Shown here piece after piece: positions 1 through 64,000 of a stretch of DNA of 64,000 nucleotides. Within the stretch, counting starts at the first letter, position 1; each line of letters opens with the position of its first letter. The DNA is from Promethearchaeia archaeon (GTDB lineage Archaea; Asgardarchaeota; Lokiarchaeia; Sigyniarchaeales; SOKP01): assembly GCA_029856045.1 (NCBI GenBank), contig JAHQWG010000028.1:1-64000 (forward strand), written 5' to 3'. The notes under the pieces are model-generated. The model saw only the letters and a list, made by a program, of their open reading frames with translations, was not told the DNA's origin and searched no databases. The position numbers and the translations under genes are program-made.

Positions 1-119
1 GAACATAAGCGAACTTCAACCCATGGATTTTTTTTTGCAATATCTCTTCCACAAATATCACATGGCAGTGGGGGTTTCGGTTCTTTATCAACTTGAAAAA
101 ATTTCTTTATGAAAGACAT
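1..119 (-). CDS. 5' part of a Cys-rich (zinc-finger-like) protein running off the window edge, downstream of ESCRT-III
   Basis: Manual translation from ATG at 119: MSFIKKFFQVDKEPKPPLPCDICGRDIAKKNPWVEVRLC..., open to base 1; CxxC plus a further Cys; 22 bp after the ESCRT-III stop, same strand. Confidence 0.7.
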   Translation of the reverse strand, partial: MSFIKKFFQVDKEPKPPLPCDICGRDIAKKNPWVEVRLC

Positions 120-141
120 TTTTAGATTTTTAATTTAATTT

Positions 142-774
142 TTAGTCATCGGATTCTTTCAATTCTTTAAGCTCACTTTCTAAATCTTTAATTCTTTGAT
201 CCCCACCCACTGTTGGGAGTTGTATTCCTGTTTCAACCGAAATTTCAGCATCAATCTCGCCTAGAACATTCATTACCTCTTCATTTGAGACGGTTGTGTC
301 AACATTAATGTTTTCAATTCCATCTGCAGTAATTTCTTCAGTAACTTGGAAGTCTTCAATTCCGATATCAATATCTTTAATTGTTTCGGTTATTTCTGGA
401 ATAGATATCTGTGATTTTAATCCTGAAACGGAACCAGCTATTGCTTTCATAATTCCAGCAACATCTTTAATTGCGGAGGCTTGTTCTAACTTAAATTGCA
501 ATCCTTCAAGATTTAATTTAAATGTTGAAATTCCTTTTGACCATTTTTTAAATTGTAAATATCCCCGTGCATGTACTTCAGCGCCTTTCATATCTCCTTC
601 TTTTCGTAAATTAACAGCTTTTGTTCTTGCCTGTTTTGCTTTCGCTTCCAGTTTTTTTGCTTGTCTTTCTAAACGCTTGTTAAAGATTTTAAGTTTAACG
701 GTAACGGATCGAATATCTCGATCTTTTGATCTACCCCCACTTAACCAACCACTTACGTCTTTTAGAAAACCCAA
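142..774 (-). CDS. ESCRT-III subunit, Vps2/24/46 (CHMP1-3-like) Snf7 family
   Basis: Basic N-terminal helical hairpin, acidic C-terminal half, MIM1-like end (DLESELKELK); divergent from Vps4. TTG start at 774 (MGFLKDV..) preferred over TTG at 789. Confidence 0.88.
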   Translation of the reverse strand: MGFLKDVSGWLSGGRSKDRDIRSVTVKLKIFNKRLERQAKKLEAKAKQARTKAVNLRKEGDMKGAEVHARGYLQFKKWSKGISTFKLNLEGLQFKLEQASAIKDVAGIMKAIAGSVSGLKSQISIPEITETIKDIDIGIEDFQVTEEITADGIENINVDTTVSNEEVMNVLGEIDAEISVETGIQLPTVGGDQRIKDLESELKELKESDD

Positions 775-934
775 AATGATTCTACTCAATTATTTTAAAA
801 TTAATCTTCTTAAAATTACTTAAGAATTAAATATTTATTTTAATATATATCTTAAAAAATATTTAAGATATTTCAATCTATTTTTATAAGTAGAGATATC
901 TTAAAAAATATATTCTGTTGAGAGTAAAAATTAT

Positions 935-2152
935 ATGAGCTCTTTAGATTCTAAGTTGTTTTCTTTTGCAATGAAAGAAGCAAAAGAAGCAGTTGAGTAT
1001 GATAAAAAAGCTGAGTATCAAAAAGCGATCAATAAATATAGTAGAGCCGCTGAAATATTAATCCAATTTGCAAAATACAATAAAAATCCAAGTTTGCAAA
1101 AACTATGCCAAGAAAAAATTCACGAATATGTCTCCCGTGCTAAGACATTAAAAAGGAGTTTGAAACCTTATAAATCAGGAAGGATTTCAACCCATAAGAG
1201 AGTAACTAAAAAGGGAGAAGATTCAGAAGAAATCGAAGAAGAGGAGATTTTAACCAAAGAGCAACAAGAACTTAGAGAAGTTATTTCAGGAACAATCGTC
1301 ACCGAATTACCTAATATTCGATGGGATAATATTGCAGGATTAGTGGAATGCAAACAATCTCTTAGAGAAGCAATAGTTTTGCCTATTATGAGACCAGAAT
1401 TATTTATCGGCGTAAGAAAACCATGGTCTGGTATTCTTTTATATGGTCCTCCTGGTTGTGGAAAAACTCTGCTCGCTCAAGCGGCAGCAACGGAATGTGA
1501 AGCAACTTTTTTTAGTGCATCAGCTGCTGAATTATTATCAAAATGGCTTGGGGAAAGTGAGAAATTAATTAGTTCATTATTTAAATTAGCAAGACTTGAA
1601 GCACCAAGTATCATATTTTTTGATGAAATTGATTCTATCACGACTTCAAGGGGATATGGTTCAGAAAGTGGTGGAGAGAGAAGAATTAAAACTCAATTAT
1701 TAGGTGAAATTCAAGGTCTTAAATCAAGGACTGATAAATTACTTTTAATTTTAGGTGCAACAAATCGACCTTGGGATATTGATACAGCAATGTTGCGAAG
1801 ATTTGAGAAAAAGATTTATGTCCCTATCCCAGATGAAGAAGCGAGAGAAGCAATTTTTAAAATACATACAGCTGGGGTAAATCTTTCACTTACAGATGAT
1901 GATTTTAGGGAACTTGGAGAAATAACTGCGGGATATTCTGGATCTGATATTGCTAATGTCTGTAGAGAAGTGATTATGAGACCGATAAGAGAGTTAGATA
2001 TGAGTGGAAAAATAACTGCCGAAGCAGAGGAAATTATCGTTAGAGATGTAAATATAGAAGATTTTTACAAAACACTTAAAAAAATAAAACCAATTGTATC
2101 TGAAAAAGAAATAAAGAGATACCATGAGTGGTTTGAACAATTTGGTGAATGA
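935..2152 (+). CDS. vps4: Vps4 AAA+ ATPase with N-terminal MIT domain
   Basis: MIT helices (AKEAVEYDKK..Y..A), Walker A GPPGCGKT, pore loop SKWLGESEK, Walker B IIFFDEID, ATNRPWDID..RRFEK, Vps4_C-like end. Confidence 0.95.
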   Translation: MSSLDSKLFSFAMKEAKEAVEYDKKAEYQKAINKYSRAAEILIQFAKYNKNPSLQKLCQEKIHEYVSRAKTLKRSLKPYKSGRISTHKRVTKKGEDSEEIEEEEILTKEQQELREVISGTIVTELPNIRWDNIAGLVECKQSLREAIVLPIMRPELFIGVRKPWSGILLYGPPGCGKTLLAQAAATECEATFFSASAAELLSKWLGESEKLISSLFKLARLEAPSIIFFDEIDSITTSRGYGSESGGERRIKTQLLGEIQGLKSRTDKLLLILGATNRPWDIDTAMLRRFEKKIYVPIPDEEAREAIFKIHTAGVNLSLTDDDFRELGEITAGYSGSDIANVCREVIMRPIRELDMSGKITAEAEEIIVRDVNIEDFYKTLKKIKPIVSEKEIKRYHEWFEQFGE

Positions 2153-2181
2153 TAAATTAAAATTAGGGGCATCCTTAAAAG

Positions 2182-3063
2182 ATGGAAAGACAAAAAGCTA
2201 AAGAAGTCCCAAAAGAAGAAATTGCTGTATCAGATGAAAAAATTGAAGAACTAAGGAAAGAATTAGAAAGTCTTAAAAAAAAAAAAGAATTAAAAATTAA
2301 AGCAGAACAACAAAAGGTTAAGGAAAAAATCGAACCAACAATTTCTATTGATTTAGATGATATAGAGAAAAGATTAGATGCTATAGAAGAATTTCTTGAA
2401 GAAAAAACTCAAAAACCTGAGGTTCTAATTAAAACAAAAGATTTAGATGAGATTGAGAAAGAACTTCAGTCTATCGAAAATGAAATTGTAATTGAACCAA
2501 AGGTTATAGAAAAGGAATTAACATCTTATGAAAAACTCATAAAAGAGCATCCATGGCTTGAAGAAACTAGATATGAATATATGTTTTCTGCTCCAGATAA
2601 AAAGAAAAATGAAAAAGATTATCAATCCTGGATAGATGAGTGGAGCCAAGTAATTTATGATTATGCCCGAATATCTGTATTACACGTTCTTTATACTAGA
2701 AAATTAAATGCTGAGAAACCATTTTCTAAATTACGCAGTAGAGATGGTGCAATCGCAGCAATAGCTCAAAAATTAGTAGAGCAAAATATTGGAATATGGT
2801 TAAATAAAAAAAAGAAAGAAGCAATAAGAATTTATTGGAAAACTTTGGACGAATGGGCAGAAGAAATACTTGAATGGGCACAAAAAAACGGTAAATTAGA
2901 ACCAATTCTAACTTTTGAAATTAGAGAATCTGGAATGATGTTCGCAGAATTACCAAAAAGGGATTTAACAAGGATATTTAAAAATTTAGAAAAAGAGGGT
3001 AAAGGAGAAGTAATTAAATCTGAAGAGGGAGATATAACTTTTAAAATAAATTTAAATTATTAG
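2182..3063 (+). CDS. vps25: ESCRT-II Vps25-like protein with long charged coiled-coil N-terminal extension
   Basis: C-terminal tandem winged helices with Vps25-type motifs (W..EWSQVIYDY; IYWKTLDEWAEEILEWAQKNG; ILTFEI; LEKEGKGEVI); between vps4 and an EAP30 gene. Confidence 0.8.
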   Translation: MERQKAKEVPKEEIAVSDEKIEELRKELESLKKKKELKIKAEQQKVKEKIEPTISIDLDDIEKRLDAIEEFLEEKTQKPEVLIKTKDLDEIEKELQSIENEIVIEPKVIEKELTSYEKLIKEHPWLEETRYEYMFSAPDKKKNEKDYQSWIDEWSQVIYDYARISVLHVLYTRKLNAEKPFSKLRSRDGAIAAIAQKLVEQNIGIWLNKKKKEAIRIYWKTLDEWAEEILEWAQKNGKLEPILTFEIRESGMMFAELPKRDLTRIFKNLEKEGKGEVIKSEEGDITFKINLNY

Positions 3064-3064
3064 G

Positions 3065-3781
3065 CTATGAAATCGAAGGAAAATACCACTTTTTACCTCT
3101 TAAGTAGGAATCGTCTTTTTTGGCAAAACCACTAGCTTCTAAAGATTTTAATGCCCTTAATGCTCTTTCTTGAGACCATGATAATTCTGAGCATGCATCT
3201 TCTAAAGAAATAAAACCCTTTTCTGAAGCTAATGAAATAATTTTTGCTTCATCATCGGTATGTTGAATAGAGAAAAATGTAACTTCAATAACTCCATTAT
3301 CAAGCTCTCGAACATTAGGAATTACTTTATTTTTCTTTAAGAGATACATTGCTTTAATTACATCTTCAATCTCTAGATGATTCACGAGAATACCTGTATT
3401 CACAATTTCAAATATGTCAGAGATCGGCATAATTCCCCCAGTCTCTTCTTTTTCCATTAAAACTCTTTGGTATGCTAACATGCCTAATTTTTCATGATCA
3501 ATTTTTCTCTTTTTCCTCAAGACGTCAATTTCTTCAATTCTTTCAGTAATAATTCGCGAAGTAGGAATATCAAATTTCTTCTGAAGTTCTTTAATTTCAT
3601 TTCTTAATTCGGGATCTAAAGCAAGAATTACTCCATGTTTGATTGCAATTTCTCTTATTTTGTCTTTGGCAAATTCTCTTGTTTTTGCTTCTTCTTTAAG
3701 TTCTTTTTGTTTTAACTCTATGGCCTTCCTCTTCATTGCCTCTTTTAGATCAATATCATCCTCTATTTTGCGAATCCCCAT
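3065..3781 (-). CDS. ESCRT-II Vps22/36-like (EAP30 family) protein
   Basis: MGIRKI N-terminus; ETGGIMPISDIF, DDEAKIISLASEKGFIS, LSWSQERALRALKSLEASG, WYFPS resemble SNF8/Vps22 tandem winged helices. Confidence 0.87.
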   Translation of the reverse strand: MGIRKIEDDIDLKEAMKRKAIELKQKELKEEAKTREFAKDKIREIAIKHGVILALDPELRNEIKELQKKFDIPTSRIITERIEEIDVLRKKRKIDHEKLGMLAYQRVLMEKEETGGIMPISDIFEIVNTGILVNHLEIEDVIKAMYLLKKNKVIPNVRELDNGVIEVTFFSIQHTDDEAKIISLASEKGFISLEDACSELSWSQERALRALKSLEASGFAKKDDSYLRGKKWYFPSIS

Positions 3782-3886
3782 ATAATTCTGCGACTTTTTT
3801 ATTTACACTTACTTTTAATTTTTAATATTATAATTATATAAAAATAATAAGATTATTTTTTCTTTTCCCTTTATTAATTTTAGATA

Positions 3887-4471
3887 ATGCCCAAATTTGA
3901 AGAAATTTTTCGAAAAACAAATGAAAATGAGAAAAAAATTGTTAAAAATTCTCTGTATAATATATCTAACAAGATTTGGGAATATATTCTCGAAGAAAAA
4001 TATGAAATTTATATTAAAATCTCAGAATCGAAACAGAATAAGACCTCTTTTGAATTATTTTTAATTCCCCAACAATTGGAGTCAGAAATAAATAAAATTA
4101 AAAACCTTACACCAATAAATTTTGCAGGAATTCCATTGGGGTTTATTAAAAATAAGCGATTGTTTTTAAGTTTAGAAACGGCCGAATTGCTTTTCAATTT
4201 ACATAAAATAGATCCTAGGATTATTTTGATCCTTAATGAAAATGGGGAAAAATCTGTATTATATGGAAATCCAATAAAAAAAAGTATGATTTTAGAGATT
4301 TCTTCTGAAATTCAGGCAAATCGGATAATATTCTTAATTAATAAAAATCAAGAGTTTCTCGGTCTTGGATTATTAAAAGTCAATTACGAGAAATATAAAA
4401 AATTAAAGAATAATGATAATCTTGCATTAAATTTGGTTGATAAAGGTTCTTATTTAAGAAGAGATCAATAA
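3887..4471 (+). CDS. NIP7-like PUA-domain ribosome biogenesis protein
   Basis: GIPLG..K..LFLSLE, GEKSVLYGNPI, FLGLG, NLVDKGSYLRR resemble NIP7/PUA family. Confidence 0.75.
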   Translation: MPKFEEIFRKTNENEKKIVKNSLYNISNKIWEYILEEKYEIYIKISESKQNKTSFELFLIPQQLESEINKIKNLTPINFAGIPLGFIKNKRLFLSLETAELLFNLHKIDPRIILILNENGEKSVLYGNPIKKSMILEISSEIQANRIIFLINKNQEFLGLGLLKVNYEKYKKLKNNDNLALNLVDKGSYLRRDQ

Positions 4472-4667
4472 TTAAAAGGAAATTGAAAAATAGATAAGTG
4501 TGTAAATTATTAAATAAATATATTAAACTCGCATTTATTAGATGAGCGGTTATTATGGATTTGGCAGCTTGATAGCATTATTGATTGCTATTTGGCTAAT
4601 GCAGAAATAATTACACTCTGAAATATCAAGTACATAATCTTTATGAAATATTTAAGAGTGAACTTTT

Positions 4668-4775
4668 ATGAAAGAAAAAGCTCAAATTGAAATAATTGTA
4701 AATGAGGATAAATGTTCTGGATGTTTGATTTGCCAATTACACCATTTTACTCATTATAAATTCCATGAAGGATAA
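4668..4775 (+). pseudogene. truncated 4Fe-4S ferredoxin remnant
   Basis: Manual translation MKEKAQIEIIVNEDKCSGCLICQLHHFTHYKFHEG*: CxxCxxC ferredoxin start, fourth Cys and second motif absent. Confidence 0.5.
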
Positions 4776-4873
4776 TTTAATTAATATAATCTATTATATA
4801 AGGCTTCTTTATGAAGTCATCTCAGTTAATTCAAAACTTAATGATTTTATAGCAATTCCTGCTAAATTCACCA

Positions 4874-5464
4874 TTATTCCTTTTTTCTTTTTAGTAGGTA
4901 CCATCGAGTTTTATGAGTTAAAGGAAATTTACCGCCTTTTACAGATTGAACATTTTCGATTGAAACAAATACATTAGGATTAATGTTTTTGATAATTTCA
5001 AGTACAGCTAATTGATTTTTACGTTTTATAATCATAACAACTAATTTAACATTCCCTTTTATCCCTTCTGCTGTTAAAGTTGTTAATCCATATCCCTTCT
5101 CTTTTAAAATTTTTATTAATTTATCTGGATCATCTCTTACTATTAAATGCAAGCTCAATAATCCCAAAGACAATTTATTTTCTACAATTAATCCAATGTA
5201 ATTACCTGTAGCAAATCCTCCAGCGTAAGCAAAATAATAGAGAATATTAGTTAAATTACTGAAAATCTGTCCTACTGCGAGAAGCCAAATGAATATTTCA
5301 AAAAATCCCACAATTGGGGCTAGCTTACGTTTTCCTTGTGATATAAATACTATCCTTAAGGTACCTAATGATACATCTGCAACTCGAGCTAAAAAAATTA
5401 ATATAGGGAGGATAATTAAAGCAAAAAAAGGATCGTTTATTAATTCAATTAAAGACAATAACAT
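4874..5464 (-). CDS. UPF0316/DUF2179 membrane protein
   Basis: IFLARVADVSLGTLR, GFFEIFIWL, YAGGFATGNYIG plus C-terminal PII-like ferredoxin-fold segment. Confidence 0.88.
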   Translation of the reverse strand: MLLSLIELINDPFFALIILPILIFLARVADVSLGTLRIVFISQGKRKLAPIVGFFEIFIWLLAVGQIFSNLTNILYYFAYAGGFATGNYIGLIVENKLSLGLLSLHLIVRDDPDKLIKILKEKGYGLTTLTAEGIKGNVKLVVMIIKRKNQLAVLEIIKNINPNVFVSIENVQSVKGGKFPLTHKTRWYLLKRKKE

Positions 5465-5698
5465 TTTTTTTCAAACGATTTTTTTTAAATTAAATTAACT
5501 AAATAATAAAGTAAATTTTTCGAAATTAATTAAGTAAGCTTTTTACACGTTTGACCAAAAGAATTTTAAACTTATCTTGTTTTTTAATATAATTAATTAT
5601 TTATGCTTGAGGTATTTGATATTACCTAATGCCATTTTTAATTCCTCAACAAAATAGCCTGTCTCTCTTAAACTAGTCATAAAACTACAAAATGCAAG

Positions 5699-5735
5699 AT
5701 TTTCTCTTGAGTGGGTTGTCCACTCAAGAGAAAAT
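5699..5735. repeat. perfect 16-bp inverted repeat (hairpin), possible terminator or mobile-element scar
   Basis: attttctcttgagtgg-gttgt-ccactcaagagaaaat; about 75 bp downstream of the RsmB/NOP2 stop. Confidence 0.75.
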
Positions 5736-5809
5736 AAAAGAATTAGGATTGGAAAAATATACTTAAGAGTAAAATTTTCTTTATTATATTCTTTATTTTA
5801 ATATAAATT

Positions 5810-6754
5810 TTAAATTCGTTCTAATAGACAGTAAAAAAATCCCTCAGAATCGTGTATATGAGGATATATTCTTTGAGAATGCTTTAAATCAGGATGAAAA
5901 TTATATTTTTCAAATTTTTCTATACCAGGTATTCCAATTTGGTCTTTTATCTTTAAAATTTTTGCACTTTTATATTGATTTAAAACGGAATCTATAACCA
6001 TTTCATTTTCCTCAGGTGCAATCGAGCAAGTGCTATATACCAGACGGCCGCCTTTCTTAAGGGAATCCAAACCTGAGATTAATAACTTAAATTGAATCTT
6101 ACTTAACTTCTTAATATCTTTTAATGTTCGACTTGTCTTTCTTTTCGGATCTCGTCGAATTAAACCTTCACCTGTGCAGGGAGCATCCAACAAAATCTTA
6201 TCAGCCTTGATATCCATTTTTGGTAAATCAATAGCATCCTGATTAATAACAATAGAGTTATATACTCCTAATCGTGATAGGTTAGTATTCAATGCAGGAA
6301 TCCGATTAAGATTTTTATCTATTAAGATTAATTTTCCTTTATTTTCCATCAATTGAGCAATTTGAGTAGATTTACTACCAGGAGCAGCACACATATCAAT
6401 AACTGTTTCTCCCGGTTTAGGGTCTAATACATGGCAAGGAACCATTGAAGAAAAACTTTGTAAATAGTAATAACCCTGCAAAAATTCATGCAATGAACCT
6501 AAATTCATTGGACTTTTAATTATTTTAAATCCATAGGGTATCCAAGAGAGGGGTTTCAAAACAAATCCTTTTTTTTGTAGCCTATTGATTAAATCATCAA
6601 TCCTTATTTTCAAAGTATTAATTCTTATCGTTGGAATAAGAGGTTTCTCATTAGCTTCAAGTAATTTTAAAGTATCTTCTTTACCCAAAAATTTTATGTA
6701 ACGTTCAATCATATAGGGTAAATAACCATATTTCTTTGCAATTGAAATAATCAT
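5810..6754 (-). CDS. RsmB/NOP2/Sun family RNA m5C methyltransferase
   Basis: DMCAAPGSKS, ILLDAPCTGEG, LVYSTCSIAPEENE, EGFF motifs. Confidence 0.93.
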   Translation of the reverse strand: MIISIAKKYGYLPYMIERYIKFLGKEDTLKLLEANEKPLIPTIRINTLKIRIDDLINRLQKKGFVLKPLSWIPYGFKIIKSPMNLGSLHEFLQGYYYLQSFSSMVPCHVLDPKPGETVIDMCAAPGSKSTQIAQLMENKGKLILIDKNLNRIPALNTNLSRLGVYNSIVINQDAIDLPKMDIKADKILLDAPCTGEGLIRRDPKRKTSRTLKDIKKLSKIQFKLLISGLDSLKKGGRLVYSTCSIAPEENEMVIDSVLNQYKSAKILKIKDQIGIPGIEKFEKYNFHPDLKHSQRIYPHIHDSEGFFYCLLERI

Positions 6755-6826
6755 GATCTAATCAAATCTAAATCTTATCAACAAATTTAAATAAGAGGTG
6801 GGAAAGAAAAAATTTTACCTTTTATT

Positions 6827-8140
6827 TTAACACTTATTCTTTTTGATTTTATTACGAGCGCTCGGTAAATATTTTTTAATCTTTTTAATCCAACCTAATG
6901 GAATAGCTGTATTTTTAGAAATTTCTTTATTATCTCTATGTTCTAATTGATCGAAATAAAAATAGCCATTTTTGATTAATTGAGCTAATCTCTTAGTACC
7001 CAGATACTTTATGCAATCTTTATATTTCCTTAAACTTAACGTATGAATCAATTTTTCTGCTTGAGCCGGGAAATGGGAAATATACCATTTAAGATTTTTA
7101 TCAGTAATTTCAATATAATCTTTTCCCAGTTGTTCGTCAGTATATATATTAAAACCCAATCGTGCCAAATTTTCTCTAATTGTGGGAATATTTACATTCA
7201 ATTTTTTTCTTAATTGAGTTATATCATATTTTTTTTCAATTGATGAAAGCTCATTAATGAATTTAAATATAAATTTTGTTTCAGGAGAACTTTCGATATT
7301 ATTTTGAAAAAATTGAATTTCATTCTTAGAGTTTAAATAATACTCCTCTAATTCCTGATATTCTTCAAATTCACTCTCAGTCTTTTGGAGTATATTTTTG
7401 ATTTGACTCCTTTTTAAAACTCTAGATTCTTCTAATTCCTCAAACTCACTATCGATTTTTTGAAATATTTTTGTTATTTGTTGCTGAATATCTTCAATTC
7501 CGTTATTAATATTTTCTATACAATCATGAACTTCTTTTTTAGAGATAGAATAAAGACCATCTTCTTCTTTATTTTTAATTTTAGAAATAAATGAGAAATG
7601 CTTAGAGTAAAAATCTCTACCCAAAACCAGTTGAGATATATTTTCATTTTCATTCTTTTTTAACTCAATATCTAATCCAATTTCAGATGATTCATATTGC
7701 TTAATCCTTTGGTTAAATACATCTATGTTATTTACACTAAAAGTTCCTAAGATTAAATTAAATTCACCTTGATTGAGATTAATAATAAGGTGATCTTCAA
7801 CTATAGGAACATTATTGCTCCTTTCGATTAAAATATTATATATCTTTCTTAATAAAATCATAAGGGGTATAGTTTTAAAGCCGTCGATTTTGATCTCGTC
7901 TTTATAAACACCGTTCCATAACTCTTTATTTAAGCTGAAATCAAAATTTATTCCTTCTAATTTTTCTATATTTTTTTGAAGTTCAAGTGAAATATTTTGA
8001 AATTCTTTTAAGTTATCTCCTAATTCTTGTATCTGTGCTCCCAAATTATGATTTAATAAATCCTTATCTACAAGAAATTTTTCTACTTCTTTAAATTCCA
8101 TAAAAAAAAAGTCTAAATATTCGGTTTCCATAAAAATCAA
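6827..8140 (-). CDS. hypothetical coiled-coil protein with possible C-terminal helix-hairpin-helix domain
   Basis: 437-aa ORF; acidic coiled coil; C-terminal IKYLGTKRLAQLIKNGY..DQL..EISKNTAIP pattern resembles HhH_5. Confidence 0.6.
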   Translation of the reverse strand: MIFMETEYLDFFFMEFKEVEKFLVDKDLLNHNLGAQIQELGDNLKEFQNISLELQKNIEKLEGINFDFSLNKELWNGVYKDEIKIDGFKTIPLMILLRKIYNILIERSNNVPIVEDHLIINLNQGEFNLILGTFSVNNIDVFNQRIKQYESSEIGLDIELKKNENENISQLVLGRDFYSKHFSFISKIKNKEEDGLYSISKKEVHDCIENINNGIEDIQQQITKIFQKIDSEFEELEESRVLKRSQIKNILQKTESEFEEYQELEEYYLNSKNEIQFFQNNIESSPETKFIFKFINELSSIEKKYDITQLRKKLNVNIPTIRENLARLGFNIYTDEQLGKDYIEITDKNLKWYISHFPAQAEKLIHTLSLRKYKDCIKYLGTKRLAQLIKNGYFYFDQLEHRDNKEISKNTAIPLGWIKKIKKYLPSARNKIKKNKC

Positions 8141-8277
8141 ATAATTTTTTTCTAATATTTTTACATATTATTCACAATCAGAAATTTTTATTGATATAAT
8201 ACGTGAATATTTTACATTTGAACAAAATACAAATAGTAGTATTTTATTAGTTTTACTATCAGTTAGGTATTTTTTCA

Positions 8278-8871
8278 ATGTTTGAAGTGGAAATAAAAAT
8301 ATTATTGGAAAATAAAAAAAAAATCAAAGAGAAATTAATTTCAATGGGCGGAAAATATATTTATTCACTTAGACATGAGGATACTTATTATAATATGCCT
8401 AAAAAACTTAGAAACTTTTATAGAACTGATGAGGCATTAAGGATAAGAAAATCTATTGAGTATAATGTAAATAATCTTAAAGATAAAAAAATTTTAAGAT
8501 TTTTTACTTATAAAGGACCAAAAGTTGATGATTTAACAAAAACGAGGAAAGAAATAGATTTTAGAGTGGAAGATGAAAAAAAATTAAAGGAGATTTTAAA
8601 AATCTTGGGTTTTAGAGAAGTATATACTATAAAAAAAGAAAGAGAATTGTTCGAAATTGAATACTATTCAGAAAAATTTGAGATATTATTTGACTATTTA
8701 CCTGTATTAAATCAATATTTTATGGAAATAGAATGTCAAACTGAAAAAAAAAATGAAATATCTCTAAAGAGGGATAAAATTTTCAAATTATTAAAAAATT
8801 TAGATATAAGCAAGGACCAGTCAATTAGGAAATCATATTTGGAACTAGTTCTTGAAAAATTATCTAAATAA
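8278..8871 (+). CDS. cyaB: CYTH-domain class IV adenylate cyclase-like protein
   Basis: EVEIK start, HEDTYY, DEALRIR, TYKGPK, RKE, KERE, FMEIE, KSYLEL. Confidence 0.88.
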   Translation: MFEVEIKILLENKKKIKEKLISMGGKYIYSLRHEDTYYNMPKKLRNFYRTDEALRIRKSIEYNVNNLKDKKILRFFTYKGPKVDDLTKTRKEIDFRVEDEKKLKEILKILGFREVYTIKKERELFEIEYYSEKFEILFDYLPVLNQYFMEIECQTEKKNEISLKRDKIFKLLKNLDISKDQSIRKSYLELVLEKLSK

Positions 8872-8911
8872 ATCAAACTGTTTTTAATAAATCATATAGA
8901 TGTAAATTACA

Positions 8912-9544
8912 TTATAATAGTTCTTCTTTAAGTTTTGAATTGAATAAATCTACAATTTTCTTTTTCTCAAAAGCCATTTCTTTAGATTTTTTTAAATACA
9001 ACTGTTCATTTAACTTGAGAATCTTTTCTTGCAGATGTTTTAAAACTCCATTTACACCCGTTCCATGGTCTATTTGATAAGCAATTGTACGATAAATTCC
9101 AATTGCCCCGATTGCATCTAATTTATCAGCATCACTCAGAATTTTAGCTTCAATTGTCTGAGGTTCAATTTTATTTGAAAATGAATGTGCTCTAATGCAA
9201 TGTATGATTCTTGAAATAATAGAAGATTCTAAATTTATATATTGTCGCAAATATTTTTCTGCAATTTGAGCTGAAATTTCAGCATGATTTACATCCTTTT
9301 TAAGGTTTAAAAACAAATTATCATCATAATTAACCCCTTCCGATAAACGACCAATATCATGAAGCAACGTAGAAATTTTTACAATAAATGAATTACAATT
9401 CTCCGATTTTGATAAAACTTCAGCGATTTTTAGGACTCGCATCACATGGGGAAATCCATGAATATCATCATCGGAATAATACTTTTTTACAAAATCCAAT
9501 GTTCTTTGAAAAATTTGAGGTTGATCCATTTGTAAGATATACAA
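8912..9544 (-). CDS. HD-domain phosphohydrolase
   Basis: HGFPHVMRV, LLHDIG, HSFS, SDADKLDAIGAIGIYR. Confidence 0.88.
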   Translation of the reverse strand: MYILQMDQPQIFQRTLDFVKKYYSDDDIHGFPHVMRVLKIAEVLSKSENCNSFIVKISTLLHDIGRLSEGVNYDDNLFLNLKKDVNHAEISAQIAEKYLRQYINLESSIISRIIHCIRAHSFSNKIEPQTIEAKILSDADKLDAIGAIGIYRTIAYQIDHGTGVNGVLKHLQEKILKLNEQLYLKKSKEMAFEKKKIVDLFNSKLKEELL

Positions 9545-9644
9545 AATTTTAAGAATATAATCAATAATTTTAATAAATTAATTTAATTTATTATTCTCAA
9601 GTTAATTTCTCTTGTTATTAAATTTTTAATAAGTTAAGAATAAT

Positions 9645-9887
9645 ATGTGCTTAGCAATTCCCGGTAAGATTTTAGAGGTTAATGGTGATAAAGCCAACGT
9701 GGATTTTAATGGCGTGAAACGTGATGTCATCATAGCCTTAGTAAAAGATGCAAAAGTTGGAAAATATGTTTTAGTTCATGCAGGTTACGCTATAGAATTA
9801 ATAAATGAAGAAGAAGCTCAGGAAACTCTTAAACTCTGGAAAAATATTGTTGAAGAAGAGGGTTTAGATGAATCCCTCTTTTTTTGA
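9645..9887 (+). CDS. hypC: hydrogenase maturation chaperone HypC
   Basis: MCLAIPGKI, VGKYVLVHAGYAI. Confidence 0.95.
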   Translation: MCLAIPGKILEVNGDKANVDFNGVKRDVIIALVKDAKVGKYVLVHAGYAIELINEEEAQETLKLWKNIVEEEGLDESLFF

Positions 9888-9900
9888 TTGTTTTTTTCTC

Positions 9901-10040
9901 TTAATTCAGTGCGAATAAATTTTAATTCTTGAACCGTTATAGCAGGATATCCTTTTGGCTTTAGATATTTTTTATAGGTTATAAGAAACATTCTCATCTA
10001 ATAAAAAACTCGATTTATGAGATGATGGCAGTTTTTTCAT
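9901..10040 (-). pseudogene. decayed DUF5615/PIN-like toxin (frameshifted, truncated)
   Basis: ATG at 10040 overlapping the DUF433 end: MKKLPSSHKSSFLLDENVSYNL*, continuing in a shifted frame KKYLKPKGYPAITVQELK; FLLDEN..L...L...G is the DUF5615 N-terminus. Confidence 0.65.
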
Positions 10041-10242
10041 CCTCAACTAATTTTCTCGCGTATTTTATGGCTGCTGCAATATCCACTTTAGACAGATCTG
10101 GATAAGCATCAATGATCTCATCAAAAGTTTTGCCAGCTTCCAACCATTCAAGGATTATTGATATAAAAATTCTAGTATCTTTAATTCTAGGTTTGCCCTG
10201 ACATATTTCAGGGTCGATCTCAATCCTTTCTTCTATTACCAT
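10015..10242 (-). CDS. DUF433 family antitoxin
   Basis: RIEIDPEICQGKPRIKDTRI..ILEWLEAG..EIIDAYPDL...DIAAAIKYA. Confidence 0.92.
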   Translation of the reverse strand: MVIEERIEIDPEICQGKPRIKDTRIFISIILEWLEAGKTFDEIIDAYPDLSKVDIAAAIKYARKLVEDEKTAIIS

Positions 10243-10487
10243 GAGATAAATTCACAATTATTAAATTTAATGCTTAAATAAATATTCTTTCAATATTTTA
10301 ATAATCATGTATTAATTTATACTTATTGTCAAAAATATTTAATTTGAATTTTAGCCCCTTCCCTAATTAATAAAAATTTTATATATCTTAGCTTTTTAAT
10401 TTTTGACAAAAATGCATAATTTTAAATATTAGACTAATATAATTAATAATATTATCAGTATTATAATTATTAAAAATATATTCTAAT

Positions 10488-11894
10488 ATGATAAAAGGGA
10501 AAATTTATCTAATAATTATAAGTGGAATTCTCTTACTAAATTTGATATTGGCTTTTCAATTTTCTTTATTTGGCAGTAAAATTTCATGGAATGAAAATTC
10601 TAATGAAAAAAATAATCTGTTGCTTTCCCAATCTGCATGTGATCAATATATTTCAGAGTGGAATAAAACATGGAGTGAATATGACGTAAATGAAGTAAAT
10701 GGAATAGGAATTGATTCTTCTGGTAATATATTTATAGTAGGAACTTTGAAAGATTATGATATATTTCTTCTAAAATACAATAAAACTGGAGATCTACTGT
10801 GGAATAAGACATGGGGCGGACCCAACTTTGATATAGCATGTGACTTAGCAATTGATTCTTCCGATAATATATATATCGTAGGAGGATCAGGCACTGGTAT
10901 AAGAAAAATTAGTTATCCAACATATGTCCAACTTATAAACCCAGATATAATTATTATAAAATACAACAATTTGGGAATTGAAGAGTGGAGTACCATTTGG
11001 GGGGAAGATTTTGATGAAGTTGGTCGAAGCATAGCGTTAGATTCGGAAGATAATATTTATATTGTAGGAGACTCATATAAAAATGATTATGATTTGATTT
11101 TTATGAAATTTAATAGTTCAGGTAATTATCAATGGCATAAAATTTGGCCTAAAATATGGCCTTCCTATGATGTAGAAAGTTTATCTGGTCGAGGAGTTGC
11201 AATTGATTCATCTAATAATATTTATATTCTAGGACAGTGTGGATGGTGTGATCGTTTTTTTCTTTTAAAATACAATAATTCTGGAATAGAAGAGTGGAAT
11301 AGATCATTTTTAGTTTTTGAAGTGCATTATGTATCGAAGATAATAGTTGATTCTTCTGATAAGATATATATCTTAGGCGATAAGGATGGTCATGGTTACC
11401 CAAGAACTATTTATCTTTTAAAGTATAACAGTTTTGGAAGTACGGAATGGGATTTTGAATATTTTGATTATGGATCTTCTGCCCTTTATTTTCCTTATGC
11501 AGAGGGAATAGCAGTTGATTCAGTGGATAATGTTTATGTTGTAGGAAGACCTATAAAGGATTTATGTGGTATAGGTGGTTTAATAAAATTTAATTCTAGT
11601 GGGAACCTAATTTTCAATACTACAGCAATAGAAGGTAAGTTGATTGATATAGATTCAGAAGATAATTTATATATTACTGGAGAGTCAGGCAGTGATGTAT
11701 TTCTTAAAAAATACAAAATTGATGCGAACGGTGATTGCTTATCAGATAAGCAAGGTGATATAATTATATTAATAATCATATTGAGTTTAATATCAGTAAT
11801 TTCGGTCGGGATTATTTTAATGATTCGAAAAAAAGGCAAGGAAAGAAAATTAGAAGATTTAGAAAGCGAATTATCGAAACAGACATCAATATGA
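10488..11894 (+). CDS. membrane-anchored extracellular beta-propeller (SBBP repeat) protein
   Basis: N-terminal signal/TM, repeats of WN.TWGG..D....IAIDSSDNIYIVG..D..L.KYN..G, C-terminal TM followed by basic tail. Confidence 0.85.
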   Translation: MIKGKIYLIIISGILLLNLILAFQFSLFGSKISWNENSNEKNNLLLSQSACDQYISEWNKTWSEYDVNEVNGIGIDSSGNIFIVGTLKDYDIFLLKYNKTGDLLWNKTWGGPNFDIACDLAIDSSDNIYIVGGSGTGIRKISYPTYVQLINPDIIIIKYNNLGIEEWSTIWGEDFDEVGRSIALDSEDNIYIVGDSYKNDYDLIFMKFNSSGNYQWHKIWPKIWPSYDVESLSGRGVAIDSSNNIYILGQCGWCDRFFLLKYNNSGIEEWNRSFLVFEVHYVSKIIVDSSDKIYILGDKDGHGYPRTIYLLKYNSFGSTEWDFEYFDYGSSALYFPYAEGIAVDSVDNVYVVGRPIKDLCGIGGLIKFNSSGNLIFNTTAIEGKLIDIDSEDNLYITGESGSDVFLKKYKIDANGDCLSDKQGDIIILIIILSLISVISVGIILMIRKKGKERKLEDLESELSKQTSI

Positions 11895-11917
11895 GCCCCT
11901 TTTGGAACCTAATGACT

Positions 11918-13051
11918 TTATTCGAGTACAGATTCTTTTACCAATTCATGATGGCAAACAGTTATAGAAGTCGTTTTGCTCTTTAATTCCAAATTATCCT
12001 TTACAGATACCCAACTTGAGAGTATAACTAAATTATTACCAGACCCTTCAATTTTTGTTTTTTCTCCAATTGAACAATAATCTGCAATAATTGTATTATT
12101 CATTTTAACTCCCTTAGAAATATAACAATGATCAAACAAAATTGAATTTGAAATTTCGCAATTATCACAAATCTTAGAATATTTTCCAACTATTACATTA
12201 GGACCTAACCTTGAATTGTTCTCGATTATAACATTTTGATCGAGAGCAATAGGGGGGATTATTTCTACATTTTTACCTATTTTACAACCTTCACTTATTA
12301 GTTTTCTCTGATCTTTACCTTTTTCTTTAAAAATATTTTCTAAAATCATAAAATTTCCAAAAAAATAATCTTCAGGTAAGCCAATATCTTTCCATATACC
12401 CGAAATCTCATATGCATATAAATTATTTTCTTTCGCTAAAACTGGAAAAACCTCTCTTTCAATAGAAACAGGGCGATCGGATTCAATATAGGATAATACT
12501 TCATTTTCAAGAATATAAATACCAGCATTTATGGGCATCGGTTTAACTTCAGAAATAGTATCATCTATGATTTGTTTTTCTAAAAATTTTATTATACGAG
12601 AGTTATTATCAATAACTAGTGTTCCATAGCGCCGTGGATCCTCAACTGTATAACTACTAATAGTGCCTAATCCGCCGTAATTCTTGTGAGCCTTTAGCAT
12701 TTGGGAAAAATCAAAAAAACTTATAACATCACCTTTTAACATGAAAAAATTATCAGTTCCAATTAATTTTTCAGCCAATTTTACTGCACCCGCCGTTCCC
12801 ATAGGTTCTTTTTCTTCTGTATAATAAATGGATATTCCCCATTTAGAACCATCACCAAAATAATTTTTGAGCTGGTCTGACATGACACTCACAGCTAAAA
12901 TTATTTCTTTTATACCAGCTTTGATTAATTTTTTGATAGTATTTTCCATTAAGGGCACATTAACGATAGGAATCAACGTTTTTGGGATTGTACAAGTTAA
13001 TGGTCTTAACCTTGTACCCCACCCGCCAGATAGAATAACTGCTTTTGTCAA
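11918..13051 (-). CDS. NDP-sugar synthase (mannose-1-phosphate guanylyltransferase-like) with left-handed beta-helix
   Basis: AVILSGGWGTRLRPLT..PK, EPMGTAG, INAGIY, WKDIG, hexapeptide repeats. Confidence 0.9.
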   Translation of the reverse strand: MTKAVILSGGWGTRLRPLTCTIPKTLIPIVNVPLMENTIKKLIKAGIKEIILAVSVMSDQLKNYFGDGSKWGISIYYTEEKEPMGTAGAVKLAEKLIGTDNFFMLKGDVISFFDFSQMLKAHKNYGGLGTISSYTVEDPRRYGTLVIDNNSRIIKFLEKQIIDDTISEVKPMPINAGIYILENEVLSYIESDRPVSIEREVFPVLAKENNLYAYEISGIWKDIGLPEDYFFGNFMILENIFKEKGKDQRKLISEGCKIGKNVEIIPPIALDQNVIIENNSRLGPNVIVGKYSKICDNCEISNSILFDHCYISKGVKMNNTIIADYCSIGEKTKIEGSGNNLVILSSWVSVKDNLELKSKTTSITVCHHELVKESVLE

Positions 13052-13055
13052 TCGT

Positions 13056-14207
13056 TTAACCTTTCTTTGTTATTTTAGTTGCATATTTAAATTTCCCAGG
13101 ATCTAATCCTTTTATTATGGCTAATTTGTAAAAAATTAATTGCAATATCACAATCTCCATAATTGGGGCTATATATGGGTTTGATACTTGATGTTTAAAT
13201 ATATATAATCTTTTATTTTCATTCCTTAAAAAATTTTGATTGGTAATATGCAAAATTTTACCTACACTCCATTTTGCTAATAAGTTCTTTATTAATTGGG
13301 AATTTAAATCAAAATCCGTTAAATTCGATGAGAGAACTACAACTTTAAAATCTTCATTAAGCATCTCAATACACCCATGTCGAAATAAGCCAACAGATAA
13401 TGCTTCCGACTTTTCTTTAACAATTTCTTTAAAATTGAGTGCAGCTTGATTTGCAGTCGCAATTGATGGACCTCTTGCAATAAATTCTAAGAATTTTACA
13501 TCTCTACCTAGAAATGAAATTATTTTATCAATCTCATTACTTGCTTCGTAAAAAATTTTATAGAAAAGTTTTATTTCTTCAAATAAAGATTCGATTTCAT
13601 GAATTTCTGATTTTATTGAATACTTGTCATTAAAAAGATATTTCAGATATAAATATAAGGCTAAAATTGAGCATGTATATGTTTTAGATGTCGGACCATT
13701 TTCATAACCCGCATTCATTAAAAAACACATATCACTAAATTTAAATAAGGGACTTTCAGGTTGATTTGTTAAACCAACAATTAAAGGTGGCTTTTGGTAA
13801 TTTCTTAATTTTTTCAATAATTTAACCAATTCCCCAGATTCCCCAGATTGAGACACACAAAAAATTAATACATTTTGAAATGATATATATAAATCTCTCT
13901 CTGTTTCCATTGGTAAAGAATTATATAGAAACTCAGAAGTGTCTCTTAGATCGCAAATAATACCTTTTGAATTTAAAAAATAATAAGGGATATAACAACA
14001 AAAAAGACTCGAACCCATACCAGTGAAAATTATATATTTTATCTCTCTAACTTGAATTTCTTTTTTTAATTTAACCAGAAGGTCAAAACCCTCAGTTTGA
14101 AAATAATTTAGTGTATTTTTCAAGGCAAAGGTTTGATCCAGAATTTCCTCTAAAAAATCATTCACATTTTTATCGGATTTCAACAAATTTTTCATCCCAT
14201 TATTCAA
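13056..14207 (-). CDS. double SIS-domain sugar-phosphate isomerase (GlmS C-terminal/FrlB-like)
   Basis: EILDQ, FTGMGSS, VSQSGES, E..P.SKTY, ARGP, FRHG, DPG..KIT. Confidence 0.85.
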   Translation of the reverse strand: MNNGMKNLLKSDKNVNDFLEEILDQTFALKNTLNYFQTEGFDLLVKLKKEIQVREIKYIIFTGMGSSLFCCYIPYYFLNSKGIICDLRDTSEFLYNSLPMETERDLYISFQNVLIFCVSQSGESGELVKLLKKLRNYQKPPLIVGLTNQPESPLFKFSDMCFLMNAGYENGPTSKTYTCSILALYLYLKYLFNDKYSIKSEIHEIESLFEEIKLFYKIFYEASNEIDKIISFLGRDVKFLEFIARGPSIATANQAALNFKEIVKEKSEALSVGLFRHGCIEMLNEDFKVVVLSSNLTDFDLNSQLIKNLLAKWSVGKILHITNQNFLRNENKRLYIFKHQVSNPYIAPIMEIVILQLIFYKLAIIKGLDPGKFKYATKITKKG

Positions 14208-14318
14208 AAATTGTTATATGTGCAACTTTTAATAATTTACGAAATATGTGAATAAAAAATAAAAGCCATAATAAATATATATAACTTAATTTAGTAATTC
14301 ACTTAAAACGATAAATTT

Positions 14319-14702
14319 TTGATTGATATGTTGTGTCCCCATGGCTTAGACAATAATTCTTGCCCAATATGCCAAATTGGAATTAAGGTAATGCCTCCCA
14401 TTCGTTTAGAGATTGAAGATTCTCAATCAAAAATATTACGACAGATAAACCCAGCAATAAAAGAAATTATAGATAGGAGAACTAAAACATTCAATTTATT
14501 AACTGATACAAAACCAAATTTTAGTTTTAATCCAAATTTATTTATACCAGAACCACCTTCAATTGGCAAAATCTCATTAATGAACCCTCCGATATACAAA
14601 AGATTGAAGGAACTAGATGCTGAAATCCCTAAAGAATTTAATACACTTCAAGAGGTTTCAGTGAAACTGCCAGATGGCAAAATTAAAAAAACTAAATTAT
14701 AA
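14319..14702 (+). CDS. hypothetical protein with N-terminal CxH..CxxC metal-binding knuckle
   Basis: CPHGLDNNSCPIC; 127-aa ORF filling the intergenic space. Confidence 0.6.
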   Translation: MIDMLCPHGLDNNSCPICQIGIKVMPPIRLEIEDSQSKILRQINPAIKEIIDRRTKTFNLLTDTKPNFSFNPNLFIPEPPSIGKISLMNPPIYKRLKELDAEIPKEFNTLQEVSVKLPDGKIKKTKL

Positions 14703-14765
14703 TCAATTAGATAATAATTGAGTAATAGAAACTAATTTAAAAGCTCCCATCTATAAATATATATT

Positions 14766-15971
14766 ATGGTTAAAATAGCAACCCTACAACCATATCTTCC
14801 GAATAATCCATTAGAATTCACTACTAATCCATATGATATAATTGGAAAAGAAGAAGAACAGCAATTAAAAAAAAATCCGAATTCATTAATTAATCTCATT
14901 TTACCTGATGGTGAAGGTGACGAAATTTATCAAAATGCTGCTAAAGCCTATAAAAAATTTAAAGATGATAATGTTGTTACTTATGAAAAAATACCAAGTA
15001 TTTTCGTTTATCGTCAAGAATCTGAACAATTTAATCAACAAGGTTTTATAATTGGGCTTTCACTTCAAGATTATGAAGATGGGAACATAGTAAAACACGA
15101 ACATACTAGAGAAAAACCACTCAGAGATCGAACAAAACACATTGTCTCAACTAATGTTGCTGCAGGGCTTGTGTGGTCAGTTTATCGTTCTGATAATAAG
15201 ATTGATGAATTATTAGAACAAATTAAAGAAAAAAAACCTAAGTTTGATTTTGAAAAATATAGATATCGACACATCCTTTGGCAAGAAACAGACCCTAAAA
15301 TTATCAAAAAATTGATAAAACTCCTTAAAGATAAAAAAGTTTATATTGCCGATGGTCATCATCGAGCAGCTAGTGCTGCAGAGTATCGCAAAATTAAATT
15401 GAATGAATTAAAAGTATCTAATGATTATGATGCTCCATGGCAATATTTATTGTCTTATGTAGCGTCTGACGATCAGATTCGAATATTACCCTATAATCGG
15501 GTCATTAAACGATTGCGAATGGAGGAAAAAGAATTTTTAGATAAATTAGAAGAAATCTATAAGATAACCCCCATAAAACAAGCCTTTAATCCCGAAAATA
15601 AAAATCAAATTGCCTTATGTATTAATGGTAAATGGTTTAAACTAACAGTTATAGATAAATCATTTAAATCAAAGCGTGATAGCTTGGATGTAGCAATTCT
15701 TCAAGATAAGGTTTTAGAACCAATTTTAGGAATTGCCGATCCTCGCTCTGATGAAAATATCTTTTTTGTAGGTGGCATCCAAGATCCAATAAGGATGGAG
15801 AAATATGTAGTCGATGAAGGAAATGATTTGTTTATCAACCTTTTTCCTGTTGATATACGAGATCTTGAATCTATTGCTGATATTGGTGGAGTTATGCCTC
15901 CAAAATCAACATGGTTTGACCCAAAAGTTCTTTCTGGTTTAGTTCTTCACGATTTAACCGTAGAATGGTAA
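14766..15971 (+). CDS. DUF1015 family protein (ParB/Srx-like, serine pathway-associated)
   Basis: PYD, KHEHT, YIADGHHRAASA, ILPYNR, MPPKSTWFDPKVLSGL. Confidence 0.9.
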   Translation: MVKIATLQPYLPNNPLEFTTNPYDIIGKEEEQQLKKNPNSLINLILPDGEGDEIYQNAAKAYKKFKDDNVVTYEKIPSIFVYRQESEQFNQQGFIIGLSLQDYEDGNIVKHEHTREKPLRDRTKHIVSTNVAAGLVWSVYRSDNKIDELLEQIKEKKPKFDFEKYRYRHILWQETDPKIIKKLIKLLKDKKVYIADGHHRAASAAEYRKIKLNELKVSNDYDAPWQYLLSYVASDDQIRILPYNRVIKRLRMEEKEFLDKLEEIYKITPIKQAFNPENKNQIALCINGKWFKLTVIDKSFKSKRDSLDVAILQDKVLEPILGIADPRSDENIFFVGGIQDPIRMEKYVVDEGNDLFINLFPVDIRDLESIADIGGVMPPKSTWFDPKVLSGLVLHDLTVEW

Positions 15972-15981
15972 TGATTTGTTA

Positions 15982-16911
15982 TTATTTTTTTAAAAAATTT
16001 GACATCTTTTCAGCGATCATAACAGCTGCTTGAACTTGTGTTTCTTTTGTTTGGCTTCCTATGTGAGGTGTTAGGATTAAATTACCCTCAAATTCCCATA
16101 ATTCCTTTTCTTTAAGTGGTTCTTCTTTATACACATCAAGGGCAGCACCTCCGATTTCCTTGTTTTTCAAAGCTTTCAATAACGCCATGTCATCAATTAA
16201 TTTTCCTCTAGCAGTATTGATAATTATTACATTTTCCTTCATTAATTTTAATCTACTCTCATTGATAATATTTTCAGTTTTAGGTGTTGCAGGTAGATGT
16301 AAAGAGATAACTTGAGCATCTTGAAGTAATTCATCTACAGATGAATAAATATTACACCCTATTTGTTTAGCTTCTTCTATTGCTTTTGGACCTTTACTAA
16401 ATCTGGAATATACACCAACACTCATCCCTAATGCTAAGGCTCTTTTAGCCAATTCTTTAGCAATATTTCCAAACCCTACTAAACCTAATTTCTTCCCTTT
16501 TAATGTATAGCCTAAGTATTGACTTTTATTCCATTCTCCAATATGCATAGTTCGATCAGCATTTGAAATATGTCTTGCTAGAGTAAACATTAATCCTAGC
16601 GCTAATTCTGCTACAGAAACGGAAGGCGCCTCCGGCGTATTTAAAACTTCTATATTTAATTCTGCAGCTTTTTCCTGATCTACATTATCCAACCCAACAC
16701 CGGCTCTTCCGATCACTTTAAGATTTTTTGCATTTTCTAAAACTTCTGCAGTTAATTTGGTTCTTGAACGAACTACAATTCCGTCATATTCTCCAATTTC
16801 TTTCTTTAACTCATCATTTGTTATAGTGAAATTCCTTACAACATCAAAGCCATTATCTTGAAATATTTTAATTCCTTCTTCTTGGAGCTTATCACTAATT
16901 AGTATTTTCAT
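15982..16911 (-). CDS. serA: D-3-phosphoglycerate dehydrogenase (short form, no ACT)
   Basis: VVRSRTK, GRAGVGLDNVD, GFGNI, INTARG, LDV, TPHIG. Confidence 0.85.
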   Translation of the reverse strand: MKILISDKLQEEGIKIFQDNGFDVVRNFTITNDELKKEIGEYDGIVVRSRTKLTAEVLENAKNLKVIGRAGVGLDNVDQEKAAELNIEVLNTPEAPSVSVAELALGLMFTLARHISNADRTMHIGEWNKSQYLGYTLKGKKLGLVGFGNIAKELAKRALALGMSVGVYSRFSKGPKAIEEAKQIGCNIYSSVDELLQDAQVISLHLPATPKTENIINESRLKLMKENVIIINTARGKLIDDMALLKALKNKEIGGAALDVYKEEPLKEKELWEFEGNLILTPHIGSQTKETQVQAAVMIAEKMSNFLKK

Positions 16912-17011
16912 TTATATCAATTTTACATAATTTTAATTAATTGGATAATACTTTTAGTAAATTAAGGTTTAAAGAATTTTTTGTTAGACTTCTAAAAAAA
17001 AAGAATCGAAA

Positions 17012-18175
17012 ATGACTGAAAAATTATATTGGAAATATCCTTATAAAACAAGCTTTAAAGCAGAGATTATTGAAGTTAAAGAAGAGGGATTAATTCTTGA
17101 CAACACATTATTTTACCCCCAAGGCGGTGGGCAAGTTTGTGATAAGGGTGTAATAAAGAAAGATAATAAGGAATTTAACGTTAAATTTGTATCCAAAGAG
17201 GGGCAAAATATATTACATCATTTATCTGGCAGATTTCAGGATTATTTAAAACAAAAAGACATAATTAATGGAGAGATTGATTGGGAATATAGATATGGAG
17301 TAATGCGTGCTCATTCTTCTCAACATATTTTATCTGCTTTAATTAAGAATGAATTTGATATTGATACATCACATGCGAACATTCTTTTCGAAGATATTTC
17401 TCTTCAAATTGCTCAGAGAATTACCTATGATCAATTTAAACATATTTTATTGGAATTTAATAAAATCTGTACTATAGAGAATCATCGTTTTCACAGTAAA
17501 TTTATTCCTCAAAAAGAAATTAAAAATCAAAAGGAAATAATTAGAGGAAAAATCCCAAATGAAGACGTCTTAAGAATTATTGAAGTGGAAAATTATGATT
17601 TAATTTGCTGTGGGGGAACACATGTGCAGAATTCGACAGAGATAGGACCAATTTATGTGTATGAATTTAGGAAAGGGAGAGATATTAAATTTATGGTTGG
17701 AAATAAAGCGATAAATGAATATTCTAAACAGAATGTTGATTTAATTCGCATAGCAAGTTCATTAAACATTCCAATTAATAAATTACCAAACAAAATTGAA
17801 AAGCAAATTAATTTAATTTCAAATCTTCAAGAAAAAAATAAAACCTTAGCAATAAAAACATTAGAATTAATTGCTAGAAATCCTAACATGACTCTAAATC
17901 AAATTAATGTAGGTGTAATGGAAACTGAGTTAGATTATAAGGTAATTTCTAAAAATTTTAGGAATTTTCCGCCAAATTATTTACTAATCATAAAAAATAA
18001 AGAAGACAAAATTATGGTTCTTTCGAATAGCAAAAATATAAAAGCGGATGATGTGGTACAATCTTTGTCAAAAAAGTATGGAGGAAAAGGAGGAGGTAAT
18101 CCTAGTTCTGCTCAAGTAACTTTACAGAACAAACCAAAGGATATTATTTCTGAAATAAAATTACTTTTAACATAG
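17012..18175 (+). CDS. AlaX-L alanyl-tRNA editing protein with C-terminal DHHA1 domain
   Basis: TLFYPQGGGQ..D.G, MRAHSSQH, CCGGTHV, GGKGGG. Confidence 0.88.
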   Translation: MTEKLYWKYPYKTSFKAEIIEVKEEGLILDNTLFYPQGGGQVCDKGVIKKDNKEFNVKFVSKEGQNILHHLSGRFQDYLKQKDIINGEIDWEYRYGVMRAHSSQHILSALIKNEFDIDTSHANILFEDISLQIAQRITYDQFKHILLEFNKICTIENHRFHSKFIPQKEIKNQKEIIRGKIPNEDVLRIIEVENYDLICCGGTHVQNSTEIGPIYVYEFRKGRDIKFMVGNKAINEYSKQNVDLIRIASSLNIPINKLPNKIEKQINLISNLQEKNKTLAIKTLELIARNPNMTLNQINVGVMETELDYKVISKNFRNFPPNYLLIIKNKEDKIMVLSNSKNIKADDVVQSLSKKYGGKGGGNPSSAQVTLQNKPKDIISEIKLLLT

Positions 18176-18234
18176 AAACTTTTATATTTTTTATAACTCT
18201 TAATGAACTCTCAAATTTTTTTTATATAAATGAT

Positions 18235-18468
18235 TTAAGCTTTTAAAATTCTCATTGCTTCATTTATTGTTAGATTTTTTAACTCTTTTGCTTTTTTATA
18301 ATGTTCTCCACAAAACCATTCAGCATAAGGTGGATGTCCAACCATTCCTTTTTCTTCCATCTTTCTCTCCCATTCTCTATCAGATTGACGTTTTTTAAAA
18401 TATATTAACCCTCCATCATCTGGATAATCTAATCTTTTATGACAAATACAGCAAATTGGAGGTTTCAT
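18235..18468 (-). CDS. small zinc-finger-like hypothetical protein
   Basis: CCICH...WFCGEH. Confidence 0.65.
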   Translation of the reverse strand: MKPPICCICHKRLDYPDDGGLIYFKKRQSDREWERKMEEKGMVGHPPYAEWFCGEHYKKAKELKNLTINEAMRILKA

Positions 18469-18527
18469 AATAAAATTTCCCGAATTTTAAAAAAAAAAGA
18501 TATTTAAATAAATTAAAATATTTCTTT

Positions 18528-19640
18528 TTATCTTAATTCTGAGACAATTTCTGCTAAAACATTTAACATCTCTTCAAGATCTTTTAAAGTTATTTCGCCC
18601 ATATGTCCAATCCTGAAAGTTTTATTCTTTAAGGAGCCATAACCATTTACAATTCGATAACCTTTATCCAGTAACATGGAGACCATTTTTCCAATATCGA
18701 TGTTTAATGAATTTTTCATAGTAGAGACCGTATTTGACTCGTATCCTTTTTCAGGAAACATTTCGAAATTTATTTCTTTTGCCCATGTTCTTGTGCGTTT
18801 TCCAAGTTGTTCGTGTCTTTTAAATCTTTTATCTAAACCTTCTTGGTTTATCATATAGTCTAACTGAGCAGCTAAAGCTCGAATCTGAGGGATAGGTGGC
18901 GTAGTCGGAGTCTGATGAACTTCATTCTTTTTAAGCATACCAAGAAAATCGAAATACAGCCCTCTGTTTTTCACTTGAGATGCCTTATCAATTGCAGCTT
19001 CTGATATTGAACACACTGCCAACCCTGGTGCAACAGTAAAGCACTTCTGAACGGAAGCCAAACAAACGTCTATTCCTAATTTGTCAACCTCTACTTTTAC
19101 ACCTGCCATTGATGAGGTAGCATCCACACACACTAAAGCACCATAATCTTTAATAATTGGTATTACTTCATCAATTGGGTTATAAACTCCGGTCGATGTT
19201 TCATTTGATTGAATAAAGACAACGGAATATTTATCCTTGTTTAAAGCTTCTTTAGCGAATTCGGGTGTTATGGCTTTACCCCATTCAACACCTTCTTTCA
19301 CTGCATTTTTACCATTACTGACTCCAATCTGATACCAACGATCTCCGAATGCTCCAACTGAAAAAAATAATGCTTTTTCATCATTTTGTACTAAATTTCT
19401 TACACAAGCCTCCATAATACCGGTCGCACTTGATGTAAATATAAGGCATTTATTAGTAGTATATAATACTTTTTTTAGTCCTTCTTCAACAAGTTGGTGC
19501 ATTTCTGAATATGGTTCAGATCTGTGTGTATCATTAGGTTTTGCCATTTCTTTTAATATTCTCTCTGGAACATGCACAGGTCCGGGGGTGAACAATTTTA
19601 ATTGAGAACCCTTTTCTTTATTAAAATGAACTTTAGGCAT
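18528..19640 (-). CDS. class V PLP aminotransferase (serine/alanine-glyoxylate, phosphoserine aminotransferase-like)
   Basis: LFTPGPV, HRS, NETSTGV, VDATSS, ASVQKC, FRIGHMG. Confidence 0.9.
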   Translation of the reverse strand: MPKVHFNKEKGSQLKLFTPGPVHVPERILKEMAKPNDTHRSEPYSEMHQLVEEGLKKVLYTTNKCLIFTSSATGIMEACVRNLVQNDEKALFFSVGAFGDRWYQIGVSNGKNAVKEGVEWGKAITPEFAKEALNKDKYSVVFIQSNETSTGVYNPIDEVIPIIKDYGALVCVDATSSMAGVKVEVDKLGIDVCLASVQKCFTVAPGLAVCSISEAAIDKASQVKNRGLYFDFLGMLKKNEVHQTPTTPPIPQIRALAAQLDYMINQEGLDKRFKRHEQLGKRTRTWAKEINFEMFPEKGYESNTVSTMKNSLNIDIGKMVSMLLDKGYRIVNGYGSLKNKTFRIGHMGEITLKDLEEMLNVLAEIVSELR

Positions 19641-19798
19641 AGTTTGATCAACGTATATAATTTATTAAAAATTTTTAATGTTATTTATAAAATATTAGTA
19701 TAAACTTTGATATTATTTTTTATATTTTTAATTGACTTTGAATAATAATTGTTTCCTTAATAAATAATAATTAAAAATTAAATCTATTTTTATAAAAT

Positions 19799-20989
19799 AT
19801 GAAGTATGCTGAAAGAATGGATCGACTTGGATCGGAAACTGCGTTCGAAGTACTCCGACAAATTCAATCGTTCCCAAAAGAAAGACAGGAAAATATTATT
19901 TCATTTGCAATAGGAGAACCAGATTTTAATACTCCTGAGCACATTAAAGAAGCGGGAATTAATGCAATAAAAGAAGATTATACACATTATACACCTTCAG
20001 CAGGAATTCCAGAGCTTAGAAAAGCAATTGCTGATTATGTATCTGCAGAAAAAAATATTTCAGCAGGACCCGAGAATATTGTAGTTTATCCTTCTGCGAA
20101 AATAATTCTGAGCTTTGCAATCCTTACATTCACTAATCCCGGAGATGAAGTTATTTACCCCAATCCTGGATATCCAATATATGAGAGTTTAATTAATGTT
20201 TTTGGATGTAAACCTATTCCTGCCCAGTTATGGGAGTATGCTGATTTTAATCATAATACTGATGAGCTAAGAGAGCTTATAACCGATAAAACAAAATTAA
20301 TTATAACAAATAGCCCTCAAAATCCTACAGGTTCGATTTTAAATAAAAATAACCTTGAAGCGATTTCAGAAATTGCCTTAGAGAATGATATTTGGATTTT
20401 ATCAGATGAAATATATTCGAATATAGTTTATGATGATATAAAATATTTTAGCATAGCAGCTGCTCCCGATATGCAGCAAAGGACAATTATTTTGGACGGT
20501 TTTTCCAAATTTTTCGCTATGACAGGATGGAGACTTGGGTATAGCATAACTAATCCGGTAATTGCTGAATATTTTGCTAAGTGGTCAACAAATATTGTCT
20601 CATGTCCTGCATCATTCACTCAGATGGCAGGATTAACCGCAATGTTAGAGGATAAATCTCCGTCATTGGAGATGGTAAGTGAATTTGATAAACGACGTAA
20701 TTTAATTTGCGAAAAACTTAATTCTATTGATGGAATTTCAGTTCGGAAGCCAAAGGGGGCATTCTATGTGTTTGCGAACGTCACAGAAGCGTGCAGAAAA
20801 TTAAATTTAAGAAATTCTTTAGAATTCCAAGAATTTTTGTTGGAAAAAGCGGATGTGGCAGTATTATCTAGAGATTATTTTGGAACTCGAGCTCCTGAAG
20901 AAAATCAAGAATACGTAAGATTTTCTTATTGTGTTTCTCAAGAAGATATTATTAAAGGGATAGATCGAATAAAATCAGCTATCGAATAA
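19799..20989 (+). CDS. class I/II PLP aminotransferase (aspartate aminotransferase-like)
   Basis: IGEPDF, NSPQNPTG, SDEIY, GFSKFFAMTGWRLGY, GAFY. Confidence 0.92.
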   Translation: MKYAERMDRLGSETAFEVLRQIQSFPKERQENIISFAIGEPDFNTPEHIKEAGINAIKEDYTHYTPSAGIPELRKAIADYVSAEKNISAGPENIVVYPSAKIILSFAILTFTNPGDEVIYPNPGYPIYESLINVFGCKPIPAQLWEYADFNHNTDELRELITDKTKLIITNSPQNPTGSILNKNNLEAISEIALENDIWILSDEIYSNIVYDDIKYFSIAAAPDMQQRTIILDGFSKFFAMTGWRLGYSITNPVIAEYFAKWSTNIVSCPASFTQMAGLTAMLEDKSPSLEMVSEFDKRRNLICEKLNSIDGISVRKPKGAFYVFANVTEACRKLNLRNSLEFQEFLLEKADVAVLSRDYFGTRAPEENQEYVRFSYCVSQEDIIKGIDRIKSAIE

Positions 20990-21165
20990 ATTTCAGTTTA
21001 AAGATTTCACGATAACAAAAAGATAACCGAGATTTTATCTAAGTAGATTTAAATCTAATTTCTTTTTTAACTAATTAAAAATATTTTATATTAAAACAAT
21101 GAATAATTATTTACAATATTCCATAAAAATAATTATAAAAAAAATCAGTAATGGAAGATTAAAAA

Positions 21166-22182
21166 ATGAGTATTGATATATCTGATGGAATTGATGAAGG
21201 AAATCTAAGAATAAAAGTGCTAGCTACTAATGAAACTAGTGTAACAATATTGACTGAAGAAAGATTCAATGGAAAGGTAATCCAACCAGGAATTAGTGTT
21301 CCATTTATGCCTGCCGAGCATGGATTGGCAGTGAGTATTGAGGTAATTGATGGTGAGACTACCCATTTATTCTTATTAGATACGGGAGGATCGTTGAGTA
21401 CTATAATAGAAAATTCTAAAAAATTGAAGATTGATTTAAATAAAGTTGAAAAACTAATTCTTAGTCATGGTCATACTGATCACTATGGAGGATTAACGAA
21501 AGTGATATCGGAACTTAAAGAAGGCACTGAATTCATTTTAAACCCGAAATGCTTTACTAATAGAAATCAAATTGCTGTTATTAGATCAGGAGAAGAATTA
21601 TCTGTTGAAGAAATGAATACTAAATATCGACAGCTAAAGAAAGAAAAAAAATTTAAATTTGACGTAAAAATGCCGGTTTTAAATAAAACTCTTATTACTA
21701 ATCGTGCAAACGAACACAATATAAAAATAATTGAAACAAATCAACCTGTAAAGTTATATAAAGGAATCACCACAAGCGGAGAAATTGAATTATTCGATAA
21801 AGATGAGGTTTCAAAAGGATTTTTCTTAATAAATGAAAATAAAGAATTTGAAAAAAATTACTTTAGAGATGAGACTTCAATTTATATTAACGTAAAAAAT
21901 AAAGGATTAGTTGTTCTAACAGGTTGCGGACATTGTGGTATCATGAATACAATAAAACACGGGCAGAAATTAACAGGTATTGATAAAATTTATGCGGTAA
22001 TCGGTGGTTTCCACGAAGAATGGAACTCGGATGAGATTATTGATAAAAAAGTTAAATATTTTGAAGATATAAACCCGGAAATTATTTGTGGAATGCATTG
22101 CACCGGCTTTAAATTTAATGTAAAAATGTCAAAACATCCAGCTCATACTCTTGGTATTGTAGGAACAGAATTTCATTTATAA
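21166..22182 (+). CDS. MBL-fold metallo-hydrolase
   Basis: AEHGL, LLDTG, LSHGHTDHYGG, TGCGHCG, GGFH, HCTG. Confidence 0.88.
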   Translation: MSIDISDGIDEGNLRIKVLATNETSVTILTEERFNGKVIQPGISVPFMPAEHGLAVSIEVIDGETTHLFLLDTGGSLSTIIENSKKLKIDLNKVEKLILSHGHTDHYGGLTKVISELKEGTEFILNPKCFTNRNQIAVIRSGEELSVEEMNTKYRQLKKEKKFKFDVKMPVLNKTLITNRANEHNIKIIETNQPVKLYKGITTSGEIELFDKDEVSKGFFLINENKEFEKNYFRDETSIYINVKNKGLVVLTGCGHCGIMNTIKHGQKLTGIDKIYAVIGGFHEEWNSDEIIDKKVKYFEDINPEIICGMHCTGFKFNVKMSKHPAHTLGIVGTEFHL

Positions 22183-22284
22183 TTTTTTTTTTTATTATTT
22201 TTATTTTAATATTTACTTTTTTAAAAAATTTTATTGAAAAGAAATATATTCAGAAGAACGAGCATTTAGTAAATAATCTTGAAA

Positions 22285-22572
22285 TTATAAATTTATCTCA
22301 ATTAATTCAAAAAGAGAATCCTCATTAACTGTCTTTTTTTCTGCCAATTTTCTGAGTTTATTATTAATTATAAAATGAAAACCACTTTCTTGAGCATTTA
22401 TTATTGCAAATATTAGTCGTTTTATTGTAGGTAAACTAATGGCATCATTACATTTCTCTCTTAACATTTTTCTTATGTCTGTAATCGTATAAAGCGTGTT
22501 TAATTCTAATTTATGAAATATATCAACCATTCTTTCAATCCAATTTCTTTTAACTTTATTCTCTTCTGGCAT
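22285..22572 (-). CDS. small hypothetical protein, possible winged-helix DNA-binding protein
   Basis: 95 aa; YTITDIRKML..ISLPTIKRLI helix-turn-helix-like pattern; divergent from the 22796 gene. Confidence 0.5.
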   Translation of the reverse strand: MPEENKVKRNWIERMVDIFHKLELNTLYTITDIRKMLREKCNDAISLPTIKRLIFAIINAQESGFHFIINNKLRKLAEKKTVNEDSLFELIEINL

Positions 22573-22644
22573 AATAAAAAGAAGTTTTTAATTATTCTTT
22601 ATAAAAATATATAGAATAAATACTATAAAAAAGTTATTAAACAA

Positions 22645-22704
22645 GATCTTTTCTTTAGTATATAAAACTTTTTCTCCAGTTAAGGTGATCTTTTCTAGAG
22701 TATA
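22645..22704. promoter_or_regulatory. three phased direct repeats (21-bp period), candidate operator
   Basis: gatcttttctttagtata (22645), aactttttctccagttaa (22666), gatcttttctagagtata (22687); shared ttttct-nn-agt. Confidence 0.45.
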
Positions 22705-22795
22705 GTAAAGTTTAAATATAAATATATCCACTAAATTTAATGACTATTAACTTTTAAAACTAAAAAAAAAAAATTAAAAAAATAAGATTAATATA

Positions 22796-24988
22796 ATGGA
22801 ACAGGAAAAACCAATATTAAAACCTGTAAAACCTCCAATTAAACCTATAGCTGTTAAAGAACCAGCTAAAGTTAAGAAAATAAAAGAGAAGAAAATAAAG
22901 ATGACATTAGAAAAAAATATTAAAAGTCTTGTTCATTTTATGGCATTTCCAGGACCTCGATTAGGTAGGAACACAATGTATGGTGAAGCTCCTGAAAAGT
23001 ATATGCTAGATTCCATAAATTGGATAGGAAAGCACGGCTTTTTTAAAGGAATTGAGATCACCCTTATAAAAGATCACGAGATCCGACAAAAAGTTATTAA
23101 TTTATTAAAGAAATATAAGTTTTACATTACATTTAGCGCTCAACCAATTCAACTAATTAATGAAGATAATTTAATTGCAGAAACAGATATCAGTTCAATT
23201 GATGAGTTAGAAAGAACTAACGCAGTTAATCGTCTTAAACATTACGTAATTGAAGCTTATGAATTTGGAGCAACTAATTTCTGTTTTTTAAGCGGTAAGG
23301 ATCCAGGGACTGAGAATGGATTACGTTTAAGACGACAGGCAACACAATCTTTAATTTGTTCAATTCATGAAATTTGTACGTATAACAAAAAAGTTGCAAA
23401 GAAACTAAATATAAAACCGATGAAAATTACATTAGAAACGTTTGACAGGCTTTCAGAGAAAAATTGTAAAAACCAATTAATAGGACCTTCAGATGAAGCA
23501 AGAGAGCTTGCTGAAATAGTTAGAAATAATTATGGTCATGATAATTTCGGCATTTTATATGATTTAGGCCATATGTTTTTATTAAGGAGTGGTTTTGATC
23601 ATGAAGAAGTAAATGTATTGCGTTCCCTTGCACCATATTTAAATTCTATTCATATTGCAAATACAATTATTGATAAGGAACATCCCCAATTTGGCGACAT
23701 TCATGTTAGTATGGATCATCCAAGTGGTGCTGTAACTCCCGAAATACTGGCAAATTTTGTAAAAACTTTAAATGAGATTAATTATGAAAATCCAGTTGGC
23801 TTTGAGTTTATGCCACAAGGAAGGCAATTAAGTGAATCTGTTGTTAATATTGCAGTTGCTTCATATAAAGAAGCGGCTGAACAAATTGACGTAAATTACG
23901 CATTAGGGTCCTATAGATTTAAGACACGCAGATTTCTTCCTGAAAAGATTTTCTATATGATTACAGATCATAAACTAAACAAGTATGGGATAATTCGAGA
24001 AGAAATGAAAAATCGGCAGAGAAGAGAAAGACCTTGGGGAGAAAATTTGATCATTATTGCTGCAGATCATCCAGCAAGAAGAGTTACTCGAGTAGGAGAA
24101 AATGATTTAGCGATGGGAGATAGACAACAGTATTTAGGCAGAATTTTAAGAGTTCTAATTCATGACCGAGTTGATGGTGTAATGACTACCCCAGATATTA
24201 TGGACGATTTATTTCTGATTAATTACTTCTATAAAGAGAATGGTGGGGAATCATTTTTGGATAATAAAATATTGTTGGGATGCACTAATCGAGGAGGGTT
24301 GTCAGGATCTTTTTATGAAATGGATGATTTATTAACAGCATACACAGTGGATGATATTATAAATTGTAATTTAGATGGGGCAAAAATGATGTTCAGAATT
24401 GATCTAGAAACACGTCAAGCAAGATATAGTCAAAGGACAATTGAAATATGCTCGAAAATCATTAGGGCGTGTAATAAAAACAATATTCCTGCATTTGTTG
24501 AGCCACTACCGGTGTATAGAGAAAAAGATGGGCCCTACACAATTCAATATAATGCTGATGATATAATTAAGACTATTGGGATTGCAACGGCGTTAGGCGG
24601 CTCTTCAAGTAATATTTGGTTAAAGATACCATATGTTGCAAATTTTGAGCAAGTTATAAGGAGTACAAGCAACCCAATTTTAATGCTTGGAGGAGAAAGT
24701 ACTGGCAACCCAACAGATATTTTGGAAAACTTTGAAAGAGGTTTAGGTGCCGGTCTAAATGTAAAAGGATGTTTAGTTGGTAGGAATTTATTATATCCTG
24801 GATTTGACGATCCATACGCTTCTGCGGTCGCTGTATCACGGATACTTCATGATTATGATAATACTGAAAAGGCGGTAAAAGAGTTAGCAAAAAATAGAGG
24901 AAAACATATGGATTTTTTCACATCAATAATATTGGGGATTCATACAGAAGCTGAGAAGGAATTTAGTTATCCTTCGGAATTAACTTAA
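22796..24988 (+). CDS. fusion: sugar-phosphate isomerase/epimerase TIM barrel + Cgl0159-like class I aldolase barrel
   Basis: N-half TLETFDR, LYDLGH, IHIAN, FGDIH, GFEF; C-half IIAADHPARR, NRGGLSG..EMDD, DGAKMM, WLKIPY, PILMLGG, LVGRNLLYP. Confidence 0.8.
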   Translation: MEQEKPILKPVKPPIKPIAVKEPAKVKKIKEKKIKMTLEKNIKSLVHFMAFPGPRLGRNTMYGEAPEKYMLDSINWIGKHGFFKGIEITLIKDHEIRQKVINLLKKYKFYITFSAQPIQLINEDNLIAETDISSIDELERTNAVNRLKHYVIEAYEFGATNFCFLSGKDPGTENGLRLRRQATQSLICSIHEICTYNKKVAKKLNIKPMKITLETFDRLSEKNCKNQLIGPSDEARELAEIVRNNYGHDNFGILYDLGHMFLLRSGFDHEEVNVLRSLAPYLNSIHIANTIIDKEHPQFGDIHVSMDHPSGAVTPEILANFVKTLNEINYENPVGFEFMPQGRQLSESVVNIAVASYKEAAEQIDVNYALGSYRFKTRRFLPEKIFYMITDHKLNKYGIIREEMKNRQRRERPWGENLIIIAADHPARRVTRVGENDLAMGDRQQYLGRILRVLIHDRVDGVMTTPDIMDDLFLINYFYKENGGESFLDNKILLGCTNRGGLSGSFYEMDDLLTAYTVDDIINCNLDGAKMMFRIDLETRQARYSQRTIEICSKIIRACNKNNIPAFVEPLPVYREKDGPYTIQYNADDIIKTIGIATALGGSSSNIWLKIPYVANFEQVIRSTSNPILMLGGESTGNPTDILENFERGLGAGLNVKGCLVGRNLLYPGFDDPYASAVAVSRILHDYDNTEKAVKELAKNRGKHMDFFTSIILGIHTEAEKEFSYPSELT

Positions 24989-25081
24989 AACTTTTTTATT
25001 CCTTAAAAACATTTGAAATATCTTTTTTTATTATTTAAAAGGTAAAATTATTTTAATTTGATTAATTTTTAATTAAATAAT

Positions 25082-25792
25082 ATGAGAAAGGAAAAATTCC
25101 TCAATACTTTTAAATTACCTTCTACAAGAAATCCAGATATAAAGATTATCGACCCGATGGAAAAATTGCAAAAAAAATCTGTGAAACAAAATATAATAAA
25201 AACTGGAACAACAACCGTTGGATTGATTTGTAAAGATGCAGTTATTTTAGGTACTGATAGACGGGCTTCAATGGCATATTATGTTGCATCTAAAACTGCT
25301 AAAAAGCTTCATAAAATTCAAGATCACCTTTTTATGACTATTGCGGGAACTGTAGCTGATGCACAATACATTGTTGACATTATAAAAGCTGAAACTACAA
25401 TATATCAATTAGAAAAGAATAAACCAATCCAGGTTAAAAGCGCAGCTAGAATTCTTTCAAATATCTTATATCAAAAAAAAATGTCTCCATATGAAGTTGG
25501 ATTAATTTTAGGTGGAATCACAGAGGAAGAAGGACCTATTTTGCTAGATATTGGTTCCTATGGTTCAATTTTACCTGAAGATTATATTGCTGTTGGTTCA
25601 GGAACTCCATTTGCAATTGGGGTCTTAGAAGCAAACTATAAAAAAAAATTACCCCCTGAAGAAGGCAAGAAAATTTGTATCGATGCTGTAAAATCCTCGA
25701 TAATTCGAGATATGGCATCCGGAAATGGGATCGATATTGCAGTTATTCGAAAAGATGGAATAAGTTCGGAAGAATTTATTCCAATTAGTTAA
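25082..25792 (+). CDS. psmB: proteasome beta subunit (with propeptide)
   Basis: KTG|TTTVG autocleavage site, DRRAS, AGTVADAQ, AVGSG, RDMASG. Confidence 0.95.
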   Translation: MRKEKFLNTFKLPSTRNPDIKIIDPMEKLQKKSVKQNIIKTGTTTVGLICKDAVILGTDRRASMAYYVASKTAKKLHKIQDHLFMTIAGTVADAQYIVDIIKAETTIYQLEKNKPIQVKSAARILSNILYQKKMSPYEVGLILGGITEEEGPILLDIGSYGSILPEDYIAVGSGTPFAIGVLEANYKKKLPPEEGKKICIDAVKSSIIRDMASGNGIDIAVIRKDGISSEEFIPIS

Positions 25793-26215
25793 TTAATTTT
25801 TTCACTCTTTTATTATTAAATTTAAATTTTCGGCTTTCTTTTACTATTCTAATTCAAAATTTGATAAATCTCTTTATCATTTTTAGGATGATTTTCCTAA
25901 TTTTTCTTTTTTCTTTCTTATACATCCGATAAAAGATGATTTTTTATTATATTCTTGAAAATAAATGGAGAAATTTAAATAGAGAAACTTTCACTTTAAA
26001 TTTAATTAATACCAAAATGTTTTTAAGTGATAAATGGCTGAGCGGGTATTTTAATAAAATTTAAAAATGCGAATGCCTAATAAAATTTGATTAAAAAAAA
26101 TTTTTATAATATTCAAATAATTACAATTAAAGAAAATAATCAATAAACACATTGAAAAATTAGAAAAATTAAATTTTTTCATTGAGAGAAACATATTAAG
26201 CGAAGGAGAATTGTA

Positions 26216-27037
26216 GTGATTTACAAAATATTAATTGATATTTCTCATAATGAACAAGTAGAGAGCTTCCCAGACGCTTTTAATGAAGATGATTTTATCA
26301 TTGAGTTTATAAATAAGAATGAGGGACCGCTAACTTATGATATGTTAGAGGATTTTGATCTCTTAATTTTAGGGAATATTCAACACAGTAAGAACAATAA
26401 AGATGATAAATTTACTCCTGAAGAATTAAAAGCCATAAAAGAATTTGTTGGAAAGGGAGGAAGTTTATTAGTAACAACCGGAGCTGGAGGAGATAAAGAT
26501 ATGTCAATCAAACAGGGATCTATTAGAGTTCTTTATAAACTAACTGGTGTGAAAAAATACTGGAATGGAGTGATACGATATCCTAAAAGAAATTCTATTA
26601 TTGATAATGTCAATTTAAAAATTGATACTATATTTCAACATCCCATTACAGACGGTGTTAGTCGATTAATATTAGGTAATTGTACATTCTTTTCCATTAC
26701 GGAAGATGCCGAAGATATAATAACAACATCTGAAAATGCATCATTTGAGTATTTTGATCTAAAAGAAATTGATGAGATTGGACAAGTTCCCATTTGTGTT
26801 ATTTCTGAATTTTACAATGGACGAGTGGTAACTTTAGGATCATCATCAATTTTCTTCGAAGATGATGAAATCGGGATAGATATAGCGGATAATCATAAAT
26901 TTCTGGAAAATACCATTAGATGGCTCTGTTTTGACAAAGAAGAAATAATTGTTGAAGAAGAGGATAAGGAGGAAGAAGAAGATGAAGATGATGAAGAAGA
27001 AGAAGAAGAGGATTTTGAGGAAGATTCTTTTTTTTAA
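26216..27037 (+). CDS. GATase-like/GIFT (DUF4350/IFT52-like) domain protein with acidic tail
   Basis: ILIDISHNE, FTPEELKAIKEFVGKGGSLLV, HPITDGV, GRVVTLGSSSIF, DN.KF..N.IRWL; E/D-rich C-terminus. Confidence 0.65.
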   Translation: MIYKILIDISHNEQVESFPDAFNEDDFIIEFINKNEGPLTYDMLEDFDLLILGNIQHSKNNKDDKFTPEELKAIKEFVGKGGSLLVTTGAGGDKDMSIKQGSIRVLYKLTGVKKYWNGVIRYPKRNSIIDNVNLKIDTIFQHPITDGVSRLILGNCTFFSITEDAEDIITTSENASFEYFDLKEIDEIGQVPICVISEFYNGRVVTLGSSSIFFEDDEIGIDIADNHKFLENTIRWLCFDKEEIIVEEEDKEEEEDEDDEEEEEEDFEEDSFF

Positions 27038-27110
27038 ATTAAATTTATTTTAAGAATATTTTATTATTTTTATAAAATACTTAACAAAATTATATTTTAT
27101 TTTTTTTAAA

Positions 27111-28223
27111 ATGATATTTAAATTAAGACGACCTGACGCCGATATAGCTTGGAAAAATCCAGAAATATTTAAGAGATTCTCAAGATATCATGGAATTATT
27201 GATAATACGCAAACTGCAAGATATATTATAGCAAAAACTGTAGAATGTGATTTTAATTCAGATGATTCAATAGAAAATCTCGAAAAACTATTAAAACAAA
27301 AATCTAAAGAATTTAAAAAAATTTTAAATGAAGATATTAATTCACAAAGGAATCGCAAAATTCAGGAGAAATCTTACATACACTTATCTGAAACGATTGC
27401 TTATAAATATCTTGAAGATTGTAAATTTTGTGAGAGAAGATGCGGTGTTAATAGAATTCAAGGCGAAAAAGGATTTTGTCAGCTAGATAAGGATATATTT
27501 GTTTCTTCTGCTTTTTTACATTGGGGAGAAGAATCGGTATTAGTGCCGAGTGGAACTATTTTTTTTACTGGATGCAATTTTGGATGCGTCTTTTGCCAGA
27601 ATTATGATATATCTAACGCTTGGAAAGGTCGAAGAAAAATTGAAGATATCGCCCAAAAAGTTGATGGGAAAAGTTTAGCTGCAATTGCACAAAAATTGGT
27701 AGAAAATGGTGGAATTAATGTGAATTGGGTTGGAAGTGATCCTATCCCGTGCCTACATCTCATTCTTGAATCACTGCTATATCAGAATATAAACATAACG
27801 CAATTATGGAATTCTAATTTTTATTTAACGGAAGAATCTTTGGATTTAATCATAGATTTTATGGATTTTTGGCTACCTGATTTAAAATATGGAAATAATA
27901 AATGTGCAGAAAAATATTCTGGGATAAAGAACTATTGGGAGGTTTTAACAAGGAATCTCAAAAAAATTCACGAAGATGGCAGTGGAGAGATTATAATTCG
28001 CCATTTGGTTATGCCTAACCATGTTGAATGTTGTTCCAAACCAATTTTAGATTTTATTGCTAAAGAAGTTCCAAAATCAGTCGTGAATATCATGGGGCAG
28101 TTTAGACCAGAATATAAATCTAATCAATATCCCGAAATCAATCGAAGACCAACTTCAAGTGAAATACAACAAGTTAAAAAATATGCAGATAAGTTAGATA
28201 TTCTTTATGAACCAGTATCCTAA
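27111..28223 (+). CDS. PflX-like radical SAM protein (pyruvate formate-lyase activating enzyme family)
   Basis: CKFCERRCGVNR, HWGEE..LVPSGTIFFTGCNFGCVFCQN, PDLKYGN, RHLVMPNH. Confidence 0.9.
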   Translation: MIFKLRRPDADIAWKNPEIFKRFSRYHGIIDNTQTARYIIAKTVECDFNSDDSIENLEKLLKQKSKEFKKILNEDINSQRNRKIQEKSYIHLSETIAYKYLEDCKFCERRCGVNRIQGEKGFCQLDKDIFVSSAFLHWGEESVLVPSGTIFFTGCNFGCVFCQNYDISNAWKGRRKIEDIAQKVDGKSLAAIAQKLVENGGINVNWVGSDPIPCLHLILESLLYQNINITQLWNSNFYLTEESLDLIIDFMDFWLPDLKYGNNKCAEKYSGIKNYWEVLTRNLKKIHEDGSGEIIIRHLVMPNHVECCSKPILDFIAKEVPKSVVNIMGQFRPEYKSNQYPEINRRPTSSEIQQVKKYADKLDILYEPVS

Positions 28224-28414
28224 ATTTTAGTTGAAGAGAATTCAAAAAATTTTAATAATATTTATCAAATGTGTTTAATCTATTATCTCTTTCGGGATAA
28301 ATATAACTTAAACCCAAAATTTAAAAAATAATGGAAAATTTTTCTTAGTAACACGTATTTATTTCTTAAAACATAGAAAATATTTAAGACATATGTTAAT
28401 TTGGAGAGATTCCT

Positions 28415-29551
28415 ATGAGCTTTGAATTGAAAGATATTAAAGGGTTAGGTATAAAAAGTGTCGAAAAACTGAAAGCAGGTGGTATTGAATCTGTTGAAAA
28501 ATTGGCTCAATTAAGCGTTGAAGAGTTATCTAAAGTCGAAGGAATTGGAAAGAGTAGTGCAAAAAAATATATTGAAGGTGCAAAAATTTTATTAAACTCC
28601 AGCAAAGAAAAATCTATAAGTGAAACTGAAGAAAAGAATAAAATAGATGAAGAACAAGAATTAATTGCTGAGAAAGAGAAGGATGCTCAAGAAGAACTAA
28701 AAAAATTGGAAAAAAAAAGAGAAAAGCTGAAAGAACAATCTGTTAAAAAAGGTGATTTTGTTCTTGTAAAAATGACCGGTCGTACAGATAAGGGACATAT
28801 ATTTCAAGTTAGTAGCCCTGAAGATGCAAAAAAAGCAGGAATTTATGATGAAAAGAAAGATAAACAAGGATTTTATACACCAGAATTTGTAATAGTTGGA
28901 AAACCTGGATTTGTAATTGATGGTATAAATGAAACTTTAGAAACTATGAAGTTTTTTGAAAAAAGGTCCATTAGAATACCTCCAACTAAAGCATTTGGAA
29001 AGCGAGAATCTCAAAAAATTGATCGTATGGCAATTCAAAGATTTAAAAAATTAAATGAAGGAAAACCTCCAGAGCTTGGACAAACGTTTGTGAATAAAAA
29101 AGGACAAAGAGGTACTGTCACACGTATTGTTCAAGGACGTGTAATTATTGACTACAACCACCCTCTTGCAGGTCAGACTCTTGAATATAATTTAGAAGTC
29201 ATTGATAAAATAGAAGAATTTGATAAAAAATTAGCACGTTTTATTGAATTAAGAATGCCGGGAGCAAAAGCTGATCAATTCAAAATAAAATTTGAGCCTA
29301 AGAAAAAGTCAATTGAAATTGAAATACCTCAAATGCATCAGTTTAGTCAAGGTCTTTTAATGTTTAAATTTGGATTGTCAATGGATCTACAAAATAACTT
29401 AGATGGAATGATTGATATTGTTAAATTTATAGAGGTTTTTGAAAAGCCAAAAATTCCAGAAACCCCTACACCTGAGCCAGAACATGATCATAACCATGAA
29501 CACAACCATGATGACAATAAAAGTGAAGAATCAAATAAAGAAAAGAAATAG
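28415..29551 (+). CDS. FKBP-type PPIase (archaeal long/SlyD type) with N-terminal HhH domain and His-rich tail
   Basis: IKGLG..SVEKL..GGI..VEGIG HhH; IPPTKAFGKR, IDYNHPLAGQTLEY; C-terminal HDHNHEHNH. Confidence 0.85.
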   Translation: MSFELKDIKGLGIKSVEKLKAGGIESVEKLAQLSVEELSKVEGIGKSSAKKYIEGAKILLNSSKEKSISETEEKNKIDEEQELIAEKEKDAQEELKKLEKKREKLKEQSVKKGDFVLVKMTGRTDKGHIFQVSSPEDAKKAGIYDEKKDKQGFYTPEFVIVGKPGFVIDGINETLETMKFFEKRSIRIPPTKAFGKRESQKIDRMAIQRFKKLNEGKPPELGQTFVNKKGQRGTVTRIVQGRVIIDYNHPLAGQTLEYNLEVIDKIEEFDKKLARFIELRMPGAKADQFKIKFEPKKKSIEIEIPQMHQFSQGLLMFKFGLSMDLQNNLDGMIDIVKFIEVFEKPKIPETPTPEPEHDHNHEHNHDDNKSEESNKEKK

Positions 29552-29647
29552 ATTTATTTGGTCATTTAAACAATTATTAATAACCTAATTTGTTTTATAA
29601 ACTCAAAAGATTATATTTATTTTAGAATTATTTTAAGGATATCAGTA

Positions 29648-30499
29648 ATGGGCAAAAGAATAACCTCTTTTTACTCGAAACATAAAGGAGTTTCAGATAC
29701 TGCAAAAAAAATCAATCGGATTTGGGAAAAACATATACGAAAGGCATCAAAAGAGATAAGGAGATTATATAAATCAGCACCGATCAAAGAGGAACGCCAA
29801 GAAATTATCGAGGATGTTCACAAGAAGGGTTATAAGGTATTTGATCTTCATATCCATACATATATTAGCGATGGTAATGAGAGTCCGCAATCAGTCGTAG
29901 ATTATGCAATAGATATCGGACTTGATGGAATAGCAATAACAGATCATAATGCAATAAGAGGTGGAAAATTAGCTCAGCAATACGTAAAAGAGAAAGAGTA
30001 TAATTTTATGGTGTTTCCTGCAGAAGAGATATCTTCGCGCGAAGGGCACATTGTTGCATATTGGGAGGAATTTCCTGAAAAAAAGATTAAAGCGGGTCTT
30101 TCTGCTGTCGAAACTTGTAAAAAGATTCATGATATGGGCGGAATAGCAGTAGCTGCTCATCCCTTTGGACCCCATGGTGTTTCAGACCCGGAATTATTAA
30201 CCACTCTTTTTGATGCATTGGAGATAAATTCTCGTTCTACAGCAGGTTCAGATTCTTTAGCAAAAGACTTTGCAGAGGCACAAAAAATTGCCTACACAGG
30301 TGGAAGTGATGCACATTTAATTCAATCAATTGGTTGTGGATGCACAATTACTAAAGAACCAGTGATTAAAACTTCAGATTTATATGAGTTAATTGTGAAG
30401 AATAAAACAGATGTTTTAGTTACACCAATGTGGGTGGAAATAATTACATATCTTGAAGAATTGGCAGAAGATTATGAAGAAGGATTAATTCAAGATTAA
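29648..30499 (+). CDS. PHP-domain metallophosphoesterase
   Basis: DLHIHT..SDG, AITDHN, GH, AAHP, GGSDAH. Confidence 0.88.
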   Translation: MGKRITSFYSKHKGVSDTAKKINRIWEKHIRKASKEIRRLYKSAPIKEERQEIIEDVHKKGYKVFDLHIHTYISDGNESPQSVVDYAIDIGLDGIAITDHNAIRGGKLAQQYVKEKEYNFMVFPAEEISSREGHIVAYWEEFPEKKIKAGLSAVETCKKIHDMGGIAVAAHPFGPHGVSDPELLTTLFDALEINSRSTAGSDSLAKDFAEAQKIAYTGGSDAHLIQSIGCGCTITKEPVIKTSDLYELIVKNKTDVLVTPMWVEIITYLEELAEDYEEGLIQD

Positions 30500-30641
30500 A
30501 TTTTTTATTCATTTTAAAAAAATCATTTTATCATTTATCTGGTAGAAATAAAATCGAATATTTAATAAATGTTAAATAACTGTTTCAATCTTTAAATAAA
30601 TGATAAATTTAAATAAAGATTTTATCTTATAACTTCATAGA

Positions 30642-31529
30642 ATGCAACAAAAAAGGGTTATACTTAGCGCAGAGACATCTCATGAAGTTATTAAAATATT
30701 CATTGAGCATTTACAAAAACTTGATATTGACTTACAAATTTATAATCCGATTAGTAGCCCCCAAGATTTGGAAAATAATCAAATTTTCAATTATAAATGC
30801 GATTTATTACTAGTTAAAGTTCATAATGATACCTCGATTGACTTTTTACATTATGCAAAACTTCACAATATTCCTACATTAAATAATATCGATGCAGTTC
30901 TTAATGTTAAAAATAAAGTTTCTTTAGATTATAGCTTGCGTGCTATTTTTAATAAATATAATTTTGAAAACATTCGTTTACCTAAGTCTTGGACATACTA
31001 CTTTTATAAGATAAAACCCTTTAAAAAATGGATTCAGGAAAAACTTCCTATTGTCATAAAATCTCATTATCAGCACGAAAAAATGCTACGATTTAATTAT
31101 TTAATTAGAGATATTAGCGAGATCAAAATGCTTGTTCGAAAGCATATGCTATTTCTTAATTATGATGTCTATATACAAGAATTTATAGACTCTGATGGAA
31201 TTGATAATAAAATTTACGTAATTGGAGATAAAGTATTTGGAATAAAAAGACCGAGCCCAATTTTTATTTATAAAAAATACTCAGCTCAATATATTGATAC
31301 AAAAAAATTAGAACGAGAACAATATGATCCTCCACCAGAATTAATTGAATTAACTCAGATCTTAAGAAAAGAACTTAAAATGGATTTTTTTGGATTTGAT
31401 TTACTAAAATCAAATCGAGATGGCAATTATTATATTGTTGATGTAAATGATTTTCCAGGTTATAGAGGTATTAAAGGAGCCGGGAAAATAATGGCAGATT
31501 ATGTAAAAAATTACTTGGAAATTGATTGA
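30642..31529 (+). CDS. ATP-grasp protein, ITPK1 (inositol-tetrakisphosphate 1-kinase)-like
   Basis: PIVIKS, IQEFI..DGIDNKIYVIGD, FFGFDL, YYIVDVNDFPGY; the last motif resembles ITPK1 DINYFPGY more than RimK EVN.SPG. Confidence 0.65.
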   Translation: MQQKRVILSAETSHEVIKIFIEHLQKLDIDLQIYNPISSPQDLENNQIFNYKCDLLLVKVHNDTSIDFLHYAKLHNIPTLNNIDAVLNVKNKVSLDYSLRAIFNKYNFENIRLPKSWTYYFYKIKPFKKWIQEKLPIVIKSHYQHEKMLRFNYLIRDISEIKMLVRKHMLFLNYDVYIQEFIDSDGIDNKIYVIGDKVFGIKRPSPIFIYKKYSAQYIDTKKLEREQYDPPPELIELTQILRKELKMDFFGFDLLKSNRDGNYYIVDVNDFPGYRGIKGAGKIMADYVKNYLEID

Positions 31530-31577
31530 ATTCTCTAAAGAAATAGAATATATTCAGCATTATACTTGTTTGGAAAA

Positions 31578-39572: not shown

Positions 39573-40625
39573 ATGAAAATTATTCAATATTATATAAAAT
39601 TGGATAATATGGAGATTAATAATGAATTAGAAAAACTTAGAAGGAATCTATTGAAGTTAAAAGATACTTTAAACGCATATAGAATCCCTCCATCATTAAC
39701 AAAGATTGATAAAATAAAGAAGAACGTTATTAATAAAATAAAAATGGTAATTTTCTATTTAGAATTGATACTGATTGAAACGGAAAAAACTATTTATGAT
39801 TTTGAAGAAAGTACCCTTGATTTCAAGGATAATGATAATATTGAAGAGGTTCTCAATATTTTCTCAGAATGTGATAAAAAGATAAATAATTTATTATTAC
39901 AATTGGATAATTTTGGAGATCTAACTCAATTTAAAAATATTTTCGATTTGATTGAACCTGAAATTGAAAAACTATATCCTAAATCTAAAGATATCGAGAA
40001 AATTTTGAAGCTAAGTAAAAAAGCCAATTTATTAAAAATCGAGAGAGAGAAATTACCAACAATTCTGAAAATTGAAAGGGAAGAAAAGAAAGAAGTAAAA
40101 GAAAAAAAAATTATTCAACCTTTAGAAACTGCAGAAGAAAATAATGAAGTTCTACGTAATATTTTCGAAAGATTCTCCTTAAAGGTTCCAAATAAGAGTC
40201 AATTAATTGATAGTATCGTATCGATTGGGGATTCTAAAATAACAAACGAATTAGGGGGAGTCGTAAAAATAACAGCATTATATAACTTTATAAAAGATGA
40301 GAATAAGGATTTAGATTTTACATTAGACGATTTAAACAAAGTTTTAAAATATATGAGAAAGAAAGGATATATTTCAGATATTGAAGAGATTGAAAATCTA
40401 AAGTTAGTAAAATTTATTCCACTTGAACTATCATCAGATCCAAAATTATTATTAGAATCCGTAGGATTCGAAGGCGTGGAGACTAAAGAAAATTTAATGA
40501 AAAAACTTAATTGGCCAGAATCAAGAGTGGATGAGGTTTTAAGGTTTTTAATTGACAAGGGAATATGCAAATCAGAAAATAATTCTTTAATAAGTGAAAG
40601 ATTTTACTTTCCAGGATTAGTATAG
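39573..40625 (+). CDS. second ESCRT-II Vps22/36-like (EAP30) protein with long helical N-terminal domain
   Basis: C-terminal ELGGVVKITALY, LDDLNKVLKYM, FIPLELSSDP, LNWPESRVDEVLRFLIDKG, FYFPGL parallel 3065..3781; frame is open upstream to about 39462, so the true start may be earlier. Confidence 0.8.
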   Translation: MKIIQYYIKLDNMEINNELEKLRRNLLKLKDTLNAYRIPPSLTKIDKIKKNVINKIKMVIFYLELILIETEKTIYDFEESTLDFKDNDNIEEVLNIFSECDKKINNLLLQLDNFGDLTQFKNIFDLIEPEIEKLYPKSKDIEKILKLSKKANLLKIEREKLPTILKIEREEKKEVKEKKIIQPLETAEENNEVLRNIFERFSLKVPNKSQLIDSIVSIGDSKITNELGGVVKITALYNFIKDENKDLDFTLDDLNKVLKYMRKKGYISDIEEIENLKLVKFIPLELSSDPKLLLESVGFEGVETKENLMKKLNWPESRVDEVLRFLIDKGICKSENNSLISERFYFPGLV

Positions 40626-40705
40626 AAATTATTTAAAAACATTAATATAGAATAAAGTTTAACAAATAAATTAAAAATAAAATATTTAATAAACGGGTGT
40701 AAAGA

Positions 40706-41911
40706 ATGGTAGGAGAGATTCCTAGAGGAATTAGTCGAAGTTTAAAAGATAAAGTCTTAGGTAAGAAGTTAAAAATTGTAGAGATGATGCATGAGACTTC
40801 AGCAGATCTAAGTGAAAAAAGAGTGGTTTATCGTTTAGCTCTAACTGGAAAAAAAGAGGCAGGAAAAAGGGAAGAAAAGGTTTCTGCTTTTATAGTTAAA
40901 GCATATGAAAGTGCGATTTTGCTTCAATTAGGAAAGTTTATTGGAATTATTCCAGAAGGCGTTTGGGAAATTGAAAAAGAATTTCAATACACAGGGACTG
41001 AAATTATCTGGGTTGATAAAACAGAGTTTAAAACTAGATGGGGTTTAGCAGATATTTACTTAAATGATAATATTAAAGTAGGGGCTCATGGTTCACTTGT
41101 AGTAAAAATTTCAGAACCGAAAAATTTTGTGTTAAATGTTGTCTCAAATAAGCAGATTGTTGACAGAGGACAAGTCGATAAATTCATTTTTGAGCACGTA
41201 GGTCAAAGTTATAAAGATATACTTGGTGGTTTTTCGATCAATGATGTTATTAGAAGTCGAGATATGATTAAACAAAAAGTAAATGCAAAATTATATGATC
41301 TTCTAACTCATTGGGGTATTGAATTAATAAATATGGAAATAGAAGGCTTCAAGCTTCCTGAAGAATTTGAGGAAATTGGTCAAGTATCCATGGAAACCTC
41401 ACTTGAAAAACAGAAAGCAATCTCAGATAGGGAACGCATAAAAGAGGAAATTGAAACTGTAAAGATACAATCAGAATTAGAAGCCCAAAAAAGAGAAATA
41501 GAGGCAAATAGAAAAGGTTTTGAACGTGAACAAGCCGTTATAGACTCTCAAATTGGTTATGAAAAAGCTAAATATGATGCTAAAGCAAAAGAAATTGAAG
41601 GAACTGTGAGTGTTGAATTACTGGAAAAACAGCAAAAAGCTAAAGCAGCAGGAGATGTAGCAAAAATTGAAGTTACTGGTGATAAAATGGCCAAAATTGT
41701 TGAAGCTCAAGCCGGAGTAGATAAGAGTCAAGAGGACTTAAAACGAGAACGACAACAAAAGATTAAGCAAGAAATTTCCGAATTAAAAGAGAAATTAAAT
41801 AAATTTGATGATTTATTGGCTGAAGGAAAACTTTCTGAAGATATATATAAAGTGCGAGTTTCTCGAATTGAGAAAGAGTTGAAAGATCTTGAAACAAAAC
41901 TTCTAGATTAA
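40706..41911 (+). CDS. SPFH/band-7 (YdjI-like) protein with coiled coil and C-terminal SHOCT-like helix pair
   Basis: VKAYESAILLQLGKF, IIWVD, WG, GAHGSL.VKISEPKNF, WGIELINMEI; flotillin-like EA/AK coil; DDLLAEGKLSEDIY. Confidence 0.8.
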   Translation: MVGEIPRGISRSLKDKVLGKKLKIVEMMHETSADLSEKRVVYRLALTGKKEAGKREEKVSAFIVKAYESAILLQLGKFIGIIPEGVWEIEKEFQYTGTEIIWVDKTEFKTRWGLADIYLNDNIKVGAHGSLVVKISEPKNFVLNVVSNKQIVDRGQVDKFIFEHVGQSYKDILGGFSINDVIRSRDMIKQKVNAKLYDLLTHWGIELINMEIEGFKLPEEFEEIGQVSMETSLEKQKAISDRERIKEEIETVKIQSELEAQKREIEANRKGFEREQAVIDSQIGYEKAKYDAKAKEIEGTVSVELLEKQQKAKAAGDVAKIEVTGDKMAKIVEAQAGVDKSQEDLKRERQQKIKQEISELKEKLNKFDDLLAEGKLSEDIYKVRVSRIEKELKDLETKLLD

Positions 41912-41959
41912 ATTAATTTCCTTATTTTTTTATATATTATCCTGATTTTTTAATATCAA

Positions 41960-43078
41960 CTATAAAAAGGAATCTATAGTTTTTTTAGATTTCAAATAAG
42001 GCTTAATAAATTCAATAATTTTATTATTAAAATTCTTTAAAGTTAATAAGTCTCCTCTTGCATTCACATCTAATATAGATTCTTTTAAATTTTGAAGATA
42101 GAGACCTGCCCATTGCATTCTTTTCCACGCTTTACCAGATATAGAGTTATAATATGCCTGATCCAGTAATTTCTTAGCAATAATATAGTTGTATTTTCGG
42201 TAATCATTAGGAATAAACCGTTTCGCTCGACAAGGTAGTTTATATTTCTTGTATAGAGTAATTAATTTTTTATGAATTTTTTTTAAATAATTTCCATCAA
42301 CATACATATTCCCTTTATATAAATTTAAAAAATCGGCAAGAATGTCTTTATATTTACTATTTTTTAGTTTATTTATAAAAAATTGGGCTTGGGAATCCCG
42401 CATTGTCATTCCAGGTGAAAATAATATGAAATCACAATTTGCCTTTTTAGTTTTTGAAATTATTTCTTCTAAATTCTCATCGGAGTCCTCAATATAAGGG
42501 ACAATTGGCATCAAATTAACACCGGTTTGGATTTTTGGAAATTCTTTTTTAATTTTCATTAATGCTTCAATTCTTCTCAATGGAGGTGATGCAAGTGGTT
42601 CCAGAAACTTTACAATCTCATCATCGAAGGTTGTAATTGTAAAGGATACAGTGCAATATGTATCAGCTGCGATTTTAGATAAAATATCTAAATCACGTAA
42701 AACTAAATCAGAATTAGTAGAAAGACAGACAGGATATTTATATTTCAATAACACTTCTAAAATTTGACGGGTATTTTGATATTTTATTTCAGCTGGTTGA
42801 TAAGCATCACATACACCACCAGTTGCTACTACATCAGGTAATAATGTTCTAGCATTTTTTAATCGTTTATCTAATTTTTCTTTAACATCTTTCTTTACTA
42901 TAATTTCATTGTCCAAATCGGGATGCAAGTAATACTTTTCAGAGCGAGCATCACAATAAATACAAGCATGTTCACAGCCGTTATATGGATTAAGAGTATA
43001 TCGACACCAAAACCAACTATCAATATATTTTAACTTATTTATGATAGTTTTGAACTCTTTCTCGATATATTTAACCAT
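41960..43078 (-). CDS. radical SAM protein, SplB-like/Rv2578c family
   Basis: LNPYNGCEHACIYCDAR, DAYQPAE, LRDLDIL, LEP.A..P.RR. Confidence 0.85.
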   Translation of the reverse strand: MVKYIEKEFKTIINKLKYIDSWFWCRYTLNPYNGCEHACIYCDARSEKYYLHPDLDNEIIVKKDVKEKLDKRLKNARTLLPDVVATGGVCDAYQPAEIKYQNTRQILEVLLKYKYPVCLSTNSDLVLRDLDILSKIAADTYCTVSFTITTFDDEIVKFLEPLASPPLRRIEALMKIKKEFPKIQTGVNLMPIVPYIEDSDENLEEIISKTKKANCDFILFSPGMTMRDSQAQFFINKLKNSKYKDILADFLNLYKGNMYVDGNYLKKIHKKLITLYKKYKLPCRAKRFIPNDYRKYNYIIAKKLLDQAYYNSISGKAWKRMQWAGLYLQNLKESILDVNARGDLLTLKNFNNKIIEFIKPYLKSKKTIDSFL

Positions 43079-43114
43079 AAAACCAAAATTTTCTTTAAAA
43101 TATATATTATAAAT

Positions 43115-43957
43115 TTAGAAATTTATCAATTTATTTCTAACATAATTTATTCCATTAATAAGAGCTCTTTTAGAATTTAACTCAACAATTAGCGCCCCCT
43201 CATATTTATAGGTTTTTATCAATGAAAAAATCAAATCAAAATTTATTTTTCCCTTCCCAAGAGCGATATGCGGATCGCTATCTTTTGTATTATTATCAAC
43301 TAAATGAACATTTTTAATTTTATTATGAAAGGACTGCCAAAATAAAGTGGGGTCTTCAACGTTTGTCCAATAATGGGCTGTATCATAAGTTATATAAAGA
43401 TCATCACCATTAAAATGCGAGAAAAAATTGTTGAAATCTTCAGTTTTCAATAAAATATTAATACTTTTTGGCATATTTTCAATGCAAATTTTTACTCCTA
43501 AATCCTCAGTGGCTTTTAAAATCTCTTTCACAGCCCCAATTAATCGTCTCATATTAAATTGATTAATGGAATTAACAACAAGATTCGCTAAACCGGGGTG
43601 AATTGTTAATATTTTAGCACCAATCTCTTTACAAATTATAGCAGACTCAATATAAGAATCAATGGATGCTTTAGAGATTTTATCATTGTGGCTACATAAA
43701 CTCACGTCTATAAAAGGTCCATGAATTTGTTTTTCAATCGAATATAATTCACATAATTCAATAAAATTGTTCTTATTTTCCTCAGAAGAAAGAATAGGAT
43801 AATCTAGAATAATCTCACAAACTTTTAATCTTTCATTTTCAGCCAATTTTAAAGATTCTTCAGTAGAATTTAAAAATAGGTCAAGAAGTTTTTTGGGTTT
43901 TTCTGACCATATAGGATCTAGAATTAAACCTAATGAGCTAATCCCTAACTTTAACAT
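43115..43957 (-). CDS. sugar phosphate isomerase/epimerase (AP endonuclease 2 TIM barrel)
   Basis: IHGPF.D, TIHPG, IENMP, YDTAH, VHLVDN, DPH..LGKG.INF, VEL. Confidence 0.85.
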   Translation of the reverse strand: MLKLGISSLGLILDPIWSEKPKKLLDLFLNSTEESLKLAENERLKVCEIILDYPILSSEENKNNFIELCELYSIEKQIHGPFIDVSLCSHNDKISKASIDSYIESAIICKEIGAKILTIHPGLANLVVNSINQFNMRRLIGAVKEILKATEDLGVKICIENMPKSINILLKTEDFNNFFSHFNGDDLYITYDTAHYWTNVEDPTLFWQSFHNKIKNVHLVDNNTKDSDPHIALGKGKINFDLIFSLIKTYKYEGALIVELNSKRALINGINYVRNKLINF

Positions 43958-44091
43958 TTCTTATTTATTTTTGTTAAATATAATGATATTATTAATAATT
44001 AAAAAGAGTATTAATGATTTATCTAAGAATTTGAAAATAGAAGAATTTGAGTTCTTTATCATAAAAATTAATTTAATTTAATTTTTTCTTA

Positions 44092-45273
44092 TTAATCAGA
44101 TACATCTATTGGATAAGTCCCGTACTTTCTCTTGATGTTTTGCATAGCTTCAAATCGATCTACAGTAACTGCTGGATTAATAGAATGCCCACTACTGAAA
44201 ATATACCCACCACCAGGAGCCAGCTCCCGTATTAATCGTTTTGCATAAGTTTCAATTTCAGTTATTTCTCCAATTGCCAACATAATAGGGCTTAAATTAC
44301 CGCAAAAAGTTATTTTATCTCCGTATTTTTCATTCAATTTGAAAATATCATAGTCTGGGTTGGCCGTAGTGCTTTCTATTGGATTTAATACATCAACACC
44401 ACTTTCGATTATATCTTCAAAGATTTCTTTTAGGTCTCCATCGGAATGCAATAATATTTTACAGTCTTGTTTGTGAGCTGCATCACATATCTGTTTAATC
44501 CATGGAAAGACATATTTTCTGTAATTTATTGGGCTCATAAATAATCCATTTTTAAAACCATAATCATCCCATAGAATTATCATCTGAGCATCATTCTCAG
44601 CTAAAATCTTAACGAGTTCAAGCGTAAATTTACCCCTATCATCAAATACTTTTTTTGCTTGCTTATGTCTTCCCAGAATTCTTGAGAAGGCTTCAAGTCC
44701 AAATCCTTCCCAAGTGCATTCCATCAAAGCTCCCGTAGATGGAACGGAGAATATTTCATTGTTCATTTCTTCTTGAACTTCTCTTCCTGCTAAAAAACCA
44801 TTTAAACGAGCTTCCCAAGCAGGATCTAGTTGCTCCCAACTCTCATAATCCTCAAAACTTTTAAAATGACCTCCATAATATCCCAATATTGTTGTGCCAT
44901 CCTTCTCATAGTACTCAAACTTCATAATTCGTCCATATTCGTCAATAAATCCACTTGCATCTTCAAGAATTTCCCGCGGGAAAAGACTGGAGATACTTGT
45001 TCCTATATCTAATCCAATTTTACGATAAAATTCATATGAAAATTTATATCCTGCTTTTAATAGATTTTTTTGTTTCAGAAATTTTTGTAGGAGTTCATTT
45101 TTATTAGGGACGGTTTTTAATAATGAAATGCCATAGTCTCCTTTACCAGGTTTCATACCGTAATGTTCCATAATTGTATTATTCGTAAATGCACTTTCCC
45201 AAGCGGGAACTCTATCGGGTTCTTCATGGTTTACTGTTTTTAATACCCGTTCTGGAGCTGTTAATTTGTTCAT
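44092..45273 (-). CDS. uroporphyrinogen decarboxylase family (MtaA/CmuA-like) protein
   Basis: ERVLKTVNHEEPDRVP, DDYG, LHSDG, NPIE, FCGN, PGGGYIFSSGHSI. Confidence 0.85.
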   Translation of the reverse strand: MNKLTAPERVLKTVNHEEPDRVPAWESAFTNNTIMEHYGMKPGKGDYGISLLKTVPNKNELLQKFLKQKNLLKAGYKFSYEFYRKIGLDIGTSISSLFPREILEDASGFIDEYGRIMKFEYYEKDGTTILGYYGGHFKSFEDYESWEQLDPAWEARLNGFLAGREVQEEMNNEIFSVPSTGALMECTWEGFGLEAFSRILGRHKQAKKVFDDRGKFTLELVKILAENDAQMIILWDDYGFKNGLFMSPINYRKYVFPWIKQICDAAHKQDCKILLHSDGDLKEIFEDIIESGVDVLNPIESTTANPDYDIFKLNEKYGDKITFCGNLSPIMLAIGEITEIETYAKRLIRELAPGGGYIFSSGHSINPAVTVDRFEAMQNIKRKYGTYPIDVSD

Positions 45274-45338
45274 TCTTATAATCTCTAAATTTTAATTTAA
45301 GATGTCTATAAATATAAATTAAATCTAATTCTTTAAGA

Positions 45339-46502
45339 TCAAAAAAAGTCAAGCAAACCTCCAATTCCTCTCATTTTAGCATCTATAGCATGTTGAGGGC
45401 ACATTTCCATACAACATAAACAAGAAATGCATTTTTTTCTCAAAAAAATTGGATATTGTTGTTCTTTAAAGTTAATCGCTTCAGCGGGGCATATTTGAGC
45501 ACAATCACCGCATTTTTTACATAACTTCTGCTTTAAAACTGGTATTTTTTTAAAGATTTTATATACTACATGACCTGTAACATAACTCGCAATATTTGTC
45601 ATAAATGCTCCAGGAACTTTAAATTTAGGAACTTGTTTTTTAGCATCATCTAAGGATAAACCTAATATTTCAATTTCATCAAAATTTCCCAGACCTAATC
45701 CCCTTTTAAACGCATTTTTTAAATGAGGTACTAATTTTAATCCATTTAATTTACCTATCTCTAATGCTACCAAATCTAGTGCCAATTCATCAGTTCCAAC
45801 AAGAATTAGGTCCCATTTAACCATTTCTCCTGCATTAGGACCCCTCGGACCCTGCATAATTGTGTGTAAATCGTAAATTGTTAATCTATTCGGTTTATTT
45901 TTCACAATCCATGAAAAATTATCTGCAAGAACCATTCCAAAATTCTGTGCGTTTTTACCTAATAGATGATATTTTGCTTTTAATCCTCCTGGAATGATAC
46001 CCCAATAATTTTTTATAGCTCCTGTCATCGTAGCCTCCACATGAGTTTTTAACCTTGGAAGATTTATTATAATATCGCAATCTTTTACCGGTTTTGATAC
46101 AAAGAATTCTTTCATAATCAAACCTTCTTCAATTATTTCTTTTTCCGGAATTTCACTTTCAAAATTTACGAATTTTAGACCTTCTCTCTCGCAAATACCA
46201 AAAAGTCCAATTTTCTTGGCAACAGAAGAAGCATTTTTTTTTAATTGACCGGGAGAATCACCAATTCTTACATTTTCCATAGAAATACCAATACTTTTTA
46301 GGTAAGCAACAACTCCTTCAACAAAAATTGGTTGAGTACACGCATCTCTGTTAGTAGAAAGCAAGTTTGGCTTTAATAAAATATATTTTGAATCTTTAAA
46401 GCTAAATGGTAAATCTTTCTCAACCAATTTGATAGCATTACTTATTGCATCAACAATGCTATCAAAATCTCTTACATTTACAATACCTATTTTTGTTGTC
46501 AT
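45339..46502 (-). CDS. DUF362 domain protein with 2x[4Fe-4S] domain
   Basis: LLKPNLL, IGDSPG, INLPRLKTH, TGAIKN..G; CKKCGDCAQICP and CISCLCCMEMCP. Confidence 0.9.
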   Translation of the reverse strand: MTTKIGIVNVRDFDSIVDAISNAIKLVEKDLPFSFKDSKYILLKPNLLSTNRDACTQPIFVEGVVAYLKSIGISMENVRIGDSPGQLKKNASSVAKKIGLFGICEREGLKFVNFESEIPEKEIIEEGLIMKEFFVSKPVKDCDIIINLPRLKTHVEATMTGAIKNYWGIIPGGLKAKYHLLGKNAQNFGMVLADNFSWIVKNKPNRLTIYDLHTIMQGPRGPNAGEMVKWDLILVGTDELALDLVALEIGKLNGLKLVPHLKNAFKRGLGLGNFDEIEILGLSLDDAKKQVPKFKVPGAFMTNIASYVTGHVVYKIFKKIPVLKQKLCKKCGDCAQICPAEAINFKEQQYPIFLRKKCISCLCCMEMCPQHAIDAKMRGIGGLLDFF

Positions 46503-46785
46503 TGTTAACAGTTAAGGTTTAAATATTAAAAAAATATCTAATGAATTCCATTTTCTAAACAAAACTTATAATTTACTATATAGATATTAATTTTATCCTA
46601 GATATAATTTAATAAGTGGATTTGAAACTTTTTCTTTATTTAAATGCATTTTTCTTTATAGAGTATAATCTTTTATTTTAATTCTTCTTCTAAATTTTAG
46701 ATCGAATTTTTTCCTTCTTATACTTTCACAATTAAATCCATATCTTTAAAAGCGGAACACCCATATATAAAGTAGTGCATGAAAA

Positions 46786-46890
46786 ATGATTAGTGGAAAA
46801 TTCTATTCTTATTTAAAATCGAAAATCAGTTTTGATTTTACTTTTCATATTTTGCACTACAACCCGCATCATCATAAACAACATAGCTAA
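46786..46890 (+). promoter_or_regulatory. putative His-rich leader peptide (hisL-like uORF) with attenuator-like hairpins
   Basis: MISGKFYSYLKSKISFDFTFHILHYNPHHHKQHS*: 6 His in the last 14 codons, about 130-160 bp upstream of hisC; complementary segments at 46772/46853, 46866/46890 and 46933/46948. Confidence 0.65.
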
Positions 46891-47046
46891 TGATGCTAAA
46901 ATGCAACATGGTTTTTGAATTCTATTCTATATTTTTATTCTTTCTGCGAATAAAATAGTTTTATAATAGAAAACATAACAAAACAAAATTAAAAATAGAG
47001 GTAATAAAAATAAAACTGAAAGGTGAATATAATCATCAATAAAAAG

Positions 47047-48210
47047 ATGAAAAAATTGAAATCAAGTCTTGAAAAAGAAATTCAAGCAAAATCTAACATT
47101 CAAAATATGATAAAATATGATCCCCCAGTAGAACAAAGACAGGGAAAAATTCGTTTAGATTTTAATGAGAATACATTTGGATGTTCTCCTAAAGTATTGG
47201 AAAGATTCAAAGAAATATTAATTGAAGATTTTTCTATATATCCAGAGAATAATACTTTTCGACTAAAATTGGCAAAATATCTTAATCTTTTTCCCTCAGA
47301 AGTGCTGCCATCAAATGGTACTGATGAAGCAATAAAAATAATTATGGATGCTTATCTCGATACTGACCAAGAATTAATTTTATTAACACCATCGTTTACA
47401 ATGTACGAGATTTATGCTTTAATTGCTGGAGCAAAAATTCAACCCATCCTTTATAAAACAGATCTTTCCTTTCCTTTGGAGGATATTTTAGCTGCAATTT
47501 CAAAAACTACAAGAATGATAATTATTGGTAATCCAAACAACCCAACTGGCACTATTGTTAAACAAACAGATATTGAGAGAATTTTAAAAAAAGCAAAAAA
47601 TGCACTTGTTATTATTGACGAAGCATATTTTCACTACTATGGAAAATCTTCAAAGGGATTAATTCGATCTTACTCGAATTTAGTTGTCCTCCAGACTTTT
47701 TCAAAAGCTTTTGGATTAGCAGGATTGAGAATAGGGTACATTATGGCAAATTCAGCAATAATTGAAACGCTTCAGAAAGTTATTTCCCCTTATAGTGTTA
47801 ACAAATTTGCACAAATTGCAGCAATAGCATCAATAGAAGATATAGATTTTCTCAATCAAAAAGTTGAAGAAATTCGGAAGAATCGTCAGTTCTTAATAAA
47901 TCAATTACAATATTTGGGTGTAGAAGTAATTCCATCAGAAGCAAATTTCATAATTGCATATTTTGGAGAAAAAATGCAAAAAGTTTACACTCTTCTGAAT
48001 AATTTTGGAATTCTTGTACGAGATCAAAGTAAAAAACCACTATTAAAAAATTATCTACGTATTACTATTGGTACAAAAGAAGAATGCATTTTGCTAGTAA
48101 AAGCAATACAAAAAATTTATTCGGAAATTAAACAAGATTCAGCAAAAAAAATACCATATTTGAAAAATTTGAGCAAAAATGGCAATCAAAATTATGGAGA
48201 GAGACAATAA
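47047..48210 (+). CDS. hisC: histidinol-phosphate aminotransferase
   Basis: RLDFNEN, NGTDEAI, NPNNPTG, IDEAY, TFSKAFGLAGLRIGY, RITIG; start uncertain (47023-47107). Confidence 0.93.
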   Translation: MKKLKSSLEKEIQAKSNIQNMIKYDPPVEQRQGKIRLDFNENTFGCSPKVLERFKEILIEDFSIYPENNTFRLKLAKYLNLFPSEVLPSNGTDEAIKIIMDAYLDTDQELILLTPSFTMYEIYALIAGAKIQPILYKTDLSFPLEDILAAISKTTRMIIIGNPNNPTGTIVKQTDIERILKKAKNALVIIDEAYFHYYGKSSKGLIRSYSNLVVLQTFSKAFGLAGLRIGYIMANSAIIETLQKVISPYSVNKFAQIAAIASIEDIDFLNQKVEEIRKNRQFLINQLQYLGVEVIPSEANFIIAYFGEKMQKVYTLLNNFGILVRDQSKKPLLKNYLRITIGTKEECILLVKAIQKIYSEIKQDSAKKIPYLKNLSKNGNQNYGERQ

Positions 48211-48211
48211 A

Positions 48212-48799
48212 ATGAGGAAAGCATCCGTAAATCGTCAAACAAAAGAAACAAAAATTGATATCAGATTAAATGTAGATGGAAAAGGTGAATATAATATTTC
48301 ATCACCAATTGCATTTCTATCTCATATGTTAGAATCATTCGCTAAACATGGACTATTTGATATTTCTCTAAAAGCAGAGGGAGATATGCAAGTAGATCAG
48401 CACCATACAGTTGAAGATTGTGGAATTGTCCTTGGAATGGTATTCAATAAAGCATTGGGCTCAAAAAAGGGGATTAATAGAGCAGGATATTTTGTTTTTC
48501 CTATGGATGATGCATTGGCTTCAGTTTCAGTTGATCTTAGTGGAAGGCCGTTCTTAATTTATAATGTTCAGTTTAAAAGACAATTTTGCGGTGATTTTGA
48601 TACAGATTTGCTTAAAGATTTCTTTCAAGGTTTTGCAGTTAATTTAAAAGCAAATATCGCAATTCAGCTTTTATATGGAAAAAATGATCACCACAAGATA
48701 GAAGCAATATTCAAGGCACTTGGGAAAGCCATGAAAATGGCCTGTTCAATTGAACCAAGATTAGGAGAAAATATTTTAAGTACAAAAGGGGGTTTATAA
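48212..48799 (+). CDS. hisB: imidazoleglycerol-phosphate dehydratase
   Basis: R.TKET.I, DQHHTVED, PMDDAL, NDHHKIEAIFKA, STKG. Confidence 0.95.
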   Translation: MRKASVNRQTKETKIDIRLNVDGKGEYNISSPIAFLSHMLESFAKHGLFDISLKAEGDMQVDQHHTVEDCGIVLGMVFNKALGSKKGINRAGYFVFPMDDALASVSVDLSGRPFLIYNVQFKRQFCGDFDTDLLKDFFQGFAVNLKANIAIQLLYGKNDHHKIEAIFKALGKAMKMACSIEPRLGENILSTKGGL

Positions 48800-49380
48800 T
48801 GATCACAGTAATTGATTATGGAGTAGGAAATATTAAAAGTGTACAAAAAGCATTTACAAAGATGGGAATAAAATCCATTATTTCAACAGAATCCCAAAAA
48901 ATTGAGGAAGCAACTAAGCTTGTTCTTCCCGGGGTAGGAAATTTTGGCGATGTTATGCAAGAACTTCGAAAACTAGGGTTTGATAAGATTCTTATTACTA
49001 AAATACAAGAAGAAACCCCATTTTTAGGAATTTGTGTTGGTATGCAAATATTATTTGAAACAAGCAGTGAAGCTGAAGGAATTAATGGATTAGGAATTTT
49101 TCGAGGACGCGTACAAAAATTTACACAAGGAAAGATACCTCATATTGGTTGGAATGAAATTATTCCAAGAAAATCAAGAGTTCTTAAAAAGGGATATGTA
49201 TATTTTGCTAACTCATTTTATGTTGTACCAAAAGATGATTCAATCATTTCCGCAGAAACAGATTATTTTGTACGATTTCCCAGTGCAATTGAAAAGGATA
49301 AAATTACAGCATTTCAATTTCATCCAGAAAAAAGTGGAATATTTGGTCTAAATATATTAAAGAGGTGGGCAAAATGTTAG
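48799..49380 (+). CDS. hisH: imidazole glycerol phosphate synthase glutaminase subunit
   Basis: IDYGVGN, LPGVG, GICVGMQ, PHIGWN, QFHPEKS. Confidence 0.95.
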   Translation: MITVIDYGVGNIKSVQKAFTKMGIKSIISTESQKIEEATKLVLPGVGNFGDVMQELRKLGFDKILITKIQEETPFLGICVGMQILFETSSEAEGINGLGIFRGRVQKFTQGKIPHIGWNEIIPRKSRVLKKGYVYFANSFYVVPKDDSIISAETDYFVRFPSAIEKDKITAFQFHPEKSGIFGLNILKRWAKC

Positions 49381-50138
49381 CAAAACGGATAATTCCTTGT
49401 TTGGATATCAATAAAGAACGCGTAGTAAAAGGAATAAATTTCAAAAATCTAAAAGATATTGGAAATCCACTTGAACTAGCAAGATATTATTCGAACTCTG
49501 GAGCAGATGAGATAAGTTTTCTAGATATTACAGCATCTTATGAAAATCGTAAAATAATTCTTGAATTCGTAAAATCAGTAGCAAATGAAGTTTTTATTCC
49601 ATTATCTGTTGGAGGTGGAATTCGAACAATAGAAGAAATTCAATCTATTTTAGCTGCTGGTGCAGAAAAAGTAAGTATTGGTACCAGCGCCGTTCAAAAT
49701 CCACAGTTAATTGCAAAGGCTGCAAATAAGTTTGGAAAACAAGCAATTGTTCTTTCATTAGACGTTCAGCGTTCTTCTTCAATGAAAAATGGCTGGGAAA
49801 TTTATATCAACGGTGGAAGAAAACCAACTGGGTTAGATGCATTAGAATTTGCGCAAAAAATAGAAAACCTAGGATCAGGTGAAATTTTATTAAATTCAAT
49901 TGATCGTGATGGGACAAAACTAGGCTATGATCTTGAATTAATTAAATTATTTAATGAAAATTTGAAGATTCCAATTATTGCATCTGGTGGAGCAGGTACT
50001 TTAGAGAACATTCGAGATGCTTTTACAATTGGAGGTGCAGATGCAGCTCTTGTAGCCTCACTTTTTCATTATAAAAATTATAAGATTCAAGAAGTTAAAA
50101 AATATTTGCGAAAGCACAAAGTGGAGGTACGTCTTTAA
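49374..50138 (+). CDS. hisF: imidazole glycerol phosphate synthase cyclase subunit
   Basis: [38 protein letters not shown]. Confidence 0.96.
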
Positions 50139-51361
50139 TGATTATTCCAAGCATTGATTTGATGAATAATAAGGCAGTTCAACTTCAACAAGGGAAAACA
50201 AAAATATTAGAAAGAGATGATGTTCTTGAATTGGCAAAAGAATTTCAAAAATATGGAGAAATTGCGGTTATTGATCTTGATGCAGCCCTCAATCAAGGTG
50301 ATAATATTGAACTCATTAAAAAAATTTTAAAAGTTGCGGAGTGTCGTGTTGGAGGTGGAATTCGCACACTTAAAAAGGCAAATCAAATTTTACAATGGGG
50401 TGCAAAAAAAATTTTTATTGGAACTAAAGCATACCCCACATTTCTAAAGGAATTACCTAAAGATCGAATAATTGTTGCAATTGATACGAGGAATAATGTT
50501 GTTGTAAATGAAGGTTGGACAAAACCCACACAAAAGACACCTAAAATGATGATTAAAGAATTAGAAAAATATTGCTCTGAATTTTTATTTACAAATATAA
50601 ATATGGAAGGATTGATGAAAGGGATTGATTTCGATTTAGTTAGAGAATTAAGACAATTAACTAAAAATGAATTTACCGTTGCAGGGGGAATTACAAATCT
50701 TGATGAAATCAGATTTTTAGAGAAATTAAATTGTAATTCACAAATAGGAATGGCAATATACACAGGAAGATTAAATCTTATGGATGCTTTCATCGCAGTT
50801 CTTGATTTTAAAAAAAATAACGGATTAATTCCAACAATTGTGCAAGAGAAAAACGGACAAGTACTAATGCTTGCATATTCCTCAAAGGAATCTTTAAAAC
50901 AAACATTTCAATCAAGAAAAGCAACATATTATAGTCGAACTCGAGAAAAAATTTGGATAAAAGGTGAAACATCAAATAATCATCAAGAATTAATCTATGC
51001 AAGATATGATTGCGATAAAGATACAATACTTTTCAAGGTTAAACAACATAATTTTGCTTGCCATCTGGGACGATATTCTTGTTTTGAACAAAAAAACTTT
51101 ACATTAAATGAGTTATTTGATGTTATCAATTCAAGGTTAAAGGTATATTCAAAAGATTCATATACATCACAAATATCACAAGATGAAGAGAAAATCAAAG
51201 CAAAAATCTTGGAAGAGACAAAGGAAATTTTAAATTATACATCGGTAGACAATCTCATTTGGGAAATCGCTGATTTAACCTACTTCATTCTGGTTTTAAT
51301 GGCAAAGAAAGGGATTTCTCTTAATGATATTAAAAATGAACTATGGAGACGACGAAAATGA
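50138..51361 (+). CDS. hisAIE: trifunctional HisA-HisI-HisE fusion
   Basis: HisA: IIPSIDL, IDLDAA, VGGGIR, AGGI; HisI: GLIPTIVQ, YSRTR..W.KGETS, DCDKD, ACHLG..SCF; HisE: SYT, KILEE, EIADL.Y. Confidence 0.9.
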   Translation: MIIPSIDLMNNKAVQLQQGKTKILERDDVLELAKEFQKYGEIAVIDLDAALNQGDNIELIKKILKVAECRVGGGIRTLKKANQILQWGAKKIFIGTKAYPTFLKELPKDRIIVAIDTRNNVVVNEGWTKPTQKTPKMMIKELEKYCSEFLFTNINMEGLMKGIDFDLVRELRQLTKNEFTVAGGITNLDEIRFLEKLNCNSQIGMAIYTGRLNLMDAFIAVLDFKKNNGLIPTIVQEKNGQVLMLAYSSKESLKQTFQSRKATYYSRTREKIWIKGETSNNHQELIYARYDCDKDTILFKVKQHNFACHLGRYSCFEQKNFTLNELFDVINSRLKVYSKDSYTSQISQDEEKIKAKILEETKEILNYTSVDNLIWEIADLTYFILVLMAKKGISLNDIKNELWRRRK

Positions 51362-52395
51362 CTGGTATTCAAATTCAGATGGGAATTCCATCTAAGGGAA
51401 GGATGGGACAGGAAACTGAAAATTTTTTGAATAAATGTGGATTGACAGTAATTCGAAGAAAACGAGAATATCTAGGAAGTATTTTGACAATTCCGGAGAT
51501 TCAACTAATTTTTCAAAGACAAAAGGACATTCTTCGTGGAGTAGAAAATGAGTCTTTAAGTTTTGGAATTATTGGATATGATTTATTAAAAGAATATGCT
51601 AGTTTAACTGGAAATGAAGTTGTAATTCTCCATGACGGACTTGGATTTGGAAAATGTACATTAGAGCTTGCAATTCCTGAAGGATGGAAAGAAGATTCTC
51701 TTGTACAAATTCTTAAGAATAAAAAGAAAATTCGTATTGCAACAAAATACACTCGGCTTGCAAGCCAATTTAAAGAAGTATGCAAGAACCAATTTGAAAT
51801 TATTAATGGAAATGGTTCTATTGAAGTATTCCCAACATTAGGATATTCTGATGCAATAATTGATTTAGTTTCAACTGGGCAAACAATTAAAGATAATCGA
51901 TTGAAACGCATAAGTGGAGGAATAATTCTCAAATCTCAAGCAATCTTCATTGGAAATCGAAAAATGCTTAAAAATCCCAAAATTTTAGCAGTCGCTAAAG
52001 AAATACTTGAATATTTTGAAGCAACAATACGTGCTAATGAATATCTTCAAATTTTTGCAAATATGAAAGAATCTGATCCAAAAAAGATAGCTCAAGCACT
52101 TTTTTCAATTCCTGAATTAGTAGGATTACAAGGACCAACAATTTCACCAGTTTACAAAAAAGATGGGACACTATGGAATGCAATTCACATTATTGTCAAA
52201 AAGAATCAGCTTCAAGAAGCTATTCAATCGCTCAGAAAAATTGGAGGTAGTGGAGTAATTGTTTCACCAGCCTTGTATATTTTTGAAGAAGAACCACCGC
52301 AATACCTTAATCTATTACGTGAAATGCAAAATGAATTAAAAAATAATGGAAAAGGATGTGAGGAAAATGGAGATCCTAACCTTAAAATATTATAA
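51358..52395 (+). CDS. hisG: ATP phosphoribosyltransferase, long form
   Basis: IPSKGRM, GIIGYD, RIATKY, GSIE..P.LG..DAIIDLVSTGQT..DNRL, regulatory domain GLQGPTISPVY. Confidence 0.94.
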   Translation: MTGIQIQMGIPSKGRMGQETENFLNKCGLTVIRRKREYLGSILTIPEIQLIFQRQKDILRGVENESLSFGIIGYDLLKEYASLTGNEVVILHDGLGFGKCTLELAIPEGWKEDSLVQILKNKKKIRIATKYTRLASQFKEVCKNQFEIINGNGSIEVFPTLGYSDAIIDLVSTGQTIKDNRLKRISGGIILKSQAIFIGNRKMLKNPKILAVAKEILEYFEATIRANEYLQIFANMKESDPKKIAQALFSIPELVGLQGPTISPVYKKDGTLWNAIHIIVKKNQLQEAIQSLRKIGGSGVIVSPALYIFEEEPPQYLNLLREMQNELKNNGKGCEENGDPNLKIL

Positions 52396-53617
52396 ACATA
52401 AGCATTTTGATTATGCAGAAATGTTTGAATTAAAAAAAGTTAGAAAAATTTTAAAATCAGTAAAAAGAAATGGAGATTCCGCAATCAAGCACTATACAAA
52501 ACAATTTGATAAAATTAATTTAGAGAAAATTCAAATTCCAGAAGAAAAAATTACAGAAATTTACAAATCTGCTGATCCAAAATTAATTGAACTTCTACAA
52601 TATGCTACAAATCGAATACAACTTTTTGCATCAAAACAACTAGAATCTTTCAAAAATCTTGAAATAAAGATTGAAGATTCAATCATTGGACATAAAATTG
52701 TGCCTATACAAAAAGTAGGATGCTATGTTCCCGGAGGACGTTTTCCTCTTATTTCTACTGCATTGATGACAGTCATTCCTGCAAAAGTAGCTGGAGTGAA
52801 GGAAATATTTGTATGTTCCCCAAAAATTCATTCAATAACAATACTTGCAGCAAAAATTGCTGGTGCGGATCGAATATTCAATATGGGAGGAGTACAGGCA
52901 ATAGCTGCTTTTGCATTCGGAACTGAATCTGTACCAAAAGTCGATAAAATTGTTGGACCTGGTAATAAATATGTTACAGCTGCAAAAAAAGAAGTATACG
53001 GAACAGTGGGAATTGATTTTCTTGCAGGACCTAGTGAAATATTAATTATTGCAGACGAAACGGCTATACCAGAATTTATTGCTGCAGATCTTCTTGCACA
53101 AGCAGAACATGATCCAAATTCTATTCCGGAACTAATTACAACATCTCCTCAACTTGCAGCAAAAGTCAATCAGCAACTAAAATTTCAACTTTCTAATTTA
53201 ACTACAAAAAAAACTGCAGAAAGTGCATTAAAGAATGGAAAAATAATTCTTACAGATTCTATACTAGAAACTGTAAAAATTTCAAATATTATCGCTCCAG
53301 AACATTTAGAAATTCATATTTCCAATCCAGATCTAATAATTGATAAATTATATAATTATGGTTCCTTATTCATTGGGAATTATTCCGCGGAAACATTTGG
53401 AGACTATTGTAGCGGAACTAACCATATACTTCCTACAAATGGGGCAGCACGTTACACAGGAGGATTATCTGTAAAAAATTTCATTAAAATCCAAACTTAT
53501 CAAAAAATTGGCAAGAAAGATGCAAAAAAAATAAGTCAAATTACAGAAAATCTTGCAGAAATAGAAGGATTATATGCACATAAAAATGCATCAATAATTC
53601 GTTTTAAATCTTTGTGA
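52367..53617 (+). CDS. hisD: histidinol dehydrogenase
   Basis: [53 protein letters not shown]. Confidence 0.95.
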
Positions 53618-53622
53618 AGATT

Positions 53623-54070
53623 TTGGAAGATTTATTATAATATCGCAATCTTTTACAAGTTTTGAAACAAAAAAATCTTTCATAATTAAACCGTCTTCAA
53701 TTATTTCTTTTTCTGGAATTTCTTTTTCAATATGTACGAATTTTATACCTTCTCTATCTCAGATATCAAGAAGTCCTATTTTATTAGCAACAGAAATAAC
53801 ATTTTTTTTTAATTGACCGGGAGAATCACCAATTCTTACAATTTCCATGGACACACCGATGCTTTTTAAATAATTAATAACACCCTCTACAAAAATTGGT
53901 TGAGTACACGCATCTCTGTCAGTAGAAAGCAAGTTTGGCTTTAATAAGATATATTTTGATTCTTTAAAATTAAATAGCAAATCCTTATCAATCAATTAAA
54001 TGGCACTATTAATTGCATCAATAATGCTATCAAAATTTCTTACATTTACAATACTTATTTTAGTTGTCAT
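53623..54070 (-). pseudogene. truncated, nonsense-disrupted duplicate of the DUF362 gene (5' half only)
   Basis: MTTKISIVNVRNFDSIIDAINSAI*LIDKDLL...GLLDI*DREGIKF...CDIIINLP; parallels 46055-46502; two in-frame stops; ends at the hisD stop. Confidence 0.85.
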
Positions 54071-54122
54071 TGTAAACAGTTAAGGTTTAATTATTGTAAA
54101 AATAATTTTCAAATTCTATTTT

Positions 54123-54830
54123 CTAATCAAAACTATTGAAATTTGCAAATTTAACTCCCTTCCCTTTCATATTAGCCAAAGTTTGGGAGATGTTTCCTTC
54201 TGGTAAATCTATTCCTTTAGTTAAATCAACAATTAAAAATACTTCAAATCCAAAATCAATTCCATCCACTGCTGTGAAATAACAACAATAATCTAATGCG
54301 AGACCACAAATGAAAATTCTTTTAATTTTTAATGATTTCAACAATCCAGAAAGACCAGTTTCGGTTTTTTTATCATTTTCAAGAAAACCAGAGTAGCTAT
54401 CAATTTCTGGATTCATTCCTTTTCGAATAACTGCTCTGGTATGCAATATTTTTAAAGAATTATGAAAATCTGCTCCATGTGTTCCTTGAACGCAGTGATC
54501 AGGCCACAAAACTGGACCAATTGTTTCAGTTTGATATTCATCTCCTGGATTTTTTCCGGGGTGATTACTGGCAAAGGATTTATGAGATTTAGGGTGCCAA
54601 TCTTGCGTCAAAATTATGGAGGCCTCATTTATATAAAATTTTTTGACTATTTGATTAACTCCAGTAATAATTTGATCACCTTCTTCTACGGGTAAGGCAC
54701 CACTTGGCATGAAATCGTTCTGCATATCAACAATAATTAAAGCGTCCTCCTTGGAAATTGTGATATCTTTGACATATTTGATCTCATCAAGATTCAATTT
54801 AATCACTTCTATGAAACTTATAATATTCAA
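54123..54830 (-). CDS. pncA: nicotinamidase/pyrazinamidase
   Basis: IVDMQNDF..GALPV, TQDWHP, WPDHCVQGT.GA, KG...DSYSGF, GLALDYC; true start may be TTG at 54797. Confidence 0.92.
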   Translation of the reverse strand: MNIISFIEVIKLNLDEIKYVKDITISKEDALIIVDMQNDFMPSGALPVEEGDQIITGVNQIVKKFYINEASIILTQDWHPKSHKSFASNHPGKNPGDEYQTETIGPVLWPDHCVQGTHGADFHNSLKILHTRAVIRKGMNPEIDSYSGFLENDKKTETGLSGLLKSLKIKRIFICGLALDYCCYFTAVDGIDFGFEVFLIVDLTKGIDLPEGNISQTLANMKGKGVKFANFNSFD

Positions 54831-54979
54831 ACTTTTTAGTTATTATGTATTAGAAAACTCAAAAATTTAAAAAATAAAATGTATATAGGATTTCATTTTT
54901 TCCCCCCCGAAGAAAACACTTTAAAAAAGAGTTATGTATAAATATCTATAAATTCAAAACTTTTCTTAGGTGATTTAAT

Positions 54980-56710
54980 ATGTTAGATAAAAAAAATAGA
55001 ATTAGGCTTATATCGGTATTATTTATTTTATTTGTATTTATTTTTCAAACGTTGTTCATTATTCAAATAAATACCTCAAATAATTATCCAAATAATTTTT
55101 TGAACTCAACTGAAGTGGAAAAAAATGTGAACATTCGTCCTTCAGCTGAGGAATCATATACTGAACAATGGCTTGGAAATCCTACTTTTGATTCTCCAAT
55201 AGAACCATGGTTTTTACTTGAGGAAGGCGATTTATCGGATGTACAAGCAACTACAAGTCAGAACCAAGGGAATTTAGGAGTTTTGGGAGAGGCGAGAGAA
55301 TTTTCTTTAGTTGTAGACCCCTCAAACGCAATAGAATTGGCAAAATGGGAGACTTTTAAAAAATCTGAATTCGACCTCTATCCACATTCTCATGGTATTA
55401 ATTCATCTGGTTTTTATACTTCACATTTTTGGAAAGAAAGCGGTGGTGGTCAAGATGAAAATACTCCCGCTGTGCGTTGGAAAAGAAATATTACGATGGA
55501 TGTTGAAATGTCAGATTATATAATAACCTCTGCTTCAATCGAGGCACAGTTTAACGCGACAGTTCAAGCTAAAACTCTTACTAATGGTGGTATAGAAGTC
55601 CCTAATGATTATACGAGTGATGAGATGGGCGGATCACAAAATGATACATTGGACCATGCAAGATTTAGTGTTGAGATTTCTAACTTGGAATGCACAAAAA
55701 AATTCGAATTAGCACATAATCAAACTCGCTATTTAGGAGATGACGATGTTATTGGAACTTGGGACAGTTTACCGGATACTCCAATGACAAATAATGTAGA
55801 TGAAGAAGTTTTAATAGCATATTTAACATCAATTTTAGATGATGATCCTTTTCATAAGTCATTTACAATTATTCTAGGAATAGATATTTATTGTGCAGAT
55901 AATTATTTCAGTAGTGATCAAGATAATTGGCAATCTTTAATCATTAGGTATCTTAATTTAACATTTACTTACGAAAAAAAGATAGATCAACTTACAACTG
56001 TTTCTTGGAACCAGATTGGAGATAAATTAAATGATAGAATTTCTGATATCCCAAATGCAACTATTGATGTAAAAAATGCAACACTTAATTTTAGACATAA
56101 AATTGATCAAACTTGGTCCAGTTCATCCCCAAATTCCGAAATCAGAATTAAAATTGGTAATAATAAGCATACGGAAACAATTAAATTAAGTTCTGCAAGC
56201 ACCTCTTTTCAGGAAGCAAAATCTGGAGGATTTGATGTAACTTCCTTAATTTTGAAAGATGTGAATCTTTCACTTTCAATTCAAGTATTTCTGGCAGATG
56301 AATTCGGCTTAGACAGAAATATTACAATTTCAATAGATGATGTTTATCTTTATATTTCATACATTATTTTTACTCCAGACACCCCATTGGAACCAGGACC
56401 AGATTTGAGTTGGCTCATTTATTTATTAATTATTGCAATAATCGCTCTAATTACTATTTTTACTCTATATCAACTGCATTTTAAATATCCTCCGATGGTA
56501 AGGAAAACCAGAAAATTAAGAAAAAAAATTAGAAAGGGAAAACGAGCAAAACCAATATTAATTCATAAACGAGAAGATATTGTTAAAAATCATGTTCAAA
56601 ATCTATTACAAATATTAAAAGTAGAACCAAAACAACCAGAGATTATTGATAAAGGGGAAAAAATTTCTCAAAAAGTAAAAATCAAACAATTACAGAAGGA
56701 GGAGAAATAA
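54980..56710 (+). CDS. single-pass membrane protein with large extracellular beta-rich domain and basic cytoplasmic tail
   Basis: N-terminal signal/TM, several N-x-S/T sequons, TM LSWLIYLLIIAIIALITIFTLY, K/R-rich tail. Confidence 0.75.
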   Translation: MLDKKNRIRLISVLFILFVFIFQTLFIIQINTSNNYPNNFLNSTEVEKNVNIRPSAEESYTEQWLGNPTFDSPIEPWFLLEEGDLSDVQATTSQNQGNLGVLGEAREFSLVVDPSNAIELAKWETFKKSEFDLYPHSHGINSSGFYTSHFWKESGGGQDENTPAVRWKRNITMDVEMSDYIITSASIEAQFNATVQAKTLTNGGIEVPNDYTSDEMGGSQNDTLDHARFSVEISNLECTKKFELAHNQTRYLGDDDVIGTWDSLPDTPMTNNVDEEVLIAYLTSILDDDPFHKSFTIILGIDIYCADNYFSSDQDNWQSLIIRYLNLTFTYEKKIDQLTTVSWNQIGDKLNDRISDIPNATIDVKNATLNFRHKIDQTWSSSSPNSEIRIKIGNNKHTETIKLSSASTSFQEAKSGGFDVTSLILKDVNLSLSIQVFLADEFGLDRNITISIDDVYLYISYIIFTPDTPLEPGPDLSWLIYLLIIAIIALITIFTLYQLHFKYPPMVRKTRKLRKKIRKGKRAKPILIHKREDIVKNHVQNLLQILKVEPKQPEIIDKGEKISQKVKIKQLQKEEK

Positions 56711-57838
56711 ATGCCCCGTGGGTATATTATAACAAAATGGACAGAAGACGAAGGGTTAGTCGCTGAGATCAGCTATCCAGAAGGATTAGAAGTGGATTTG
56801 GATGATATGATGCGAGTTTTCTATGCACACATTACAGGCGCAGGGGAAGCGGGTAGCGTATTAGTAAGACTTGAAAAAGTACATTCTAACGTGTTCAGTT
56901 ATTTTACTGGTATGGAATCAGAGACGCCTTTAATGATAAATTTAATGTTAGAATTAGGAGAAGACCCTGACATGTTTGGTGATGCGGTGATACAAGAAAT
57001 AAATGATACTATTTTATCTTATATTCATCAGAAGGGAACAACTGTTTCTCAGGCTTATGAAATTGTAAAAAAATTAAAAGATTATTTAAAAAATGCATTA
57101 TTTCTTTTAGAGCGTTTAAAAAATCTGACAAAAGAACAAAGGTTGGCACAAATATATAGTAGCGAAAAAGGAAGGAAAATTTTAAAAATTTTACAAGAGA
57201 GAGCACGATCCAGAAAAGAATTACAAGCGATTTTAGAAGTGGAGTTAGGGAAAATTATCTCTAATCTTGAAATAACTTTAGATCCTTTTATTAAGACAGA
57301 TCTTGTAAAACAAGAGTGGATTGAAGGTACATCAGATATTACTTTATTCCTTCTTTCTGATTTTACTTTGTTAAGAACTCCAGTTGTTAAATTAATTGAA
57401 GAAGCTAAAAAAAATCGTCCAACTTCTGAATTAGCGAAAAAATATCTTGAAGAAGTTCAAGGATTCTTTTCAATATACAATCCATCATTTGTAGATAATA
57501 TTAAAATTGCACATAATATGATGAATCCCGATAAATATGATTTTATTACACTATTCAGGGAAAGAGCTTACCCTTTAAATAAAATACCTAAAGGATCAGG
57601 GTCGAGTTTTGTTGAGATTAGTGAATTAATAAAATCAATGGAGAAAGATCATATTATCAAAATTATAAAAGACAGTAAAAATATTGAATGGGTCTTTTTA
57701 TTAACGGATGTATCTGTTCAAACCTTTTATCCGGAATATTTAATTGAAAAAATCCGAAGCGATCGAATGGAAGGAAAATTAAAGAAAGAGATTGCAATTA
57801 AACATTTGGAATTACTTGAGAAAGTATATACAAAATAG
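56711..57838 (+). CDS. longin/uDENN-like N-terminal domain + winged-helix protein
   Basis: GYIITKWTEDEGLVAEISYP..., SYFTG, LMLELGEDP typical of Asgard longin-like domains; KILKILQE..SRKEL..LDPFIKTDLV wHTH. Confidence 0.55.
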   Translation: MPRGYIITKWTEDEGLVAEISYPEGLEVDLDDMMRVFYAHITGAGEAGSVLVRLEKVHSNVFSYFTGMESETPLMINLMLELGEDPDMFGDAVIQEINDTILSYIHQKGTTVSQAYEIVKKLKDYLKNALFLLERLKNLTKEQRLAQIYSSEKGRKILKILQERARSRKELQAILEVELGKIISNLEITLDPFIKTDLVKQEWIEGTSDITLFLLSDFTLLRTPVVKLIEEAKKNRPTSELAKKYLEEVQGFFSIYNPSFVDNIKIAHNMMNPDKYDFITLFRERAYPLNKIPKGSGSSFVEISELIKSMEKDHIIKIIKDSKNIEWVFLLTDVSVQTFYPEYLIEKIRSDRMEGKLKKEIAIKHLELLEKVYTK

Positions 57839-57857
57839 GAGGAGGAGAAAATTTAAG

Positions 57858-59336
57858 ATGTCTTATGAAAAAAATGAATTTAAATCAACCAAAAAAGCGT
57901 TAGAACTTATTGGATTGGCTCCTGATGAGATTAATACCTTTTTTAATATAACTGGAAGAGGTCCCGTAATGGTTGGAGAAATTGCTCTATTATCGAAAGT
58001 AACTGAAGAACGCGCAATGGAAATTGCAAATAATTTACTTGAGAAAGGACTGGTAAGAGTAATTCCTGGGAAAACCCCCCATTATATGGCATTACCCCCA
58101 TATATAGCACTTTTAACTCAAATCCGCCAATTTAAAGAATCAATAAAAGGAATACAACAATCAACCCCTCAAAATTTGCAACAAAGATTTCAAAGCATCG
58201 AGCAACAATCATCAAAGCTCCAAAAATTTGAAGATTATAGAAAATATCTTCAAGAAATGAAAAAAACATTACCAGATCAAATTAAAACGCAATTCAATAA
58301 ATTTGAGAAAGAACTTGAACAAGTGAAAAAGTTTCACCAAGTTAAACAATTTATTCTAAATCTAAAAGAAATTGTTCCCGCAGATATTTTAAAAGAATTT
58401 GAGAAAATGGAAAGTCGTTTAGAAAATATTAAATCCGAAATATCCAATGCTTTTGAAAAGCAGTTTCGAATCGGAGCATTAAAAAGTTTTGCAGAAAAAA
58501 TCACTTCCCGAATAATTTCAAAACAATTTCAAGAAATGACTGTCTCTTTGCGTAATAGATTTGTAGAAACTACTCAGAATATGTTGGATCAAGTTATAAA
58601 ACAATTAGGAACTATTTCAGACACCGCTGGTGAAATTAGTACTGATTTAGGAACGACATTTGAAGAGATTGAATCTGGATTAATAGAAACTTTAAATGGA
58701 TTAGAAAGCCGAATTACGGAGGTTTATGACGACATTGTCAGTGGAATTGAAGAATTGAAAAATACTTTCCAGAAAGAAATTTTTGAAACCCTTCAAGATG
58801 ATATAATACAAAATATTATCAACCAGATGGAAATGTCTGAAGAAACAATGAATGAATTCTGGGAACGATCTAAAAAGGCTTCGATGCTTACTTTTAAAGA
58901 CGTTTGGTTTGTCAGAAGCCCAGAGGGTATGATGGCACAAATTAATGACTTAATATCTCGAGTAAAAATGAGATTCTACATAATCGCACCTAAAATAGAA
59001 AATATTGATATGGTCGCGCTTACTAGTACAAAACCACGTATTAATATAAGAATATCAACCAATTTTAACCTTAGTAATCCATCTCATGTATCTATAATCA
59101 ATCAAATTGAGCAATATCCAAACATTACCATAAGATATTATCCAAGAGAAAATTTATGGGCAATCAATAAAGATTTTGAAGAGGTGGTTGTGTGTGTGAC
59201 CTCAACTACTGATAATGGAAAAATAGAAATAGCCGGAATGGGTTCCGTTCTTGATGAACATATTAAATTATTTGCCGCAGTTTTAGAAGATATTTGGATT
59301 CAAAGTAAAAAACTTGATATGTTAGGAGTAGGATAA
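57858..59336 (+). CDS. TrmB-like regulator: N-terminal wHTH, long helical insert, C-terminal PLD-like domain
   Basis: LELIGL..DE, GEIALLSKV...NLLEKGLVRVIPGKTPHYMALPP; about 270-aa heptad region; FYIIAP, IRIST, IRYYP..LWAINKD.EEV; ATG 57858 after GGAGGAG. Confidence 0.7.
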   Translation: MSYEKNEFKSTKKALELIGLAPDEINTFFNITGRGPVMVGEIALLSKVTEERAMEIANNLLEKGLVRVIPGKTPHYMALPPYIALLTQIRQFKESIKGIQQSTPQNLQQRFQSIEQQSSKLQKFEDYRKYLQEMKKTLPDQIKTQFNKFEKELEQVKKFHQVKQFILNLKEIVPADILKEFEKMESRLENIKSEISNAFEKQFRIGALKSFAEKITSRIISKQFQEMTVSLRNRFVETTQNMLDQVIKQLGTISDTAGEISTDLGTTFEEIESGLIETLNGLESRITEVYDDIVSGIEELKNTFQKEIFETLQDDIIQNIINQMEMSEETMNEFWERSKKASMLTFKDVWFVRSPEGMMAQINDLISRVKMRFYIIAPKIENIDMVALTSTKPRINIRISTNFNLSNPSHVSIINQIEQYPNITIRYYPRENLWAINKDFEEVVVCVTSTTDNGKIEIAGMGSVLDEHIKLFAAVLEDIWIQSKKLDMLGVG

Positions 59337-59489
59337 AACATTTTTAGGTAATTATTTTAGCCTTTTCAAAACTTTTTATTAATTATTATACTAATATTAA
59401 TAATATCCTAAATATAATACAATTTTAATAGGATAAAAAACGTAATTTATATTAATTAAATAATTGAAAAAAATTTGATGACGTAAAAA

Positions 59490-61259
59490 ATGTACCATAT
59501 AGACGGATCAGACTATTTGAAAGAAAAATGGTATTCTAGAACTATAAGTGTATGTCCAGAATGCATGAAAAGAATCCCCGCAGAACATATTGAAGAGGAT
59601 GGCAAAATTTGGATGCATAAAACATGCCCGGAACATGGCGATTTCAAGGACCTAATTTCATCCTCTGCAAAATATTACAAATGGACGCACTATAAGACAG
59701 ATAAATGGAGCTTTCTTAAAAATGGAGAAGCAAATCCGCCAGATTGTGAAGCAACAGATCCAAGAGGTTGCCCATGGAATTGTGGACTTTGCCCAGAGCA
59801 TTTGTCCACATGTTCGCTGGCATTGATAGATTTAACCAACAGATGTAATTTTAATTGTAATTTTTGCTATGCGAACGTTAGCAAGGCGGGATATCTTGTT
59901 GAGCCATCCCTTGAAGAGATTGATAGGATTATGGCACATTTCCGAGGAAAACCAATTCCTGCCAATGCGATAATGTTTACAGGGGGCGAGCCCACAGTTA
60001 GGAAAGATTTCCCAGAAATTTGTGCTATGGCAAAAAAGCACGGCTTCAAGGAGGTAATAGTTGCAACAAATGGATACGGATTTCAGAAAAAAAATGGTGG
60101 TCTCGAGTTTACCAAGGAATGTTATGAAAAAGGACTCGATACATTATATTTTCAATTTGATGGAATAAATAATGAGACATATGAGAAAACACGTGGCATT
60201 AAAAATTTAATGCCATATAAAGAAAGAGTTATGGAAAATTGCAGAAAAGCGGAGCTAACATCGATTGTTTTAGTTGCTACGATTGCCAGAGGTGTCACAG
60301 ATGTAGAGGTTGGGAATATTATTCAATACGCTATAGATAACATTGATATAGTTCGGGGAATAACATTTCAACCTGTATCTTTGTGCGGGAGAATTTCTTT
60401 TGAGGAAATGACAGATTTAAGGATTACAAATGCTGATGTAATTCAAGAGATTGACAAACAGACGGGTGGAACTGTAAGTATTGAGAATGCATGGTATCCA
60501 TTATCAACAATAGTTGAATTGGGAAGGATAATGTCATTTTTAGCAGGTGTAGAGCCTATTGAATTCACATGTCATCCAGATTGCGGTTTTTCCACATATT
60601 TAGTAGTAGATCCGGAAACAAATACAATGGTTCCAATAATGGATTACTTTGACCCGCTTAAAATCATTGATTTTGCTAATCAATTCTGGGAAAAAATCAA
60701 AAATAAAGAAAAAGAGCCCATAAAGATATTCACGGATTTATTAGGTAATTTTGGTGATGCAGGCAAATCTTTCGGAGAAACATTGGATAAAGGTGCAAAT
60801 TGGTTAGATATGCAACAATTAAGAACTAGATTTTTAATTGGAATGTTACAATATACTAAAAAACCAGGAAAATTAATGGATATGTTTACCAGAGTATTAC
60901 TTAATGCAAGATGGGATAGTATAAGCTCATTCTCACATGGTACACTGCTTATATCAAGTATGCATTTCCAAGATGTTTATAATTTCGATGTAGAAAGAGC
61001 TAAAAGGTGTATTGTTCATTTTGGTATTGCAATGCCTGATGGCACAGTAAAGGAGTGTTCTTTCTGCACAATGAATACATTTCATAGACCTCAAATAGAG
61101 AAAGCTATTGCGAAAAAATTAACAGAAAAAGTAAGAAATGAATTCGATACAACAACGGGAAAGGTTAAGGGAGAAATAATCTCAAAAGAAGAAATAATTA
61201 GTGAAATCCAGCCCAATGGTGGAATACCAAAAAGAGAAGACAGGGAGGATGAAATTTAA
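59490..61259 (+). CDS. tes: tetraether lipid synthase Tes / GDGT-MAS radical SAM enzyme
   Basis: N-terminal CPEC..CPEHG, CPWNCGLCPEH, CNFNCNFC, FTGGEPT, YFQFDG, FQPVS..GR, CHPDCG, MHFQD.YNFD.ER..RC, FC. Confidence 0.85.
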   Translation: MYHIDGSDYLKEKWYSRTISVCPECMKRIPAEHIEEDGKIWMHKTCPEHGDFKDLISSSAKYYKWTHYKTDKWSFLKNGEANPPDCEATDPRGCPWNCGLCPEHLSTCSLALIDLTNRCNFNCNFCYANVSKAGYLVEPSLEEIDRIMAHFRGKPIPANAIMFTGGEPTVRKDFPEICAMAKKHGFKEVIVATNGYGFQKKNGGLEFTKECYEKGLDTLYFQFDGINNETYEKTRGIKNLMPYKERVMENCRKAELTSIVLVATIARGVTDVEVGNIIQYAIDNIDIVRGITFQPVSLCGRISFEEMTDLRITNADVIQEIDKQTGGTVSIENAWYPLSTIVELGRIMSFLAGVEPIEFTCHPDCGFSTYLVVDPETNTMVPIMDYFDPLKIIDFANQFWEKIKNKEKEPIKIFTDLLGNFGDAGKSFGETLDKGANWLDMQQLRTRFLIGMLQYTKKPGKLMDMFTRVLLNARWDSISSFSHGTLLISSMHFQDVYNFDVERAKRCIVHFGIAMPDGTVKECSFCTMNTFHRPQIEKAIAKKLTEKVRNEFDTTTGKVKGEIISKEEIISEIQPNGGIPKREDREDEI

Positions 61260-61262
61260 ATT

Positions 61263-61535
61263 ATGTCAGAAAAATCATCTGATACCCAACAAAAATTTAG
61301 AACATTAACTGAGCTTAAACCGAGTACAGCTAAAGAATATCAAGATGCAATAATCAAAAGAGTAGATTATTTTGCCAAAACTGGGACTTCGACATTTAAC
61401 AATACTATTGAAAACACAATAGTTAAGGGAGCAAATCTTTTTTTAAATGCTAAGGATAAGATTGATGCAATGTTAGGAGACGAAGTTATGGATAAAGTAC
61501 ATAATGCAATTGAGAAAATTCTTTTGTTGTTTTAA
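61263..61535 (+). CDS. hypothetical protein
   Basis: 90-aa ORF 3 bp after the tes stop. Confidence 0.6.
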   Translation: MSEKSSDTQQKFRTLTELKPSTAKEYQDAIIKRVDYFAKTGTSTFNNTIENTIVKGANLFLNAKDKIDAMLGDEVMDKVHNAIEKILLLF

Positions 61536-61582
61536 ACTCTTTTATTTTTTTTTTACCCAAAATTATTATATGTGAAAAGGAT

Positions 61583-62668
61583 GTGGCGTACTATATTGCG
61601 ACCTTACCTGTAACAATTATTTTTATCATAAATGGGTTTGGACAATTTTTTTATGCCTTAAAATTAAATAAACAATTTCCAGAGGAACATAATTTTAAGA
61701 ATTTTTATTTTATTTTTCTACTATGGATAACTGCAGCGTTATGTTATCCCTTCTTTTATTCAACGGACAATGTTAATATTAGATGGTTTCAGGAATTATC
61801 AAATTTTTTCATTTGTATTTTCACGCCGTCCATAATATTTTTGATACTTCTATATCAATATGCAGTTGTTGTAAAAAAAAATCCAAAAATAAAAGAAAAG
61901 AGAAATATTGAAAGCTTTATTGAAGAATTCGATAATATGCTCGAAAATATCGATGATATAGAATCATATGACCTCAATACAGACATACACAGAAAAACGC
62001 TTCATCTTTTTCCAGCAGGAGTTATTGTTTTATTATGGGTATTTGCTATTTATGTATGGGAAGGTATATGGCATGCAGATCTGATATGGGGGATAAGCGG
62101 GAGGGATTTTGGTGTTTTCTTAATACTAACAGTAGGATATTCAGGTATTCTAGTATTTACCGCTTTAGATTATATTCGATTATCATTTATTTTTAAGAAT
62201 TTAAATATTTATCATCTATTACCGAATAATGTTCTTAACCTTCTAAGTAAGACAATGAAAAGAAATGAATTATTTGTGTTTATTAGACCAGCATCATTGG
62301 TTTTAGCGTTTATACCTGGGTTTTTTTTACCATTTAGTATATTCATTTCGATTGCGTTAATAGCAACTTTAGCTGATGGAGCTGCTTCTATTTTCGGAAA
62401 ACGATTTGGAAGTAGAAATTTCCCTAAACATAGTAAAAAAACAATAATTGGTTATATTAGTGGATTTACTGTCGCTTTCTTAATCGGGATTGTTTGTTTT
62501 TTAATTTTTGAAGAAAATTTAAATTTTTCAGAAATAATTATTATATCATTAGCAGGAGCAATTGTCTTTTTTTTGATTGATATATTAAATCTAGATCTTG
62601 ATGATAACATATTAAATCCATTATTTTGTGCTTTGGTTATGGGAATTTTTTATATATTATTCATATAA
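61583..62668 (+). CDS. CTP-dependent polyprenol/diacylglycerol kinase family membrane protein (dolichol/phytol kinase-like)
   Basis: Multi-TM; RKTLHL, MKRNE, LADGAASIFGKRFG, KKTIIG, DDNILNP. Confidence 0.8.
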   Translation: MAYYIATLPVTIIFIINGFGQFFYALKLNKQFPEEHNFKNFYFIFLLWITAALCYPFFYSTDNVNIRWFQELSNFFICIFTPSIIFLILLYQYAVVVKKNPKIKEKRNIESFIEEFDNMLENIDDIESYDLNTDIHRKTLHLFPAGVIVLLWVFAIYVWEGIWHADLIWGISGRDFGVFLILTVGYSGILVFTALDYIRLSFIFKNLNIYHLLPNNVLNLLSKTMKRNELFVFIRPASLVLAFIPGFFLPFSIFISIALIATLADGAASIFGKRFGSRNFPKHSKKTIIGYISGFTVAFLIGIVCFLIFEENLNFSEIIIISLAGAIVFFLIDILNLDLDDNILNPLFCALVMGIFYILFI

Positions 62669-62772
62669 GGGTCTTCATTTTAAAATTGGATTTTATAATA
62701 GGAATAAAATCTTTAAATCATCATAATTTATAAAAAATTAAAGAGAATCAGTTATTTATTAAAAACTTTAAT

Positions 62773-62843
62773 GCGCTCGTGGTATAGTGGTAGAACTCAG
62801 GCTTCCCAAGCCTGGGACCCGGGTTCGATTCCCGGCGGGCGCA
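62773..62843 (+). tRNA. tRNA-Gly (CCC)
   Basis: Acceptor GCGCTCG/CGGGCGC-A, D arm GGTATAGTGGTAGAAC, anticodon arm CAGGC-TTCCCAA-GCCTG, T arm CCGGG-TTCGATT-CCCGG; CCA not encoded. Confidence 0.96.
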
Positions 62844-63028
62844 TTTTTTTAAAATTAATTAGAAATATAGGAACCAATGAAAGACTTAAAAGGAAAAAAA
62901 CTGAATGCATTTTCAAGATTTCTTCTCAGAAATTTCGATCAAAAAACACGCACTGAGAAAAAATTTCATGAATGATGTGAGAAGGAGGTATTAAATGCTA
63001 AAAATTCAAATCAATCAATCTTATTTAT

Positions 63029-63493
63029 TTAATCTACATCTACAGTAGCTTTACATTTATTACAACGTTTTGCACCCCTAAATAGTGGGTTCCCACATTC
63101 GGGGCAATGGTATCTTTTTTCTACCTCCTCAACCCATTTTTCGGTACCGAGTTTCCTCCATGCTGGGATATCTTGAAGTATAACTTTTTTACCAACAGGA
63201 ATAGGGAATCTCTCTATCATCTCACATGGAAATTCTTCACACTGATAGCACCCTTCAATCTCTTTCTCCTTTGCACAACTTTTGATGGGGCATGTTTGAC
63301 AGAATTTAAACACAATACCGTCTGAAAGGCACCCTGTACATTGAAGATCTTCCACTTTTTTTGCAAATGGGCCATATGCTTTTAAAAGTACTTGTTTGAA
63401 CTTTTGATTATTGTCTTTATGAGCAATATAAATGGAACATACACCACAATATAAACCACAAGGAGCTAAAAGCTCTTTCTTTATTTTTGACAT
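63029..63493 (-). CDS. DUF3795 family Cys-rich protein with C-terminal zinc ribbon
   Basis: APCGLYCGVC, CTGC, C..C.IK.C, CYQCEEFPC, CPECG..C..C. Confidence 0.85.
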   Translation of the reverse strand: MSKIKKELLAPCGLYCGVCSIYIAHKDNNQKFKQVLLKAYGPFAKKVEDLQCTGCLSDGIVFKFCQTCPIKSCAKEKEIEGCYQCEEFPCEMIERFPIPVGKKVILQDIPAWRKLGTEKWVEEVEKRYHCPECGNPLFRGAKRCNKCKATVDVD

Positions 63494-64000
63494 CTTAAAT
63501 GCCTCAATATTGAAATAAAATAAATAGTGATTATAATAAAAGGAGATTTTATTTAAACTTGTTCTTTACGAAGAAATTCCTTTTTTAAACCTTATATCTG
63601 AAATAGTTTTCCCATTCTCCTTTCCTAAATCCTATATCTGAAAGATTTAGTCAATTTATCTGTTCTAAGCCCTTGCTATTTAAGAAAATCCTTGATAATA
63701 TTTTTTTTCTCATTGGAATAGAAAATCTTTTAATCTTATCAAAAGACGATCCACCACATTGACACCAGCCCTCAATACCTTATTTTTCAACGTAATCTAT
63801 AATTGAACCCTTTTCGCTTATTTTAAATAAATTCATAACCTATTTGAATAATTGGCAATATTTAATTTTTTGATAATTCCTTACGAATTTGAACTTAAAG
63901 TGTAAGAAAAATTAAAGTAAAGATTTATTAATAGAGATTGTAAAAATTAATACAAAATCTAACGATAAAAAATTAGAAGTGAATTTTAGTATGAATCGTG

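What the first reader, a model, noticed from the sequence alone, without database searches (positions are those of the whole stretch)
46770..46975. His-rich leader peptide and alternative hairpins upstream of an archaeal his operon
Seen: a 34-codon uORF (46786-46890, below the ORF-track cutoff) ending HILHYNPHHHKQHS*. gcatcat (46866-72, on the His codons) can pair with atgatgc (46890-96); gtagtgca (46772-79) with tgcactac (46853-60); and ttttattc (46933-40) with gaataaaa (46948-55), followed by a T-run. Established: bacterial hisL attenuation senses His-tRNA by ribosome stalling on His codons; this is not a well-documented archaeal mechanism. Inference: translation-coupled amino-acid sensing in an Asgard archaeon, either functional or carried in with the operon.
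Basis: partly seen in the sequence, partly recalled or inferred. Interest (0 to 1): 0.75.

Follow-up and report, generated by a model that had tools for sequence, protein, structure and literature searches.

The report
Histidine-sensing leader peptide, Asgard archaeon
A tiny upstream gene packed with histidine codons precedes this Asgard archaeon's histidine operon and is kept in relatives, including the cultured Ca.

Summary
The uORF is real and conserved. It has 34 codons, six His in the last 14, and precedes the genome's only his operon (hisC-B-H-F-A/IE-G-D), which is xenologous and allied to DPANN operons. Four further Lokiarchaeia-type lineages, including Ca. Lokiarchaeum ossiferum, keep a 28-35-codon ORF with 7 His. 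His codons are in frame 34 times against 4, a TATA-like box lies 39-40 nt before the start in all five lineages, and a near-invariant motif follows the stop. In an unbiased scan of 4,856 intergenic uORFs, four of the top five codon enrichments match the next gene (Trp-trpB2, Cys-cysteine synthase, His-hisC, Leu-leuS). The proposed terminator hairpin is AU-only, deleted in the sister genome and followed by just U4; no covariation was found. Best reading: ribosome stalling senses His-tRNA and gates premature, probably aCPSF1/U-tract, termination. That output is inferred, not shown. A second sensor, a prfB-like +1 frameshift cassette at the hisC start, is degenerate here but intact in the sister lineage, whose uORF is frameshifted. 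The scan noted similar archaeal leaders and this cassette before on other DNA.

The parts
46745..46752 (+). TATA-like box, predicted promoter; start site about 46772-46779 (inferred)
   Evidence: TTRAWA box at -39/-40 from the uORF start codon in all five lineages; coordinates
46764..46771 (+). second TATA-like box, only in the G000/G001/L166 cluster; would start transcription inside the uORF (possible bypass promoter)
   Evidence: inference
46772..46779 (+). weak SD-like segment; pairs with 46853-46860 in the predicted fold
   Evidence: pair probability ~1; codon-shuffle control p 0.11 here, 0.03-0.31 in relatives
46779..46793 (+). 4-codon mini-ORF overlapping the uORF start, the uORF lying in its +1 frame; may be a relic of the DPANN arrangement or a reinitiation route
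   Evidence: sequence; DPANN comparison; inference
46786..46890 (+). His-rich leader ORF, 34 codons
46846..46884 (+). His codon cluster (5 CAT, 1 CAC): predicted stall zone
46890..46896 (+). post-stop arm: pairs with His codons 46866-72 on free RNA, or forms an alternative hairpin 46886-46912 when the His codons are covered
   Evidence: constrained folding, (weak: -6.2 kcal/mol, z -1.0)
46895..46908 (+). near-invariant motif GCTRMAATGCAACA, 4-10 nt after the stop in all five lineages; role unknown
   Evidence: its other matches in 400 Asgard genomes lie inside coding regions
46912..46962 (+).
46998..47042 (+). second His element: SD 46998-47002 and mini-ORF 47010-47042 with cassette RGT GRN NNN NTT CAY; hisC lies in its +1 frame. 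Degenerate here: start ATA, P-site codon AAT
47023..48210 (+). hisC (GTG 47023 inside the cassette, or ATG 47047, 4 nt after the mini-ORF stop)
   Evidence: TIGR01141 above cut-off
48179..53617 (+). hisB, hisH, hisF, hisA-hisIE fusion, hisG, hisD
   Evidence: single copy in the genome
46055..46566 (.). left copy of a 512-bp, 86% identical direct repeat (5' half of the DUF362 gene) flanking leader plus operon; right copy 53623-54134

Best explanation
The ORF is a histidine-sensing leader peptide. Transcription starts just upstream of it. A ribosome translating it slows on the clustered His codons when charged tRNA-His is scarce, and its position decides whether the His codons pair with the segment after the stop or leave that segment and its invariant motif free. 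When histidine is plentiful, the ribosome finishes and leaves, and transcription ends in the U-rich untranslated spacer, most likely through aCPSF1/FttA rather than a bacterial hairpin terminator; starvation gives read-through into hisC. Shown: conservation of ORF, frame, His content, promoter spacing and motif. Inferred: translation, stalling, the fold switch and the termination output.
For: Leader kept in five lineages at 47-51% HisC identity, length 28-35 codons, 6-7 His, CAT and CAC both used, three different stop codons, His codons in frame 34 vs 4 out of frame. TATA-like box at -39/-40 in all five and an SD-like segment 6-8 nt before the start. Four of the top five uORF codon enrichments in this genome are cognate to the next gene. 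An unrelated his operon type in other Lokiarchaeia also has a His-run ORF in 15 of 24 loci examined, and DPANN relatives of this operon have one in the same position. HisC, the first product, holds 1 His in 395 residues. aCPSF1 is encoded (TIGR03675 above cut-off); it prefers U-rich RNA (PMC11616081, PMC8716108 abstract) and U4+ tracts follow the motif in every leader.
Against: No expression, start-site, 3'-end or ribosome data. Folds are weak and show no covariation. Constrained folding does not show the U-tracts being masked in the stalled state, and a stalled ribosome would by itself uncouple the polymerase and favour FttA, the wrong sign, so an extra element is needed. U-tracts are common in a 29% GC genome. 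The sister lineage G001 carries a real +1 insertion that takes the His run out of frame. A second TATA box could start transcription inside the ORF. Four of the five lineages form one clade on the HisB tree, so they are not independent.
Confidence: 0.55

Rival explanations
1. Same sensor, but the output is post-transcriptional: the stalled ribosome changes mRNA stability (aCPSF1 or RNase cleavage of the leader) or access to the next ribosome-binding site, working in series with the frameshift cassette.
For: No conserved terminator. In DPANN relatives the His-run ORF is itself reached by a +1 shift and is followed by a tRNA-His gene whose processing would cut the transcript. The cysteine leader of this genome has an anti-SD-like segment.
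Against: The stop lies about 108 nt before the next SD, too far for direct coupling (PMC10666635 abstract: overlaps or very short distances needed); I saw no conserved anti-SD in the five leaders.
Confidence: 0.2
2. Vestigial in this genome: the leader came with the operon and no longer regulates; the second TATA box drives constitutive expression.
For: Operon is xenologous; the neighbouring cassette is doubly mutated here; weak SD; G001 tolerates a frameshift in the ORF.
Against: ORF frame, His run and motif are intact in G000, its strain relatives and L166 while flanks drift. Loss is reciprocal: G000, L166 and G035 keep the ORF and damage or lose the cassette, G001 the reverse, four leaders keep both, none loses both. 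The host uses cognate-codon uORFs at trpB2, cysteine synthase and leuS.
Confidence: 0.12
3. Classical bacterial attenuator, with 46933-46955 plus the T-run as intrinsic terminator.
For: Hairpin forms with pair probability 0.9-1.0 in short windows; AU-rich hairpins followed by U6-U8 exist in three relatives at a similar distance.
Against: AU-only stem, deleted in G001, only U4 after it; no antiterminator overlapping it in any constrained fold; downstream folds not above shuffles in most leaders (z -2.0 to +0.8); no Rfam His_leader match.
Confidence: 0.08
4. The CAT repeats are kept as RNA structure or a protein-binding site, not as codons, or arise by chance.
For: CAT pairs with ATG repeats after the stop; the invariant motif is sequence-conserved.
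Against: His blocks separated by non-His codons stay in one frame (34 vs 4), CAC substitutes for CAT, and G035 keeps five His in a row while losing the ATGATG arm.
Confidence: 0.05

Closest known systems
Enterobacterial his operon attenuator (hisL; Rfam RF00514 His_leader) and the candidate His attenuators of Firmicutes (PMC9413887)
   Same: Short leader ORF with tandem His codons ahead of a his operon; His codons pair with the sequence after the stop; operon and leader can move together by lateral transfer.
   Different: No Rfam match; 28-35 codons; archaeal TATA promoter; no conserved GC-rich terminator or antiterminator; followed by a second, frameshift-type His element.
Rho-dependent leader-peptide attenuation, E. 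coli tnaC type (own knowledge), with aCPSF1/FttA as the archaeal counterpart (PMC11616081, PMC8116511)
   Same: Ribosome position on a leader would gate a termination factor acting on untranslated RNA; FttA-ribosome exclusion is proposed in both papers.
   Different: TnaC senses free Trp through the nascent peptide at the stop; here the peptide is not conserved, only the cognate codons. Conditional FttA termination in a leader is hypothetical.
prfB (RF2) +1 programmed frameshift and Ty1 hungry-codon +1 sites (PMC5009743)
   Same: For the cassette at 46998-47042: short zero-frame ORF, internal SD-like element, one spacer codon, NUU P-site codon, slow A-site codon, gene in the +1 frame.
   Different: A-site codon is His rather than UGA; a GTG in the +1 frame allows a plain overlapping-start reading; degenerate in this genome; the archaeal recoding review lists no such case (PMC8211752).
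Archaeal amino-acid regulation by DNA-binding factors TrpY and Tar (PMC6737238)
   Same: Control of amino-acid biosynthesis operons in archaea.
   Different: These act at the promoter; that paper does not mention attenuation or leaders.

Membership tests
Leader-peptide transcription attenuator (hisL type) | Short upstream ORF enriched in cognate codons | tested here: met
Leader-peptide transcription attenuator (hisL type) | ORF frame and cognate codons conserved in relatives | tested here: met
   five lineages, 34 vs 4 in frame; exception G001
Leader-peptide transcription attenuator (hisL type) | Leader lies inside the transcript (promoter upstream) | tested here: inconclusive
   TATA-like box at -39/-40 in all five, but a second box at -22 here; no start-site data
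Leader-peptide transcription attenuator (hisL type) | Mutually exclusive folds involving the cognate codons | tested here: inconclusive
   predicted in 7 of 8 leaders, weak energies, no covariation
Leader-peptide transcription attenuator (hisL type) | Conserved intrinsic terminator (GC-rich stem plus U-tract) with overlapping antiterminator | tested here: not met
Rfam His_leader RF00514 | Covariance-model match | tested here: not met
Leader-peptide transcription attenuator (hisL type) | Translation of the ORF and histidine-dependent read-through | not testable with these tools
aCPSF1/FttA-dependent conditional terminator | Factor encoded and U-rich untranslated RNA after the ORF | tested here: met
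   weak criterion in a 29% GC genome
prfB-like +1 frameshift cassette | SD-led zero-frame ORF, internal SD, NUU codon, slow codon, gene in open +1 frame | tested here: met
   18 gene-proximal matches in relatives, all +1 and open
prfB-like +1 frameshift cassette | Intact start codon and slippery codon in this genome | tested here: not met
   ATA and AAT here and in strain relatives; ATG and ATT in G001
T-box or other Rfam riboswitch | Covariance-model match | tested here: not met

The most novel reading that the evidence does not exclude
Asgard and DPANN archaea use the ribosome as an amino-acid gauge through two interchangeable devices in one leader: a cognate-codon leader peptide that gates factor-dependent (aCPSF1, the homolog of eukaryotic CPSF73/INTS11) premature termination, and a hungry-codon +1 frameshift. 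The Lokiarchaeia leader peptide descends from the +1-frame ORF of a DPANN frameshift cassette, and lineages keep either device.
Probability: 0.3. Interest if true: 0.92.

Novelty: new variant of a known kind. Interest (0 to 1): 0.72.

Why it matters
Leader-peptide sensing of amino acids is established in bacteria; my literature searches returned no archaeal case, though the library lacks most subscription papers, and from memory (not retrievable) short Trp-containing leader ORFs were once proposed for Methanothermobacter and Thermococcus trp operons. If functional, it is a natural test of whether archaeal transcription-translation coupling is used for regulation and whether FttA and the ribosome exclude each other, a hypothesis stated as untested in PMC11616081. 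The leader is intact, with both devices, in Ca. Lokiarchaeum ossiferum, a cultured Asgard archaeon, so RNA ends and ribosome footprints can be read, and it can be moved into Thermococcus or Haloferax reporters.

Tried and rejected
Rfam: nothing credible. The GTDB contig scan with HisA/IE returned only the sister genome. The post-stop motif as a widespread Asgard element: 21 further genomes matched, all inside coding regions, so rejected. The ATG within that motif as a second ORF: lengths 5-31 codons and frame vary, rejected. K-turn/box C-D reading of the motif: CUGA not kept in G000 or L. ossiferum, rejected by eye. G001 insertion as assembly error: present in three independent assemblies, rejected; a +1 slip at UUU-CAU could restore its His frame (inference only). 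Vertically inherited hisC of same-genus genomes has no such leader. Two older papers were not held. No tRNA-His was found in this assembly, so complementarity of the motif to it was not tested.

Full report
Observation. Downstream lies hisC-B-H-F-(A+IE fusion)-G-D, the only his set in the genome. The host is a Lokiarchaeia-type Asgard archaeon: the same-genus genome is a Promethearchaeota MAG, and Ca. Lokiarchaeum ossiferum is in the same order.

More than chance. Three of 31,802 short ATG ORFs in the genome reach 6 His in 14 codons. I then ranked all 4,856 intergenic uORFs by enrichment of any amino acid in their last 15 codons, blind to the next gene. The top five were Trp before trpB2, Cys before a cysteine synthase-family gene, Ser before an unrelated short gene, His before hisC and Leu before leuS. 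Four cognate matches in five indicate that this genome uses cognate-codon uORFs generally. The His hit (7.6e-8) is four orders beyond the next His candidate.

Origin of the operon. Only 10 of 400 Asgard genomes hold the HisA/IE fusion; named best matches include Woesearchaeota and Nanoarchaeota at 63-66%. On a HisB tree the window groups (97/97) with DPANN, another Asgard family and L. ossiferum, apart from the common Lokiarchaeia hisB clade that includes a same-genus genome. The operon is therefore xenologous; I did not test direction of transfer.

Conservation of the leader. Five lineages carry it: G000/G001/L166; L. ossiferum (L032, L168); L165/L169; L164; G035. ORFs are 28-35 codons with 6-7 His, start with ATG, GTG or TTG, and end in all three stop codons. 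His triplets fall in frame 34 times and out of frame 4 times, in blocks separated by other codons, with CAT/CAC exchange. The rest of the peptide is not conserved, as expected if codons and not the product matter. A near-invariant motif (46895-46908) follows the stop. Caveats: four lineages form one clade; this cluster has a second TATA box at 46764; G001 has a real one-base insertion that truncates the ORF before the His run.

RNA structure. On free RNA the His codons pair with the post-stop segment in 7 of 8 leaders; covering them frees that segment, which here folds into 46886-46912. The start region pairs with the His region in the predicted folds of four lineages with different sequences, but codon-shuffle controls give p 0.03-0.31. 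Energies are weak and the alignment fold shows no covariation. The proposed terminator fails: AU-only, deleted in G001, followed by U4, and never overlapped by an antiterminator. An outer stem 46920-26/46965-71 survives in G001, and relatives have unrelated AU-rich hairpins with U6-U8 tails, mostly not above shuffles.

A second His element. At the hisC start is an SD (46998-47002) and a mini-ORF (47010-47042) with the pattern RGT GRN NNN NTT CAY. Eighteen relatives have it next to the first his gene, whether hisG or hisC, always with the gene in the open +1 frame. The geometry matches the RF2 site (internal SD, NUU codon, slow A-site codon; PMC5009743; the one-codon spacing is from my own knowledge). 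A GTG in the +1 frame allows a simpler overlapping-start reading, though it has no SD of its own. Here the cassette has ATA for ATG and AAT for ATT, so hisC may be reached by reinitiation at ATG 47047, 4 nt after the mini-ORF stop (inference; PMC6728339). Loss is reciprocal across lineages and none loses both elements, which suggests two redundant sensors (small sample).

Ancestry. In six DPANN-type loci a TATA box sits 30-31 nt before a 9-14-codon ORF holding the same kind of cassette, whose +1 frame runs 32-33 codons to a His-rich end; then come a conserved TGCA-containing U-rich motif, a tRNA-His gene (called in two loci, similar sequence in the rest), a second cassette and hisG. Position, length and the HHC-stop ending shared with three Lokiarchaeia lineages suggest that the leader travelled with the operon (inference). 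An unrelated operon type (hisI-G-D-C-B-H-A-F) in other Lokiarchaeia has its own His-run ORF with a different, stronger hairpin in 15 of 24 loci.

Mechanism. Sensing by ribosome stalling on His codons is likely (about 0.83 over the first three explanations). The output is open. I favour premature termination by aCPSF1/FttA, which is encoded, prefers U-rich RNA and is proposed to compete with the ribosome (PMC11616081, PMC8116511), because the stop is too far from the next SD for direct coupling and no intrinsic terminator is conserved. The weak point is sign: stalling alone would expose RNA, so the stalled ribosome or the freed motif must block the factor, and my folds do not show how.

Verdict. 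It works like a hisL attenuator in its input but is not a member of that family (no terminator, no Rfam match). New variant of a known kind; interest 0.72. The scan has noted similar leaders on other archaeal DNA; those notes are leads, not support.

Noticed in passing
window 46055-46566 and 53623-54134: 512-bp, 86% identical direct repeat of the DUF362 5' half flanks leader plus operon; in G001 the order is DUF362, nicotinamidase gene, his operon, so the block was rearranged here.
   Followed up: partly
L204:150-560, L205:150-500, L206 (G000 C27, C49): Trp-, Cys- and Leu-rich uORFs before trpB2, cysteine synthase and a bacterial-type leuS; in the Trp and Cys leaders the cognate codons pair with the segment after the stop.
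   Followed up: partly
L052, L055, L056, L059, L198, L200 (about 350 nt before hisG): DPANN-type his leader: two frameshift-type cassettes, a His-run ORF in the +1 frame of the first, and a tRNA-His gene (apparently with introns in some) between them.
   Followed up: partly
L043, L046, L047 (before hisG): Another Asgard family has two SD-led mini-ORFs with the cassette and no His-run ORF.
   Followed up: partly
L207:3371-3523, L208:2964-3197, L209-L234: Second Lokiarchaeia his operon type with a His-run ORF, a 14-bp hairpin after the stop and a hairpin next to the SD of hisI; nine loci showed none within the 1.5 kb held.
   Followed up: partly
L027:4431-4536 (G001): One-base insertion puts the His run in the +1 frame behind a UUU-CAU site, mimicking the DPANN arrangement; could be a break or a conversion to frameshift gating.
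   Followed up: partly
L106, L107, L119, L123: Distant metagenomic his operons (probably bacterial) with ordinary His-run leader peptides.
   Followed up: no
G000 C36:287468-288232 upstream; C51:163416-164492 upstream: Weaker uORF hits: three Trp before a hydrolase-like gene, and four Ala before a gene resembling a branched-chain aminotransferase (identity by eye only).
   Followed up: no
G002, G004 (same genus, 90-100% complete): No hisB or hisG found with these queries: likely histidine auxotrophs, so the operon here may be a regain.
   Followed up: no
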